Source: a virus (Duplodnaviria; Caudoviricetes). From it: 64,000 nucleotides of DNA. The stretch lies in IMG/VR virus record IMGVR_UViG_3300029286_000011. One strand, 5' to 3'. This document shows positions 1 to 64,000 of the stretch, piece by piece (position 1 is the stretch's first letter; each line of letters opens with the position of its first letter). The translations under genes and the position numbers were made by a program. The notes beneath the pieces were generated by a model. It was given only the letters and a program-made list of their open reading frames with translations. It did not search any database and was not told the DNA's origin.

Positions 1-1168
1 TGGCATAGTCACGTGCCGGAGATGAGAACAATCGCGTTAGCATTCGCGGCTCTTTTGTACGTGCTGCATCCAGAAAGATCTGCCCCAAACCGCCGGCAGA
101 GTCATGAATGTTGGATGCAATGGGCACAGGCTTGGCGAGATCCTTCCAGAATATACCGGCCGCTTTCTCTTTAGACTCTTCAGACTCGTCAGGCGTCATA
201 TAGAGGCCACCTAGATAACCACCAAGACCACCCAATGCACCGCCAAGAGCACCGGCATGCGGATTGTCATTGGCAGCCAGACCCAGGTTGCTACCGACAT
301 TAAATCCAAGGCCAGCCAGCAATCCACGAATGGAACCCTTACGCCCATTCGCCAATGCACCAACGCCTGCACCGATCATAGGCGCAGCCGCCATGCTACC
401 GGCAGCACCAGCCGGGCCTGAATGCAACAATGCATCATTAGCACTTACAGCCTCGTTGCCGAGTGTGCCTATCAATGCGCCCAATGCACCACCGCCAATC
501 GAAGCGCGTTTGCACGATACAGCAGCACGTTTTCCTAGCGATGATACCTTCATAGTATCTTCCTGCGTTTTTTGGGTTTTCGACTTCCTGTTCTTACCCG
601 GTTTATCTGGCTTAACACCAGCAGGCGGACGCTTGTAACTATCCGTGGCCATACCTGCCAATGAAGCGGGCGTTAAACCAACGGAGACGCATGTAGAGGC
701 CACCTTAGGCCCTGCAGGCGTAATTGGGCGCTTAAGTCCCTGAGAGCCCTGTGAGGGCCCACCGGGCCAACCTGGAATTCCTGTAGGCTGACTATGCACT
801 TCAGGCATCATATTGATATCCGGCACCTGTTCAGTAACCGGACCTTGCCCAGGAGCATACGTAACACTGCCCTGTGAGTTAGGCATGAATCCCTTCGTCG
901 GTGCCTGCGGAGGCATAGGTGCGGGTGCAGCCTGCGGAGGTGGAGCCTGAGGAGCTTGCTGTGGTTGAGGAGCAGCTGGCTGAGGAGTAATCGTCCTCTG
1001 CTGCTGTATAGCCGCTGCCTCCTGCACACCCTGTGTCGTAGCTGCACCACCAGGACCACCAGGACCAGATGTAGCGGCAGCATTAACACCCATAGCCGTA
1101 GCCGTAGGCGTTGCAGGCCTAAGAGTCATATTCTGCATAGCTGGTTGCGTGCCAGGTGCAAGTGACAT
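1..1168 (-). CDS. Partial (3' end beyond window) Pro/Gln-rich, glycine-zipper-containing putative virion protein
   Basis: Not in the ORF track because it has no stop in the window. ATG at 1168 with GGAG upstream; frame open to position 1. Starts MSLAPGTQPAMQ and contains GGGALGALIG and GALGGALGGLGGYLG segments plus KVAS/KRAA/KRAS/EKAA motifs. Confidence 0.6.
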   Translation of the reverse strand, partial: MSLAPGTQPAMQNMTLRPATPTATAMGVNAAATSGPGGPGGAATTQGVQEAAAIQQQRTITPQPAAPQPQQAPQAPPPQAAPAPMPPQAPTKGFMPNSQGSVTYAPGQGPVTEQVPDINMMPEVHSQPTGIPGWPGGPSQGSQGLKRPITPAGPKVASTCVSVGLTPASLAGMATDSYKRPPAGVKPDKPGKNRKSKTQKTQEDTMKVSSLGKRAAVSCKRASIGGGALGALIGTLGNEAVSANDALLHSGPAGAAGSMAAAPMIGAGVGALANGRKGSIRGLLAGLGFNVGSNLGLAANDNPHAGALGGALGGLGGYLGGLYMTPDESEESKEKAAGIFWKDLAKPVPIASNIHDSAGGLGQIFLDAARTKEPRMLTRLFSSPARDYA

Positions 1169-1209
1169 AAGACAATGCTCCCTTCCTGGGAAGAAAAGAC
1201 GTATAGATG

Positions 1210-3519
1210 TTACTTGCTGCCAGTGCAGTAAGCACGCACACCAACCTTAGCCAAGCGAATGGAAAGCTCAGCCTGTTGAGAAGCTGTCTTCTCTGGGTAC
1301 GTTAGACCTACAGCCGTACGTACGTCGTTCAGATCATGTATGCGCTGTGCAAGCTTTACGAGTGTGACAAAAGCCTGCTGCTTCCTGTACGGCCATGCAC
1401 GCTTGATAATAGTCTCTGCCAATGCGTGCAAGATGGCCGTCTTCTCTGCGGACAAGTGCATACCGTACTTACGACGTGACTGTATGAAACGACGAATCGG
1501 GCCATTGCCATTAAATATGCGGCGACGGCCATAGGACGCAGGATAACCACTCGCAGGCGTAGCAGGAGCCTGTACGGGTTCCTCTATCGTGTCCTTTATG
1601 TTGGCCATAGCCGATGCAGGAGCCGCGTCATCCATAGTGAAATTGGCTGCAGGATGCTCAGGTGCAGCTGCAAGCATATTGCCACCGTTAGGCGCAGGTG
1701 CTGATGCAGGAGATGGAGGAGCCATCATAGAAGCTGCACCTATGCCAAGCCTAGAAGCCAGCGATCCGCCATAAAGCGATCCAGCAGGTGCGGCAGCATT
1801 CGCAGCAGCCATACCTTCTATGGGCGCAGATGCACCAATAGAGATAGGCGGCTTGGGAACACTGGCACTCATAGAGGCCATACCAGGTATAGGCGCAGAT
1901 GCACCAACAGACAAAGGCTCAGGAGTCGGCGCAGGAGCCTGCGGTGCAGCCATAGGCCTGGGCGCATACATAGGAGCCTGCCTACGGAAACCAAAACGAG
2001 CGCTAGTCTTCATCGATAACGGTTTCGCAGGCTTGGGTAGGCTAGATGCAGTTACAGGAGAAGGCTTAGGCTTGTATCCACCCTGCCACATATTCGTCGG
2101 GAAATCCGGTGCCGCCATGGGCTTCGGTGCCGAAGGTGTTACAGAGATCGAACGCTTAGGCGCTTGCGCAACAGGTGCAGGTGCAGGAGGAGGCTTAGGT
2201 ACAGATCCGTACGTATCGACATTAGCACTAGGTAGCGGTGTAGACGCTCCTGGGGCCAGCCTAGCACCAGGAACCGTAGGAGCAGGAGCAGCCGGTTGAG
2301 TCGCTTGAGGTGCCGGTGCTGGAGGTTTCGGTAACGGCGGCGGCGCTGGAGGCGGCACAGTGTCTTTCACATTAGCCATTGCTACAGGAGCAGGTGCAGC
2401 CTGCGGAACAGGCCTTTGTACATAAGTGCTGCCCATCTGATTACGTGCATTGTTGCCCGTGACGTTAATGGCCGCAGCCGTACCAAGACCAGCCACATCA
2501 GGCATAGGGCCAGCTGTGGGCATAGGATTGGCAGCAGCTATATCCGCAGGTATCGGAATAGCTCCAGGTCCGTTGTACGAAGGCATACCAGGAGCTGTGC
2601 CAGACATGACAGTAGACTGACGAGGACGGTACGCAGGGCCACCAGCATTAGCAATGGCCCGTGTTTCACTCTGTAGCTGCCTGAACGCTGGGTCAGACTG
2701 CAAACGACCTCTCGTAGCTGCGTGCAAACCATTGGCAGACGAGTCCACAGACGGCGGTGGGCCAGAGAATGTCTTCTGAGCAATAGGTGACTCTTGACCA
2801 CCCATAGCACCACCAAGATCGGCTGTAGACTTAGCCTGTGCATACTCGCGTGTAGCTGCACGATCAGCCTGCAGCTGCTGTATCTGCTCCGGTGTGAAGC
2901 GATCACTCACATTGCCGCCATAACGCTTCAATGCCTCAGGGCTGGCATTACGAAGCGTACTGCGCATGTAACGACGCTCACGAGCAGCCATCTCTTCACC
3001 ACGATTGCCAAGACGACCCCAGTTGGCCGGCAAAGGCTCTGCTTGTCCCTTAGCCTGAACAGGCGCAGGTGCAGGGGCAGGCTCAGGTGTCGGCTCAGGA
3101 ACAGGATCTTTGATGTTGGCTACGGCCGGTGCAGGAGTTGGCTCAGGCGCAGGTGCCGGAACCGGAGGAGGCGGCGGTGTAGACACGGGCTGCCATGACG
3201 GCGTGCCAAAAAAGGCCGAGGCCGCAGATTGGCCAAGCATTGCGTCGGATAAGCCACGATCTGTATTGCCAGAAGAGCTTAGTCCAAATAGCGGTACGCC
3301 GTTGGCAGGACCGACAGTGAACTCAGGCGCAGGATTGGCTCGCCTGGCATCCAGCTGCGGTGTATTGCCGCGTGCAGGTCCTGGCTGAGTCAAAGGCGTG
3401 TACGGCCGATTGGTAGACAGCGAGTTAGCAATGCTGTCCAATGCCGATGAGGTTGCCTTTGAGCTATCGGGCAGCGAGGCAGCGAGCTGACCTAGATCCG
3501 ACACGTTGACAATTGGCAT
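1210..3519 (-). CDS. Pro/Ala-rich low-complexity putative virion protein
   Basis: ORF 1210..3573; likely start MPIVNV at 3519 (GGAG RBS). Three copies of A(M/V)AN(I/V)KD and several KTA/KLA motifs. Confidence 0.6.
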   Translation of the reverse strand: MPIVNVSDLGQLAASLPDSSKATSSALDSIANSLSTNRPYTPLTQPGPARGNTPQLDARRANPAPEFTVGPANGVPLFGLSSSGNTDRGLSDAMLGQSAASAFFGTPSWQPVSTPPPPPVPAPAPEPTPAPAVANIKDPVPEPTPEPAPAPAPVQAKGQAEPLPANWGRLGNRGEEMAARERRYMRSTLRNASPEALKRYGGNVSDRFTPEQIQQLQADRAATREYAQAKSTADLGGAMGGQESPIAQKTFSGPPPSVDSSANGLHAATRGRLQSDPAFRQLQSETRAIANAGGPAYRPRQSTVMSGTAPGMPSYNGPGAIPIPADIAAANPMPTAGPMPDVAGLGTAAAINVTGNNARNQMGSTYVQRPVPQAAPAPVAMANVKDTVPPPAPPPLPKPPAPAPQATQPAAPAPTVPGARLAPGASTPLPSANVDTYGSVPKPPPAPAPVAQAPKRSISVTPSAPKPMAAPDFPTNMWQGGYKPKPSPVTASSLPKPAKPLSMKTSARFGFRRQAPMYAPRPMAAPQAPAPTPEPLSVGASAPIPGMASMSASVPKPPISIGASAPIEGMAAANAAAPAGSLYGGSLASRLGIGAASMMAPPSPASAPAPNGGNMLAAAPEHPAANFTMDDAAPASAMANIKDTIEEPVQAPATPASGYPASYGRRRIFNGNGPIRRFIQSRRKYGMHLSAEKTAILHALAETIIKRAWPYRKQQAFVTLVKLAQRIHDLNDVRTAVGLTYPEKTASQQAELSIRLAKVGVRAYCTGSK

Positions 3520-3521
3520 TA

Positions 3522-3788
3522 CTAAGCTCCTACGGGATCCGTCCCCGAAATGTTGTTCAACAGAGCAACGCACAGCTGATTAAGGCTTGTGCGCCGTTTG
3601 TGCGATTCGTCCTTGAGCGCCTGATGCAATGCGGCAGGTATACGCAATGATACCGGCCGCATGTCCATGGTCTGTAATTGACCAAAGTCGACAAGCTGCC
3701 GAGTGGACTGTAGTTCGTAGAGTTCGTTTATGGCGTTGGCAATCTCTTGCAGACGCCCTTCCGTGTCGTCGGAACGGAATACAAACAT
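3522..3788 (-). CDS. Ribbon-helix-helix DNA-binding protein (HicB C-terminal/Arc-like)
   Basis: RPVSLRIPAALHQALKDESHKRRTSLNQLC matches the RHH pattern xLRIPxxLHxxL...SLNQ. Confidence 0.7.
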   Translation of the reverse strand: MFVFRSDDTEGRLQEIANAINELYELQSTRQLVDFGQLQTMDMRPVSLRIPAALHQALKDESHKRRTSLNQLCVALLNNISGTDPVGA

Positions 3789-3879
3789 TGTTGCTGTTTC
3801 CCTGTGGATTCCGTTACTGCGCTAGCTAGTTTTCATTATACGGAAGGGCGTCTGCATTACCTAGGCGGCTAGATAACGG

Positions 3880-4482
3880 CTACCATGACGACGAAGGCGT
3901 AGAGCCTGGCGGCGGGTCAGCTCGGATGACATCAGGCGAGTCGTTAGCAGGCGTATCAGATACAGCCACCCAATGAAATAGGTCGTCTGATGCGTTTTCC
4001 TCTTCATCCTCTGACTCGTCCTCTGGCTCGTCCTCTGGCTCATACTCTGACTCTTCGTCATTAGACTCGTATTCATCTTCATCTTCATCTTCTTCTTCGT
4101 CGTCATCATCACGGTAGCCATCAAGCTCAGATTCTTCTTCATCGTCCAACCGCAGCTGATCGTAGTAGCCGTAGTTGAACGAGAAATATATGAGCCTAAT
4201 GCCTACAGCATAAAAGCCTAACAATATTCGCTGTAGCGCTGGACTGAAGCCGGCAGCAGTAAGCATGGCTACTGACATGCTTCGACCAGAAGCCATATCG
4301 ATCAGTACGACCATGTCAGACGTGAAAGCTACGCTGAAACCAGGTGCGCTATAGCCTAGTGTTGCTCGAGCAGATAAACGCCTACGGTCCTCAGACGTTA
4401 TATGGTCGAAATGCACAAAGGCCAGCTTGCTTGACTCATTAGCTATGAACCGACAAAAGTCTTCAGGAAGATCAAAGGCCAT
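3880..4482 (-). CDS. Hypothetical protein with long acidic C-terminal tract
   Basis: ORF track 3880..4509; likely start MAFDLP at 4482; D/E run near the C-terminus. Confidence 0.55.
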   Translation of the reverse strand: MAFDLPEDFCRFIANESSKLAFVHFDHITSEDRRRLSARATLGYSAPGFSVAFTSDMVVLIDMASGRSMSVAMLTAAGFSPALQRILLGFYAVGIRLIYFSFNYGYYDQLRLDDEEESELDGYRDDDDEEEDEDEDEYESNDEESEYEPEDEPEDESEDEEENASDDLFHWVAVSDTPANDSPDVIRADPPPGSTPSSSW

Positions 4483-5059
4483 CAGTCTCGTGCTCCTGCT
4501 GCAGTTCACGCTGTATAGAGGCTATGGGTCCTTTGCCCATAGCAACAGCCTGCTCGTCCCTGAGCCTGTTGAATCCCATCTGACGAACAAGATCCATTAG
4601 GCCTTCCGTGGCAAACTTGATCTGTGTGCACAAGAAGCCTTCAGTCAGCCGCTCTTCAGGCTTGAACTTCGTGCTCGTTTGCACCTGCCAAGCCTTCTCA
4701 CCAGCGTAGCCCGCCGTTACGGCTACGTGTAGAAACATTGGTGTTTCTTTCACAGGCGGCTGCGCAGAACGGCTGATGCTATCCCAAAAGCTGAGCAGCA
4801 TTGCAAACGCATCGTAGTTGTCGCTGAATATAGCCTGTAGATATGCGCACTCGTCCGCGCCCAAAGCCAGGCCCTCTGGCGGATCTCTGGAAAGCAAAGC
4901 AAGACTGACACCTGGCTGATCATGCGCCAGGCACCAACGAAGGAAGCGTTTGACCTCGACCGATTTGACCTGCTCGCTGTCCAACGACATTGCAGCGGTG
5001 TACTCGCGAAACAGGTACTTCAAGACTTCGATGATAAGACGTGCGTCAATTTTGGCCAT
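4472..5059 (-). CDS. Hypothetical protein
   Basis: 195-aa ORF tiling with its neighbours; starts just downstream of a palindrome copy. Confidence 0.6.
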   Translation of the reverse strand: MAKIDARLIIEVLKYLFREYTAAMSLDSEQVKSVEVKRFLRWCLAHDQPGVSLALLSRDPPEGLALGADECAYLQAIFSDNYDAFAMLLSFWDSISRSAQPPVKETPMFLHVAVTAGYAGEKAWQVQTSTKFKPEERLTEGFLCTQIKFATEGLMDLVRQMGFNRLRDEQAVAMGKGPIASIQRELQQEHETDGL

Positions 5060-5076
5060 CCGGCACCTGTGAGATG

Positions 5077-5092
5077 TAATTAGCGCTAATTA
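5077..5092. promoter_or_regulatory. Palindrome TAATTAGCGCTAATTA, copy 1
   Basis: Perfect 16-bp palindrome, 17 bp upstream of the 5059 start codon. Confidence 0.75.
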
Positions 5093-5104
5093 AATTCACC
5101 AATG

Positions 5105-5128
5105 AAAAAGGGCCACCTGAGTGGCCCT
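5105..5128 (-). terminator. Probable intrinsic terminator
   Basis: AGGGCCAC-CTGA-GTGGCCCT stem followed by a T-run on the minus strand. Confidence 0.65.
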
Positions 5129-5150
5129 ATCGTCCGCAAACTGTTACTGG

Positions 5151-5459
5151 CTAACCGCTTACGCGAACTTCGCCAGCGGGCGGCAAACCACCGGTCACAG
5201 ACGGAATACGCCCAGTGACCGCGCAAACGCCGCTAACAGGCGCACTGACGCCCTGAACAGGTGCCAATGCAAACTGCTGACCGTTTGCCAGCTGAATCGT
5301 GTAGTTGCCAGTGCCTGGCCCGTAGGAAAGACCCACAGGACGAACCCTGGACAGATACGCGTCAGCGCCGCTACAAAAGCTGCGCACATCCGCCGGGATG
5401 TCGCCGTTCGGATATAGCAGATTGCACAAAAACTCTGTAAAGCACTTCTGCATGATCAC
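5151..5459 (-). CDS. Hypothetical protein
   Basis: 102-aa ORF filling the gap between neighbours. Confidence 0.5.
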   Translation of the reverse strand: MIMQKCFTEFLCNLLYPNGDIPADVRSFCSGADAYLSRVRPVGLSYGPGTGNYTIQLANGQQFALAPVQGVSAPVSGVCAVTGRIPSVTGGLPPAGEVRVSG

Positions 5460-5476
5460 TCCTTCAGAATGACTTG

Positions 5477-6046
5477 TTACTGTTTGTAGATCTTCGGCTC
5501 AACGGCAGCACCGGCTAAGCCATTGATGTCGTTCTTCACTGCTGATCGCAAGTCGTTGAGTTCGCGTATACGCATAGACGTACGAATGTACTCTAACGAT
5601 TGCTGCATTGTGAACTGATCAGGATCGTACGTGTACTTGCGTATCTTTGTCTCTAAGACCCACAACTCCAAATGGATCTTGTCCAACTTATTTATCGGCT
5701 CGGCCAGCTTGGCATGAGTGCGCAACAAGAAATTGACGTTACTGCCATTTTCCTTATAGTCTAGCCACGTCTGCATATCAAAGGCCTTGAGTAGGCTACA
5801 ACTGCAGTTGTTCGCCAGCTCGGATACGGCTGCGTACTTTGACGACAGCTCGTCATCGCTCAGGCTGAGAAGCTTAAGCCGCAATATGATCCAGCGATCA
5901 ATCATCTCAGCAAGAGTCACCGTCATCTTGCCCGAAGCAGGAAGCTTAGGTGGCTCCGTGGACTTAACACGCAGAACTGCTGACCTTTCTCGGACAGAAA
6001 AGGTCTTCCACGCATCGCGCAAGATAGTGGCAAAACGCCCGCTCAT
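5477..6046 (-). CDS. DUF6165-like protein
   Basis: VTLAEMIDRWIILRLK ... LWVLETKIR ... ELNDLRSAVKNDIN ... EPKIY resembles DUF6165. Likely start MSGRF at 6046, overlapping (ATGA) the stop of the small upstream ORF. Confidence 0.55.
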   Translation of the reverse strand: MSGRFATILRDAWKTFSVRERSAVLRVKSTEPPKLPASGKMTVTLAEMIDRWIILRLKLLSLSDDELSSKYAAVSELANNCSCSLLKAFDMQTWLDYKENGSNVNFLLRTHAKLAEPINKLDKIHLELWVLETKIRKYTYDPDQFTMQQSLEYIRTSMRIRELNDLRSAVKNDINGLAGAAVEPKIYKQ

Positions 6047-6216
6047 GTCTTCGGCTTCCTTTTCTGACCGTACAGCCATGGCGGCTGCGAATTGGTTGGT
6101 TTGTCCGTCAGCGCTTTATTGACTTCATCGCGGTGCTCCTGTGTAGCTACGGGTAGTAACGAGGTACGTCTGGCCACTCTCTTAGCGGCCTGTTCGCCTA
6201 GATCTTTCGAGTCCAT
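6043..6216 (-). CDS. Small hypothetical protein (57 aa), not in ORF track
   Basis: MDSKDLGEQAAKRV...; AGGAG RBS; ATGA coupling to the next gene. Confidence 0.45.
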   Translation of the reverse strand: MDSKDLGEQAAKRVARRTSLLPVATQEHRDEVNKALTDKPTNSQPPWLYGQKRKPKT

Positions 6217-7259
6217 ACGTTGTCTCCTATGGCTTCTTCCAGTCTAGGCGAGATCAGCGACGACAGCAATTCACGCGATTCCGATTGCTTACTAAGCAGT
6301 TTGCTGCGTACTTCTGCTGCCATAGCCCTGAGCCTGGAAAACCTTGCACGAATGTGGAACATGCCGTGAACTATCTCACGTAACACATCCAGGTTCGGGC
6401 TCATGCTGTGTATGTCGGGCCACAGCACAGTAGTTTCGCCTTTCAGCAGCACCTCAGGAATGTCCGCATACAGCTCAGCAGTCTGTACACAGTTAGGTGC
6501 AATCACAGGCGTACCGCTAAGCAGCATCTCTGTTAAGTACAGCTGCAGGGACGATACACCGGCATAATAGATGGCCTGATGTGAAAGATACAAGTCGTGC
6601 CTTACATCTTCAGACGGGCCAGAGACTATAGTCACCCTGTCTCCATACTGATTCAGTTGAGGACAACGCAATCGTTTGGAGCTGTATTCATCCAGCCACA
6701 ACGTGACACGAATAGGTTCGTCGTCTAGCAGCATGGAGATGACATTGAAGATGGTTGAAGCCTGTGTGCGCATGGTATACGAATCGGCATACACCAGTAT
6801 GCTAGGCTCCGACGCCATGTTCGCTGTGGCTACATCAGGAATCCACTGTAGCACAATGGGATTGAACATCGGGCTTTCACGCAGAAACTCAGCAGCAGTT
6901 GCCGAGCTGCCGCATAGTATACCCGTGCAGAAGCGTAGGAACTCCCAATGCCTATCTTTCATCCTGTCTGGCGTGAATATGGCGAATTCTCGTTGCCATG
7001 GCTCAGCCTTCAGTTCCTTGTACAGATCAGTAACACCTGTGAAGATCACCTGTTGTTCTTTGTGCCACTTCTTCAGTGTGTCTAGCTGATCGCCATAGTT
7101 CACGCGTACGTCCCACACCGAGTATGAGTTTCGTCGTGACGGCGTTGGTGACATCCAGCTCACTTCGTGTCCAATAGTCACCAGATAGTCTGCAACCGAC
7201 TGCAGCCAACTTCTTGTCTCTGTACTGCTGTAGTCAGCCAAGATGCCAACCTGACTCAT
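6198..7259 (-). CDS. Putative GT-B fold glycosyltransferase (divergent)
   Basis: C-terminal LYLSHQAIYYAG...LTEMLLSGTPVIAP resembles the GT4 donor-binding motif; lies within the GT cluster; likely start MSQVG at 7259. Confidence 0.5.
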   Translation of the reverse strand: MSQVGILADYSSTETRSWLQSVADYLVTIGHEVSWMSPTPSRRNSYSVWDVRVNYGDQLDTLKKWHKEQQVIFTGVTDLYKELKAEPWQREFAIFTPDRMKDRHWEFLRFCTGILCGSSATAAEFLRESPMFNPIVLQWIPDVATANMASEPSILVYADSYTMRTQASTIFNVISMLLDDEPIRVTLWLDEYSSKRLRCPQLNQYGDRVTIVSGPSEDVRHDLYLSHQAIYYAGVSSLQLYLTEMLLSGTPVIAPNCVQTAELYADIPEVLLKGETTVLWPDIHSMSPNLDVLREIVHGMFHIRARFSRLRAMAAEVRSKLLSKQSESRELLSSLISPRLEEAIGDNVWTRKI

Positions 7260-7912
7260 CTGTGCGCTCTCCCTTGGAAGTAAGGACAATGCAAACGATC
7301 CTGTGAAAATGTCGTGTAGTGCATTCCTTGCCTCCACACACAGTAATCAAAGCTGAGCTGGTCCCTGACACTGTTGTTAGACAACTCATGCCACCACAGC
7401 TCATTGAACACACGCACTTGGTCTGAATGTCGTCTAATCAATGCACAAGTCTCAGCCAGACCGTTGTTGGCAGGATAGCCTTCCTGCTTGTATCCGAAGA
7501 TCTGACGCTGCATAACAACAGGGTCATCTTTCTTCAGACGCAGACATGCGGATAGTTCTTCGTACACGCAGCTACGTTGACGATGCTTGAACACGGCAAT
7601 ATCTGTGCTTGTCAGATAGCGCTGCACAAGCTGTTCTGGATCACACAACGGTGTGAAGTTGCCATCCACCCATAGCGTGTAATCGGCAGATGGAAACACA
7701 ACATGAGACAGCAACTTGTGCTGTCTGGCCTTACGCTGGGCATTCACATGGCTGAATACAGAAGGCAGAATCTCCCAGCCAGATAGTCGTTGTGGCGTCT
7801 TCACATCCATGAAGGCAACACAACGAGTACCGGGTGAGACAGTGGGCAGATACAGATGATCTTTAGCCACCATTGGGCCGAAGATTGCTGTGTAGACTAC
7901 GGTACCGGACAT
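7256..7912 (-). CDS. DUF616 (TOD1/MUCI70-like) glycosyltransferase
   Basis: VVYTAIFG, RKARQHKLLSH, YTLWVDGN, DIAVFKH, RDQLSFDY motifs typical of DUF616. Confidence 0.8.
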   Translation of the reverse strand: MSGTVVYTAIFGPMVAKDHLYLPTVSPGTRCVAFMDVKTPQRLSGWEILPSVFSHVNAQRKARQHKLLSHVVFPSADYTLWVDGNFTPLCDPEQLVQRYLTSTDIAVFKHRQRSCVYEELSACLRLKKDDPVVMQRQIFGYKQEGYPANNGLAETCALIRRHSDQVRVFNELWWHELSNNSVRDQLSFDYCVWRQGMHYTTFSQDRLHCPYFQGRAHR

Positions 7913-8679
7913 TGCCTAGGCTCCTCAGCACTAGACGCTCTGTACCAGCCCGTATGCTTGTGTTTGTCGCCACGCGACACAGCTCTGTAGTGGAATACAA
8001 AACTAGATGGCACAAAGCCTATCCTGAAACGTCTAGTTAGCCAGCGTGTTTGAAGCTCGTCCTCATTGCCTGTCAGCTTGTACTTAGGGTCAAACACGTA
8101 CTGCTTATTAAACGCTCCAGCCCACCACACGTCTGTTCTAGCTACTGTGCAGTAGCCATTGATCTTGCTGGAGACTATGCCTGTCCTAGCGTGCCTAGAC
8201 TGTAACTCTGCGGCTACCGTTGCCAGGTCTGCAGGATCGTCAGATGTGACATAGCCGGGCAGATAACGTGTAACTGATTGACGCTGCCTATTGGTTCTTC
8301 CAGGCGCGTTAGTTATCGGGCCCAACAAATGCCAGCCACCAGCCAGTCCTGCTCGCACAGGTTCCCACCAACCCGGTGTGAATATGATGTCTGAGTTACC
8401 CGCTATGGCGTATGTGAATCCATGCGACCTTGCGTAGGTCAGGCCGTGATTCCACGAGCGAGTAAGGCCGTCTTGTCGACCAAACCTATAGATCTGAATA
8501 CGGTCGCGCGGTAGGTCATGAGCCCAGGCAGCCCAGTTCTGCTGATCAAAGCCAGGAGAACAATCATCAACAACCAGCGCAAAAGAGTCTGGTGGAGAAT
8601 GTTGCAGAAAACTGGCCACAGCACGACGACTGTATACGAACTTGCCGTAGCTTGGGCAGATAAACAGTAAGCGGCCCAT
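7897..8679 (-). CDS. GT2-family glycosyltransferase
   Basis: FICPSYG, LVVDDCSP, GLTRSWNHGL, GNSDII, FVFHY motifs. Confidence 0.8.
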   Translation of the reverse strand: MGRLLFICPSYGKFVYSRRAVASFLQHSPPDSFALVVDDCSPGFDQQNWAAWAHDLPRDRIQIYRFGRQDGLTRSWNHGLTYARSHGFTYAIAGNSDIIFTPGWWEPVRAGLAGGWHLLGPITNAPGRTNRQRQSVTRYLPGYVTSDDPADLATVAAELQSRHARTGIVSSKINGYCTVARTDVWWAGAFNKQYVFDPKYKLTGNEDELQTRWLTRRFRIGFVPSSFVFHYRAVSRGDKHKHTGWYRASSAEEPRQCPVP

Positions 8680-8688
8680 AACACGCCT

Positions 8689-10584
8689 TTATTGCTGGGC
8701 TGGCTGCTGACCAAGCAGCATTGCGCCGCCGGCTGTTTGTGCACGAGAGCGAATCTCTTCCATCTTCTCCTGCACGACAGCGTGAAGCATGTTGTTCTTC
8801 TGCTTCAGTTGTCGCAGCTCACTGTCCTTCTGGGACTCAGGCAGCGCTAGTAATTGATTGGCCAAGCTTTCAGCCTGAGCCATTATATCCTGCGGCGACA
8901 TAGGCACGTTAGCCGATGACAGCATCGCAGACACAGGACCGCCAGGCATACCGGCTGCACCGCCAGGACCAGCAGGTGCGCCGCCTGGGCCGGCTGGAAC
9001 GCCGCCAGGAGGCATTCCGCCGGCCGGTGCTGGCATTTGTCCCTTGGCAATCTGCTCACCAAAGGCAGACTGATCCATCTCCTCTTGAACCCTGGCCTGC
9101 GTCTCCTGCTGGAATCGAGACTCTTCGGCAATGCCGCGAACCTCGTCCTTGTATTCGATACCCAGCGCACGCAATGCCGTGGTTTGACTTATGACACCGC
9201 CCATGGACAACTGCAGTATCATCATCTGCTTCTGTACGTCGTCGGCGTATGTAACGCGGCGCATACGGGCAGATACACGCTCCCAAGACAACAACTGGCT
9301 GACCTGCTCTACAAACCAGTACAGGAAGCGATTGTTGCTGGCCGGTAGATGGCTCCACGTAGCCTCTAGCAGCCGCAGGGAAATGGGCATGGCATCAAGA
9401 CGCATTGTTCCCTGGTGGAACTCAACAGGCGCACCTGAGCCATTAAGCAGCGTGTTGTTAGCTTGTTCGATCTGATCACGCGGTGCCAGGTTGGCAGCCT
9501 CGCCACCAACGAGATGGTATCGAATAGGATGCGATACCACATGCCAGCTGGCAGGGTCCTGTCGACGTCGGCGCAAGGCATCGAGCATCTGATACGTGAA
9601 ATCACTACCAGACATCCCTATGAGCGGATCAGTTAGAGCGCCCTGACTCATAGGATTTCCGTTACGCACTTCAGGCGTGATGATACGCAAAGGCACAATG
9701 AAGTCCATGGCAATGGCTTCATTCATCCTGCGCAGAACCTGGCAGTGAAACACGTCACGGAAGTTAATCAACGACCTGGGCAGGCCCCATCCACGATTGG
9801 GTATGCCTGATAACGTCGGCTCCATCATATGGAACAATACGTTAGGCCCAAACATGAACAGCTGGTTTTTGCTTATGGCGTCGATAACAGGCAGCGGCGT
9901 ACGCTCGAGAATGAACATATCGCCATTGGTGACCTGCTGCTTATAGTCCTGCGGAATCTTCCACAGGTAAGCGCGTTCACCGGTATACGGATCTGTGAGT
10001 ATCTCTATCTCGTGCGGGGACCAGTGCTTGAGACTGAGCGACTGCTCCAGATTGACAGGCTGGTCATTAACGATCCACTCACCACGATAGCCGCTGCCTG
10101 TCTTGCAGTTCGGGCATGTGGCAATGAACTTGAACCTGTCCCACTTGAACTTGAACTGAGAATGCCCGTCAACCTCTCGCAGCAAGTACTGGTTGTAGCA
10201 TTTGGGACATACCAGAAAGCGCTGGAACGGTACGACAAATGACGTAAAGCCGTTGCCGTAGGCGATACAGTCGCGGTCTAGTGACTGTATGTCGTCCAGT
10301 ATGTGGATTCGGTCCTCGCAGAAGCTTCTATACTTTTCTTTCTCGTCATCGCCTAGACGCGAGATAGTATCCACAGCGCCTATCTCAACGGCTGTAAGAA
10401 AGTAGGCAATGATCCGCTCCATTGCCATTCGATATGTCGAGTTGTTCTGGAATATGAACTCACCCCAACGCAGCATTTCACGAATGCCGGTAGGCATCAT
10501 GCTGCTGGCAATGTCCTGCCACGGATTGGGGAAGGCCCCGCTGCCTGAGCGTGACCCAAACATACCTTGCATATAGTCAGCCAT
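8689..10584 (-). CDS. Probable portal protein
   Basis: 631 aa with size and architecture typical of large-phage portals (D..AYGNGF segment, Gly/Pro-rich linker, coiled C-terminus); recognised by resemblance only. Confidence 0.55.
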   Translation of the reverse strand: MADYMQGMFGSRSGSGAFPNPWQDIASSMMPTGIREMLRWGEFIFQNNSTYRMAMERIIAYFLTAVEIGAVDTISRLGDDEKEKYRSFCEDRIHILDDIQSLDRDCIAYGNGFTSFVVPFQRFLVCPKCYNQYLLREVDGHSQFKFKWDRFKFIATCPNCKTGSGYRGEWIVNDQPVNLEQSLSLKHWSPHEIEILTDPYTGERAYLWKIPQDYKQQVTNGDMFILERTPLPVIDAISKNQLFMFGPNVLFHMMEPTLSGIPNRGWGLPRSLINFRDVFHCQVLRRMNEAIAMDFIVPLRIITPEVRNGNPMSQGALTDPLIGMSGSDFTYQMLDALRRRRQDPASWHVVSHPIRYHLVGGEAANLAPRDQIEQANNTLLNGSGAPVEFHQGTMRLDAMPISLRLLEATWSHLPASNNRFLYWFVEQVSQLLSWERVSARMRRVTYADDVQKQMMILQLSMGGVISQTTALRALGIEYKDEVRGIAEESRFQQETQARVQEEMDQSAFGEQIAKGQMPAPAGGMPPGGVPAGPGGAPAGPGGAAGMPGGPVSAMLSSANVPMSPQDIMAQAESLANQLLALPESQKDSELRQLKQKNNMLHAVVQEKMEEIRSRAQTAGGAMLLGQQPAQQ

Positions 10585-10610
10585 CTACGACCTCCGTGTG
10601 TTGGGCCAGC

Positions 10611-10763
10611 TTAGCAGCTTTCCTTAGCCACTTTAGATGCCCTAGCAACAACATGCTCTTCCAGCTGTTCCGCAGTCTTATCTGCAGGTCGCTCTGCCGG
10701 TGTGATGCCAGGTTCAATGACTCCGCGCTTTTCCATGCGCTCGGCAGTGTCAGGTCGTTCCAT
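10611..10763 (-). CDS. Small hypothetical protein
   Basis: MERPDTAERMEK...ADKTAEQLEEHVV; fills the gap upstream of the portal. Confidence 0.4.
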   Translation of the reverse strand: MERPDTAERMEKRGVIEPGITPAERPADKTAEQLEEHVVARASKVAKESC

Positions 10764-11886
10764 CGTCCACCTCGGTTTCTGCAGGTACGATGATAAGGTT
10801 GATGATCTCAAGACAACCTATCGTCTGATGGAACTCTGGCACAATGACACAGAAAGCCTGCCGGGACAGGGTGGGCACTGTTACCATTATACGATTCCTA
10901 CCAGTAGGCGCTGGAGCGAACCTGCTACCTTCTTTGTATCTGTCGTCGTAAATAAGCGATAGACAGATACCTGATTTGACCACTTTGTGGAATCGATAAC
11001 GATGCAAGCCGGCAACACCAAGATCGAACACAGCGTCGTATGTTGGGCTTACAGGGTCAGCTGCCAAGAACTCAAGGCCCGTTCTAGAGTTGTCCACAGG
11101 CTCTGGAATCTCTACGGATTCGACAGGCGCTTGTGACGGCCTAGGGGCTTTGACCAAGGCGGTGACAACAGAGGTCAACTGCTGAATGCTGTCTTCAATG
11201 GCCTTGATGCGCTGGCTTTTGACCTTCGGCCGTGAAGCCTGTTTAACAGGCCTTCGCTTGACTGGCCGAGCTCGCACCGGCTCTTGCACCTCTTCATCAA
11301 CGTCGTCGGCATACTCTTCAACTTCCTCACGTCGCGCCGGCTTACGTTGTACCTTCTGAGGTTGCCATTTGCTGCCACGATTGGCCGCAGTACTTCGAGA
11401 GCTACTACGCTCAGCTTGTTCAGCCTGTTCTTCCTCGGCACCGTCGTCTTCGTCCCACATAGACTTCATGGGTGTTACCTCTTGCATCTGCTCAAAGTCA
11501 GGTACGACCTGCAGGGTTTTGTGTTTCACACGTCCCTGTGCGTTACTGGCTTCCATGGCCAACAGAAAAGCTTCTTCCGGATCGTCTGTTTTCATGGCTG
11601 CCTGCTTACAGGCGGCTTTAGTCAACTTACGCAAGTCAATAACGGTGCCGCCTTCGCCCGTTATTGGATTGGTTGGATCGATTATGATCACACCAGCGCG
11701 GCTGTGATCGATGACCTTGGAAGTGCCGCCGCGAGTAGCCCTGGGCAACATGACTCTACCAGAGGCGTGCTTATGATATTTGCTCGGATCAGGTGTATGT
11801 GCCATTACACCTGCCTTATCCGGGGGTTGTGCGATCGGTGACCAGTCTGATCGACTACTAAAATCACGCTTAGCTTTTGCTAACAT
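10750..11886 (-). CDS. Hypothetical protein, charged central linker
   Basis: 378-aa ORF containing KQA motifs. Confidence 0.6.
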   Translation of the reverse strand: MLAKAKRDFSSRSDWSPIAQPPDKAGVMAHTPDPSKYHKHASGRVMLPRATRGGTSKVIDHSRAGVIIIDPTNPITGEGGTVIDLRKLTKAACKQAAMKTDDPEEAFLLAMEASNAQGRVKHKTLQVVPDFEQMQEVTPMKSMWDEDDGAEEEQAEQAERSSSRSTAANRGSKWQPQKVQRKPARREEVEEYADDVDEEVQEPVRARPVKRRPVKQASRPKVKSQRIKAIEDSIQQLTSVVTALVKAPRPSQAPVESVEIPEPVDNSRTGLEFLAADPVSPTYDAVFDLGVAGLHRYRFHKVVKSGICLSLIYDDRYKEGSRFAPAPTGRNRIMVTVPTLSRQAFCVIVPEFHQTIGCLEIINLIIVPAETEVDDGTT

Positions 11887-11930
11887 AATGACCTTTTACC
11901 TCCGGCCACTAGTCTAGCATTCAGCATAGC

Positions 11931-11976
11931 TAAAGGAAAGGGAACAAGGCAGGCCGTTTCGCTCCTGCCTTGTTCC
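11931..11976 (-). terminator. Probable terminator hairpin
   Basis: GGAACAAGGCAGG / CCTGCCTTGTTCC 13-bp stem with a T-rich tail on the minus strand. Confidence 0.6.
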
Positions 11977-11994
11977 TTCCCCGCACAGTTGAGC

Positions 11995-13488
11995 CTACGT
12001 CAACTGTGTTGCTTTGTTCTCTCGATAGGAATCGACGTTCACGGCCCCGCCCCCAAGGTGATATCCGACGCCATTGGCTACGAACTCCCAGTCAGCTTGC
12101 TGGTTATTCGCCAATGCGCCGAACACAAACACCTTGAGCTCAGGCACGTAAAAGCGTTCGAGACCACGAAAGTCAAGCAGTACGTCGTATGCGAGGGAGC
12201 AGGCGGATGGCGGTAACCACTTGGCAGGAACCAAGTAATTGTTGCCATTCGAATTGGGTTCGGCGAACGAGTCGCGGATGTAGGCAGCCGCCATCACGGG
12301 CAGCAACGAACCCAATGCTCTGATCTCGCTACGTGTCCACAGGCGCCTCGGCATCCAGTTGCATACTGGTTCGCCCGCCTGAAATTCCTTATCCAACATC
12401 CCAAGATCAGGCGCATAGGCCCGAGGGATGTACACTACGCTACCGTCGGGCCATTGCGCGACGTACACTGTGGGGTCCGTGTCAATAAATTCGACAATCG
12501 CCCCGGCGGCCGGCGCACGCACGGTAAACGGTTTTGCACTGAGCGCCCCGGCAGGGCCCAGTACACGACGAAGTTCGTCGACGAGCGAATCCGACACTGT
12601 CATATCGGAGATAACATGCTCAACCGATTCAGCCGTCATGCGGAGATATGCCGCCGGCAGTTGTCCGTAATCTGCCATCGGACCAGTTTCATGGTTGATC
12701 AGCCGCCTGGTCATAAGATTGCCAGTGCGGAGCAGATCTTCCCTATCAAGCGGTACCCAGTTCTTCGTGGGCTGGCGCACAAACATGGTTCTTCCATTCT
12801 CCACGCGTATGCGCCCATACTTGCAGGCTTCCATTGCCTGCACAACTGGTTGGTCGGCGGTGACTTGCTCACCTTCGGCCACCAGCAGCTTGAACTCCTT
12901 GTTACGCGGCAGCCGCAAGATAGGCAGCTTTCCCGCGTCGTCCTCCAACCACACTTCCAGCCTGACGGGTGTGTCAACAAACGTGACAAACCCAGCACCC
13001 GGCGAACGAATCATAGCCGGATTCTTTGCGCTGGCGATGGCATCACACAGCGCCGCCCCTACTGTGCCAGGACGATACTCGCACAGTTCGTAGCGGTAGT
13101 CGGATTGGCGTGGACGCTCCAGCGTATCCCACGTCACCGGCCGCCTTGGCAGCACTGTCTCAACGCCTCCGTCAGCCATTCGATGCAACTCGTGCAGCGT
13201 CACGTCGAAACGATAGGGCCGAGCCCAAGTCTTCTTCTTGTGTCCACCTGAGAAACTCACTTCAGGCGGAACGTTCAACATACGCATAGCCAACACGTCC
13301 ACGTGGTCGTGTGGCAGTAAGCTGGGATGTAGCCCGCCCGACCTAGATCGAGCTTTGTAGGCCAGTATCCCAAAGCCAGCGCGAGCACCGCTGTGGCCTT
13401 CAGTGGCATTCGCCCACTCCTCCTGCACCGGGGTTAGATTGTGCCTGGTTCCCGGCCCATAGACTTCCTTGTGAAGCAAGTTTTCCAT
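11995..13488 (-). CDS. Hypothetical protein with two sandwich-barrel-hybrid-like segments (RNA polymerase beta'-like)
   Basis: LLVAEGEQVTADQPVVQ and VRAPAAGAIVEF...DGSVVYIP...EFQAGEPV. Likely start MENLL at 13488 (GGAG RBS); ORF track start is 13617. Confidence 0.4.
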   Translation of the reverse strand: MENLLHKEVYGPGTRHNLTPVQEEWANATEGHSGARAGFGILAYKARSRSGGLHPSLLPHDHVDVLAMRMLNVPPEVSFSGGHKKKTWARPYRFDVTLHELHRMADGGVETVLPRRPVTWDTLERPRQSDYRYELCEYRPGTVGAALCDAIASAKNPAMIRSPGAGFVTFVDTPVRLEVWLEDDAGKLPILRLPRNKEFKLLVAEGEQVTADQPVVQAMEACKYGRIRVENGRTMFVRQPTKNWVPLDREDLLRTGNLMTRRLINHETGPMADYGQLPAAYLRMTAESVEHVISDMTVSDSLVDELRRVLGPAGALSAKPFTVRAPAAGAIVEFIDTDPTVYVAQWPDGSVVYIPRAYAPDLGMLDKEFQAGEPVCNWMPRRLWTRSEIRALGSLLPVMAAAYIRDSFAEPNSNGNNYLVPAKWLPPSACSLAYDVLLDFRGLERFYVPELKVFVFGALANNQQADWEFVANGVGYHLGGGAVNVDSYRENKATQLT

Positions 13489-13649
13489 CGATGTCGCTCC
13501 ATTTGTCCTACCCACCGGAACGTAAATTCGTTCTACGCGCCTATCGGCTGTCCACTCCAACAGCCAATACGTAAAGAAAAAGGTCTTCAGCTGATAGCAA
13601 CTGAAGACCCATTGCATAATATTATGACACCGTGTGGTGTCTTTTTTAG

Positions 13650-14156
13650 CTATCCGTCATCATCGTCAAAGTCGTCCTCAGGTTCCTCGTCGGGAGTGTC
13701 TATTTCACCGTCGTCAGTCATCACTGACGCTGACGCATCTGCGGCCACTACAGAAGAATTGCCTGAGGCGTCGGCTATGTTGATATCCTCTTCACCAAAA
13801 TAGCCCTCCTCATTAACTGTTGGCATCAACGAGTCAAACAACGGCAGCATCTCGCCTGTGGCTAGCACAAGATGATGTGGCCATGTTGTCAACTTAGATT
13901 GAACGCCATAGAACACAAACAGCCAGCCCTTGCGCGATAGCGCCTGCTTCAAGAATGTTCGCAGTGCGCCTATATCGGCAAATCGGCTGAGAGAAGGCTT
14001 GGCGTAATCCAGCACCTCCACAACCCACCACGCTGGAGTTGCCGATATATCAAACGGCTCTTCAGGCATACGAACAGGCGCTGGCAGGCCCAACGAGGCC
14101 CACAGATCTTCAATCTGCTGTTTAAGCTGATCTGTTGATTTGATTATCTCTGACAT
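13650..14156 (-). CDS. Hypothetical protein with acidic tail
   Basis: 168-aa ORF. Confidence 0.55.
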   Translation of the reverse strand: MSEIIKSTDQLKQQIEDLWASLGLPAPVRMPEEPFDISATPAWWVVEVLDYAKPSLSRFADIGALRTFLKQALSRKGWLFVFYGVQSKLTTWPHHLVLATGEMLPLFDSLMPTVNEEGYFGEEDINIADASGNSSVVAADASASVMTDDGEIDTPDEEPEDDFDDDDG

Positions 14157-14185
14157 GACTCAGACAACCTATCAGTGACGTAGGC

Positions 14186-14470
14186 TCAGGACAACATAGT
14201 ACGAGTACTGACAGCCGGTGCCGGCTCATCCTTAGCCACAGGATAGTCAATCGCCACACGACCATTGCTGCCACGCACGCTAAGCAAAGCCGTCGTATTG
14301 GCCTTATCATCGTCGATACGAATATAGGCCAGTGTTGCCGAGTCACGGCTGCGGAAGAACGTGGGCTCAAAGACAAGCTTCGAAACTTCCACCTCGTTAC
14401 CGGCCTTATCGTACGCTTTGATCTTGGCCGAAAAGCCATCAGCAACGGGAACCAGTGTAACAGTCTTCAT
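14186..14470 (-). CDS. Hypothetical protein
   Basis: 94-aa ORF abutting the upstream gene. Confidence 0.55.
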   Translation of the reverse strand: MKTVTLVPVADGFSAKIKAYDKAGNEVEVSKLVFEPTFFRSRDSATLAYIRIDDDKANTTALLSVRGSNGRVAIDYPVAKDEPAPAVSTRTMLS

Positions 14471-15316
14471 CTAGCTCTCCTTCTTTGAGTTGCGCCAGTC
14501 TTGTTGATAGTACTGCTGGAACAACTGTTTTTGATCCAGTGACATTTCCTGTTCCGTTACATCATGATACGTGGATGGATCGCTAATTTGAACTCTACCC
14601 TCTTTCTTAGCTGTAGAGTAGCGATCACCAAGTTCAATCATTCGTATGTCGCCTGGGTAGCATTTGGCAACTGCCACATACGGATCTTCGCCAGCAAACA
14701 ATGCTCGTGCGAAGATCTGAGTATGATGAAAAGCCTTGCCCTTAACTAACTGCGGCAGATGAATTATAGGGTTACGACCGGTCTGGAAGAACAGGTTACC
14801 CTTGTTAGTCTCCAGGTCGAACATGGTTATTGGCACAACAGGTGCCCGTACAGGTATGACTGACGACCTCTCAAGGAATAGTGGGTCGGCGATCATAATG
14901 GGCTGCCATCGAACCCGAGTGATCAGACGCAGGTCCCAATCTTGAAAGGCCAGCGTGCCCATCCATTCTCTATAGGCAGCCCAAGGCGCTCTCTCCATGC
15001 CATACAAGACGTAGTTCCACGTTGGGTCTGTATCTACGTTTATGCCACGGAAGATAGGCTTAGTGAACTTCAGTGTTATGGGCGTTACCTGCCTACCATA
15101 CACCTCCAGAAAGTCCATAAAGGGCTCTCGGCCCATCAGACGGACAAATGCGTATATCAGCGCCGGACTGTAGAAGTGGTATTCATCGTTTAGCGACGCA
15201 AGCGTCGTGGCACGGCTGATACGTAACTGCACCGTCTCCGCGCGCTCGCGCGGAAAAGCCTGTCCACCCTCTGTAAAACCAGATCGAAAGAGCTTAGGTA
15301 GCGGGGGAAGACTCAT
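14471..15316 (-). CDS. Hypothetical protein
   Basis: 281-aa ORF. Confidence 0.6.
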   Translation of the reverse strand: MSLPPLPKLFRSGFTEGGQAFPRERAETVQLRISRATTLASLNDEYHFYSPALIYAFVRLMGREPFMDFLEVYGRQVTPITLKFTKPIFRGINVDTDPTWNYVLYGMERAPWAAYREWMGTLAFQDWDLRLITRVRWQPIMIADPLFLERSSVIPVRAPVVPITMFDLETNKGNLFFQTGRNPIIHLPQLVKGKAFHHTQIFARALFAGEDPYVAVAKCYPGDIRMIELGDRYSTAKKEGRVQISDPSTYHDVTEQEMSLDQKQLFQQYYQQDWRNSKKES

Positions 15317-15342
15317 GTGGCGCTACTTGTAGTTAAGGTGCT

Positions 15343-15384
15343 TATACTCTCAGGGCGGCAAACTAAGTCCGCCCTGAGAGTATA
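15343..15384. terminator. 16-bp stem hairpin, probable terminator or processing signal
   Basis: TATACTCTCAGGGCGG / CCGCCCTGAGAGTATA in an intergenic gap. Confidence 0.55.
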
Positions 15385-15418
15385 GCTTGGTGACCATTTC
15401 CCGTACAGTGGTCAAGTA

Positions 15419-16174
15419 CTAGCTTGGCAGCAACGCCGCCATGATGTCATCAGCCTGCGGAACAGGAAACAACTGGAACCTATTGGCCAGTTCAAGTGTT
15501 AGCCTGAGATCTTCTTTGAGATTGATGTGCGCTGAATAGCCGCCACCATCAAACAACAGCTCTGGCAGTGTTGTCAGACCGGCCCGAGTCAGTAACTTCT
15601 GCATAGACACAGGTCCGTATGAGCCGTTCTCCTTAGGCCTGCGCACCTCAGCTTCAACAAGCATTTCAAACGGATCGTATGCGTCTGTGTTGGCGTACCA
15701 GTAGCCTATCGGCACACGCAGACCCGTCTTCCGTTGTACATTGGCTTCTATAGCCTCGATGCCACTCACACGGGCGAACGACTTTGTATCAAAGCCATAC
15801 AGCCACACGCCACGACTGCCCTCACCAGTGACTGAGAAGGCACGAGGAAACATGCTCAACAACCAGGTGACAAACGCATGCGACGGATTGACATAGCCAG
15901 CAGGCCCGTAGTCAAGCGTCGATGAATCAAACAGCATAGAGGCGTTGGCATCAACGGCCAATATGCTGGTGATAGTGCCGGTCAGCTTCATGAAGGCAAG
16001 TTCACTAGCCAGCTTAGCCTTCTTGGTCTGAATATCTATAGCCTTCTTGAGTTCGTCCTTGAGCCGGCCATCAGGAGCCGGATCCTCGATACCGATTACT
16101 GCGTCAGTTCGAGGCGATGCCGTATAGGCGACAACCACGGAGCTAGGTAGGGTCACAAAATTCCCCGATGTCAA
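15419..16174 (-). CDS. Divergent PolB-type 3'-5' exonuclease-like protein
   Basis: LAFMKLTGTITSI and LYGFDTK resemble the stand-alone DnaQ-like/PolB exonuclease family; the catalytic acidic residues are not clearly conserved. Confidence 0.35.
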   Translation of the reverse strand: MTSGNFVTLPSSVVVAYTASPRTDAVIGIEDPAPDGRLKDELKKAIDIQTKKAKLASELAFMKLTGTITSILAVDANASMLFDSSTLDYGPAGYVNPSHAFVTWLLSMFPRAFSVTGEGSRGVWLYGFDTKSFARVSGIEAIEANVQRKTGLRVPIGYWYANTDAYDPFEMLVEAEVRRPKENGSYGPVSMQKLLTRAGLTTLPELLFDGGGYSAHINLKEDLRLTLELANRFQLFPVPQADDIMAALLPS

Positions 16175-17229
16175 ATAGGAGTAACAATGTCCGTCAACAA
16201 CTCATGCACGCTACCATCCTTCATACGTCGTGCGCTAGCTGACCAGCACGGACGATCCTCTGTGGTCTTGAGAAACCACACTTCATGATGCGCAAGCAAT
16301 TCGGTCCACTCCGCATCAGGCGTTTCGTATATCTCATCAGACAACTCAAACGGCAGCATACCAAGCACGGCACAACCGGCGGCATCTGCCCATTTGCACA
16401 GCTGGCGGGTAAGCGCCGAAACAAGTCGCACAGGCCCGAGTATCTCCATGCCATCAGCCAGTGCCACCATGTCCTCTATAACCAACAGATCAACACGATT
16501 CTGGTGTGTCTGCTTGAGCCATGGGTTTATGCAATCGGTCAGCGTTTTGACCGATCGACCCTGCTTAATCCATCGATTAGCCGGTATAGCTAATCGTCGT
16601 TTGTCCTTGCCGGCAGACACATTAGCCACCAGCTGCATTCGATTACTCAGCGTGACAACGACTGGATTGAACTCACCTGTAGGTGCGTTGTATGCGTTGA
16701 CAGCGCTGACCACATGCGACAGTACGGCAGCAGGCCCAACAACAACATTGCATGTGCCACGGGTCAAGCCAGTCAGTAGCTCTGGCCGTAGACCTGTAGG
16801 CACAATAAGCTGCCGCCTCTCAGAATCAGCTGCCTTCTCTGTCTCTGCAACTGTGTCCTGCTGTCTCTGACCCTCACAAGCCAATTCGTTAGCCATGAAT
16901 GGTACAACCTGCTTACTGATTGCTTGCGCAACTTCCTCTCTAGTAAACTCTCGCTTAGCCCAGAATAGCATAGAGTCGTGCAGAAACTTTATGACCGCAG
17001 GGTCATTGGCGCGAAGCTCTGTGAGCCTACGCTCTAAAGACTGTGCAGCTAGAACAAACAGCTGTCTAGCTGTTTTCATCACCAGGCAGGCCACAGCAGT
17101 GCCTGCATCCGTGCTAAGCAGTTTCTGTGCATCGGCTGCCACTAACTTAAGATGATCCTCATTGAGCTTGCTCAACGCAGCCGGATCAATGTCAACCACT
17201 TCACGAGTGGTGTCTGGCGTGTCCATCAA
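16171..17229 (-). CDS. Degenerate RecA/DnaB-fold protein
   Basis: GLTRGTCNVVVGPAAVL (Walker A position without GK) and VDLLVIED (Walker B-like). Confidence 0.4.
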   Translation of the reverse strand: MMDTPDTTREVVDIDPAALSKLNEDHLKLVAADAQKLLSTDAGTAVACLVMKTARQLFVLAAQSLERRLTELRANDPAVIKFLHDSMLFWAKREFTREEVAQAISKQVVPFMANELACEGQRQQDTVAETEKAADSERRQLIVPTGLRPELLTGLTRGTCNVVVGPAAVLSHVVSAVNAYNAPTGEFNPVVVTLSNRMQLVANVSAGKDKRRLAIPANRWIKQGRSVKTLTDCINPWLKQTHQNRVDLLVIEDMVALADGMEILGPVRLVSALTRQLCKWADAAGCAVLGMLPFELSDEIYETPDAEWTELLAHHEVWFLKTTEDRPCWSASARRMKDGSVHELLTDIVTPI

Positions 17230-17249
17230 CTACTCCTGTTGATCGAGGT

Positions 17250-17275
17250 AGATGTAATTAGCGCTAATTACATCT
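17250..17275. promoter_or_regulatory. Palindrome copy 2 (extended to a 26-bp perfect palindrome)
   Basis: AGATGTAATTAGCGCTAATTACATCT; overlaps the RuvC-like stop codon and lies upstream of the 17229 start. Confidence 0.75.
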
Positions 17276-17798
17276 TTTGATAACTTTGACGGCCCCACTC
17301 TGCGATCAACAGTGCTTCGGCACGGTTGTGGTCCTTAACCCGCGTAAACGACACGGTGGGAAATAGCTGCGTAGCTCTACGCCTAGAGGCTTCCTTGCCC
17401 TCGCCTCGACCCACCATCGCAGGCCTCCAGCGTGCTGGTGACACTTTTGTGTAAGCCAGCCCGACAGCGGCCATAACACCCTCAATCATGCCGCAGGCCC
17501 GTCCAAAGGCCTCGACAGCAACCTTACCATCCTTGGGCATCGAGTGCGTATCTTCAAGCCAAGCCACGACGCGCGTGTCGAAGGATTCGCCACCTAGAGC
17601 TGCAATGTCGTGTAACAGCGTTACAAGCGCGCCGGCATCCAGAACAGTTTTCTTGCGCTTGTTACCGGCTTTGGTCTTACCGCCAGTTTGAAACGTGATT
17701 GTCGGTAAGTCTACAACCCAAGCCTGCTTGCCGTTTATCACGGCAACTGCGCCGTGAACACCTGGATCAATGCCTACGTGTATTACAGCCATTACCAA
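17268..17798 (-). CDS. RuvC-like Holliday junction resolvase
   Basis: HVGIDPG, WLED, AFGRACGMIEG, DHNRAEALLIA catalytic pattern. Confidence 0.8.
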   Translation of the reverse strand: MVMAVIHVGIDPGVHGAVAVINGKQAWVVDLPTITFQTGGKTKAGNKRKKTVLDAGALVTLLHDIAALGGESFDTRVVAWLEDTHSMPKDGKVAVEAFGRACGMIEGVMAAVGLAYTKVSPARWRPAMVGRGEGKEASRRRATQLFPTVSFTRVKDHNRAEALLIAEWGRQSYQKM

Positions 17799-18307
17799 AT
17801 GTCCTTCTTGTTCAATCCAAGTCGACGGCTAAACCATCTGGTTAGATAGTGCCACCGTCGACGCCACTTGCCGGCTGTAATGATCAGCTCGGCGCGCTTC
17901 CCTGCGCGAACTAGTTGCTTGACTGTTATCGTAGTTTCGTCTTGGAACATGGCATACTCGCGTAACGCTGCGAATATGGTGCCTGTCATAACAGCGCCCA
18001 AATAGAACGAAAAGGCTACGCGGGCCTGTGGCTTGGCATTGAACCAGCCTGACTTCTTCAATGCGCCTTCCAGCTCAACGTCTGGATCACTCGACATGTT
18101 CAGAAAGTCTATAAAGGCCTTGGTCGCATCGGCCAAATCAGACATCGTCACATTGCTTGACTTAAGCCAAGCATCGAGCTCTGGAAAGGCCTGCACCTTT
18201 TCAAGCCTCTTGGCTATGTCCTTGACCAAGGCCGGGCAGACATAGACTATATCGCGCTGTGGGCTGTACCCAGGACCACCAGTCTTAGGCCTGACTTGTA
18301 CCGCCAT
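17792..18307 (-). CDS. Hypothetical protein
   Basis: 171-aa ORF. Confidence 0.6.
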   Translation of the reverse strand: MAVQVRPKTGGPGYSPQRDIVYVCPALVKDIAKRLEKVQAFPELDAWLKSSNVTMSDLADATKAFIDFLNMSSDPDVELEGALKKSGWFNAKPQARVAFSFYLGAVMTGTIFAALREYAMFQDETTITVKQLVRAGKRAELIITAGKWRRRWHYLTRWFSRRLGLNKKDIW

Positions 18308-18767
18308 CGGTCCATCCTTGTCTGATTAGTGCTAACCGTAGATCTGGTGCAACCCAGTCTAGAGGCTTAATAAGCTTGCCGTCTTCACGAATCGTGTGAC
18401 CTGGGCCAAACTTAGCCAAGTTCGATAGATCAACAAGCGTCTGTACTTCATCGTCAGCCACACCGCAAGCACTCAATGTGCCTGTAGTGACAACGCGAAT
18501 ATCGCAGCAGCCGTCGACAACCTCAACGAGGTCAACCGGCCCGTCTGGCACAACCTCGAACTTAGAGATGTGTGAATCAATACGCGAACCATTCACTTGA
18601 AGCGTACATCCTAGTGCAGCAATGGTCTCAAGTGCTTCCTCAAGAATAAGGCGAGCACGCAACGACCTTACACTGGCATCAGGAATACAGGGCGCCTCAG
18701 GAACAGCCTGACACGCCCGGTACATGAATAATTCAACCAGCTTCTGGTGTGGTGTTTTACTGCACAC
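18285..18767 (-). CDS. MazG-like / all-alpha NTP pyrophosphohydrolase
   Basis: LRARLILEEALE, EVVDGCCD, SNLAK, DGKLIKP..W..PD motifs. Confidence 0.8.
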   Translation of the reverse strand: MCSKTPHQKLVELFMYRACQAVPEAPCIPDASVRSLRARLILEEALETIAALGCTLQVNGSRIDSHISKFEVVPDGPVDLVEVVDGCCDIRVVTTGTLSACGVADDEVQTLVDLSNLAKFGPGHTIREDGKLIKPLDWVAPDLRLALIRQGWTDGGTSQA

Positions 18768-19257
18768 TAGCAGACTCCTTTACGGCAGACAGCAGTTCTT
18801 CCTGCGTTGCCTCGTACTGGATTTCAGGCGGGAATTGCAGGTCTGGGTGGTGATAATGTGCCAAAGCTGTAAGCAAGCTCTCAGCATAAGCTACAAGCGC
18901 TGACGCATCCTCCAGCTGTACCTTGAACAGCGGCCAGTCCACACCACGGTCGCCCAGGTCAACAAGGGCCTGTGCTATCACCATGCGACAATTTGCTACC
19001 TGTACAGCCATGCTTCTGTACCTGGCAGGCAGTATATTCAAGCATGGCGGCACTGTGGCGTCTGTTTCCTCGACAACGTTGTCCAGCAGCTCGCATGTCT
19101 GCGGGTACTCTTCCTCGAAGGGCAAGTTCATCTGGCCGTCTAACGGCCCATCGTCAGACGAGTCCTTGGCTGGCGCGAGTGTGAGATCGATGGTATCTCC
19201 CTGCGGGTTCAATTCATCGTTATCGTATTCTGCGTTGTCCACGACATAGTTCTCCAT
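18757..19257 (-). CDS. Hypothetical protein
   Basis: 166-aa ORF. Confidence 0.55.
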   Translation of the reverse strand: MENYVVDNAEYDNDELNPQGDTIDLTLAPAKDSSDDGPLDGQMNLPFEEEYPQTCELLDNVVEETDATVPPCLNILPARYRSMAVQVANCRMVIAQALVDLGDRGVDWPLFKVQLEDASALVAYAESLLTALAHYHHPDLQFPPEIQYEATQEELLSAVKESASVQ

Positions 19258-19270
19258 TGGTCAGATCTGT

Positions 19271-19540
19271 TCAGTCATCGTAGCCCACGTCTTCGTCCCA
19301 GTCGTCATCGTCCTCATCCCAGTCATCATCGTCCCAATCGTCGTCATCTTCGTCTTCGTCGTCTTCGTCATCGTCCTCATACCATTCGTCATCGTCGGCG
19401 TCGTCCCACCCATCGTCTTCATCGACTCCGTCTTGGCAATCTATGTGCAGGCGCTGTTCGCTTAAGCATCGACGCCCTGTTGTAGGAAATATAGAAATAG
19501 GTGCAGTGTGATAAGTCATAACAAGTCCCCTGTAGAGCAA
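19271..19540 (-). CDS. Small, extremely acidic Asp/Trp-repeat protein
   Basis: C-terminal half is DDDDWDDDDWDEDDDDWDED; start codon uncertain. Confidence 0.45.
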   Translation of the reverse strand: MLYRGLVMTYHTAPISIFPTTGRRCLSEQRLHIDCQDGVDEDDGWDDADDDEWYEDDDEDDEDEDDDDWDDDDWDEDDDDWDEDVGYDD

Positions 19541-19542
19541 GA

Positions 19543-20448
19543 TTAACCGCCGCTACGCAATTTAGCGTGATAACATTCCACACACATACCTTGATGCTTA
19601 GCGGCTGGATCAAACCAACCTACCTCGTCACACTCCGTACAGTGCCTAGGAAAATACGTACAATCGTGAACAGCCCTGTCACACTGATCCATTCCTACAT
19701 GACAAGAGTAACACGGATGATCTGGTTCGTATCCTTTGGGACACGGATTTATAGCATGCGAACGTAATCGTAGCCAATGTCGGTTCCAGGTCAACTCAGT
19801 ACCGTTGGAACTTACCTGCTCAAAATCTGGCTTGCTGCCGCTCAACGTAACGTCAATCAAGGCAGAGCAACGCAGATTAACAAACTCCATGCAGTCCTTG
19901 AAGGGCTTATCTCTGAATGGCGCGGAAAATCCTAGCCGACGCGCCAATACGCTGCAGAATTTACGGGTCCATGTTTTCTCTATACGCTGCCCGCAAGGTG
20001 TGCCTGCCAATACAAGGCAGTCAAATATGGCGGCCTGCTCACCACGCCGGGTAAACCAACGATGTGCGCCCATAAACTGAACAGGCACCCACTCGTTAAC
20101 CCTCTGGCCTGTCCACGGGGATACAGGTCGACCTGCCTTGAGCTCGGCAATATTGCCAAGTAAGCGCCACACAATGCTGTTCAGAACTTTGGATGTCAGC
20201 TCTTGCCCGTAATAGAAAGACAACGACTCTTTCAATGCGTCTTCGTCTATACCTCTGGGTAACAGCTGCATCAACATAGCCAATACAACGTCCCTGGTGT
20301 CATGCGAATAACGCAAATGCGCTATCTGCACTAAGCCAGGGTGCTGCATTATCTTCTGCTTTTCACTCAGTATTTTGGCAACAGAGTGCCTGTGAGTTTT
20401 TGTAGCAGCTGTCATAACTGTCAATGTATGCTGGCCAAGTCCATCCAT
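19543..20448 (-). CDS. Hypothetical protein with C-terminal Cys/His-rich zinc-binding region
   Basis: CPKG..CYSCH..CDRAVH..CTECD..CVECYH. Confidence 0.6.
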   Translation of the reverse strand: MDGLGQHTLTVMTAATKTHRHSVAKILSEKQKIMQHPGLVQIAHLRYSHDTRDVVLAMLMQLLPRGIDEDALKESLSFYYGQELTSKVLNSIVWRLLGNIAELKAGRPVSPWTGQRVNEWVPVQFMGAHRWFTRRGEQAAIFDCLVLAGTPCGQRIEKTWTRKFCSVLARRLGFSAPFRDKPFKDCMEFVNLRCSALIDVTLSGSKPDFEQVSSNGTELTWNRHWLRLRSHAINPCPKGYEPDHPCYSCHVGMDQCDRAVHDCTYFPRHCTECDEVGWFDPAAKHQGMCVECYHAKLRSGG

Positions 20449-20846
20449 TCTGCTTCAACATCAGGCGTAAACGCCAAGACACGCTGCGTTGCTTCATCCA
20501 AGAACATGTAATGCACCCCGTCGCGTGTCCGCCTTACAGATAGCAACGGTAGATCTGTGAAAGTCAGTGGCTTGAGGATTTCCAGGCTGCGTCCCATTGT
20601 GGCAGAGACTTGTTTCAAGTCTCCACCTGTGTTGAGATAGTCGCAGACAGCTGCCCACAGAATTACTTCTCGTTGCTGCGAGGCGACAGCTTTCCAATCC
20701 TTGGTGCTGTCTGTCCATACAGACAACGTGTGCACCGGTCCTTCATTATCTAGACTGTTCTCGTAACGAAGCGCCACATACAGCTCGCCTGTGGCCATTT
20801 CGCCATAGATTACACGCCAGCCGTCGGTACAACTAGGCGTCTGCAT
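20421..20846 (-). CDS. Hypothetical protein
   Basis: ORF tiles with its neighbours; start uncertain. Confidence 0.45.
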   Translation of the reverse strand: MQTPSCTDGWRVIYGEMATGELYVALRYENSLDNEGPVHTLSVWTDSTKDWKAVASQQREVILWAAVCDYLNTGGDLKQVSATMGRSLEILKPLTFTDLPLLSVRRTRDGVHYMFLDEATQRVLAFTPDVEAEWMDLASIH

Positions 20847-21225
20847 TCGTCGGCCCTTTTGATAGAGCTATGGCTGCACGAGCCTCGCCAGCCGACTTGA
20901 TAAGACGTTCCAGCATCTCATCCATCTTCTGTTCGATCTGGTTAACCAGTGGCCCAAGGATGCCTTGGATAATCACCTTTCGCTTATCAGCCGGATAGTG
21001 ATTGATGATCGACTGGAAATCGATATTGATGTTAGCCGTGTCGGGAGCTGCCGTGCCTGATGGGGGCAGTATCGTCAGCACCAGACGGTCAGCCTTACCC
21101 TCGTTGGCTGATTCCTTGGCTGCCGTTATGACCTGCACACAACGCTGCAGTTCTCGGCTAGCGCCAAATACACCCTGCATAGACCTTGGCAAGCTTGGTC
21201 GACTTGTAACCTCTGACTCACTCAT
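20833..21225 (-). CDS. Hypothetical protein
   Basis: 130-aa ORF. Confidence 0.55.
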   Translation of the reverse strand: MSESEVTSRPSLPRSMQGVFGASRELQRCVQVITAAKESANEGKADRLVLTILPPSGTAAPDTANINIDFQSIINHYPADKRKVIIQGILGPLVNQIEQKMDEMLERLIKSAGEARAAIALSKGPTNADA

Positions 21226-21227
21226 AC

Positions 21228-21674
21228 CTAGCCTCCTTCACATTCAACGGCAAATCCAATCCAACACTGAAACTTATCGTGCACCTTGTCACGCAAGATA
21301 GTGCCATAGACCAGCAGTAGACGCTCTGCCGGTTTGTCTAGTTGCGTTTGCGCCAGCTGTGTTGCAATAGCGCCGATCTGTAGACCCAGGTGCAATATTA
21401 TGCCTGGCCTGTTCTGCAGCTCGTAGGCAAACAATGGAACACGAACATATTCGCTGCCTTTGTCCCGACTCCAGTTCACTTCGTCTGCGTCTACACGGTT
21501 CTGCGCTATCAACCATAACTTGTTATTGCTGCGCTTCGTGTGAACAGAGAACGGTGACTTAGGTGTTTCGCTAGCTGATCGCCTTTCAATCAGAACACTG
21601 CTGCGTCCGTCCTTAACTTCTCCTAGCTTCACCTGTTGCACGTCGATTATCATGGTCACCCTCCGACACAACAC
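21228..21674 (-). CDS. Hypothetical protein
   Basis: ORF tiles with its neighbours; likely start MIIDVQ. Confidence 0.55.
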   Translation of the reverse strand: MLCRRVTMIIDVQQVKLGEVKDGRSSVLIERRSASETPKSPFSVHTKRSNNKLWLIAQNRVDADEVNWSRDKGSEYVRVPLFAYELQNRPGIILHLGLQIGAIATQLAQTQLDKPAERLLLVYGTILRDKVHDKFQCWIGFAVECEGG

Positions 21675-22459
21675 TTTGTTAATTCAAAATCCTGATGTGT
21701 TAAGTCAGGTGTAAGCCCAGGCTCCCACTTGGCCCCTAGCGCAGATACGCTAAGACCACGGCGCTTAGCTGAAGAGTGTGCACCAAATACGTCTGCATTA
21801 AGCCGCACACAGCTTACTTCGTTAACAACACGAAGCTTCTGCTGCCGACATAACTCGCCTAGTAGTGAGTCACCGCCATTATGGTGCAGCTCAGGCCATG
21901 GCCAGTTGTATTTCTGTAATACACTGCTACGCGCCATCCAGAAAGAACCTTGGCAGAACTTGAAGCACGGCCTTGAGCCTCTCTTTGGCGGTAGCCCTAC
22001 AGCCGGGTCATACCAAGGCTGCTGCTGAAGCCATTCCAGCTGTCTGCCTTGGGCAGGCATAAACCAGCGATACTGGCCTACGATGTCTGCGTGCTCACCT
22101 GCGGTAAGCATTGTAGTCCAGAAGGCGTCGTTGTATCCGGCCAGATAACTGTCGTCATCAAACCACATAAACCAACGCCCAGGTGGATCATCATGATCGT
22201 AGAGCATACGACGCATCAGCGGGTACTTGCCTACATTACGCGACGGAATGTATAGCGTGGTTCTTAGGCCTGTACGACTGGCCACGGAATCAGCAAATCT
22301 ATCCACCTCTTCCTTCACTACTGTGCTGAGCTGATTGCAGCCTATCTTTATCTCCTGTACTACTGACTTACCGGCAGGCAGTACGGACAAGATAGAGCCC
22401 AGACATCGGCGAGCCAGCTGAGGATAGTCGCCATATAGCAGTATTCCTACGGTGAGCAT
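21656..22459 (-). CDS. GT-A (GT2-like) glycosyltransferase
   Basis: WFMWFDDDSY (DxD motif), RNVGKYPLMR; paralogous to the C-terminal domain of ORF 58374..60407. Confidence 0.7.
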   Translation of the reverse strand: MLTVGILLYGDYPQLARRCLGSILSVLPAGKSVVQEIKIGCNQLSTVVKEEVDRFADSVASRTGLRTTLYIPSRNVGKYPLMRRMLYDHDDPPGRWFMWFDDDSYLAGYNDAFWTTMLTAGEHADIVGQYRWFMPAQGRQLEWLQQQPWYDPAVGLPPKRGSRPCFKFCQGSFWMARSSVLQKYNWPWPELHHNGGDSLLGELCRQQKLRVVNEVSCVRLNADVFGAHSSAKRRGLSVSALGAKWEPGLTPDLTHQDFELTKCCVGG

Positions 22460-22466
22460 AAACAAC

Positions 22467-22499
22467 ACTCCAGGGACGGTTATTGGCCGTCCCTGGAGT
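22467..22499. terminator. 13-bp stem hairpin
   Basis: ACTCCAGGGACGG-TTATTGG-CCGTCCCTGGAGT in an intergenic gap. Confidence 0.5.
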
Positions 22500-22516
22500 T
22501 ATGGCGACTTGGTTGA

Positions 22517-23827
22517 CTACTGACGACGAGACGGAGCAGGTCTTGCTGTTTTGCCTGTGCCTATGCGGGCGCGGGCGGCAGCAATACGGGACTGAGTTTC
22601 CGGTTGTGTTGCCGGGCTTACAGTCTTAGCCCTTGCCGGCGGCTCTACCGGCTCTTCAGCCTCATCCTCGTCTTCTTCGTCTTCCTCTGCGTCATCCTCC
22701 TCGTCTTCTTCGTCTTCGGATTCCGCAGGGTCTTCATCTTCGTCTTCGTCGTCAACGTCTTGCTCGTCGGCGTCATCTTCCTCGGCGTCATCTTCCTCGA
22801 CTTCGGCCACATCGTCTGCAACCTCGTCAGCGACATCGACGTCGTCTTCAGCCGTCTCTTCAACGACTTCCACGATATCTTCGACTTCTTCCTCTTCGTC
22901 AACAGCCGGCTCGTCTTCGGTAACCCGATCAGACTTGGGCACACGAGTGGAAGACTTCTTCTTCAATACCTTCTTGATACGCTTCACAGCGTCCTGGGTC
23001 TGCCCAAGAAGCTTGTCCACAGCCTTCGACGCTTCCTGCAACTCATCACAGGTAAGCATCAGCTTCTCAAGCAGAGAGTCGTCGTAGCTATCCGGCGGGG
23101 TCGATTCGATCTTGCCGAAGATATGCTCAGCCCACACAGCCTGCTGATCAGCAAGCTGCTGTCGCCAGAAACAAATCTGGGCCAAGCCGGCAATTGGTGA
23201 TCGTGGTGCTGCTCGCTTACGACCGCGACGAGCACCGCCTGGAGCCGCTGTAGTGGGCGTTGTAGCGCCGCCCTGCACCTCAGCGATCTTTCGCTGCAGT
23301 TCGTCGGTTGTCAGCTTAGCCGAGATCATCTCCTTCTCGATCTGGCCGCGAACCGACGGCTTCTCTTCCTCCAACGCCGCAAGACGGAAGAAATGCGTCA
23401 ACGTTAGACGCATCTGCGCCTTCTCAGCACGGTCACAAATGAGTTCGATGCGCTCACGCGAATAGCATCGAACAAGCTTACGCAGCTTGCGAAGGTCAGC
23501 AGCAGCAATGTTCATGGCAGCTGCCAGCTTTTCAGTGGCGTGCTCGCCATACTTGCTTTCGTTCTGGCTGACCGAGGCAATCTTGTCCCCTACATCCCAG
23601 TGCGCCATGATCAGCTCACGGTCGCTACGAATAACACGCTTGCGAAGAATGTCATAGACCTTTCGCAAGGCCGGGTTCATCTGAGCAACAGCTTCCTCTG
23701 CCGTGATGTTGATGACGGGAACTTCATCCTCGTCAGCAGCGGCCTTGGAAACCAGCTCAACGCTAACAGGCTTAGCGGTCTTGGCGAGTTTACGCCGCGC
23801 AGTCTTGCGCCTAACTACTTTTGCCAC
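22517..23827 (-). CDS. Protein with a DUF1016/YhcG-N-like helical domain and long acidic tract
   Basis: RELIMAHWDVGDKI...YGEHATEKLAAAM...LTLTHFFRL resembles the YhcG N-terminus; long D/E tract; basic termini. Confidence 0.45.
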   Translation of the reverse strand: MAKVVRRKTARRKLAKTAKPVSVELVSKAAADEDEVPVINITAEEAVAQMNPALRKVYDILRKRVIRSDRELIMAHWDVGDKIASVSQNESKYGEHATEKLAAAMNIAAADLRKLRKLVRCYSRERIELICDRAEKAQMRLTLTHFFRLAALEEEKPSVRGQIEKEMISAKLTTDELQRKIAEVQGGATTPTTAAPGGARRGRKRAAPRSPIAGLAQICFWRQQLADQQAVWAEHIFGKIESTPPDSYDDSLLEKLMLTCDELQEASKAVDKLLGQTQDAVKRIKKVLKKKSSTRVPKSDRVTEDEPAVDEEEEVEDIVEVVEETAEDDVDVADEVADDVAEVEEDDAEEDDADEQDVDDEDEDEDPAESEDEEDEEDDAEEDEEDEDEAEEPVEPPARAKTVSPATQPETQSRIAAARARIGTGKTARPAPSRRQ

Positions 23828-24977
23828 TTGTGGCTCCTTTCAGCAATCCCAGGATGTTGTCACACACTAATCTGTGGGCCAGCTGTTCCATGGCCAATCT
23901 ATCCTCTAGTGGCTCATCCTTGGCCACCGTGGTCAACGCAGTATACAGGTCATATACAACACGAGTAGAACAGCTTTCGTTTGTTGCATCGGCCTTGTAG
24001 CTACCTTGAACAACTGCCATACGAATCACTCGCTCGGCAGCTTGTGCAAATACTCTGTGACGGTACATGTCACGCAGTAACGTACCGCATAGTCGGGTTC
24101 TATTGCCGCAAGCATCATAGATGCCAAGTGGGGATCTCTTAGACTGCAACAACGCCCCGTACAACGGTGTAAGTTTCGTATCCAGCCCGGCCACGCCTTC
24201 GAACAGCTTGACTAGACGTTTGTCGAATTCGACTCTGCTTAGATGGTGTACCTGATTGGCTGTATCACGTGTCGATAAGCTACAGGAGTTACCCCATCTG
24301 CGCTGTGCATACGCTGACATGTTTACAGCAGCGTCACCAGACTCAGAGTTGTAGAAATGCCTGCCGTAGTAGAACGGTTCATACACGGCACCGGGCGTAG
24401 GCAAGGCAAAAGCCCTGTCCATAGCGCGAAACCTCAGCATGAACCTTCGACCAGTAAGCATGGCCTCCGAGAACATATACTCAGAGCCTTGGTACATATG
24501 CTCGCAGCACATCTGGTAGAAGTCCAGATTGGGCAGAAAGCAGTATCGAGTGCCTACTATGCCCTCTATGCTTTTGGCGACTGGGTCAAGCACCATGCGC
24601 CAGCCACGGAAGGCACTGAATCTCAGTCGAACCATGTCATTGAAGATACGTATGGCCTGCTGCATATCCGGCGTAAGCTGCGGACGCCTTGTAGAGCGCG
24701 TAGTAGCTGAGCCTGACAGGTCGTACAAAAACGATGATAGGTTCGAAGCAAGACGTGAACACACCTCGCCAAAAGCAAAGGGCGTATAACTGAAGCCAGC
24801 TAACGTCTTCGCCTCTGGCGTAAGCATCAAGGCATCGGCAGACCGTATGACCACCAACGTATCCGAGCCGGTTTTGCGTAGGCAGTCTTCAAGTTCAACC
24901 TGCCCAGCACCCGGAGCGTCTACGGTAAACCTATGAGAATGACTTGGCGTCACCAGCCCAGATGTCACTCTCTCCAT
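23811..24977 (-). CDS. Hypothetical protein, weak DUF932-like resemblance
   Basis: GRHFYNSESG..A..M..YAQR segment. Confidence 0.4.
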   Translation of the reverse strand: MERVTSGLVTPSHSHRFTVDAPGAGQVELEDCLRKTGSDTLVVIRSADALMLTPEAKTLAGFSYTPFAFGEVCSRLASNLSSFLYDLSGSATTRSTRRPQLTPDMQQAIRIFNDMVRLRFSAFRGWRMVLDPVAKSIEGIVGTRYCFLPNLDFYQMCCEHMYQGSEYMFSEAMLTGRRFMLRFRAMDRAFALPTPGAVYEPFYYGRHFYNSESGDAAVNMSAYAQRRWGNSCSLSTRDTANQVHHLSRVEFDKRLVKLFEGVAGLDTKLTPLYGALLQSKRSPLGIYDACGNRTRLCGTLLRDMYRHRVFAQAAERVIRMAVVQGSYKADATNESCSTRVVYDLYTALTTVAKDEPLEDRLAMEQLAHRLVCDNILGLLKGATSGKSS

Positions 24978-25537
24978 AACGTCCTCTTTCCGTCAGGATT
25001 AGCGTCGTCGATACATCGTAGAAGCGATGATACTGTCTCCACAACGTGCGTAGAGCCGTTATCAGCAATGTGTACGAGTCGTACACCTGGCGACGACGTG
25101 TTAGGACTTAGACCGTGTATAACCATTCCGCACGAACCGGGCAAGTTCGGCCAGTAAAATACTAGTCCAGCCAGCCCGGTCCCAACCGTATCCTCGGGCG
25201 CTGATTCGCACAACGCCTCGTACTCGTCCACAAATGACCGAGTTGCAAATGAGCAGAAAAGGCTGGATAGCTTACACGTCTTAGCTATGTTGTGTAGCTT
25301 AGCTATCCCAAAATACATAGGAAACATCGGGCAGACGTGATAGAAGCTCGATAATGTGCAGAACGTTGCGCCTGTCTCGGCGGTAGAGAACTGCAGAGCT
25401 TCCCTGCGAAGTATTGTCGGCACACGGTACCAATTGAACAGAAACGACGTCAGCTTTTCTTCAAAGGAAATACCACGACGCCTGTTCAGGTCCCTGAAGT
25501 TAGGCCCGCCGGGTGCGCCAGGAATCTGAAAATCCAT
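24965..25537 (-). CDS. Hypothetical protein
   Basis: 190-aa ORF. Confidence 0.6.
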   Translation of the reverse strand: MDFQIPGAPGGPNFRDLNRRRGISFEEKLTSFLFNWYRVPTILRREALQFSTAETGATFCTLSSFYHVCPMFPMYFGIAKLHNIAKTCKLSSLFCSFATRSFVDEYEALCESAPEDTVGTGLAGLVFYWPNLPGSCGMVIHGLSPNTSSPGVRLVHIADNGSTHVVETVSSLLRCIDDANPDGKRTLWRE

Positions 25538-25540
25538 ACA

Positions 25541-26848
25541 TCACCTCGTGCCGTTGGCCTTGCCGTACGTTCGCAACGCCTCAACAATCCGAACCTTTGC
25601 GTCCCTGCGCTGCAATATAAAGTCTTCTCCACTCTGGAACACACGTCGAACCTTGATGCCAAACAACTGCCTGAGACCAGACAGTACCTCAGGATGTTCC
25701 ATAATAGATGCGCCGGCCTCGTAGTATTCGGCTGGCTTCTTCTTACTTATGCCCAACGCCTTCGACCAGATCTTAGTTGCTGTGCCTTCCTTGACTTTGT
25801 TCAGGTCTAAGATCTCACGAAGTGCCTTGGCCTTGGTTCCCTCAAACGATAGCAACAAGTTGATAGTGGAACCATGCCAGTCCCACACTGTGCGCTGTTT
25901 CCAGCCTTGTTGCTGCGTTTCTGGATCCATCATCTCTTCTTCCCACCAGATGATGTCGACAGGTATCTGCCTGTGACCCTCACCGTAGGCATTCTTATAG
26001 CACTTCATCATCAGATGCATGCCGCCACGATCAACTAGATCAATCTGCCAGCGTTGAGCGCGTGTTAGTTCAAGTTCAAAGCTTTCCTGAAACTCCACAT
26101 GCTTGCCGCCCGGTCGACCACGTACAGGCTTTCCCTGATTGTCTGTGCCGCGCTTCAGATGATTGATGGCCAACACAGAGAAAGGCCAGTCCACAATGTC
26201 TTGCGGCAGCTTCTTCAGGAAGCTTGTGATGGACATAGCCTCAATGGGATGTCCGCGACCGGCATGGCCTTCTTTAGTGATCTTGTCTTGAGTCTCTCGC
26301 GTAGACTTACCTGTCAGACTATCGATGAGGGCCAGGTACGGGAATATTCGACCTGGGCCTTTGTTCTTCTTGTCGCCAAGCATCTGTTCCTTCATGAAGT
26401 TCAGCGACCACTGCAGCAGCTCCTGCCACGTATCAATGGAATCGCATGGAACATGGCCCATAGCGTCAGGCTGGTCCCATCCGAGTATGGACAGTGCCCA
26501 GTCTGGTGAGTACTTGGACTCATGTTCAAATAACGTGCCGGATCCACTGGCCTCACGAAACCATCGAACTACTTCAAATCCGAATGCAGACTTACAGCAG
26601 CCTGGAGGCCCGACAAGTTGCACCACTAGCCCCAAGGGCCACACAGTGTTTTGTGTCAGATACTCCATCGAGAATGACGGTAGCGGCAAGCCACATACAA
26701 GACTCAGTGCTTCGCCTGCCGTGCATATCTTATCGTCGTGTCTGACTATCGACAGGTTTCCAATCAGATTTCGAGTCAGCCCGGCTGACAATTTGGACAC
26801 TTGCTGCTTGTCCATCAGCTTAGGTGCTGCACTTCTACGTCTGGCCAT
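25541..26848 (-). CDS. RecA/UvsX-like recombinase
   Basis: VVQLVGPPGCCKS (Walker A), LIDSLTG (Walker B), INHLK, PGGKHVEF; start MARR at 26848 with GGAG RBS. Confidence 0.85.
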   Translation of the reverse strand: MARRRSAAPKLMDKQQVSKLSAGLTRNLIGNLSIVRHDDKICTAGEALSLVCGLPLPSFSMEYLTQNTVWPLGLVVQLVGPPGCCKSAFGFEVVRWFREASGSGTLFEHESKYSPDWALSILGWDQPDAMGHVPCDSIDTWQELLQWSLNFMKEQMLGDKKNKGPGRIFPYLALIDSLTGKSTRETQDKITKEGHAGRGHPIEAMSITSFLKKLPQDIVDWPFSVLAINHLKRGTDNQGKPVRGRPGGKHVEFQESFELELTRAQRWQIDLVDRGGMHLMMKCYKNAYGEGHRQIPVDIIWWEEEMMDPETQQQGWKQRTVWDWHGSTINLLLSFEGTKAKALREILDLNKVKEGTATKIWSKALGISKKKPAEYYEAGASIMEHPEVLSGLRQLFGIKVRRVFQSGEDFILQRRDAKVRIVEALRTYGKANGTR

Positions 26849-26865
26849 ATGCCGCTCCATGGATG

Positions 26866-26881
26866 TAATTAGCGCTAATTA
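26866..26881. promoter_or_regulatory. Palindrome copy 3
   Basis: TAATTAGCGCTAATTA 17 bp upstream of the recA-like start, downstream of a terminator. Confidence 0.75.
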
Positions 26882-26886
26882 AATTC

Positions 26887-26927
26887 AAAGAAAACAGCGG
26901 CCGGGATTTGTTGGTCCCGGCCGCTGT
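26887..26927 (-). terminator. Probable intrinsic terminator
   Basis: ACAGCGGCCGGGA / TCCCGGCCGCTGT 13-bp stem plus TTTTCTTT on the minus strand. Confidence 0.7.
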
Positions 26928-26940
26928 CTGTGTGGCCGTG

Positions 26941-28713
26941 TTAGGCCCTCTTACCGAGTTTCTTCTTCTTACCCGGTATTGGCGCAGGCGTACTGGGTCG
27001 GCCCACCTTGGCCGGCTCAGAGGCCTTCTCACGCCCGCTGGCACGCTGCTGCGCTTCCAGCAAGGCCTTGCTGACCTTAGCCTCCTCGTCAGCAAGCTGC
27101 TTGTCTCGCTTGCTACGTTTTCGAGGCTGCTCTTCCTCTACTTCAGCCCGTTCGTCTCCATCGGAATCGTCTTCTTCGTCGTCGACGGCTTCTTCGTCGT
27201 CTTCGTCTTCGGGCTCTTCTTCGTCATCTTCGTCTTCGACGGCTTCGTCGTCTTCGTCGTCGTCTTCGGACTCTTCTTCGTCTGCTTCTTCATCATCATC
27301 CTCGATGTCGTCGGCCAGAGTGTCATCATCAACGACGTCGTCGGCCGGCACGACATCTTGATCATCCGTATCCTCTTCTACCTCTTCTGTGTCTTCGTCT
27401 TCCAGCTCTTCGTCAGCCTCTTTGATTGCCTTTTCGGCATCGTCGTAACGAGGGCGACGCTTTTCGCTGGTAGTACCAGACACACCCTTGGAGCGGGCAC
27501 GAGCAGGCTTGTCGTCAGCTTCGTCCGTGTCTTCCACGTCTTCAGCCGTCGGCTTGCCAGAAGTTTTGCGCGACGCATTTTTCAGCACCGCCTCGACTTC
27601 CGGAGTGAAGTACTCTTCGTGCTCTGCCCAAGCCATGTCCAACAGTTTACGTACGTCACGGAAACCACGCAATGCCATTGCGGTGTACAGGGCGATCTTG
27701 GAATTGTCGGGAATATCCAAGATGTCGTCCCACCACTGGATCTTCTTGGCCAGATGCTTGAACTGCTCGGGGCCGATAGCCGGCGAGTACTTCAGCTTCT
27801 TACCGTTGGAGATCATCACAGGGCTGACAATCGATTCGTAGCCCTTGTTTTCATTGTCGTCTTCACCTTCGGCCTTACGACGACTCTGCCAATCGGCTGC
27901 ACCGTCGTCATCGGTCTCCAGTTCAACATCGTCCTTAGCAGGATTCCAGATGATGAAGAACCGACCTTTGTCCAAGGCCACAGGATCACCATGCTTCATC
28001 CGGCGCTCCCAATCATTTGGGTCGCCGTGATAGTTCTCGGCCTCTTCAGACAGCATCTTGTTGATGCCCTTCATGCCGGAACCAGGCAACTCGATAACCG
28101 GGATCGGATCCTTAGCGTCCAACCCTCGCGGAATACCGTTCTTCCGAATGTACAGATCTTTGTCCTGCTTGAAGACCAATGCTTGCAGGAAGGTCATCTT
28201 ACGTACGTTGGGCAACATGGCCTGTCGTACGCGGGTCAGCTTGTCCCAGTAGCGCGGAGCTTCACCATCCTCAGATGTTTCAGAGTGGGCAATCCTTCGA
28301 ACCAACAGGTACGGGTTGCCACTCGTATCGTACTCCACGTTATACGGGTCGTAGCAGATAAAAGTGAACAGACTCTTCTCTTCACCAGCGAACCGGACAC
28401 ACGGGTATGACCGAAGCCAGTCACCGTATTCGCCCGGCTCGACACCGATCCGATAAGGATCCAACGTCGTAGGATCTTCGGCACAGAACATCGGAAGCGG
28501 TCGAATGATAAGCGACCGGCCCTCGTACACGGGTCGGATCACCTGAATCTGAGCACCAGGCTTGAAGCATCGATCATCGGGCGGAATGCCGTAACGATCA
28601 ACGCCATGGTCCTTGTACCGGTACTTGCGCTCTCGGGGGGCCTGCCCAGGCAGACTGAAATCACCCTTGGTGTTACCGGCCGAACCCTGAAGCGTACGTT
28701 GAGATTTTGCCAC
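26941..28713 (-). CDS. Replication-cluster protein with very long acidic C-terminal region (possible ssDNA-binding protein)
   Basis: Lies between the polymerase and recA-like genes; globular N-terminus plus D/E-rich tail. Function is inferred from position only. Confidence 0.45.
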   Translation of the reverse strand: MAKSQRTLQGSAGNTKGDFSLPGQAPRERKYRYKDHGVDRYGIPPDDRCFKPGAQIQVIRPVYEGRSLIIRPLPMFCAEDPTTLDPYRIGVEPGEYGDWLRSYPCVRFAGEEKSLFTFICYDPYNVEYDTSGNPYLLVRRIAHSETSEDGEAPRYWDKLTRVRQAMLPNVRKMTFLQALVFKQDKDLYIRKNGIPRGLDAKDPIPVIELPGSGMKGINKMLSEEAENYHGDPNDWERRMKHGDPVALDKGRFFIIWNPAKDDVELETDDDGAADWQSRRKAEGEDDNENKGYESIVSPVMISNGKKLKYSPAIGPEQFKHLAKKIQWWDDILDIPDNSKIALYTAMALRGFRDVRKLLDMAWAEHEEYFTPEVEAVLKNASRKTSGKPTAEDVEDTDEADDKPARARSKGVSGTTSEKRRPRYDDAEKAIKEADEELEDEDTEEVEEDTDDQDVVPADDVVDDDTLADDIEDDDEEADEEESEDDDEDDEAVEDEDDEEEPEDEDDEEAVDDEEDDSDGDERAEVEEEQPRKRSKRDKQLADEEAKVSKALLEAQQRASGREKASEPAKVGRPSTPAPIPGKKKKLGKRA

Positions 28714-28754
28714 AGAATACTCCCTCGTCTAGGAAACAGTTTGGATAGCCAATT

Positions 28755-29448
28755 CTAGGATGCAACAAGCTTCCCGTCGATCCACAATTTGTTGGGTATC
28801 TGCGGGTGCGTATACCCTCTATCTTGTTGAATCCAGCCGGCAAATTTGCAGTCGAATCCGAGTGTGTTACATTCGTCCGGCATCAGCCTGTCACCCCAGT
28901 GTGTGAATACGTCGATATCTACCCCTAAGTGGTAAGGACCATCGCCATTCGGCATACCGTCCAAGCTACACGGATAGATAGGCACACGCTCGCACATGCA
29001 GGTTGGAATGATGTCGGTTATCAGTTTTCCAACAAACTGGATAGGCACCAAGTACAACAAGGCGTCGTGTATGCCTAGCACTATTTTGAAGTCCAGTTCG
29101 TCAGGCGAATACCGCTCACGCTCAAGCACTAGATGATCGACAGCTCGATTCAGCGCGTCGGCAATCATGCCCTGGATAGGGCAGTTCATGAACTCACGTT
29201 CGAAGTCCTTAATCAGTCGGTCGTCTTCCGTATAAGGCGTTCGTCTGAATCTGCCAAAGCAGCCGCAGATCCAACGGTCTTCTCGGGCCCTACGCCGGCA
29301 CTCTTCGAAGAAAGGTATCAAACCAGGGTACATCTCGAATATGGCGTCAATCACGCGCTGAGCCTCATCAACCGAGATGTTTACCTTCTCCTCCTTGGCC
29401 GCTAGGGCTATAGCCTTAGCCCCCCGACCGTATGCTACTCCAAAAATC
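28755..29448 (-). CDS. polA: Family A DNA polymerase, exon 2
   Basis: Begins (V)IFGVAYGRGAKAI (second half of motif B); contains GRFRR, NCPIQGMIAD and motif C LGIHDALL. Confidence 0.9.
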
Positions 29449-30385
29449 CGAATTGTTATCCTGCCGGCTCTTTATCCAGCAGTTCTGCACGTCTTATATG
29501 TAGCTTCGTGCAGTCCAGACTATCTTTTCTCATTGCTGAGTCGCGGCCTCGTGCTGGGGTTATATTCTGCAAAGCAGTTTCACCCAGTAGTCGTTGCCCC
29601 TGGTAAAGCCGTTACGCCTTACCTTCAGGTCGGATTGTCCGGCTATTACGGAGGTTCCCGATTTTTTCCGCGATTTTAAGGCGGCCATTAGGCCAAATAT
29701 TAAACAATGCAGCTTCGTATGCTTTCTTACTTCTGTGGCGCTTAGTGTGTATCGTTGCATGATGCTCACAGCATAGTGGCACAAGATTCTCGATGGAGTC
29801 GTTGTATACGTCTCCATCAATATGATGTACCTCCACCTCATCGAGCCCTTCGCAGATTGCACACTCACGAGGCCATAGTTTATAGCAAGTACGGCGATAG
29901 TCTCCTCGGTAACGACGGCTTAATCCACCCTTCCACTGGTGATTGTCCTCGCCATACTGATTGCCACCGCTTCCGGTGCCGGGATTTTTGATTTTCCCGA
30001 TCTTAACTTGCCGTTCGTACAGGTACACAGCCCTATGCCTTTCCCCACAGAATTTACAGTACCTTACACGGCCACGACCTCGATACACGAAAGACATATC
30101 GCAAAGCTGACAAACAGCAGTTCGTGTTGGTTTACTTGCAGTCAAGCCGCAAGAGATTGAACAGTACTTCTGACTAAACGTCGTAGGTTTGTAATCTACG
30201 CCGCAAGCCGGGCACTGTCGTATAGTCCAGGTTGAACGCTGATGTCGACTTTTGCATATAGCGCTACAAAACTTCGCCCAAGGTCTATTGGGCGAGAATA
30301 ACGTGCCGCACACAATGCATTGTTTTTGCATACACTAGTCCTCTGAGTATTAGTCCTAGTGTGGCTATATTTGGTGTGAATCACA
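29449..30385 (-). mobile_element. Group I intron (937 nt) in the DNA polymerase gene
   Basis: Removal restores RILAKAVIFGVAYG. 5' exon ends in U and intron ends in G. P1 (GGUUGUG/UAUAGCC) has U.G at the splice site; P10 pairs with the 3' exon; P/Q-like AAAUCGGGAAC..AAUCCGACCUGAAG; P7 GACU/AGUC with an S-like AAGAUAGUCUGGAC. A junction shifted by 1 nt gives the same protein. Confidence 0.88.
29612..30331 (-). CDS. Intron-encoded HNH homing endonuclease with N-terminal zinc-finger repeats
   Basis: CAIC..EVHHIDGD..ND..ENLVPLC..HH..IH; three CxxC...C modules at the N-terminus. Confidence 0.9.
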   Translation of the reverse strand: MQKQCIVCGTLFSPNRPWAKFCSAICKSRHQRSTWTIRQCPACGVDYKPTTFSQKYCSISCGLTASKPTRTAVCQLCDMSFVYRGRGRVRYCKFCGERHRAVYLYERQVKIGKIKNPGTGSGGNQYGEDNHQWKGGLSRRYRGDYRRTCYKLWPRECAICEGLDEVEVHHIDGDVYNDSIENLVPLCCEHHATIHTKRHRSKKAYEAALFNIWPNGRLKIAEKIGNLRNSRTIRPEGKA

Positions 30386-33015
30386 ACCGCCTTCGCCAAA
30401 ATTCGCATGTGAGACATGTTGATGGACTTGAGTCCACCCTTGGTAGGCTCACATGTGTAGCCGAAGGCGAGACAGGCGATATTGCTATGTATGTCGTAGT
30501 AGTTCTCATGCCACTCAGGCAGCTGATTACGCTTAGCATGTTCGATCATCTTGGCATCGCCGCTCATAACAGCCATGCCAAACAACTCTGCACCAACGTA
30601 GTCAGCCTCTACCAGCACATAGCCTGGGGGTGCCATGATCATTGATCGCAATGACCATCGATACAGCTCCGCAAGGATTCGCTTGTAATCTACCTCACGC
30701 CGCTTCGTCCAGTTCTGACACGGCGGTCTGGCAGAAGACCAACGACCTGTTTCCTTAGTCGGATAGATGTGCGTACGTATTCTTCCGTCGTCACAGATAA
30801 AGGACGGCAAGCCAGCTGTGTATATCAGCTCGCCATAGTCGTCACGCAGGTATTCACCAGACGGATCATCTTCGTCAACACAAGGTGGCTTGAGCATCAT
30901 GCGAAGCACCTGCGAGATGAAACGGTAGTCTCGCAGCAGCATCACAGGGTTACTAAGGTCTCGTATTACTGTAGTTCCGTCTGGATTCTTGCACTCTACT
31001 ATCTGGGCTTCCTGTGCCAGTAGCGACAGGGCCATCTTGTCAGTGCTTGGTGCCTTCTGATCGGCTATACCCTTTCTGACAACCTCCTCCCAGCGCATTG
31101 GAGGCTTGTCTGTGCTGAGCAAAGGCTGAAGCTGTAGTGATACGGCCCCTTCAGGACGTAGTCTGATGTGTGGCTCGAAAATAGACTTTCTCTTGCCGTT
31201 GTACTGTTCGCCAAACAGAAACTCACGTACCTGGAACACAGAGTTGAGATTGAAGTCTGGCCACTTAGCCAACGATCTTAACTCTTTGACCAGCTTTTCC
31301 TGGGCTGTGAGATAGTTCTCTGTGAGTGACTCCAGACGATCCCTGTCTAGCAGCAGTCCAGTTGTGTTGATTTCAAATATGGCAGGAACGGCCCGCATCG
31401 TCATCCAGAAAGCTTCCCAACAATTGTTGCCAAACTCATCACATGACAACAATGGCTGTAGCTTCAGCGTGATACGGCGAACCACATCGGCGTCGTAGTT
31501 TGCATAAGGGTACAGAATCTCGCCAGGGCAAGGGCCATAGCCTTCTAGATCCTGAGCCTTCATCTTGTTGATACGACAGTAGTCCCTTCGCCACTGGTCA
31601 AGAATCAGGTCATACCTGGGTGCCGTAGTGAATCGCAACGTCAATGCAATCAGGTCTAGGTCTGCTGTCTCCTGAATGGCATGCATGGCGTAGCCCATGT
31701 CAAAGCCGCCGGTAGGACAGCTAGACATGGCATTAGTCATAGTCTCCTGCCAAGTGTCAGCCACACGGAAGTTAGGCCTTATGTCTATGCCCTCGGGCAC
31801 AAGCCACTCAAGATCTGCTACCAGAAACTGACCGCATATTCGACGGCCCTTCATGATACGCATCAACAGCGCAACAACTTCGTCGTGCTCAGCGCCCTTG
31901 AAACACCAAGCACCTTGCATATCTCTGAATACAATGCACGCCGCTGACTTGTGTCGCCACGATATCTGGAATGTTCGTAGATACGCGCCCTTGTTCTGTG
32001 GGTGCGTACCATGCCATTCAGCGTCCACGCCCAGCAAGTTGTCATCGCATTCGACGGCAATTTCTTCAGCAAGCTCTCGAAGCGTATCAATGTCGTCTAC
32101 AACCCTGTGGTCAACATCGGACTCGCTACGATCCCAACGAACGCCCTGCACAAGCTGGCCAAAACGCGCGACTGCAAAATCCAGCTTGTCTCGCTGTGCT
32201 GGTTCAGCCAGTACCGCTGCTGGATGTGTGCATGTCATGACAAGTGCCGAATGCTCGGTTAGACTTCCGTCCTCCTCTCGCACGGAGTACTTGTAATCGA
32301 CTACGCGGCCTTCCATGTAGGAAACAGTAGCCTGCTTGCCTAGCAGAGCCTTGCTAGCATCAGCGCCCATACACATGATGTACTTGGGCTGGACTATTCT
32401 GATCTCCTGCTGCAACACAGGTAACCAAGCATCCATCCAACACTTCTTCAGCTGCGACTTGTTGCCTATTGGATGTTCTGTCTTTATCAGATTAGTCACA
32501 TACCATCGGCCACACTTTATGCCGAGCTTACGACAGGTATCACGCAGCAAGATGCCAGATGGTCCTACCAGGTTCTGACCGTCTGTACGCTCCTCTATGC
32601 CTAGATGCTTGCCTATAACCATCACGTCTGAACGCTTGGGCCCAATCTCTTCGTCTACCCATATGTGACCTCCAACAATGGGTAATACAGTTTTGACACC
32701 GCCGGCCCCTGTGAATGGCAAGCTATACGAAGCGGAGCTGGTGAGGATTCGACAATAGACCTGTTGCAGCTTGTTAAGTACGTGGTCTTTGTACTCACCT
32801 ATCTCGTCTGCCTCAGTGTTGAAGTCTAGCATCTTCTGCTTTGACTTCTTCTTAGGCTTCTTCTTGCCTGTGACCGGTGAGATTACAGGCGTAGGTTCAC
32901 CAACCTCAGCAATCACGTACTCCAGCAAGTCACCGCCAGGCGGCGGTATACCTGGTGTATCGAAAGGCTGAAGCTTGAACTTGATACGTAGCGCCTCTGA
33001 TGCAATATCAGCCAT
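30386..33015 (-). CDS. polA: Family A DNA polymerase, exon 1 (UDG-like + 3'-5' exonuclease + polymerase)
   Basis: UDG family 4-like VMVIGKHLG..VGPSG and HPAAVL; ExoI GVDAEW; ExoIII YANYDAD; TGRWSS; motif A EADYVGAEL. Spliced product about 1107 aa. Confidence 0.92.
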
Positions 33016-34143
33016 CTATTTGTGCCTTCTAAAGTCCACGGCTATGCCATGCTTCTTGGCCTCCGCTCGTATGTACGCAAACGTGAATTCGCTAGCCAAC
33101 GAACCTGGGTCTGTACCTGCCGGCAAATACACAGGCAATACAGGCAGGCCGCAGTTTTTGAGATCCCTGTAAGCCTTAGAGATGTGATGCAGGTCACCAC
33201 GCTCACGCGCCTTGGCGTCCTGATCTGGATCAAGCAACAAGACTATGGTGGCATTGTCGCCATAGCGCTTACGAATACTGGATACCAGTAAACGTCGCTG
33301 GTAGGGGCTTATGGTCTTTCCAATGACGCCCACGCCGCGACCTAGTATGCCCCAGGTATCGGCCATGCCCTCGACAACACAGACAGTTCGGCACTGCAAT
33401 GCGCGATCAAGGTTGTACAGCAGATAACGCCGCTTCATTGTTGGGCAGGACCAATACTTCAGTATGCCAAGCTCTTTGAGACTCTTGCCCGCAACCTGAT
33501 CCGCCGGATAACGAGCCTGCCATCCAACCAGAGCACCATCCATGTAGATTGGAATAATGATCCTGTTGCGTGCAAGCCTCCAGCGGCTGTCGCAGCACCA
33601 GCTAACGTCATAGACACGAGACAGCTTTGCTGGGTCATAGCCGCGACTCTGCAGGTATGTGACAGCCTCATGCCCAGGCTGCCTAGCGGCCAATTCCTCC
33701 AGGCTTACCAGAAGCCCTGGCGGTTCAACCACAACAGGCCCGTCCTGGCTGTCGTCAGCGACAACAGATCTTAGACGACTCCTAGGCCGACCAAACGAAT
33801 AGGCAGCATTACAAAGCTGCTCTCGTCGATCAGGATCACTGAGACAGCGTTCGTTGTAACACTGGGCCAGGAATAGATTGCGACTATTAGTCTCAGGATC
33901 CCATACACCCCAGCGGTGATTGATCGTGAGACGCATACGCGTGTCGCCACAGAACGGGCAGTTGATGTGATACTCTTCGCCAGATTCAACGATCTTTCGT
34001 TTCCACTGGTACTTCGAGTTTCGACTCAGCAGGTCTCTGACCAGCTTCCAACGTATTGGCTGGCCTTCAGCGCTAACATCAACACGGCCGTATACGCGCT
34101 TCAAGCCTGCGTATAGTTCGGCATTGATGGCTTTACTTTTCAT
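33016..34143 (-). CDS. DNA primase (zinc finger + TOPRIM)
   Basis: INCPFCGD zinc motif; GWQAR; VVEGMADTW; LLDPDQD. Confidence 0.88.
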   Translation of the reverse strand: MKSKAINAELYAGLKRVYGRVDVSAEGQPIRWKLVRDLLSRNSKYQWKRKIVESGEEYHINCPFCGDTRMRLTINHRWGVWDPETNSRNLFLAQCYNERCLSDPDRREQLCNAAYSFGRPRSRLRSVVADDSQDGPVVVEPPGLLVSLEELAARQPGHEAVTYLQSRGYDPAKLSRVYDVSWCCDSRWRLARNRIIIPIYMDGALVGWQARYPADQVAGKSLKELGILKYWSCPTMKRRYLLYNLDRALQCRTVCVVEGMADTWGILGRGVGVIGKTISPYQRRLLVSSIRKRYGDNATIVLLLDPDQDAKARERGDLHHISKAYRDLKNCGLPVLPVYLPAGTDPGSLASEFTFAYIRAEAKKHGIAVDFRRHK

Positions 34144-34146
34144 TGG

Positions 34147-35796
34147 CTACTCTGCCTTTCTTAGCTCCCGACCCTGCCTACGAATGCTAGCAGCCTGCGT
34201 AGGATAACTGTTAGTGGCGTACGCATCTTCGGCTGTGGGTCGTAATCTGCGTTGATCTTTCTGCAGTATGATTTTCTTGGTTACCTCATCTACGGCATAC
34301 TGACCGCCAGTGCCAACGACACGACCAACGTGACCTTCAACACGTAGTATCACATTTGACATAGGTGGCGCTCGTCGCGCCTTATCGCAATGTAATATGC
34401 ATAGGCCCTCCAAAGTCGGCTTGCCGACTGTGAATACAAACGTGGCATTCTCGGCAAACGACTTGTTCTCGGAGGCGTCAGTCATCTTGGCAGGGTTGAT
34501 GGGTGAGTTAGCATTCGCTGCACCACTCAACTGCTGATTGATCCATATCGGCGCCCTAAAAGCCACGGCTAGTTCATCCTTGGCTGCCAACACAAATGCA
34601 CCAAGCTGATGTCGTAGATGCTTTTCCATGTCCATATTTCTACGGCCCATGTATCTACGAACCATTGCCTTTGCATAGTCCAGGCCAATCATAGCCACAT
34701 AAGGGTTATAGCCCTTCGCGGCTAAGGCTTCCTGATCCGCCTTTATGATCTCGTACACCTCGGGTATGCCGCCGCTGCCCCGTGAGGGATGCAACGGATC
34801 TTGACCCGACATGTCGATGAGTCTGCAGTTTATGTTCATCCTCTTCTTTGCGGATTTGTAGCGCTCATACTCGCCGGGTGCATTCTCCATGTTGGCGAAT
34901 ATTCGACGCTCGTAGTCCTTCAGATGACCACGCCTAGACAGCTTGGCCTCATCAAAGTGCTCCAGCTCTTGCCTGTGGATAAGAGCGCCACAAGATAGTG
35001 CACGAACACGCAGCTGCTCGACGCCGTCTTCGTAGTTGAACATATAGGCGACACCGAGCTTGTCTGTGTCCTTGTGCCTGTAGGCTGACAGTGTAGCAGA
35101 AGCCACCGACTGAACTAGCTGCAGCATCAGCGTGGTCTTACAACTTCCAAACGGACCCATCAACACATAGGACTCACCTACGCAATGGCCGCCATTCATG
35201 AACACATCTAGAAACGACAACGTCGTCGACACGATATGCATGTTTGTTTCCTTAAGCGTCCATTCCGCTGGAAACAAATCTTCGACTTCGTTGCAGCCTA
35301 AAGCGTCGAGTGTCCCTGCCGTGTCACGCAGGTTCGACAACAAACGAAACAGGTCTTTAGGTACGTGCTCACCGGCACTAAAGGCATCACGAGCTTCAGC
35401 AGCTAGACGATCCTCTAGAAAAATCTTCAAGTAGTGCAATGCTACTCGGTCGGACAGATCTTCTTTATTGATCGTGTATGACACACGAACCATAGAGTCA
35501 AGCTGCTCCATCTCCTCATCGCTCAAGTCATCAGATTCGCCTACGCGCTTAATAAGCTCGGCTAGCAAGGTCTTTTCACTTGGCAGATCCTCTATAGCCT
35601 CGAAGATATCCAGCACAGTAGCCCAGAAGATGGCATAGACCTTATCATCTTCTTCAAAGTGCTGTGGCTGTAGTTTGTCCCTGGCGGACATGAATGCTGA
35701 TCTACTGCGTACCAGCGTGGCAAGCATCAACAGCTTCTGCTGTTGCCCAAGTTGTGATCTTCGCTCTACGACGCTGGGCATTTGTTCTCGTGGCAT
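34147..35796 (-). CDS. Replicative DnaB-like helicase
   Basis: GPFGSCKTT Walker A, IGLDY Walker B, WINQQLS, ENATFVF; adjacent to the primase. Confidence 0.8.
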   Translation of the reverse strand: MPREQMPSVVERRSQLGQQQKLLMLATLVRSRSAFMSARDKLQPQHFEEDDKVYAIFWATVLDIFEAIEDLPSEKTLLAELIKRVGESDDLSDEEMEQLDSMVRVSYTINKEDLSDRVALHYLKIFLEDRLAAEARDAFSAGEHVPKDLFRLLSNLRDTAGTLDALGCNEVEDLFPAEWTLKETNMHIVSTTLSFLDVFMNGGHCVGESYVLMGPFGSCKTTLMLQLVQSVASATLSAYRHKDTDKLGVAYMFNYEDGVEQLRVRALSCGALIHRQELEHFDEAKLSRRGHLKDYERRIFANMENAPGEYERYKSAKKRMNINCRLIDMSGQDPLHPSRGSGGIPEVYEIIKADQEALAAKGYNPYVAMIGLDYAKAMVRRYMGRRNMDMEKHLRHQLGAFVLAAKDELAVAFRAPIWINQQLSGAANANSPINPAKMTDASENKSFAENATFVFTVGKPTLEGLCILHCDKARRAPPMSNVILRVEGHVGRVVGTGGQYAVDEVTKKIILQKDQRRLRPTAEDAYATNSYPTQAASIRRQGRELRKAE

Positions 35797-36545
35797 CAGT
35801 CGTACTCCTCTTGCCCAGACAGTATTTTATCGGCTAGCTTGTGCAACCTGACCGGTATCCAATCGGCCCATATCTCGTCGTATAGCGATCTGTCCATCAC
35901 GTACTGTTGCAAGGCGTCTACGACAAGGGCAGCCTCTATATCGGCTATCTTCTCACTGACGGCAACACAGTAACGAAACAGATAAGACAGGCACAGACCT
36001 TTGTCGACAAGAATGAGCTTCTGTGCCTCGCTGACGCTATAGTCCCCGCAATCCATTATCTTGTCTGACTCTGCACGCAAAAGCAGCTTTTGCGCTCTGA
36101 ACTCGTCCCTTATCCACATCTTGTAGCCGTCATGATCGGCAGCCGAATGATAGTGCAACAGCTTCTTGCCCTTGAACATATTCGGCTCGGGCGCACGATC
36201 GGCTGTCCAATTCATAAACACCGCATTTATCCACACCTCAGGAACAATGCGGTTGTCTAAACAGACTGCTGCCAGGGAAGGCCAGATTGGTTTGTAGTAA
36301 TATTCGCGCTTGTTGTAGCCGCCGTCCCACTGCGGGCCAGGACGATACGAATATCCAACTCTGTTCTGCCTGCTTTGTTCGAACGCATTTCTAGAGCGAA
36401 TGTACGCTGCTCTAAATCTACGGGCCAGCCCTTCCAACAGGCTGTGCCGAGTACACCTTATTTTTTTAGCCATCGGCACTCCTGTGACTAGAACATCATT
36501 GACTGATGATATCTGGACTTGCTGTTTGGTAAGATCTGCGTCCAA
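35796..36545 (-). CDS. Hypothetical replication-cluster protein
   Basis: Sits between two helicases; likely start MAKKIR. Confidence 0.55.
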   Translation of the reverse strand: MDADLTKQQVQISSVNDVLVTGVPMAKKIRCTRHSLLEGLARRFRAAYIRSRNAFEQSRQNRVGYSYRPGPQWDGGYNKREYYYKPIWPSLAAVCLDNRIVPEVWINAVFMNWTADRAPEPNMFKGKKLLHYHSAADHDGYKMWIRDEFRAQKLLLRAESDKIMDCGDYSVSEAQKLILVDKGLCLSYLFRYCVAVSEKIADIEAALVVDALQQYVMDRSLYDEIWADWIPVRLHKLADKILSGQEEYD

Positions 36546-37981
36546 CCAAAAGACTTGTAGTGTCTCCTTCGCATTTCTGCCTTACGCTTGAACGTTTCGT
36601 CAAACTGATCCATAAGGTCTACAACGCAGCCAAATGGCTTGTCAGCGCAGTCGCCAATACGAGCCACACGACCAGGTATCTGTGTGTCGGCTGTTTTCGT
36701 ACTCTTGGCATCTGCACGCACCAGTATCGGAAGATTGCGAAAGTCTACGCCACGATTCCATACGCTCGTAGCTATGACCTTCAACAATTTTCCATCAGAG
36801 AACTGTTGCTTGAGCAAAGCTCTACGCTGCCGTGTCATCTCAGGTTCACTGGTTGTGATGCAGCCCTTACGTATCCATTTACGACGAGTCACATAGTCTT
36901 TCTCGGCATAGCACAGTGTGTACTCTGGCATCAGCTTCTTGAGATGCATTGCATGATCCAGCGTAGCTACTGTCACAAGCACTTGCTCAGAAGGTGGCAA
37001 CGCCTGCAGGTAATTGGCGATGATTTCATTTCTAGTGTTGTTACGCCATATACCGTGCCGCTCACGCACAACAGAAGCTGAATAGCCGCCACACGGATTC
37101 TCGTCCATGATGACTGGAAGCCACGTGACTCTTATCGGCACAACACAGCCGTGCTCGACAGCCTCCTGATAGCTGATGTCAACCAGCGTAGGGCCGAATA
37201 GACCCTCTAACTCAAAGTCAGCCTTGTCTTGTCTGTCGTCCAGGTTGGCACTAAGGCCAAAGCGCCTAGCTCGACGATATTCGGCAATTCGTTCAATGTA
37301 GTCGTCAGTACCGGCCTCATGCACTTCGTCGAATATCAATACGTCACAAGTCTTGGCCCTGCCCTTGTGCATTGACTTACCAGACAGCACCAGAACACGT
37401 GAATCTACATCACGCTTCTTAGCGCCTGTGACAAGACCTACGCTAGGTAGCTTGGCACGAAGATGCTGATAGATTTGCTCTGTGACTTCGACGGACGGTG
37501 TCACTATGTCGATAGTGGCCTTGCGCCACATCTCACAGGAAGACTCTATAAGCGCTGTCTTGCCGTAGCCTGTAGGGCATCGGAAACGACCACAAGTGGC
37601 CGCAGACATTGCCTCAAGGATTTCCTTCTGGCGGTATCTGAACTCTTTGATAGATACCTTATTCCACTGAGGCACAAACAGCTTGTCAGATGGTAGGCCT
37701 TCGCTATGTAGCTGAAAGCCAATGCTGTTGTGTTTTAACGCTTCAGCTAGGCGGGATAGATGCCCAGCCATGATCGCTACACGAGGCGGCAATATGCCAT
37801 CAGAATCCTCTATGTAGTCAAAGCAGTCGACAAGGCGCGACTTAAACTTGCCGCCTCTACGCCCCTTGGCATATACGAATTCAATGCGCTTGTAAGAAAG
37901 GACATCCTCTAGAATTCGCAGCAATGCTGGCGAGGGGTCTTCTATTTCGACAGTATTACCTACACGATAGATATCAAGCAT
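36488..37981 (-). CDS. SF2 (UvsW-like) helicase
   Basis: PTGYGKT, IFDEVHE, GLSAN, VIATSVWNRGVDF, QIPGRVAR. Confidence 0.9.
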   Translation of the reverse strand: MLDIYRVGNTVEIEDPSPALLRILEDVLSYKRIEFVYAKGRRGGKFKSRLVDCFDYIEDSDGILPPRVAIMAGHLSRLAEALKHNSIGFQLHSEGLPSDKLFVPQWNKVSIKEFRYRQKEILEAMSAATCGRFRCPTGYGKTALIESSCEMWRKATIDIVTPSVEVTEQIYQHLRAKLPSVGLVTGAKKRDVDSRVLVLSGKSMHKGRAKTCDVLIFDEVHEAGTDDYIERIAEYRRARRFGLSANLDDRQDKADFELEGLFGPTLVDISYQEAVEHGCVVPIRVTWLPVIMDENPCGGYSASVVRERHGIWRNNTRNEIIANYLQALPPSEQVLVTVATLDHAMHLKKLMPEYTLCYAEKDYVTRRKWIRKGCITTSEPEMTRQRRALLKQQFSDGKLLKVIATSVWNRGVDFRNLPILVRADAKSTKTADTQIPGRVARIGDCADKPFGCVVDLMDQFDETFKRKAEMRRRHYKSFGWTQILPNSKSRYHQSMMF

Positions 37982-38006
37982 TTGCCACTCCTGCTATTGC
38001 AAAAGC

Positions 38007-38087
38007 GGCAAGGCCACATAAAATAACAAGCGTTAACAACTTGTGGCCTTGCCACTGAGCCGGCAGATCATGACCTCTGCCGGCTCA
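38007..38087. other. Two adjacent 12-bp stem-loops in an intergenic region
   Basis: GGCAAGGCCACA/TGTGGCCTTGCC (38007-38053) and TGAGCCGGCAGA/TCTGCCGGCTCA (38056-38087). Confidence 0.7.
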
Positions 38088-38093
38088 TCTTAT

Positions 38094-38564
38094 TTACACA
38101 CCGTGCAACGACTGCACAGAGTCTACGTCAAAGAAGCCAAACTCGTTAGGTCTGTGCGGAGATATGCCAAAATACCGTCCTGCAATGACCAGTATTTTGC
38201 TGAAATCCTCGACAGATAGTCCATCAGGTATAACGAACTGCACCACTACTGCATCACCTGGCAGAAAGGCTTCGTGTCGACTGAACCTGTCTCGCTTGTA
38301 ATACCTGTGATACGGCTCAGCCCTTGGCTGACCCTCGACCTCCAGCCGCACACGCACAGATCTGATGAGACTCTGGTGGTGACAGAAGATGCTAGCCGCC
38401 TTAGTCAAGATAGCCTGCCACCACGTGGGCAGAAACACTACACGGCCTGTGCCATTCTTGGGCAGCTCAAATACAACCTGTCGGTTGCCTTTGTAGATGC
38501 GATGGCGCTTGATAGCGCCTAGGCACGGTGACGTGAAACGTAAGTTGGCGCACACCTCTCGCAT
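38094..38564 (-). CDS. Stand-alone RAMP/Cas7-like protein (putative)
   Basis: N-terminal LRFTSPCLG strand, GRVVFLPTWWQAIL, HEAFLPGD strand and C-terminal glycine loop AGRYFGISP..EFGFFDV. Confidence 0.5.
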   Translation of the reverse strand: MREVCANLRFTSPCLGAIKRHRIYKGNRQVVFELPKNGTGRVVFLPTWWQAILTKAASIFCHHQSLIRSVRVRLEVEGQPRAEPYHRYYKRDRFSRHEAFLPGDAVVVQFVIPDGLSVEDFSKILVIAGRYFGISPHRPNEFGFFDVDSVQSLHGV

Positions 38565-38591
38565 GACAGCCTCTCTAACGGGTACGCTATA

Positions 38592-47150: not shown

Positions 47151-50100
47151 ATGAGTCTCGCACTAACTACTGACACCAACATCAAGCCGGCTGATTTTGA
47201 CATGTTGATGGATACGTGGAGCCGGCACATGGCCGGGCGTAATCTATACAACCTATCGCCGTTGCTGCCAATGATGTTGAATCTCAGCGGCGAACCCTTG
47301 ACCCTCCAAGATCACTATCCGTTTGAACCTCTCTTCGCTACGCATCTGCCCAAGAAGACCACCGTCATAGCCGGTCGTCAGGTGGGCAAGACACAGTCGT
47401 TGTCCGCACAGGGTGTCGTGCAGACCTGTAGTCTTCCGTATTTCAAAACGTTGTTCATATCGCCGCTGTACGAACACATACGGCGATTCTCTTCCAACTA
47501 CGTTCGTCCTCTGATCGACACGTCGCCGATCCGTCACATGTTTATTGACGCCAGGACAACGTCCAATGTTTTGCAGCGGTCGTTCCTTAATCAGTCGCTT
47601 ATGTTCTTCTCGTATGCCTTCCTTTCTGTTGATCGTATACGTGGAATACCGGCCGATAAGAACACCTACGATGAATCGGCACGCGGCGATAATACATATG
47701 TCAGTACACCGTCCGGCCAGGTACTCATTCGCGACGTAGCTGTAGGCACTCCGATAAAAGCTTTCTCGGAAGATGGTCATTTGATATGGACCCATGTCAT
47801 AAAGAAGTGGTATGCTGGTCGTCGTCGCTGCTACCGACTTCTACTGACAAATGGGAGATTCGTCGATGCCACAGCAGAAAGCTGGGTGGGCACAGCCACC
47901 GGATGTTTTAGAGTTTCCTCGATCATCAAAGCTGTCGCCGACTCAGGCAGCCAAACAAGCAAAAATTGTCAGGCAGGCTGTACAGCGGAATCAGCTGAGT
48001 CAACTACAATGGCAGACAGTGCTCGGAACACTGCTAGGGGACGGACACATAGCGCTGAGAGGAAGCTACCACGCAGTACACGGGCCCAGCCAACAGGCAT
48101 ATCTCTGGCACAAGTACACAATATTGTCCGAGTTCGTTTACGGCGCACCTTCCAGATCGAAGAAGAGCAAACAAGGCTACTGGTCGGGAAGATTTTGGAC
48201 TGCCGAGGTTCCGGTTTTCAAGTGCTTGCGGAGCCTCTGGTATCCAAACGGAATCAAGACAGTGACACCAAGAGCTCTGGAGATGATCGACAAGGTAGGC
48301 TTTTTGCCGACCATTGCTTGGTGGCTGGCAGACGATGGGAGCCGCTCAGGTCGAGCGGATTCACCGACGCTGATTTTTTGTACCAACGGGTTCCAACACG
48401 ACGAGGTCAGTCTTTTGAGCGAATGGATGACGGATCATGGGTATCCATCGCATGTACTGACTCGGAACGTACCGGGTTACAGACAGTACCCGATGCTGTA
48501 TGTCGAGGCTTGGGCGGCTGTGAGACTCATGGAGGATCTACAGGCACTGACGCCGCCATGCATGCGATACAAGCTCCGCTGTACTGGGCGGAACGACATG
48601 GCGACCTGTATGTTTTGCGGGAAACGGTTCCGGTTACGGATGTTGCGCCGTCGGAACGACTTACCATGGTTCCCGAACTGCCCGGACTGTGTCATGGAAA
48701 AGAAACGATTCGAAAGGAAGCGTTTTGCTACAAGAAATCGAGAGAAAATACGGCAGCGTCGTCGCAGCTATTTCGAGCGAGTTCCGGAAGCTGCGGAACG
48801 CAATCGAATGTTGATTCGACAATGGATGAGGGCACATCCAGAGAAGCTAAGGCAATACAAAGAGACTTATCGAAAGAAGCAACGAACAATACAGACTACT
48901 GTGATGCCGCCGTGCACGGTATGCGGTTGTCGGACGACAATACTCAGCAAACATGCGCGCGTCGATCGAGTGGTCTGTCCCGGCAAGTGCTGGCAGGAAC
49001 ATGCAAGACGGAAAGCAAAGAAGCGCTATTATATTCGCATGGCGCAGAAACGACCGGAGCTTCAATCAAAATATCTAACGTTGGCGCAGCGGATAGACAG
49101 CTTGTACCTGTCGAACTGCTAGCAATTGTAGATGTAGGTCTACACGACGTATACGACGTCGAGACAACAACACCACACTCTGTGCTGTTAAATAGTTGTG
49201 CATGGGCAAACTGCCAGGACATTGATCCAGCCTTCATTCCGATTATTCGTGAGACCATCTCAGGCTCGAAGAAATATGGTCTTGAGCAATTTAGCGGAAC
49301 GCCCAAAACGCTGGATGGGCCGCTAGAAAATCTGTGGATAGACGGCTCCATGGCGGAATGGTGCATCAAATGTCGCGAGTGCGGCAAATGGAATATTCCG
49401 TCACTGGACCACGACCTGGACAAGATGATAGGCCCGCGAATCATCGAACGAGAGATAAGCGAACGAGCCCCGGCTGTGGTGTGCGCTAAGTGCAGCAAGC
49501 CGATATACCCTCGAACTGGTCGATGGATACATCGTGTAGAAGAGAAGAGACTAGAGCACGCCAGCTACCACATGCCACAAATCATTTTTCCGCTTCACTT
49601 CGCTAAGCCAAAGAAGTGGAACGAACTGCTGATGAAGCGTGAAGGACTCGGCAATACACCTCCACACGTCTTCTACAACGAAGTATGCGGCACAAGCTAT
49701 GACTACGGGGCCAAGCTTGTATCTGTAACTGATCTGAAGTCTGCCGCCACATTACACGCAAACACGATTGAAGAGGCTAAGCGTGTAATGAATCAATACA
49801 CAGTGCGCATGCTGGCTATAGACTGGGGTGGCGGTGGTCAGGACCAGATCAGTTACACGGTGTTTGCCGTGCTAGGTATGCGCCCTGGTGGAAAGATCGA
49901 CGTCATATACGGGCATCGTTCGCTGACGCCACATGCGCCATTCGTAGAAGCCGACATGGCGTTGAAGATAATGAGCGAGCTCAAGTGCTCATATGCTTGC
50001 CACGATTACACCGGCGCTGGTGACATGCGCGAAGAGATCATGGTGAAGGCAGGTCTGCCTGTCGACCGCAGCTTCCCTATCGCCTACATCAGAGCCACTG

Positions 50101-50519
50101 CCGGCCCAATGATGCGGCACATACCGTTCAACGAAAGCACAGAACAACGAGATCACTACAGGCTGTGCAAAGCACGATCATTCGAGCTTACGTGCGCATT
50201 GATCAAGTTGTGCTACATAAGATTCTTCAAGTACGACTTCCTCAATCCGTCACAGACAGGGCTGCTGCACGACTTCCTGTCCTTGGTGGTGGACGACGTG
50301 TCTAGCCGAACGGGTTCAGATATTCACACCATCATACGCAACGAGAAGGCCGGACCTGACGACTTTGCAAACGCCGTCAACATAGGCGTATGCTCGCTGT
50401 GCTATCGACGCAAGCAGTGGCCAAATGTTGCCGAGATGGCAAACATCAAGATCAGTGGCCACGCCCTGTCAGTCATGCATCCGACAAGCGTCAATTGGGA
50501 CGAGATGCCTCCGCTATGA
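47151..50519 (+). CDS. terL: Terminase large subunit with intein (about 610 aa after splicing)
   Basis: GGAGG RBS; AGRQVGKT Walker A; RIRGIPADKNTYDE|CQD Walker B split by the intein; FSGTPKT; WCIKC..C zinc motif; nuclease domain LAIDWGGG; PDDFANA. Confidence 0.9.
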   Translation: MSLALTTDTNIKPADFDMLMDTWSRHMAGRNLYNLSPLLPMMLNLSGEPLTLQDHYPFEPLFATHLPKKTTVIAGRQVGKTQSLSAQGVVQTCSLPYFKTLFISPLYEHIRRFSSNYVRPLIDTSPIRHMFIDARTTSNVLQRSFLNQSLMFFSYAFLSVDRIRGIPADKNTYDESARGDNTYVSTPSGQVLIRDVAVGTPIKAFSEDGHLIWTHVIKKWYAGRRRCYRLLLTNGRFVDATAESWVGTATGCFRVSSIIKAVADSGSQTSKNCQAGCTAESAESTTMADSARNTARGRTHSAERKLPRSTRAQPTGISLAQVHNIVRVRLRRTFQIEEEQTRLLVGKILDCRGSGFQVLAEPLVSKRNQDSDTKSSGDDRQGRLFADHCLVAGRRWEPLRSSGFTDADFLYQRVPTRRGQSFERMDDGSWVSIACTDSERTGLQTVPDAVCRGLGGCETHGGSTGTDAAMHAIQAPLYWAERHGDLYVLRETVPVTDVAPSERLTMVPELPGLCHGKETIRKEAFCYKKSRENTAASSQLFRASSGSCGTQSNVDSTMDEGTSREAKAIQRDLSKEATNNTDYCDAAVHGMRLSDDNTQQTCARRSSGLSRQVLAGTCKTESKEALLYSHGAETTGASIKISNVGAADRQLVPVELLAIVDVGLHDVYDVETTTPHSVLLNSCAWANCQDIDPAFIPIIRETISGSKKYGLEQFSGTPKTLDGPLENLWIDGSMAEWCIKCRECGKWNIPSLDHDLDKMIGPRIIEREISERAPAVVCAKCSKPIYPRTGRWIHRVEEKRLEHASYHMPQIIFPLHFAKPKKWNELLMKREGLGNTPPHVFYNEVCGTSYDYGAKLVSVTDLKSAATLHANTIEEAKRVMNQYTVRMLAIDWGGGGQDQISYTVFAVLGMRPGGKIDVIYGHRSLTPHAPFVEADMALKIMSELKCSYACHDYTGAGDMREEIMVKAGLPVDRSFPIAYIRATAGPMMRHIPFNESTEQRDHYRLCKARSFELTCALIKLCYIRFFKYDFLNPSQTGLLHDFLSLVVDDVSSRTGSDIHTIIRNEKAGPDDFANAVNIGVCSLCYRRKQWPNVAEMANIKISGHALSVMHPTSVNWDEMPPL
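47676..49211 (+). mobile_element. Intein (512 aa) in terL
   Basis: Block A SARGDNTYVSTPSG; block F VYDVET; terminal AN followed by +1 Cys; inserted right after the Walker B DE. Confidence 0.88.
47866..49122 (+). CDS. LAGLIDADG homing endonuclease in the +1 frame, nested in the intein
   Basis: LGTLLGDG and WWLADDGS motifs (LAGLIDADG_2-like); basic C-terminal extension with four CxxC-type motifs; GGAG 8 nt before the ATG at 47866 (ORF track start 47851). Confidence 0.88.
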   Translation: MPQQKAGWAQPPDVLEFPRSSKLSPTQAAKQAKIVRQAVQRNQLSQLQWQTVLGTLLGDGHIALRGSYHAVHGPSQQAYLWHKYTILSEFVYGAPSRSKKSKQGYWSGRFWTAEVPVFKCLRSLWYPNGIKTVTPRALEMIDKVGFLPTIAWWLADDGSRSGRADSPTLIFCTNGFQHDEVSLLSEWMTDHGYPSHVLTRNVPGYRQYPMLYVEAWAAVRLMEDLQALTPPCMRYKLRCTGRNDMATCMFCGKRFRLRMLRRRNDLPWFPNCPDCVMEKKRFERKRFATRNREKIRQRRRSYFERVPEAAERNRMLIRQWMRAHPEKLRQYKETYRKKQRTIQTTVMPPCTVCGCRTTILSKHARVDRVVCPGKCWQEHARRKAKKRYYIRMAQKRPELQSKYLTLAQRIDSLYLSNC

Positions 50520-53157
50520 GATTGCTCAGCCATCGTGAGCTGAAGCAGACATAGTTGTGACCTGCGTCGTGCAACCTACCCGCTCGGTCTAGCATGGTCG
50601 GTATCTGGTCGAACATGCGTGGGTCGATTGGTTCCTTACCTATGCAACGATTCCACGCGGCACGGGTAAGCTTTATAGATGGTGGCTTGCCTATTACGGC
50701 ACCGGACGGCTGCTTCAACAATGCGAGTTTGCTTGAGCGACTATAGCCCTCGGTAATCAAAGGCAGTTGTTTGTTGATGACAGCCTGAGCCACAATAGAG
50801 CCTATGACTGTTGCTTTGTCGGCAACAGACTCAGTGAGCACCCTATTCAAGCCTGCAGATAATGCAGTCGTATCCACGCCAGTGTTCACAAGGTAGCTGC
50901 GCAGGTCTTTAGCCAGCTCCTGATAACGACCAAGATAGCGGTCGTCCTCTCGTCTAAAGCTACGTCTGGCCAGATCTGCCAGGTAGTTCACCAACAGCGC
51001 CCGTGCGGCAGCTATGGCCGAAGCAGGCAGATCTATGCTGTTGTATTCAGTTATGGCGATCCATCTGTCTGTGAAGACACTGGCCAGCGCAGTCAACGGC
51101 CTACCAATCGTAATGCAGTTGTTCACTGTCCGACCAGTGTTGTGAATGAGCTTGCGAAGAACTGACGTGTTGTCAGCACTGCGCAAGTCCCGTATAGCCG
51201 GCCAGTTGTGAGGCCAGCTGGAAAGCTGCTTACCTGACACAGCCGGGCAGCCAAGCCCTGCTGCCAGCTCTATAGCTGCCCAGGATGATGGGCCGCATAT
51301 ACAGATGTTGCTTGGCGCATAGTTGTAGATCGGTGCCAGTATGTTGCGCAGCACGGCTAGCAACATTGCGTACACAAGCGGTCCACATGGCCGAGTCAAA
51401 GCATAAGCATCAGATGCTGTTAGTCCAGCAGGCTGACTAAAGTCCATACAGGGTGTGTTCTCATCGGGCAGGAAGTTTACAGCCTGTGTGGTGCCGGCCC
51501 TAGAGAGACAAAAAGTAGGGAACACAATGCCAGCCAGCTCGGAGTTCCAGCCGACTGTGTCATTGCCCCGCACGCAGACAGGATTACGAAGGCCAACAGC
51601 CATATGGAACAACTGATGGCTTAGTTGCGGGTGACATTGCGGTACACCCAGTCGCGCCTGAACAAGGCATTGTTGCATCCAGTCTAGTGTGTTGCCTGCG
51701 AGCAGTCTCTTGGGTGCGCAAAATGGTACTCGTTTTCCGTAATAGCCAATGTGTCCTGTGTAATACAGCTCCCCGGTGCTGGGCTTAGTTATCGCTTTGT
51801 CCAGCACCAGATCAGCATCGATCAACATCTCCTGAGCATGACCTGAGTGCAAACACCAGTAATCACCTGTTGCAGATATCAGCTGTCCTTTTCTGGTTCG
51901 GCCACTGCTGGTCACCCAGTAAGTTGTAGGTAGAGATCTAGCCGTACGTACAAGCCTGCTCTGAGCTATGACGATGTTCGGATCGACGCCAAACTTTGGC
52001 AGGTCGACCAGTAGTTCCTCTTGTTCGTCCACACCGACCTCACGGCAGTAAGTAGCTACTGCTTGTGCCCACGGGACAGCATTTCTCCGGCACGACAACA
52101 GAAAGTTATTGGGTTCCTGGTGTCGAAGAAACGTAGCCCTATCGTCAACCTGCTGGCTGATTATGATCTTCCCGTTACTCCTGGCAGCATGGGCTACGAT
52201 GTCGGCTGTCAGCCTGTTGCACCAGAATATGAGTGTTCTATTTGTGAACATCTGCCAGCTGTAGATAGGGTGCACAGCATGACCGCGCTGAGTATAGCCG
52301 GTGTCACATAGGATCAGTGGCAGTCCTCGCGCTGACTGCTCAAGCTGTCTGATGTGCAGAGGCATTCCGTCTACGATACTGTTGATAACGACAGCACTTT
52401 TGTCCCAGTCCAATGAGCTACGACGTATGTCGGGGCAGAAGTGCAGGCCTGACTCCGTAGATGACGCCACAGACGATAGCGTGCTATGCCACACGTAATC
52501 CTTGCTGCTGGCGTCACGACCAATGAACAGAAATCGGCATATCCTGCCGGGCAAGTCGTACATAGGCAGAACAAGTACTGAGGACCAGTTGGTACCGGGC
52601 AGTACGTTGCTTTGTCGTTTATTCGTGGCTGCGCCGTCGGATCTCTCCAGCATGTTGCGCAGGTAATCTGCGTCCACATGACCCACAAGCTGGCTCAAGC
52701 CCTGATCGGCCCATGACGCCGGCAGTTCACTGCGCCAGGACAGCTTATGTATCAAGTCAGAAAGGCCTGTGTTATGATGAATGAGGCCTAATTTGGCGTG
52801 CTGCCATAGCTCGGCAGTCATTGTCTGGTTGGCTACAACATGTTGCTTGTGCGCAGCTAGAAACGATCGATGTGTAGGCAGCGCATGGCCTTGTTCGTTC
52901 AAACGCGTGATAACAGACTCGACGTCAAGCTGCCAGGCCGCACTTGCCAGTTGCAACATATCGCCAGCAAATGCACAATGACGGCAATAAGCCCACTGCC
53001 AATTGAATGGCCTGCTGTCAAAGATTTCCAGGCGACCTTGCCTACACACAGGACATTCTGCGGTAGTCGGAAGCGATGCTGCAGTGGGCCTAACGCCCAG
53101 CCCAGCCAGTACCTTAACCCAGGACACCGCTTCTAAAAACGAGCGGAGGGATACCAT
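50491..53157 (-). CDS. Large hypothetical protein with N-terminal primase-type zinc finger
   Basis: CPVC...CRHC.FAGDML at the N-terminus; degenerate P-loop-like ICICGPSS in the C-terminal part. Confidence 0.55.
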   Translation of the reverse strand: MVSLRSFLEAVSWVKVLAGLGVRPTAASLPTTAECPVCRQGRLEIFDSRPFNWQWAYCRHCAFAGDMLQLASAAWQLDVESVITRLNEQGHALPTHRSFLAAHKQHVVANQTMTAELWQHAKLGLIHHNTGLSDLIHKLSWRSELPASWADQGLSQLVGHVDADYLRNMLERSDGAATNKRQSNVLPGTNWSSVLVLPMYDLPGRICRFLFIGRDASSKDYVWHSTLSSVASSTESGLHFCPDIRRSSLDWDKSAVVINSIVDGMPLHIRQLEQSARGLPLILCDTGYTQRGHAVHPIYSWQMFTNRTLIFWCNRLTADIVAHAARSNGKIIISQQVDDRATFLRHQEPNNFLLSCRRNAVPWAQAVATYCREVGVDEQEELLVDLPKFGVDPNIVIAQSRLVRTARSLPTTYWVTSSGRTRKGQLISATGDYWCLHSGHAQEMLIDADLVLDKAITKPSTGELYYTGHIGYYGKRVPFCAPKRLLAGNTLDWMQQCLVQARLGVPQCHPQLSHQLFHMAVGLRNPVCVRGNDTVGWNSELAGIVFPTFCLSRAGTTQAVNFLPDENTPCMDFSQPAGLTASDAYALTRPCGPLVYAMLLAVLRNILAPIYNYAPSNICICGPSSWAAIELAAGLGCPAVSGKQLSSWPHNWPAIRDLRSADNTSVLRKLIHNTGRTVNNCITIGRPLTALASVFTDRWIAITEYNSIDLPASAIAAARALLVNYLADLARRSFRREDDRYLGRYQELAKDLRSYLVNTGVDTTALSAGLNRVLTESVADKATVIGSIVAQAVINKQLPLITEGYSRSSKLALLKQPSGAVIGKPPSIKLTRAAWNRCIGKEPIDPRMFDQIPTMLDRAGRLHDAGHNYVCFSSRWLSNLIAEASRPN

Positions 53158-54355
53158 GACTCAAATCCTCGATTCAGCGATGGACACAGGTCTTCACGAG
53201 CTCCACAAGATCGCCAAGCTATACGATCTTCCGGACTATGTGAAGGAAGCTAGTGCCGAAGAAACCATGTTCGGAGACGATTTGCCTCCCGCAGCCTATG
53301 CCGATCCAGCCAACAAGCGCTTTCGTTGCCACAACAAAGCGGCCACGATGCTGAACTACCTGTACTTTATCGAACAGCGTATCGACATGCCTACAAAGAC
53401 AGCTAACTGGATTCAGCAGCGCTTTGAGGGGGCTGGTCGTTACTTCGGCATTCTAGGCGACATGAATGACGCGGCGATTCGTTATTCGTCTCGTGTCAAA
53501 ACGGCAGAAGACGAGCTTTCCGATTCTTCCTTCGCCATTGTATGGGTCGGTGACGATCACCGTAAATACCGTCGGTATCGTATGACCAATACGTTGGAAG
53601 TGAAGAAGGCTGCCGACTGGTTGATCTCCAATCGAGCCAGCTTTGTCTTTGAGCATCGTCACAAGATCGCGTCCAAGATCCTTGAGAAGATGGCCGAATA
53701 CGGCGCTGGTCTCAGTGATGATACGCTGGAAGTGCTTGATCGGATGGCCGGACACGGCATGTACGATCCAAAAGAAGCTGCTGCAGCTATTAGGCAGCGC
53801 CTGCTACTGACCTCAAAAGTTGCCGAGGACACACGCCAAGGCATGCTCAAGCTTGCTGACACTATCGAGTCACAAGCATCGCTGGCTTTGGATGCCTCCA
53901 CGGTTAAGGCCGCTGCCGAGACTGTTGACCAGTTCGACCAGACCTACAAGATCGCCGGCAGATACTCCGACACAGTGCCTATGCCGGAAGACATCTTCTG
54001 CAAGATAACCTTCCGAGCTGCCAAGCAGCTGTCGAAGGACGCCTGTCAGTTGGTTACTGGTACGATCTACAATCGTGACCAGCTGGCCAAGTTGGCTCTC
54101 AGCGATGTGCAGGATCTGCTCGGAGATGCTGCGAAAGAAGTTATCGATGGTTTGGTTGTCTGCGGCGACAAGATGGCGGAAGTAGCTGCCACCTTGCCCA
54201 GACCTGAAGCTCGCAAGCTTGAGATGTTGCTTGAAGAGGCAGGGCAGCAGCCCATATTCAAGACTGCCGATGCCAGGCAGCTGACCGACGAAGCCCGACG
54301 TGAACTATCGCTTGTGTACCACTGCTTGGCCAATATGCCCAAAGGACACAGCTAG
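53156..54355 (+). CDS. Hypothetical protein rich in KxA motifs (possible head-associated protein)
   Basis: MTQILD start with GGAGG RBS; VKTA, KKAA, KIAS, KLAD, FKTA motifs. Confidence 0.7.
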   Translation: MTQILDSAMDTGLHELHKIAKLYDLPDYVKEASAEETMFGDDLPPAAYADPANKRFRCHNKAATMLNYLYFIEQRIDMPTKTANWIQQRFEGAGRYFGILGDMNDAAIRYSSRVKTAEDELSDSSFAIVWVGDDHRKYRRYRMTNTLEVKKAADWLISNRASFVFEHRHKIASKILEKMAEYGAGLSDDTLEVLDRMAGHGMYDPKEAAAAIRQRLLLTSKVAEDTRQGMLKLADTIESQASLALDASTVKAAAETVDQFDQTYKIAGRYSDTVPMPEDIFCKITFRAAKQLSKDACQLVTGTIYNRDQLAKLALSDVQDLLGDAAKEVIDGLVVCGDKMAEVAATLPRPEARKLEMLLEEAGQQPIFKTADARQLTDEARRELSLVYHCLANMPKGHS

Positions 54356-54379
54356 TACTCACAGTCGGTTACTTGTTAG

Positions 54380-54407
54380 AGGGCCGTAGGCTAAAACCTG
54401 CGGCCCT
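54380..54407. terminator. Hairpin between convergent genes
   Basis: AGGGCCGTAGG-CTAAAA-CCTGCGGCCCT. Confidence 0.65.
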
Positions 54408-54410
54408 TAT

Positions 54411-54830
54411 CTATTCACTGTCATCACAATCCAATCTAACAAGCGGCCTGGGCAATGACTTGAGCACATTGTTGATGGGTCCACCCAGCGCAGCTGTAGC
54501 CTCGGCTGTGTCTATGCCAAGTGCAGTTAGGGTTTGTATGATGCGTCGCATGTACATAACAGCCTGCTGCAAATAGCTGGCCTGGAAGGCAAGCTTTGTA
54601 TCGTCGGGCAAAGTGCCCCATAGCTTGGAAATGTTCGCCCTGGCGGCGTTCAATTTCTTATGCGGGATGCTCACATACAGCCATGAGCCCCTAGGTACAC
54701 AGGTGAATATTGTCTTATCCAGCTTATCGACAAAGCCTGGATCTCTGTGGGCCGCTTCATTGATCAGGGTTTCAATCTGATCAACACCGACCCAGAATGT
54801 GAAGGGTAGTACGCCGAACTGTATAGTCAT
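54411..54830 (-). CDS. Hypothetical protein
   Basis: 139-aa ORF. Confidence 0.5.
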   Translation of the reverse strand: MTIQFGVLPFTFWVGVDQIETLINEAAHRDPGFVDKLDKTIFTCVPRGSWLYVSIPHKKLNAARANISKLWGTLPDDTKLAFQASYLQQAVMYMRRIIQTLTALGIDTAEATAALGGPINNVLKSLPRPLVRLDCDDSE

Positions 54831-54831
54831 G

Positions 54832-54859
54832 AAACGAAAACAGCCCTGTTCGGGCTGTT
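54832..54859 (-). terminator. Probable intrinsic terminator
   Basis: AACAGCCC-TGTTC-GGGCTGTT plus TTTCGTTTC on the minus strand. Confidence 0.6.
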
Positions 54860-54874
54860 CCTTGAGGTTGAATT

Positions 54875-54890
54875 TAATTAGCGCTAATTA
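54875..54890. promoter_or_regulatory. Palindrome copy 6 (flanks inverted relative to copies 1 and 3)
   Basis: AATT-TAATTAGCGCTAATTA-CATCTCA. Confidence 0.75.
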
Positions 54891-54894
54891 CATC

Positions 54895-55578
54895 TCAGAT
54901 CGAACCAGCCACTCTGGCCAGTAGATCCTTAGTCGAGCCGTGCTCCAGCTTGAGGCTAGATAGCTGGCCTAGCAGAGCCTGCAGCTGTTCCTGTAGCGCG
55001 TCGACTATGTCTTGCGACGCTTCCTGCTGTCGCTGGTAAGTGGCTGCGAACTGCTCCGGATCGTCAGTGGCCATTGAACCAAAGTTAGCAGGCGGCAGCC
55101 CGGCTATACGAAGCACGTCAGGTGGGGTCAGAATACCCTCCTGCTTGAGGACTTCGCCTATGTAGGCGCAGATCTCTTCTGAGAATGGCGAGTCTTCTTC
55201 AGGCGGTTCAAGTAGATAGGCTTCGGTAATGCCCCAGGCACACTCCGCTGCGTCGGCAGGATCGAACTCACCAGGCATCGCGTCACTGCCGCTCAATATG
55301 TTGCAGTAAGTGATAAAGAAGCTAATTCGCTTGTAGAAGTCGTCAGTGGTCAGCAGGGCGATTCCAGTCATGATGCGATCAAGCATCCTAGATGAGATCT
55401 TTATGCCTAGGTCGTCCTGCAGCTCGGCGACTATTGTCTCCGGGGTCCAACTCAGAGCATCTGGCTGTGACCAGTCCTCAATGTACATGTCTGTGAACAC
55501 CAGCAGCGCTGTGGTGACGAATGTGGCATCATCCGTCATAATTTTCCTGCGCACTGCCGTCAATGAGGCTGGGTTCAT
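54895..55578 (-). CDS. Hypothetical protein
   Basis: 227-aa ORF. Confidence 0.65.
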   Translation of the reverse strand: MNPASLTAVRRKIMTDDATFVTTALLVFTDMYIEDWSQPDALSWTPETIVAELQDDLGIKISSRMLDRIMTGIALLTTDDFYKRISFFITYCNILSGSDAMPGEFDPADAAECAWGITEAYLLEPPEEDSPFSEEICAYIGEVLKQEGILTPPDVLRIAGLPPANFGSMATDDPEQFAATYQRQQEASQDIVDALQEQLQALLGQLSSLKLEHGSTKDLLARVAGSI

Positions 55579-56044
55579 TTTTAGCTCCAGTTGGATACTT
55601 GTTCTTCACTAGCTCTCGAACACGCCAAACCAGAGCAGTAATATTGACAGTTAGCTTCGTCACGAAGTCAATATTCTGCGCATGGATGTGCCTGCCGGTA
55701 CTAAGATCAATCATGACGTCATGTTTGCCGCAGCGCAACTCAACAAATCGTCGATCATAGACATCGACGAACATGTGCGGCAAGGTACTACCAGTGGCGT
55801 CGGGGCAGCTGTACAGCGCCTGTATGTCCGGCAGCAGCAAGTACTGTTCAGCCGCAGGTAGCGACAGTTGTCGGGCCAGATTAGCCACAGTAGCCACCGC
55901 TGCCAACACACTGAGCGTCACTTCAGTTGTGCCGGTGTAGACACCGACGATATTCACTAGCCTACCGTAAGACAGCATCCTGATGTACTCAAACTCAGGA
56001 ATGCCGAGTACAGAAACAAGTTGTTGGTTTGTGATTGCTGACAT
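55529..56044 (-). CDS. Hypothetical protein
   Basis: 171-aa ORF. Confidence 0.5.
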   Translation of the reverse strand: MSAITNQQLVSVLGIPEFEYIRMLSYGRLVNIVGVYTGTTEVTLSVLAAVATVANLARQLSLPAAEQYLLLPDIQALYSCPDATGSTLPHMFVDVYDRRFVELRCGKHDVMIDLSTGRHIHAQNIDFVTKLTVNITALVWRVRELVKNKYPTGAKNEPSLIDGSAQENYDG

Positions 56045-56331
56045 CAGAGCAACGGTCCCGTGACAGGAATATCAATGCGGAAACGACTGACGACTTGAGG
56101 ACTGCCAAGCTTGACGAGTTCGCCTTCCTTGTCGATGGCATACGGATGGGGCACAGTATTGGACAGCCGAGGGTCCGGCAGCCCGCGAAGCTGTGCGGTC
56201 TTCATGGCAAATCGTATCGTCTCTGAGTTCTGCAGTTCCGCAATGCCCTTCTGGCCGGGCAGGTCACTTTCCAGAACAACAATACCACGGCCCAACTCAA
56301 TAATCGTCTGGTCTTCAACTACGCTAATCAT
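56044..56331 (-). CDS. Hypothetical protein
   Basis: 95-aa ORF with GGAG RBS. Confidence 0.55.
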   Translation of the reverse strand: MISVVEDQTIIELGRGIVVLESDLPGQKGIAELQNSETIRFAMKTAQLRGLPDPRLSNTVPHPYAIDKEGELVKLGSPQVVSRFRIDIPVTGPLL

Positions 56332-56389
56332 GATTTTCTCCGGTTAAAGAAATGAACACGCTCATTGTAGTGCTGCATTGAACATGCAG

Positions 56390-56668
56390 CTAGTCGATTT
56401 GTTCTACGCGTCGAATGGACGGCAGTATCTCTTCAGAGCCCCGTATGACACCACGTTCAAGCAGCTGTTCAATGGTGCCTTCTGGTAGCTCACAATCAGC
56501 TACAGAAAAACCATAGCTGTCTGCAACCTCTACATAGTCCAAGGTAGGATCGTCGTTTGAGTCATAGTCTCCATTGAGAATCTTTTCTATGGCCTCGGCA
56601 GCATCGATAGCTGTCACATGGTGCCTAGCCACATACAACTCATACTGCTCTATCGCGTAAACCGGCAT
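56390..56668 (-). CDS. Hypothetical protein
   Basis: 92-aa ORF. Confidence 0.55.
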   Translation of the reverse strand: MPVYAIEQYELYVARHHVTAIDAAEAIEKILNGDYDSNDDPTLDYVEVADSYGFSVADCELPEGTIEQLLERGVIRGSEEILPSIRRVEQID

Positions 56669-57200
56669 AGTATTTCTCGTTGCTCTTTTTCAGGTTTTCG
56701 TCAGCCACCATAGCCCCCACATGACAGACCAGCCAGTCTGCCAGATTTTCTGTCAGCTCATCAAACTTATGCATCATGGCCGGCAGATACTGTTCCTCAA
56801 ACACACGCGCTAGCTCCTTTTTCAACGGCTTGAGTACGACCTCTTTGGAATTCTTACGCAATGCCTTATTTAACAGAGCGCACACAGCCTCGTCCTTCTG
56901 CGCCATGTGCATGAACCACACAGGATCCATCCAGCTGGGCGGATGTTCACTCCAGTGCCAGTTGTACTCAGGGCTATGCAGCTCACATAGAAAGGCAGCA
57001 ACGAACTGCCCGACGGTATTCTCTGTGAGCATGTTCATGATTGGCCACGGACAGTCCTTGTGCGCCAGCAATGGTGTCCTGTGGTTGGGCACATACATGA
57101 CCGCGCACTCTTCGCCTGCAACTAGTGGTCGCTCTTGCACGGTCTTGGGCTTAGTCTTGTGTTGCCCGTACGGTGGCAGCACTTTTGCTTTTCTTGCCAT
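56640..57200 (-). CDS. Hypothetical protein
   Basis: 186-aa ORF with GGAG RBS. Confidence 0.55.
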   Translation of the reverse strand: MARKAKVLPPYGQHKTKPKTVQERPLVAGEECAVMYVPNHRTPLLAHKDCPWPIMNMLTENTVGQFVAAFLCELHSPEYNWHWSEHPPSWMDPVWFMHMAQKDEAVCALLNKALRKNSKEVVLKPLKKELARVFEEQYLPAMMHKFDELTENLADWLVCHVGAMVADENLKKSNEKYYAGLRDRAV

Positions 57201-57228
57201 CCAGTTCTCCTAGATTTGTGATACCTAA

Positions 57229-57463
57229 AGAAACGGGAATCGATCGTCAAAATTCCCGTTTCTCTTTTGGTGTTCTGCGATCTTAGAGTGTCTACATGTT
57301 TTCGGAGTGGTAGGGACTCCTGTAACACGCAACTCTAAGATCGCAGCCCCGGCTGACACCTTTCAGTGTCATCGGCTGAAAGATGTCAGCGAGGCAAGAT
57401 CACGGTGTCGGCGGATACCGTGCGCTAGTTATAGAGGCGCCCAATAGTTATAGAGGCGCCCAA
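57229..57463. ncRNA. Candidate structured non-coding element (four hairpins plus a tandem repeat)
   Basis: Stems of 12 bp (57229-57263), 15 bp (57275-57346), 15 bp with 1 mismatch (57352-57390) and 9 bp (57401-57422), then TAGTTATAGAGGCGCCCAA x2 (57426-57463). Confidence 0.4.
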
Positions 57464-57523
57464 AGGCGGTCGCAGATGCTAGCGTACACCTGCATAAGAT
57501 TATGCCACATAGTTCAGCAGAAT

Positions 57524-57832
57524 TTAGCTGAAGAACTGCTTCCTGGTTCTTCCTGCTCGATCTACAAATGTGACAAGCACACGGTCAACACCCAGCATCT
57601 TCTTAAGACTAAGCTTCTGGGCATTCGTGAATTCGCCTATGGCCGTACGGGCAGAGTCATAGACAGACTTGTTGATACGCGCCTTCTTACGACCACAACA
57701 ACGTGTCTTGGTCTTCTTGACGGCAGCTTGCTGTAGCTTCAGCGCCAATGTCTTGAGAGCTGGAAATGCTTTCTGTATATCGGCTCGCTTGATCAGCTGA
57801 TCAACAATCGGATCTGTTAGTTCGTAGGCCAT
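57524..57832 (-). CDS. Small basic hypothetical protein
   Basis: 102-aa ORF with an RCCGRKK segment. Confidence 0.6.
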   Translation of the reverse strand: MAYELTDPIVDQLIKRADIQKAFPALKTLALKLQQAAVKKTKTRCCGRKKARINKSVYDSARTAIGEFTNAQKLSLKKMLGVDRVLVTFVDRAGRTRKQFFS

Positions 57833-57834
57833 GC

Positions 57835-58287
57835 TCAGCCCTCCACAGAATCACTAGCTGACTCTGAACTTTCAGACGGCTCACCGCAACGGACATCCTC
57901 TGTCTCTTGCAGCTGCTCCATCCTGTTCATAGCCTCTACAAGCCCGTTCACTTCCTCGTAGATGAGCTGCCATACGTCGTCAGCCTGCGCTTGCGTAGGC
58001 AGGATGCCGTCGATAAGACTCTTCCTGAAGTAGGCAGGAATTTGTGTGTCATCCGGAGTGTTTGCCGGAAAGACAACAAGATCGAACGGCGAGGCAACAC
58101 CAACGAATCTGTCCGTGGTTGTGCCCGTATACGGATCAATGAGACGCTTCTCAAACAAGAAGATCTCGGCAGGCATATTGAGCGGGTCGTAGGCCTCGAC
58201 AATGAAGCGAAAGCCATCGCCGCGATTGGCAACGAACAGCCGCGTTTGCGCGTGACGTCGAAGGTTGATTCCTCGTGCTGTAGCCAT
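57835..58287 (-). CDS. Hypothetical (possibly structural) protein
   Basis: 150-aa ORF. Confidence 0.6.
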   Translation of the reverse strand: MATARGINLRRHAQTRLFVANRGDGFRFIVEAYDPLNMPAEIFLFEKRLIDPYTGTTTDRFVGVASPFDLVVFPANTPDDTQIPAYFRKSLIDGILPTQAQADDVWQLIYEEVNGLVEAMNRMEQLQETEDVRCGEPSESSESASDSVEG

Positions 58288-58373
58288 TTAACGTACCTCG
58301 TGAACGACATATACGTCAGCTTTTCTGCTGGCGGTATATCTCATCCTAACAGCCATTACAGCGACAAGACAGA

Positions 58374-60407
58374 TCAAGAATACCAGTTGTACGAAGTTGT
58401 CACATGGGCCGCATTGACAGGCAATACGTGCAGTAGCTTACGTTGCGTATCAATGGATCTGAGCTCATAGCCACCCTGCCACAGCTGCTCACCAATGCAG
58501 ATTTCAAGGCTATCATCCGAGACACGAACGTCCGGTACTAGGCAGTCAGCAATCGCGCTCTTGGCTATGACCCAGACACCGCGCGTAGGGTAGTGAATGG
58601 TGTTTCCGTTAGGCGCCTCTGTGCCTAGCTTCGTGCGAAAGCCACGACCTTTGAACCATGGTGAGTTCCTAAACCAGTCTCTTGGATCTTTGACGCCATC
58701 AGTCTGCAGTATGTGCATTTGCTTATGGCACAGCATACCGAGCGGGGCTTTACCGGGTCTCGCTATTTCCTCGGACAACATCTGTAACCATCTACTGCCA
58801 GCTGGCACATAACAATCATCATCAAACCAAGCTAGCCAGGGCGTGCCTATTGGCAAGCTAGCGTCTGAGAATGCGCTTCGCATTAACGCGGCTTTAGAAT
58901 CACCACCACTGGCCACGTACACCTTGCTGACAGGCAGGGTGTCCAAGTACTTCATAGTGTGTGTAGATACGTTTCGGCACAGTACACGCAGATCTAACTT
59001 GGACGGAGGCAGACTGCTGACAATCGAGTGCAGGCATCTTCGATGCTTATCAATGTGATTGTCGTTGCAATACACGCACACTGTGAGTCGACCACCTACA
59101 GCAGGATTCTCCAATGCAGTAAGCTGCACATGCTGCGGATGCACGATAGCTGGGCCAGTTTGTTTATCCGACATAATCGACGGTGGTCGAACTAGCTCTG
59201 GTTCTCTGACTATCTCTGGAAGATACGACTCGTTAATGGACATAGACTCGTCAGGAATAAAGAACTCGTCAGGATCCGTTGTCGGCCCCCGCAACGCAGC
59301 TTGTACGGCTGCATTAAAGACGGCTTCGTCAGCATAAGTATTCTTTGGTTTGCCTATTGGAGGCATGGCGATATCTCCTGCAACTCGTGCCGGCGGGGGC
59401 AGCAGGCCTTGTTCGTAATACCACATGACAGCTTCGATCACATGGTCTGTTGTTATCATGTCCATACAGCGTGGTGTAAAGCCGCCGTATATAGGCACAG
59501 GTTGATGGCATAGGCTGCCATCCATGAGCTTGCCTTCTGGGCTTTTACGTCGATCATTTAGCGGCACCGTGCGCCGCCGCCAGCAGCCTTTACGGCAGCA
59601 TGGTAGTAAGCCTTGTGTATGTAGGTACTGGTGCGGCATCTGCACAGCACTTGCTGCAGGCCCAAACTGTTTGAAGTTATCAAACTCGTTGTAGGCTTCC
59701 CACCAAACATCTTCACGACCGCCACCCAACACAACGCAAGGCTTATCAAGAGCTGCAGCGAGATGCATCATGAACGTTATACCGCATACAACGCCTTCAG
59801 CATGATACACATTGACGATCAAGTCTCGCACACTAGTTTGTCCAAGAAGGCACAGCGCGTTATCTAGCTGTGTGTGCATATGTTCGCTTTTGTGTGTAGC
59901 GCCCTCCTGCACAAATCTAAGACCCAGGGGTCGTAACCTATTCACGACCTCCTGATAGCGATGCTGCGGCCAGATCTTCGTGGTCATATCCGATTTTCCA
60001 CCGGGCACGATAACCCAGTAGCGTCCGGAGACCATTGGTGACTTCTTCTCTTCCTCGCTGATATGTATGTCCGGCTTTGGTGCAGTGCACGGTACACGTA
60101 TGCCTGTGAGTCTTGCGAATTCTCTATGAAAGGCTGTAACGAAGTGCTCGTGATAACCACGCCGAGCTCGGCCTAGGCTGCTTCGGTAAGTACCACGGCT
60201 ATTGAAATCTAGTGACACAAGCCCAACAGTGTTACGGGCCATTTTCGTCAGATACGGATTGTTGTGCCACAGCGCCGGATAGTTGGTGTCGACATCAATC
60301 AGGTACTTGTCGCCATATGTAAGCTTTATATCCCGAACCAGGGCTGTGAGCATAGTCACATCACCGGCAGCCATGCGGAAACGTAGCATGAACTTTTTCT
60401 GGCTCAT
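58374..60407 (-). CDS. Two-domain glycosyltransferase (GT9-like + GT-A)
   Basis: AAGDVTML..LVR, WVIVPGG, TSVRDL..VYHAEGVV..ITFMMHLAAAL..P.VVL (GT9/heptosyltransferase-like); C-terminal WFDDDCY domain. Confidence 0.8.
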   Translation of the reverse strand: MSQKKFMLRFRMAAGDVTMLTALVRDIKLTYGDKYLIDVDTNYPALWHNNPYLTKMARNTVGLVSLDFNSRGTYRSSLGRARRGYHEHFVTAFHREFARLTGIRVPCTAPKPDIHISEEEKKSPMVSGRYWVIVPGGKSDMTTKIWPQHRYQEVVNRLRPLGLRFVQEGATHKSEHMHTQLDNALCLLGQTSVRDLIVNVYHAEGVVCGITFMMHLAAALDKPCVVLGGGREDVWWEAYNEFDNFKQFGPAASAVQMPHQYLHTQGLLPCCRKGCWRRRTVPLNDRRKSPEGKLMDGSLCHQPVPIYGGFTPRCMDMITTDHVIEAVMWYYEQGLLPPPARVAGDIAMPPIGKPKNTYADEAVFNAAVQAALRGPTTDPDEFFIPDESMSINESYLPEIVREPELVRPPSIMSDKQTGPAIVHPQHVQLTALENPAVGGRLTVCVYCNDNHIDKHRRCLHSIVSSLPPSKLDLRVLCRNVSTHTMKYLDTLPVSKVYVASGGDSKAALMRSAFSDASLPIGTPWLAWFDDDCYVPAGSRWLQMLSEEIARPGKAPLGMLCHKQMHILQTDGVKDPRDWFRNSPWFKGRGFRTKLGTEAPNGNTIHYPTRGVWVIAKSAIADCLVPDVRVSDDSLEICIGEQLWQGGYELRSIDTQRKLLHVLPVNAAHVTTSYNWYS

Positions 60408-62467
60408 TGCAGTGCCCTGATAAGCGATGCTCGACTAACTAGCTCGTTTCTAAAGCTTAGTTCCAGCATGTTGAGTCGTTGTTTGTTGGCCAGGGCAGTT
60501 CTTGCAACTGTGTCAGTGTGCAGCTTCGTTATTAGCTCGGCCGCCGATGCAGGCTGCTCATGAGCTACAATACCATCTTGCAGATTTTCCACACACGGGA
60601 CTGCCGATGACGTTATAGCCGGCGTGCCGCAAAGTATAGACTCTGCAGCAGAATAACACCAGGTTTCTGAGTGGCTCATGTGCATAGTGCAGGTTAAGCC
60701 AGCGAATACGTCGTATGACTTTTGCTTATCTCTTACGTGCACATCGTGTGCAACAGGCTGCAGTTGCAGCGCGGCTATAAGCGCCTTGTAGCCGGCATGC
60801 TGCAACATTCGATCAAATACATGCGGCGTAGCCTTGGCCAGTGCGCAGGCTGCTAGTGCGTTGGCGTGATTCTTTCTACCTACCCCTGCCGCCAGTAAAC
60901 CTACAGCAGGTCGTTCGCCAGGACTGTAGCTTTCTGGAACACTTACAAGGCCGGGTGCCACAACATTTGGTAACCAATAGCAACGTACGTGTTGTGCTTG
61001 TAGCAGATCAGCCAAAGGCTTAGATGAGGCAAACAGACACCACAGCTTGCCCTTACGTACGGCGTTAATAGCCTCATTGAGCCTTACAAGTTCATCGCCT
61101 AGCTCGCTTTGTGCTAGCGCTGATTGCCACCATACGCCGACACGACCACGAGCAGACAGGCTTTGAAGCCTGCCCATGACGTCATTATTCCAGGCTGACA
61201 CTATGAGCAGCTTGAACTTGGCTGGTGCACATTCAACAGTGCGAACATTGTGAACAGACGAGAAATGTTCAACAGCTGTACGACAGCCTGGATGAGGCGG
61301 TAGCAGCAAGTCGACATCCAGCCCGCAGGGGTTCGCATTAACCGCCGAAGTAGCTGCGTGCTCTAAGGCTAACGCCCAATCGTCGTGTTCTGTTATCCAG
61401 GCCGCACGTTGTAGGGCTGCAGGATTGCCGTTACAGCCTGTCTTAATTGCTCTACGCACAGCTGTAAGCCATTCGTCGGTCGTAGCGGTCAACGGCAGGC
61501 CAATGCCGGCAGAGTCGCCCACAAGCCGTGCAGGGTGTCCTAGTGCCGTATAGACAATACTGCAGCCTGCAGACATTGCCTCAGCCATAACCCTGGAGTA
61601 CGACTCTGACAGAAAGGTAGGATGGGCTAGTACAGCAGCCTGCCTAAACTTGGCCAACATCACGTCAGGTGCTAGATGATCGGACTCTGGTGAGTCGTAA
61701 GCCAGGACCTCTGTATCAAACTCGCGCTGCAAAGCTTGCACTATGTCCTTGCGCATCTTGTTATAGCCGACAATCAACACTTTGCTGCGCGCTGTATCGT
61801 TAGGTTCTGTACTCATATGGTGTGGTGGTCTGGCGATGGCAATACGCTGTGCCGGCACGCCTAGTCTGGCCAGCAGATCACGAGAAAATGTGGAGTTCGT
61901 CAGTACGCCATCGAAGTTGGCAAGTACTTCGAAGTGTTCACTAGGGCGCAGATCGCAATGCACTGCTGACGCAAGAGGCACTAGTCCTCGCCAGTAGGCC
62001 ACACGGGCTAGCTTATGCCCTGGCCATTTGGCTGCTGCCTCCCAGAAGCCATTGCTGCCCGTGATCAACAGGTTTGGTTTGCACTCTGTGGCAGCGGCAA
62101 CGACTTCAGCCGGGGTGGCGTTCTCACAGAATATGTAGCGCACACCGTTGATTACTTCGGCGGGAGGCGGTGTGCCGCCAGAATAGTAGGCCACAACACA
62201 GTGCCCACTTGCAGCCAGGCTAGTGAGGTAGGCGTCTAAAGACCAGGCAGCACCGCCTGTATGAGGCCACAGCAGACTAGAAGCAGATGCGATAAGAAAC
62301 TTGCCATGCTCTCGGGCATCCTCACAGCCCTCTATTTCGCCTGTGTCGGGCGGCTGCTCAGCTCGGCATGTGGCGACAATCGAACGTCCTCTGTACGTAG
62401 CTTTGCGGCCACAATACCTACAAAAGACAGTTTCGCCGTAGGCCCCTAGCTTAAACTTACACTGCAT
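60404..62467 (-). CDS. Tandem GT4-like glycosyltransferase
   Basis: LAHPTFLSESYSRVMAEAMSAGCSIV and HMSHSETWCYSAAESILCGTPAI: two GT-B donor-binding motifs. Confidence 0.8.
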   Translation of the reverse strand: MQCKFKLGAYGETVFCRYCGRKATYRGRSIVATCRAEQPPDTGEIEGCEDAREHGKFLIASASSLLWPHTGGAAWSLDAYLTSLAASGHCVVAYYSGGTPPPAEVINGVRYIFCENATPAEVVAAATECKPNLLITGSNGFWEAAAKWPGHKLARVAYWRGLVPLASAVHCDLRPSEHFEVLANFDGVLTNSTFSRDLLARLGVPAQRIAIARPPHHMSTEPNDTARSKVLIVGYNKMRKDIVQALQREFDTEVLAYDSPESDHLAPDVMLAKFRQAAVLAHPTFLSESYSRVMAEAMSAGCSIVYTALGHPARLVGDSAGIGLPLTATTDEWLTAVRRAIKTGCNGNPAALQRAAWITEHDDWALALEHAATSAVNANPCGLDVDLLLPPHPGCRTAVEHFSSVHNVRTVECAPAKFKLLIVSAWNNDVMGRLQSLSARGRVGVWWQSALAQSELGDELVRLNEAINAVRKGKLWCLFASSKPLADLLQAQHVRCYWLPNVVAPGLVSVPESYSPGERPAVGLLAAGVGRKNHANALAACALAKATPHVFDRMLQHAGYKALIAALQLQPVAHDVHVRDKQKSYDVFAGLTCTMHMSHSETWCYSAAESILCGTPAITSSAVPCVENLQDGIVAHEQPASAAELITKLHTDTVARTALANKQRLNMLELSFRNELVSRASLIRALQ

Positions 62468-62469
62468 GA

Positions 62470-63051
62470 TTAGGCCGTGATATCTAACGTCACGCCAGTA
62501 TGATCACACCAGGCACCTGGTTTCGGATCAATTGGATCGACCGTTAGACTAACATTTAAGCTGCTTAGCTCATAGGGATCCACGTCAGAATCTTCGTCAT
62601 ACGCCGTGATAGTCCACTCAGCTCCATCTTGAGGGCCTATGGTGAGTGTTACGTCAATGCGCCTTGTACGTGTCGAAGGTGTATACGATATAGTCACAAA
62701 GAAAGACACATAGCCATACTCGTAGTTCTCAGAACCAGGGCAGCCGACTTTTGCCACTTGATCGACACTGTATGTTGTGTAGCAAGTGCTAGCAGACCCT
62801 ACGTTGTCGTCGACAAGGTCAACGACGTAGTCGGCATCAAACCTACTGCAGGTAGGCGTTATAGGATCTTCGGACGTTCCGCAGTTGTCGATGTTGTTTG
62901 TAGAGCCGCTTATACGAAGTGTCAGACTATCCGGGGCGCTCTCATCTGAATATGACTTGCAATCGCCGGGATCTTCACCACAGCAACAATCCTCGGACAT
63001 GGCGATCTGTCCATCTACGAACAGTATCGCGCCCTCGTAGAACACAACCAT
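62470..63051 (-). CDS. Cys-containing tail-associated hypothetical protein
   Basis: Start MVVFYEG just after the tail-fibre stop; EDCCCG motif. Confidence 0.55.
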   Translation of the reverse strand: MVVFYEGAILFVDGQIAMSEDCCCGEDPGDCKSYSDESAPDSLTLRISGSTNNIDNCGTSEDPITPTCSRFDADYVVDLVDDNVGSASTCYTTYSVDQVAKVGCPGSENYEYGYVSFFVTISYTPSTRTRRIDVTLTIGPQDGAEWTITAYDEDSDVDPYELSSLNVSLTVDPIDPKPGAWCDHTGVTLDITA

Positions 63052-63055
63052 GGCA

Positions 63056-64000
63056 TTACTCCGGTGGTTCTGGACACTCGGTACCTTCGTGCCATGTTTC
63101 TGTTGTTTCTGGCTCTTCGGCAGACGACAATGCCGATACGAAACACTCAAGCTTAGTGAGTGTCAGATCCGTACCATCAACTGCAATCTCCGTAACAGCC
63201 TCAATCGAGCTTGGCGCCCACGACATGACCTTTCCGTCGTCACTTACAAAGATCGGAGTACCGCTTGCTAGCTTTGCACCAGAAGGTATTATCCAGCCGT
63301 CGACAGTAATGCTGCTTCCGCCAGTTACACTTGCACTGGCAGTTCCACCGCCTGTTAAGTCTTGAGTTAGTGTTGCGGCAGTTACTGCTTTGAAAGAGTT
63401 AGTTCTGAATTCGAAAGAGTTGTGATCGGCAGTCTTCCAATTGCTTAACGCTGTGCCGTTGACCTTATCACCTTGGGCGTAGCCGGCTTTATTCCAGTCC
63501 TCACCAGCACCATCTACAGTGAATCGAACAGTACCTGGAACAGTAGGCACGTAGTGAAAATTGTTGGTCACACCTGTGCCTGATCCGGTTCCGACCGGGG
63601 GGTCACCAGTAGGGACGACGGCTATCGTGATGGGCATAGCCGGAACTACCGATACTTCGACCTCAACAAGATATCTAGTGACGTTGTTAGACGTCATGAC
63701 ACCAAGGATCACGCCAATAGCCCACACGTTCATATTTTGAACGCCTAGATTGTTTGCCGAGGGCGCGTGTTTCACATAACAATCTAGGACGTCTTGTGTC
63801 CAGGTTGATCCGTCGTAATGCGTAAGGTACAACGTGCCATTGTAGTATTCGCCGCCTATAAGCGTTGTGACATGCACCACAACGGCAGCGCCATTTATAC
63901 CGACAGCGCCAGAGGCGCCTTGAGCCCCTTGCGGACCGGCGACACCGTTCAGGCCGTTTAAGCCAGGCACGCCCTGTGAACCTTGCGGGCCGGCTGCACC
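63056..64000 (-). CDS. Collagen-like tail fibre protein (5' end beyond window)
   Basis: Gly-X-Y run GAAGPQGSQGVPGLNGLNGVAGPQGAQGASGAVGING; the frame is open to the window edge. Confidence 0.75.
   Translation of the reverse strand, partial: GAAGPQGSQGVPGLNGLNGVAGPQGAQGASGAVGINGAAVVVHVTTLIGGEYYNGTLYLTHYDGSTWTQDVLDCYVKHAPSANNLGVQNMNVWAIGVILGVMTSNNVTRYLVEVEVSVVPAMPITIAVVPTGDPPVGTGSGTGVTNNFHYVPTVPGTVRFTVDGAGEDWNKAGYAQGDKVNGTALSNWKTADHNSFEFRTNSFKAVTAATLTQDLTGGGTASASVTGGSSITVDGWIIPSGAKLASGTPIFVSDDGKVMSWAPSSIEAVTEIAVDGTDLTLTKLECFVSALSSAEEPETTETWHEGTECPEPPE

Follow-up and report, generated by a model that had tools for sequence, protein, structure and literature searches.

We identify in a phage large terminase gene (terL) an insert that we read, with a probability of about 0.85, as an intein bearing a separate homing-endonuclease gene overprinted in another reading frame, the host frame being kept open by selection. 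A preliminary description of the window, that is, of the whole 64,000-nucleotide stretch of DNA analysed, had proposed this core reading from the letters; it is now supported by profiles of the two ends of the insert, by 13 diverged loci and by wobble that depends on the reading frame.

The terL gene and its insert

The GpA-type large terminase gene lies on the plus strand at 47151–50519 (PF05876, GpA_ATPase; phrog_675, terminase large subunit) within a single open reading frame of 1146 codons (47079–50519) that contains no stop. A database protein (P0003), 100% identical over 1122 aa, starts at ATG 47151. Alignment with intein-less alleles places the end of the N-extein (47151–47675, plus strand) at the Walker-B residues ..YDE. 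The insert follows as 512 codons in the terL frame (47676–49211, plus strand), from Ser1 to Asn512, and the C-extein (49212–50519, plus strand) opens with CQD.., the first residue of which is the Cys+1 nucleophile compared across alleles below. The preliminary description held that the terL frame passes straight through this 512-aa intein, and we count 0 stops between 47676 and 49211. The insertion point is the Walker-B DE|C site, with ..YDE before it and CQD after it. Intein-less terL alleles of about 650 aa are common, and the comparison with them that had been proposed is available from 105 insert-free alleles, in which the site reads DE|V/I/A/L-QD.

The DNA comes from an uncultured freshwater (lake-water) phage with a record of 185 kb. 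We found no further PF14890 or PF03161 elements in that record, and a blastn search of terL against the phage GenBank collection returned no match.

Splicing regions at both ends of the insert

The N-terminal splicing (Hint) region occupies intein aa 1 to about 88 (47676–47940, plus strand) and is recognized by profile, AF2 model, Foldseek and wobble. It holds block A (SARGDNTYV), block B (TAES, with no His) and the run G-C-F-R-V-S-S-I-I. Pfam intein models gave no match to the whole protein or to its cut-out ends, and profiles built from relatives were needed. Profile A2, from 7 N-terminal regions, matches the gp41-1 intein at 4.8e-8 and DnaX, DnaB and RecA inteins at values up to 1e-5. AF2 models this region with a pLDDT of 86–93, and Foldseek matches the Hint model to mini-inteins with an rmsd of 1.3–2.5 Å. 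The C-terminal splicing region (49086–49211, plus strand) contains blocks F and G (..VYDVETTTPHSVLLNSCAWAN); profile A3 matches the Spl DnaX mini-intein at 8e-10 and NpuDnaB at 1.6e-9, and the AF2 pLDDT is 83–91. The N- and C-terminal splicing blocks described earlier are thus confirmed, as the profiles of both ends match solved inteins.

The residues expected to carry out splicing are largely conserved. Intein position 1 is Ser in the window; of the 17 carriers known at the protein level, 14 have Ser there, 2 have Cys and 1 has Thr, and the fragment locus L009 has Cys. The last intein residue is Asn in 10 and Gln in 7 of the 17 alleles. The +1 residue is Cys in 16 carriers and Ser in 1, so that all 17 have Cys or Ser, compared with 3/105 insert-free alleles. 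The block-B His and the penultimate His of inteins assist the splicing reaction and do not define the fold. Neither is present in the window: the Thr-x-x-His of block B is T-A-E-S, with Ser in place of His, and the penultimate residue is Ala. Block B is T-x-[D/E]-[S/T] in all inspected loci except L008, which has His, and the penultimate His occurs in 4/17 alleles. Because both histidines are replaced, splicing competence rests on conservation and on the host gene being essential rather than on canonical chemistry. We infer splicing from gene essentiality and the conserved nucleophiles, and refer to the insert as a class-1-like intein.

A LAGLIDADG nuclease in the +1 frame

The same strand encodes a homing endonuclease in the +1 frame at 47851–49122, supported by PF03161, phrog_11023, the AF2 model and Foldseek. 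The protein has 423 aa if read from ATG 47851 and 418 aa from ATG 47866, and ends at TAG 49120–49122. The open stretch of the +1 frame is confined to 47848 through this stop, with dense stops on either side (47737, 47743, 47755, 47782, 47800 and 47845 upstream; 49129, 49135 and 49189 downstream). The nuclease gene sits between Hint N, which extends to about 47940, and Hint C, which begins at about 49086. Its match to PF03161 (LAGLIDADG_2; E=2.6e-21, 76.7 bits against a cut-off of 25) bears out the earlier claim of a complete double-motif LAGLIDADG nuclease at 47866–49122; in the genome-wide search the score was 77.8 bits. Sequence matches in the PDB were I-WcaI and I-SceI. The AF2 model (pLDDT 83) also resembles these two enzymes, with Foldseek E values of 4e-10 to 4e-9 and target TM-scores of 0.73–0.76.

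Motif 1, VLGTLLGDGH, with the putative catalytic Asp64, lies at 48019–48048 on the plus strand, and G59, T60, L62, G63 and D64 are invariant in 9 nucleases. Motif 2, AWWLADDGS, with the second predicted catalytic Asp, lies at 48316–48342 on the same strand, and W158, D161, D162 and G163 are invariant in the same number. The tail of the nuclease contains two Cys4 modules on the plus strand, the first at 48607–48690 (C253, C256, C277 and C280, all four invariant in 9 nucleases) and the second at 48913–48990 (C355, C358, C376 and C380, also invariant), which from their cysteine patterns would bind zinc. Both catalytic motifs (GT.LGD and W..DDG) and the eight Cys are therefore retained across nucleases that are 24–54% identical. 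We read the protein as a monomeric enzyme of the I-SceI type.

The overlap is dual-coding and free of stops

Both frames are open over the roughly 1.25 kb that had been described as dual-coding. A host-frame TAA, TAG or TGA would in each case need a T-ending nuclease codon before AAN, AGN or GAN. The preliminary description had stated this rule, and it holds throughout: the window contains 94 such at-risk contexts (T|AAN, T|AGN and T|GAN), of which 0 are T-ending, against a T-ending share of 22% among codons elsewhere. Across the 13 related loci with DNA, T-ending codons occupy 0/1390 at-risk contexts versus 272 expected. The proposed shuffling of synonymous codons in the nuclease gene gave a mean of 15.4 terL-frame stops and a minimum of 4 in 20,000 shuffles, compared with 0 observed. 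Six loci were shuffled, and each has 0 terL-frame stops against 11–19 expected. The third frame has 22 stops across the insert (47676–49211), 20 of them within the nuclease gene versus 17.9 expected, and free-standing relatives of the nuclease have 20–47 stops in the equivalent frame. We conclude that the stop-free terL frame is not due to chance and is kept by selection. Because a T-ending codon always has a C-ending synonym, the host frame can be held open at no cost to the nuclease.

The pattern of wobble divides the insert in the same way. It follows the terL frame at intein aa 1–70 and 471–512, both frames at aa 71–85 and the nuclease frame between aa 85 and 471; it thus falls at terL codon position 3 in the N-terminal splicing region and at nuclease codon position 3 in the read-through. 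This terL-frame read-through of the nuclease gene (intein aa ~89–470; 47941–49085, plus strand) is stop-free and has no terL-frame wobble signature. The middle of the terL frame had been described as lacking endonuclease motifs, and a Pfam scan of terL residues 280–680 indeed gave no match. AF2 models the read-through with a pLDDT of about 31–40, with the exception of one helix. These ~380 middle residues are probably a disordered, stop-free off-frame translation of the other gene.

The read-through peptide is slightly more hydrophilic than its synonymous shuffles (mean z −1.9). We rejected additional selection for hydrophilicity and do not count this shift as such, since replacement of stops by CAA, CAG and CGA (Gln and Arg) predicts the same shift. 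We also considered a preference for the +1 frame on the grounds that synonymous changes there suffice to remove every host-frame stop. In the other frame the one hard case is Met before a codon that starts with A, which makes that frame nearly as easy, and host contexts are divided 5 versus 1 between the frames, which is not significant; the idea was dropped.

Assembly artefact or RNA intron

Two compensating indels from assembly or sequencing could in principle have displaced an in-frame LAGLIDADG domain, and the preliminary description had called for this check. Contigs of three sequencing runs (depth 14–23), which are possibly the window's own source, and fragments of a fourth run cover 47400–49500 with 0 mismatches and 0 gaps. 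The same frame relation is found in twelve other diverged loci from other samples. Moreover, indels would leave unexplained a terL frame that is stop-free over 1.27 kb in which about 15 stops are expected. We consider the chance of an artefact to be negligible.

Enzymes of the LAGLIDADG_2 family are usually encoded in introns, and those nearest in structure come from introns too, as would be expected if the insert were a group I or II intron with a homing-endonuclease gene that is removed from the RNA, its intein-like ends being coincidental. A search of 47300–49600 with Rfam, which addresses the intron named beforehand as a finding that would overturn the intein reading, gave no match to any intron family even at E<=10, and no ribozyme core. 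An intron would have no need of an open host frame, yet the frame is open in 13/13 loci. Both ends share homology with Hint domains and have their wobble in the terL frame, and carriers require Cys at +1. We therefore regard an intron as extremely improbable, and return to an intein with a nuclease gene of its own.

Expression of the nuclease

The GGAG reported upstream of the nuclease ATG is present, as a sequence motif, at 47854–47857 on the plus strand, where it forms a Shine–Dalgarno-like element 8 nt before ATG 47866; the nuclease frame has an earlier ATG at 47851. An ATG with a Shine–Dalgarno-like motif (GGAG, GAGG or GGAGG) is found in 10/13 loci, where about half would be expected by chance at each locus, and in several loci the motif and ATG lie immediately 3′ of the upstream stop. 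This pattern is no more than suggestive of separate expression of the nuclease. Searches for promoters and terminators gave no signal above shuffled controls, and none of the RNA runs searched contained the DNA of the window.

The nuclease gene starts within a translated terL message, no internal promoter was found and 3/13 loci have no obvious combination of Shine–Dalgarno motif and ATG; the protein might accordingly be made by +1 ribosomal frameshifting, as a fusion of N-extein, IntN and nuclease, or be coupled to terL translation in some other way. Against this, a nuclease-frame stop lies closely upstream (47845), and in relatives the frame opens anywhere between 12 and 118 codons ahead of motif 1. 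We see no conserved slippery site, and most loci have the motif and ATG described above. We judge frameshifting or coupling to be improbable. The nuclease is most likely translated from its own start on the terL message, either ATG 47866 behind GGAG or ATG 47851.

The course of events that we infer, comprising splicing, independent translation, a cleavage target and homing, would be as follows. The ribosome would translate all 512 intein codons without interruption, and the first ~88 and last ~42 residues would fold jointly into the Hint splicing domain. Splicing, through Ser1, the terminal Asn and Cys+1, would remove the entire insert and restore the ATPase. The nuclease would most likely cut intein-less terL alleles (DE|VQD or DE|IQD) in co-infecting phages, and repair after cleavage would copy intein and nuclease together.

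Relatives, mobility and origin

An insert occupies the same site in at least 17 diverged terminase alleles, and the +1 nuclease gene was confirmed in 13/13 loci with DNA. The host frame is continuous in all 13, including L007–L009, in which gene callers split terL although the frame is open. Hint identity tracks nuclease identity (rho 0.68) and not extein identity (rho ~0), the pairs being non-independent. On the extein tree, alleles with the insert are interspersed with those that lack it. The intein–nuclease unit is thus probably mobile, as judged from these comparisons, and the data point towards a pair that moved between terL alleles and also into an insertion site close by. The homing cycle predicts that a nuclease decays in the end, and the gene could be a decaying relic, non-functional or unexpressed, with the intein kept only by vertical descent. 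A relic would be hard to reconcile with the invariance of the catalytic motifs and eight Cys across nucleases 24–54% identical, with wobble that follows the nuclease frame, with a nuclease frame that is stop-free in 13/13 loci or with the sporadic distribution of carriers, and we consider it very unlikely.

With regard to origin, it is plausible that a free-standing nuclease gene invaded a mini-intein, as had been suggested. The nuclease is of an intron or free-standing type (LAGLIDADG_2, with I-WcaI and I-SceI as the nearest folds), and free-standing phage relatives of it exist. Inteins of helicases and of other terminases also contain related overprinted nucleases, and the overprinted clade of DEAD-helicases is sister to the free-standing gene L026 (SH-aLRT 96). 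The layout could instead derive from a canonical intein with LAGLIDADG_2 in frame, which underwent frameshifts and was then purged of stops. Such in-frame inteins exist in phages (L024, L038, L045, L046, L047 and L050), and the nuclease tree lacks resolution at its deep nodes, including the sister group of the terL clade. However, a frameshift in terL, an essential gene, would be lethal as long as about 15 stops were still to be purged, and the nuclease gene has a start region of its own as well as a long tail that lies outside the Hint blocks. The position of L026 and the fact that free-standing relatives are common also argue for invasion, and we regard origin by frameshift as unlikely, if less so than the alternatives above.

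Splicing domain and nuclease have co-diverged down to about 25% identity. We raise as a tentative idea, which we think more probably wrong than right by some distance, that overprinting is a stable design of a long-lived mobile unit and not a brief accidental stage before a split or in-frame intein. If this were true, a separate start would allow the timing and level of the nuclease to differ from those of the late, abundant terminase, and the read-through peptide, including its one confident helix, could act in splicing.

Comparison with known systems

Inteins with an out-of-frame nuclease are already known, and the terL case is a further instance. One such case is the dnaX intein of cyanobacteria, whose LAGLIDADG homing endonuclease is out of frame (Phillips, DeSimone & Gogarten, bioRxiv 10.64898/2026.09.14.751524), a layout first proposed, as cited in that paper, by Gorbalenya 1998 (Nucleic Acids Res 26:1741). 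The two cases are alike in that the intein-frame middle is modelled with low confidence as disordered, Shine–Dalgarno-like motifs lie upstream, selection depends on the frame and constrains that of the nuclease where the two overlap, and the insert is sporadic, with intein-free alleles. They differ in host, which is a bacterial dnaX there and the Walker-B site of a phage terminase here, and the frame that we call +1 is to be compared with what the dnaX paper writes as '+2ORF'. Unlike the dnaX case, the terL nuclease is I-SceI-like (PF03161) with a tail of ~200 aa bearing two Cys4 modules, the terL intein lacks the block-B His and the layout persists across nucleases down to 24% identity.

The earlier statement that such nucleases had been reported in actinobacteriophages proved correct: these phages have inteins, many in TerL, with a nuclease in a frame that differs from that of the splicing domain (Gosselin, Arsenault & Gogarten, bioRxiv 10.1101/2025.01.02.630785). 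The same authors propose that a free-standing homing endonuclease invaded the intein and present evidence that transfer is continuing (10.1101/2025.01.02.630785). In that set, which is entirely cultured, the same-strand out-of-frame case is an endonuclease VII-like protein in frame 3, and the LAGLIDADG and VSR-like cases are antisense; here a same-strand +1 LAGLIDADG_2 nuclease is found in GpA-type TerL of uncultured freshwater phages.

In fractured genes the intein is split and its two halves flank a free-standing homing endonuclease gene (Dassa et al. 2009, PMC2677866). Such genes resemble terL in having a separate nuclease gene between N and C splicing halves in an essential host gene. There the host is split into two open reading frames and splicing occurs in trans, whereas the terL frame is continuous in 13/13 loci, which rules out a fractured gene or split intein and means that splicing would be in cis. 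An out-of-frame HNH insertion in a phage DNA methylase, the ShiLan type (Arsenault et al. 2025, PMC11855218), similarly hides an endonuclease gene in another frame and leaves the host frame stop-free, but has no detectable splicing domain, in contrast to the clear Hint halves in terL. I-SceI and I-WcaI, the monomeric LAGLIDADG enzymes that the +1-frame protein matches best in sequence and fold, share its two motifs in one chain; their genes lie in group I introns within organelle rRNA genes, and neither has a Cys-rich tail.

The out-of-frame layout has so far been documented for cyanobacterial dnaX and cultured actinophages, and our loci indicate that it is common and old in uncultured freshwater phages. 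They offer a clean natural case of dual coding, in which the terL frame in the overlap is constrained only against stops (0/1390), and are suited to tests of the view of intein origin in which the splicing domain came first and the nuclease invaded later. They would also show to what extent an intein tolerates an unstructured insert of 380 residues and loss of the block-B histidine. Overprinted-intein loci are mis-annotated by gene callers, which in three relatives predicted the nuclease and the 3′ half of terL and left out the 5′ half.

Two overlapping open frames in the terminase gene

The large terminase gene, terL, is a single ORF of 1,146 codons (47079-50519, + strand; the database copy of the protein begins at ATG 47151) encoding a GpA-type enzyme (PF05876, phrog_675). 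Relatives of about 650 aa lack a 512-codon stretch (47676-49211, +) that is inserted here between the Walker-B ..YDE and CQD and, as the preliminary description stated, contains no terL-frame stop. The +1 frame of the same strand is closed by dense stops on either side of a single open stretch, which begins at 47848 and ends in TAG (49120-49122). Its 423-aa product matches LAGLIDADG_2 (PF03161, 2.6e-21) and has both motifs, which bears out the claim of a complete nuclease in this frame; the claimed GGAG is also present (47854-47857), 8 nt ahead of ATG 47866. By sequence, I-WcaI and I-SceI, both intron enzymes, are the closest solved relatives, and they are also closest in fold to the predicted model (pLDDT 83, target TM-scores 0.73-0.76). 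Both LAGLIDADG motifs, including their Asp residues, are invariant among nine homologues, as are the eight Cys residues of two Cys4 modules that lie in a Lys/Arg-rich tail. An SD-like motif and ATG precede the first LAGLIDADG motif in 10 of 13 loci, which is only suggestive of a separate nuclease start; a promoter search gave signal no higher than shuffled controls. terL is the sole + strand gene amid a run of - strand ORFs (50491-53157 and 45585-47068), and an 888-aa - strand ORF shares 29 nt with its 3' end. Relatives likewise have a lone + strand terL among - strand genes, with RNase H and DUF1360 upstream of it in locus L007.

We found no terL-frame stops in the nuclease ORF, against a mean of 15.4 and a minimum of 4 in 20,000 synonymous-codon shuffles. 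The third frame has 22 stops across the insert, 20 of them inside the nuclease ORF, which is the chance level. Twelve more loci from other samples share the layout, although their nucleases are just 24-54% identical; these are loci of terL homologues (L001-L004 and L006), loci reached via nuclease homologues (L007-L009) and loci from IMG/VR (L010-L012 and L015). Six shuffled loci each had no terL-frame stop where 11-19 were expected. The avoidance of T-ending nuclease codons before AAN, AGN or GAN, noted earlier for the window, extends to all 13 loci (0 of 1,390 at-risk codons, 272 expected), and free-standing nuclease relatives have 20-47 stops in the equivalent frame. An assembly artefact with compensating indels was rejected. 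Over 47400-49500, contigs assembled from three lake-water metagenome runs (depth 14-23) show no mismatches or gaps against the window, although these runs are possibly its own source; fragments from a fourth run match equally well. Moreover, compensating indels cannot account for a terL frame free of stops where 15.4 are expected. We conclude that the two open frames are beyond chance and not artefactual.

Codon-position variability along the intein, taken from the seven closest loci, shows which frame is selected. terL position 3 is the most variable in residues 1-70 and 471-512, where the terL frame is selected. At residues 71-85 all three positions are conserved and both frames are selected (G-W/C-x-R-V-S-x-I-I in terL over F-P-R-S-S-K in the nuclease). 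From about 86 to 465, nuclease position 3 is the most variable, so that the terL frame there only has to remain open. A coarser test with six loci gave the same frame switch. AlphaFold2 (13-sequence alignment) modelled residues 1-95 and 478-518 with pLDDT 83-93 and nearly everything between at about 32, in keeping, like the wobble, with the off-frame character first ascribed to this middle. One confident terL-frame helix and strand (48141-48230 approximately, pLDDT 82-85) interrupt the low-confidence read-through. Codon positions vary there in the manner of the nuclease frame only, so helix and strand are probably a by-product of nuclease conservation.

The insert as an intein

Pfam intein models did not match the insert. 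A profile built from the N-terminal regions of seven relatives matched solved inteins (gp41-1, 4.8e-8; also Spl DnaX, Ssp DnaB and Mtu RecA), and one from the last 45 residues matched the Spl DnaX mini-intein (8e-10) and NpuDnaB (1.6e-9). The ordered part of the model superposes on mini-inteins at 1.3-2.5 Å. We counted, at the protein level, 17 alleles with an insert at the Walker-B site and 105 without. Among carriers the first intein residue is Ser (14), Cys (2) or Thr (1), the last Asn (10) or Gln (7), and the +1 residue Cys (16) or Ser (1), whereas in insert-free alleles the +1 residue is Val, Ile, Ala or Leu in 102 cases and Cys in three (Fisher 4e-18, with rows not independent). Those three, P0041, P0093 and P0097 (DE|CQD), may have lost an intein precisely or may be pre-adapted as targets. 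Intron families had no match in the region, which speaks against the RNA-level intron raised earlier as an alternative. We conclude that the insert is an intein, as predicted from its sequence and modelled fold. Its splicing residues are atypical (47676-47950 and 49200-49214), two of the assisting ones being non-canonical: block B reads T-x-[D/E]-[S/T] (TAES in the window) instead of T-x-x-H, its His being retained in L008 only, and the penultimate residue is Ala. Gln is about as frequent as Asn at the C-terminus in relatives.

Probable mobility and relation to known systems

Carriers are interspersed among insert-free alleles in the extein tree. Identity of the splicing (Hint) domain correlates with that of the nuclease (Spearman 0.68), but neither follows extein identity (rho 0.33 and 0.21; 0.00 and 0.08 without the outlier L015), p-values being indicative only because pairs are not independent. 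This fits splicing domain and nuclease travelling as a unit among terL alleles. Inserts are also found at a second site, four residues upstream (..HN|C-x-D-E; L012:3244-6579; P0023, P0039, P0062). The nuclease of the L012 insert at this site is overprinted too, and since it falls within the terL nuclease clade, the unit seems to have relocated to the neighbouring site. In a tree of 43 LAGLIDADG_2 cores, 13/13 terL nucleases form one clade (SH-aLRT 97), and the overprinted state changes 3 times, against 14.6 under shuffling. Other overprinted relatives reside in inteins of DEAD-box helicases, a ResIII helicase (nuclease in the other frame), Terminase_6-type terminases and two unassigned hosts. 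Those in L016-L018, L020, L021, L027, L029, L034, L036 and L040 are about 250-340 aa and lack the Cys-rich tail. LAGLIDADG_2 also occurs in in-frame inteins and as free-standing genes.

The layout itself is already known, and the window adds a member. Gorbalenya (1998), as cited in later papers, proposed an out-of-frame nuclease for the Synechocystis dnaX intein. In cyanobacterial dnaX inteins the LAGLIDADG nuclease has an overlapping ORF of its own, the middle is disordered, SD motifs are present and dN/dS depends on the frame (bioRxiv 10.64898/2026.09.14.751524). The actinobacteriophage cases mentioned earlier are published: inteins, many in TerL, with antisense LAGLIDADG or VSR-like nucleases, and others with an endonuclease VII-like nuclease in frame 3 (bioRxiv 10.1101/2025.01.02.630785). 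Specific to this system are a same-strand +1 nuclease that is I-SceI-like and has two Cys4 modules, the Walker-B site in a GpA-type terminase of freshwater phages that are uncultured, the loss of the block-B His from the splicing blocks, and deep conservation of the layout. The observation of an intein with an overprinted endonuclease is confirmed and its interpretation supported, with splicing, independent translation of the nuclease and cleavage specificity as predictions.

The layout leads to systematic gene mis-annotation. In L007:3217-6597, L008:3190-6579 and L009:3400-6282, the genes called are the nuclease and a 3' part of terL of 325-435 aa, and the 5' half is missed even though no stop interrupts the frame. 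One relative (P0005, L001:3001-7860) has two inteins in one terL, a canonical in-frame intein (PF14890 and LAGLIDADG_3) at the P-loop GK|T and one with an overprinted LAGLIDADG_2 at the Walker-B site, providing a natural side-by-side comparison of the two types within a single gene.
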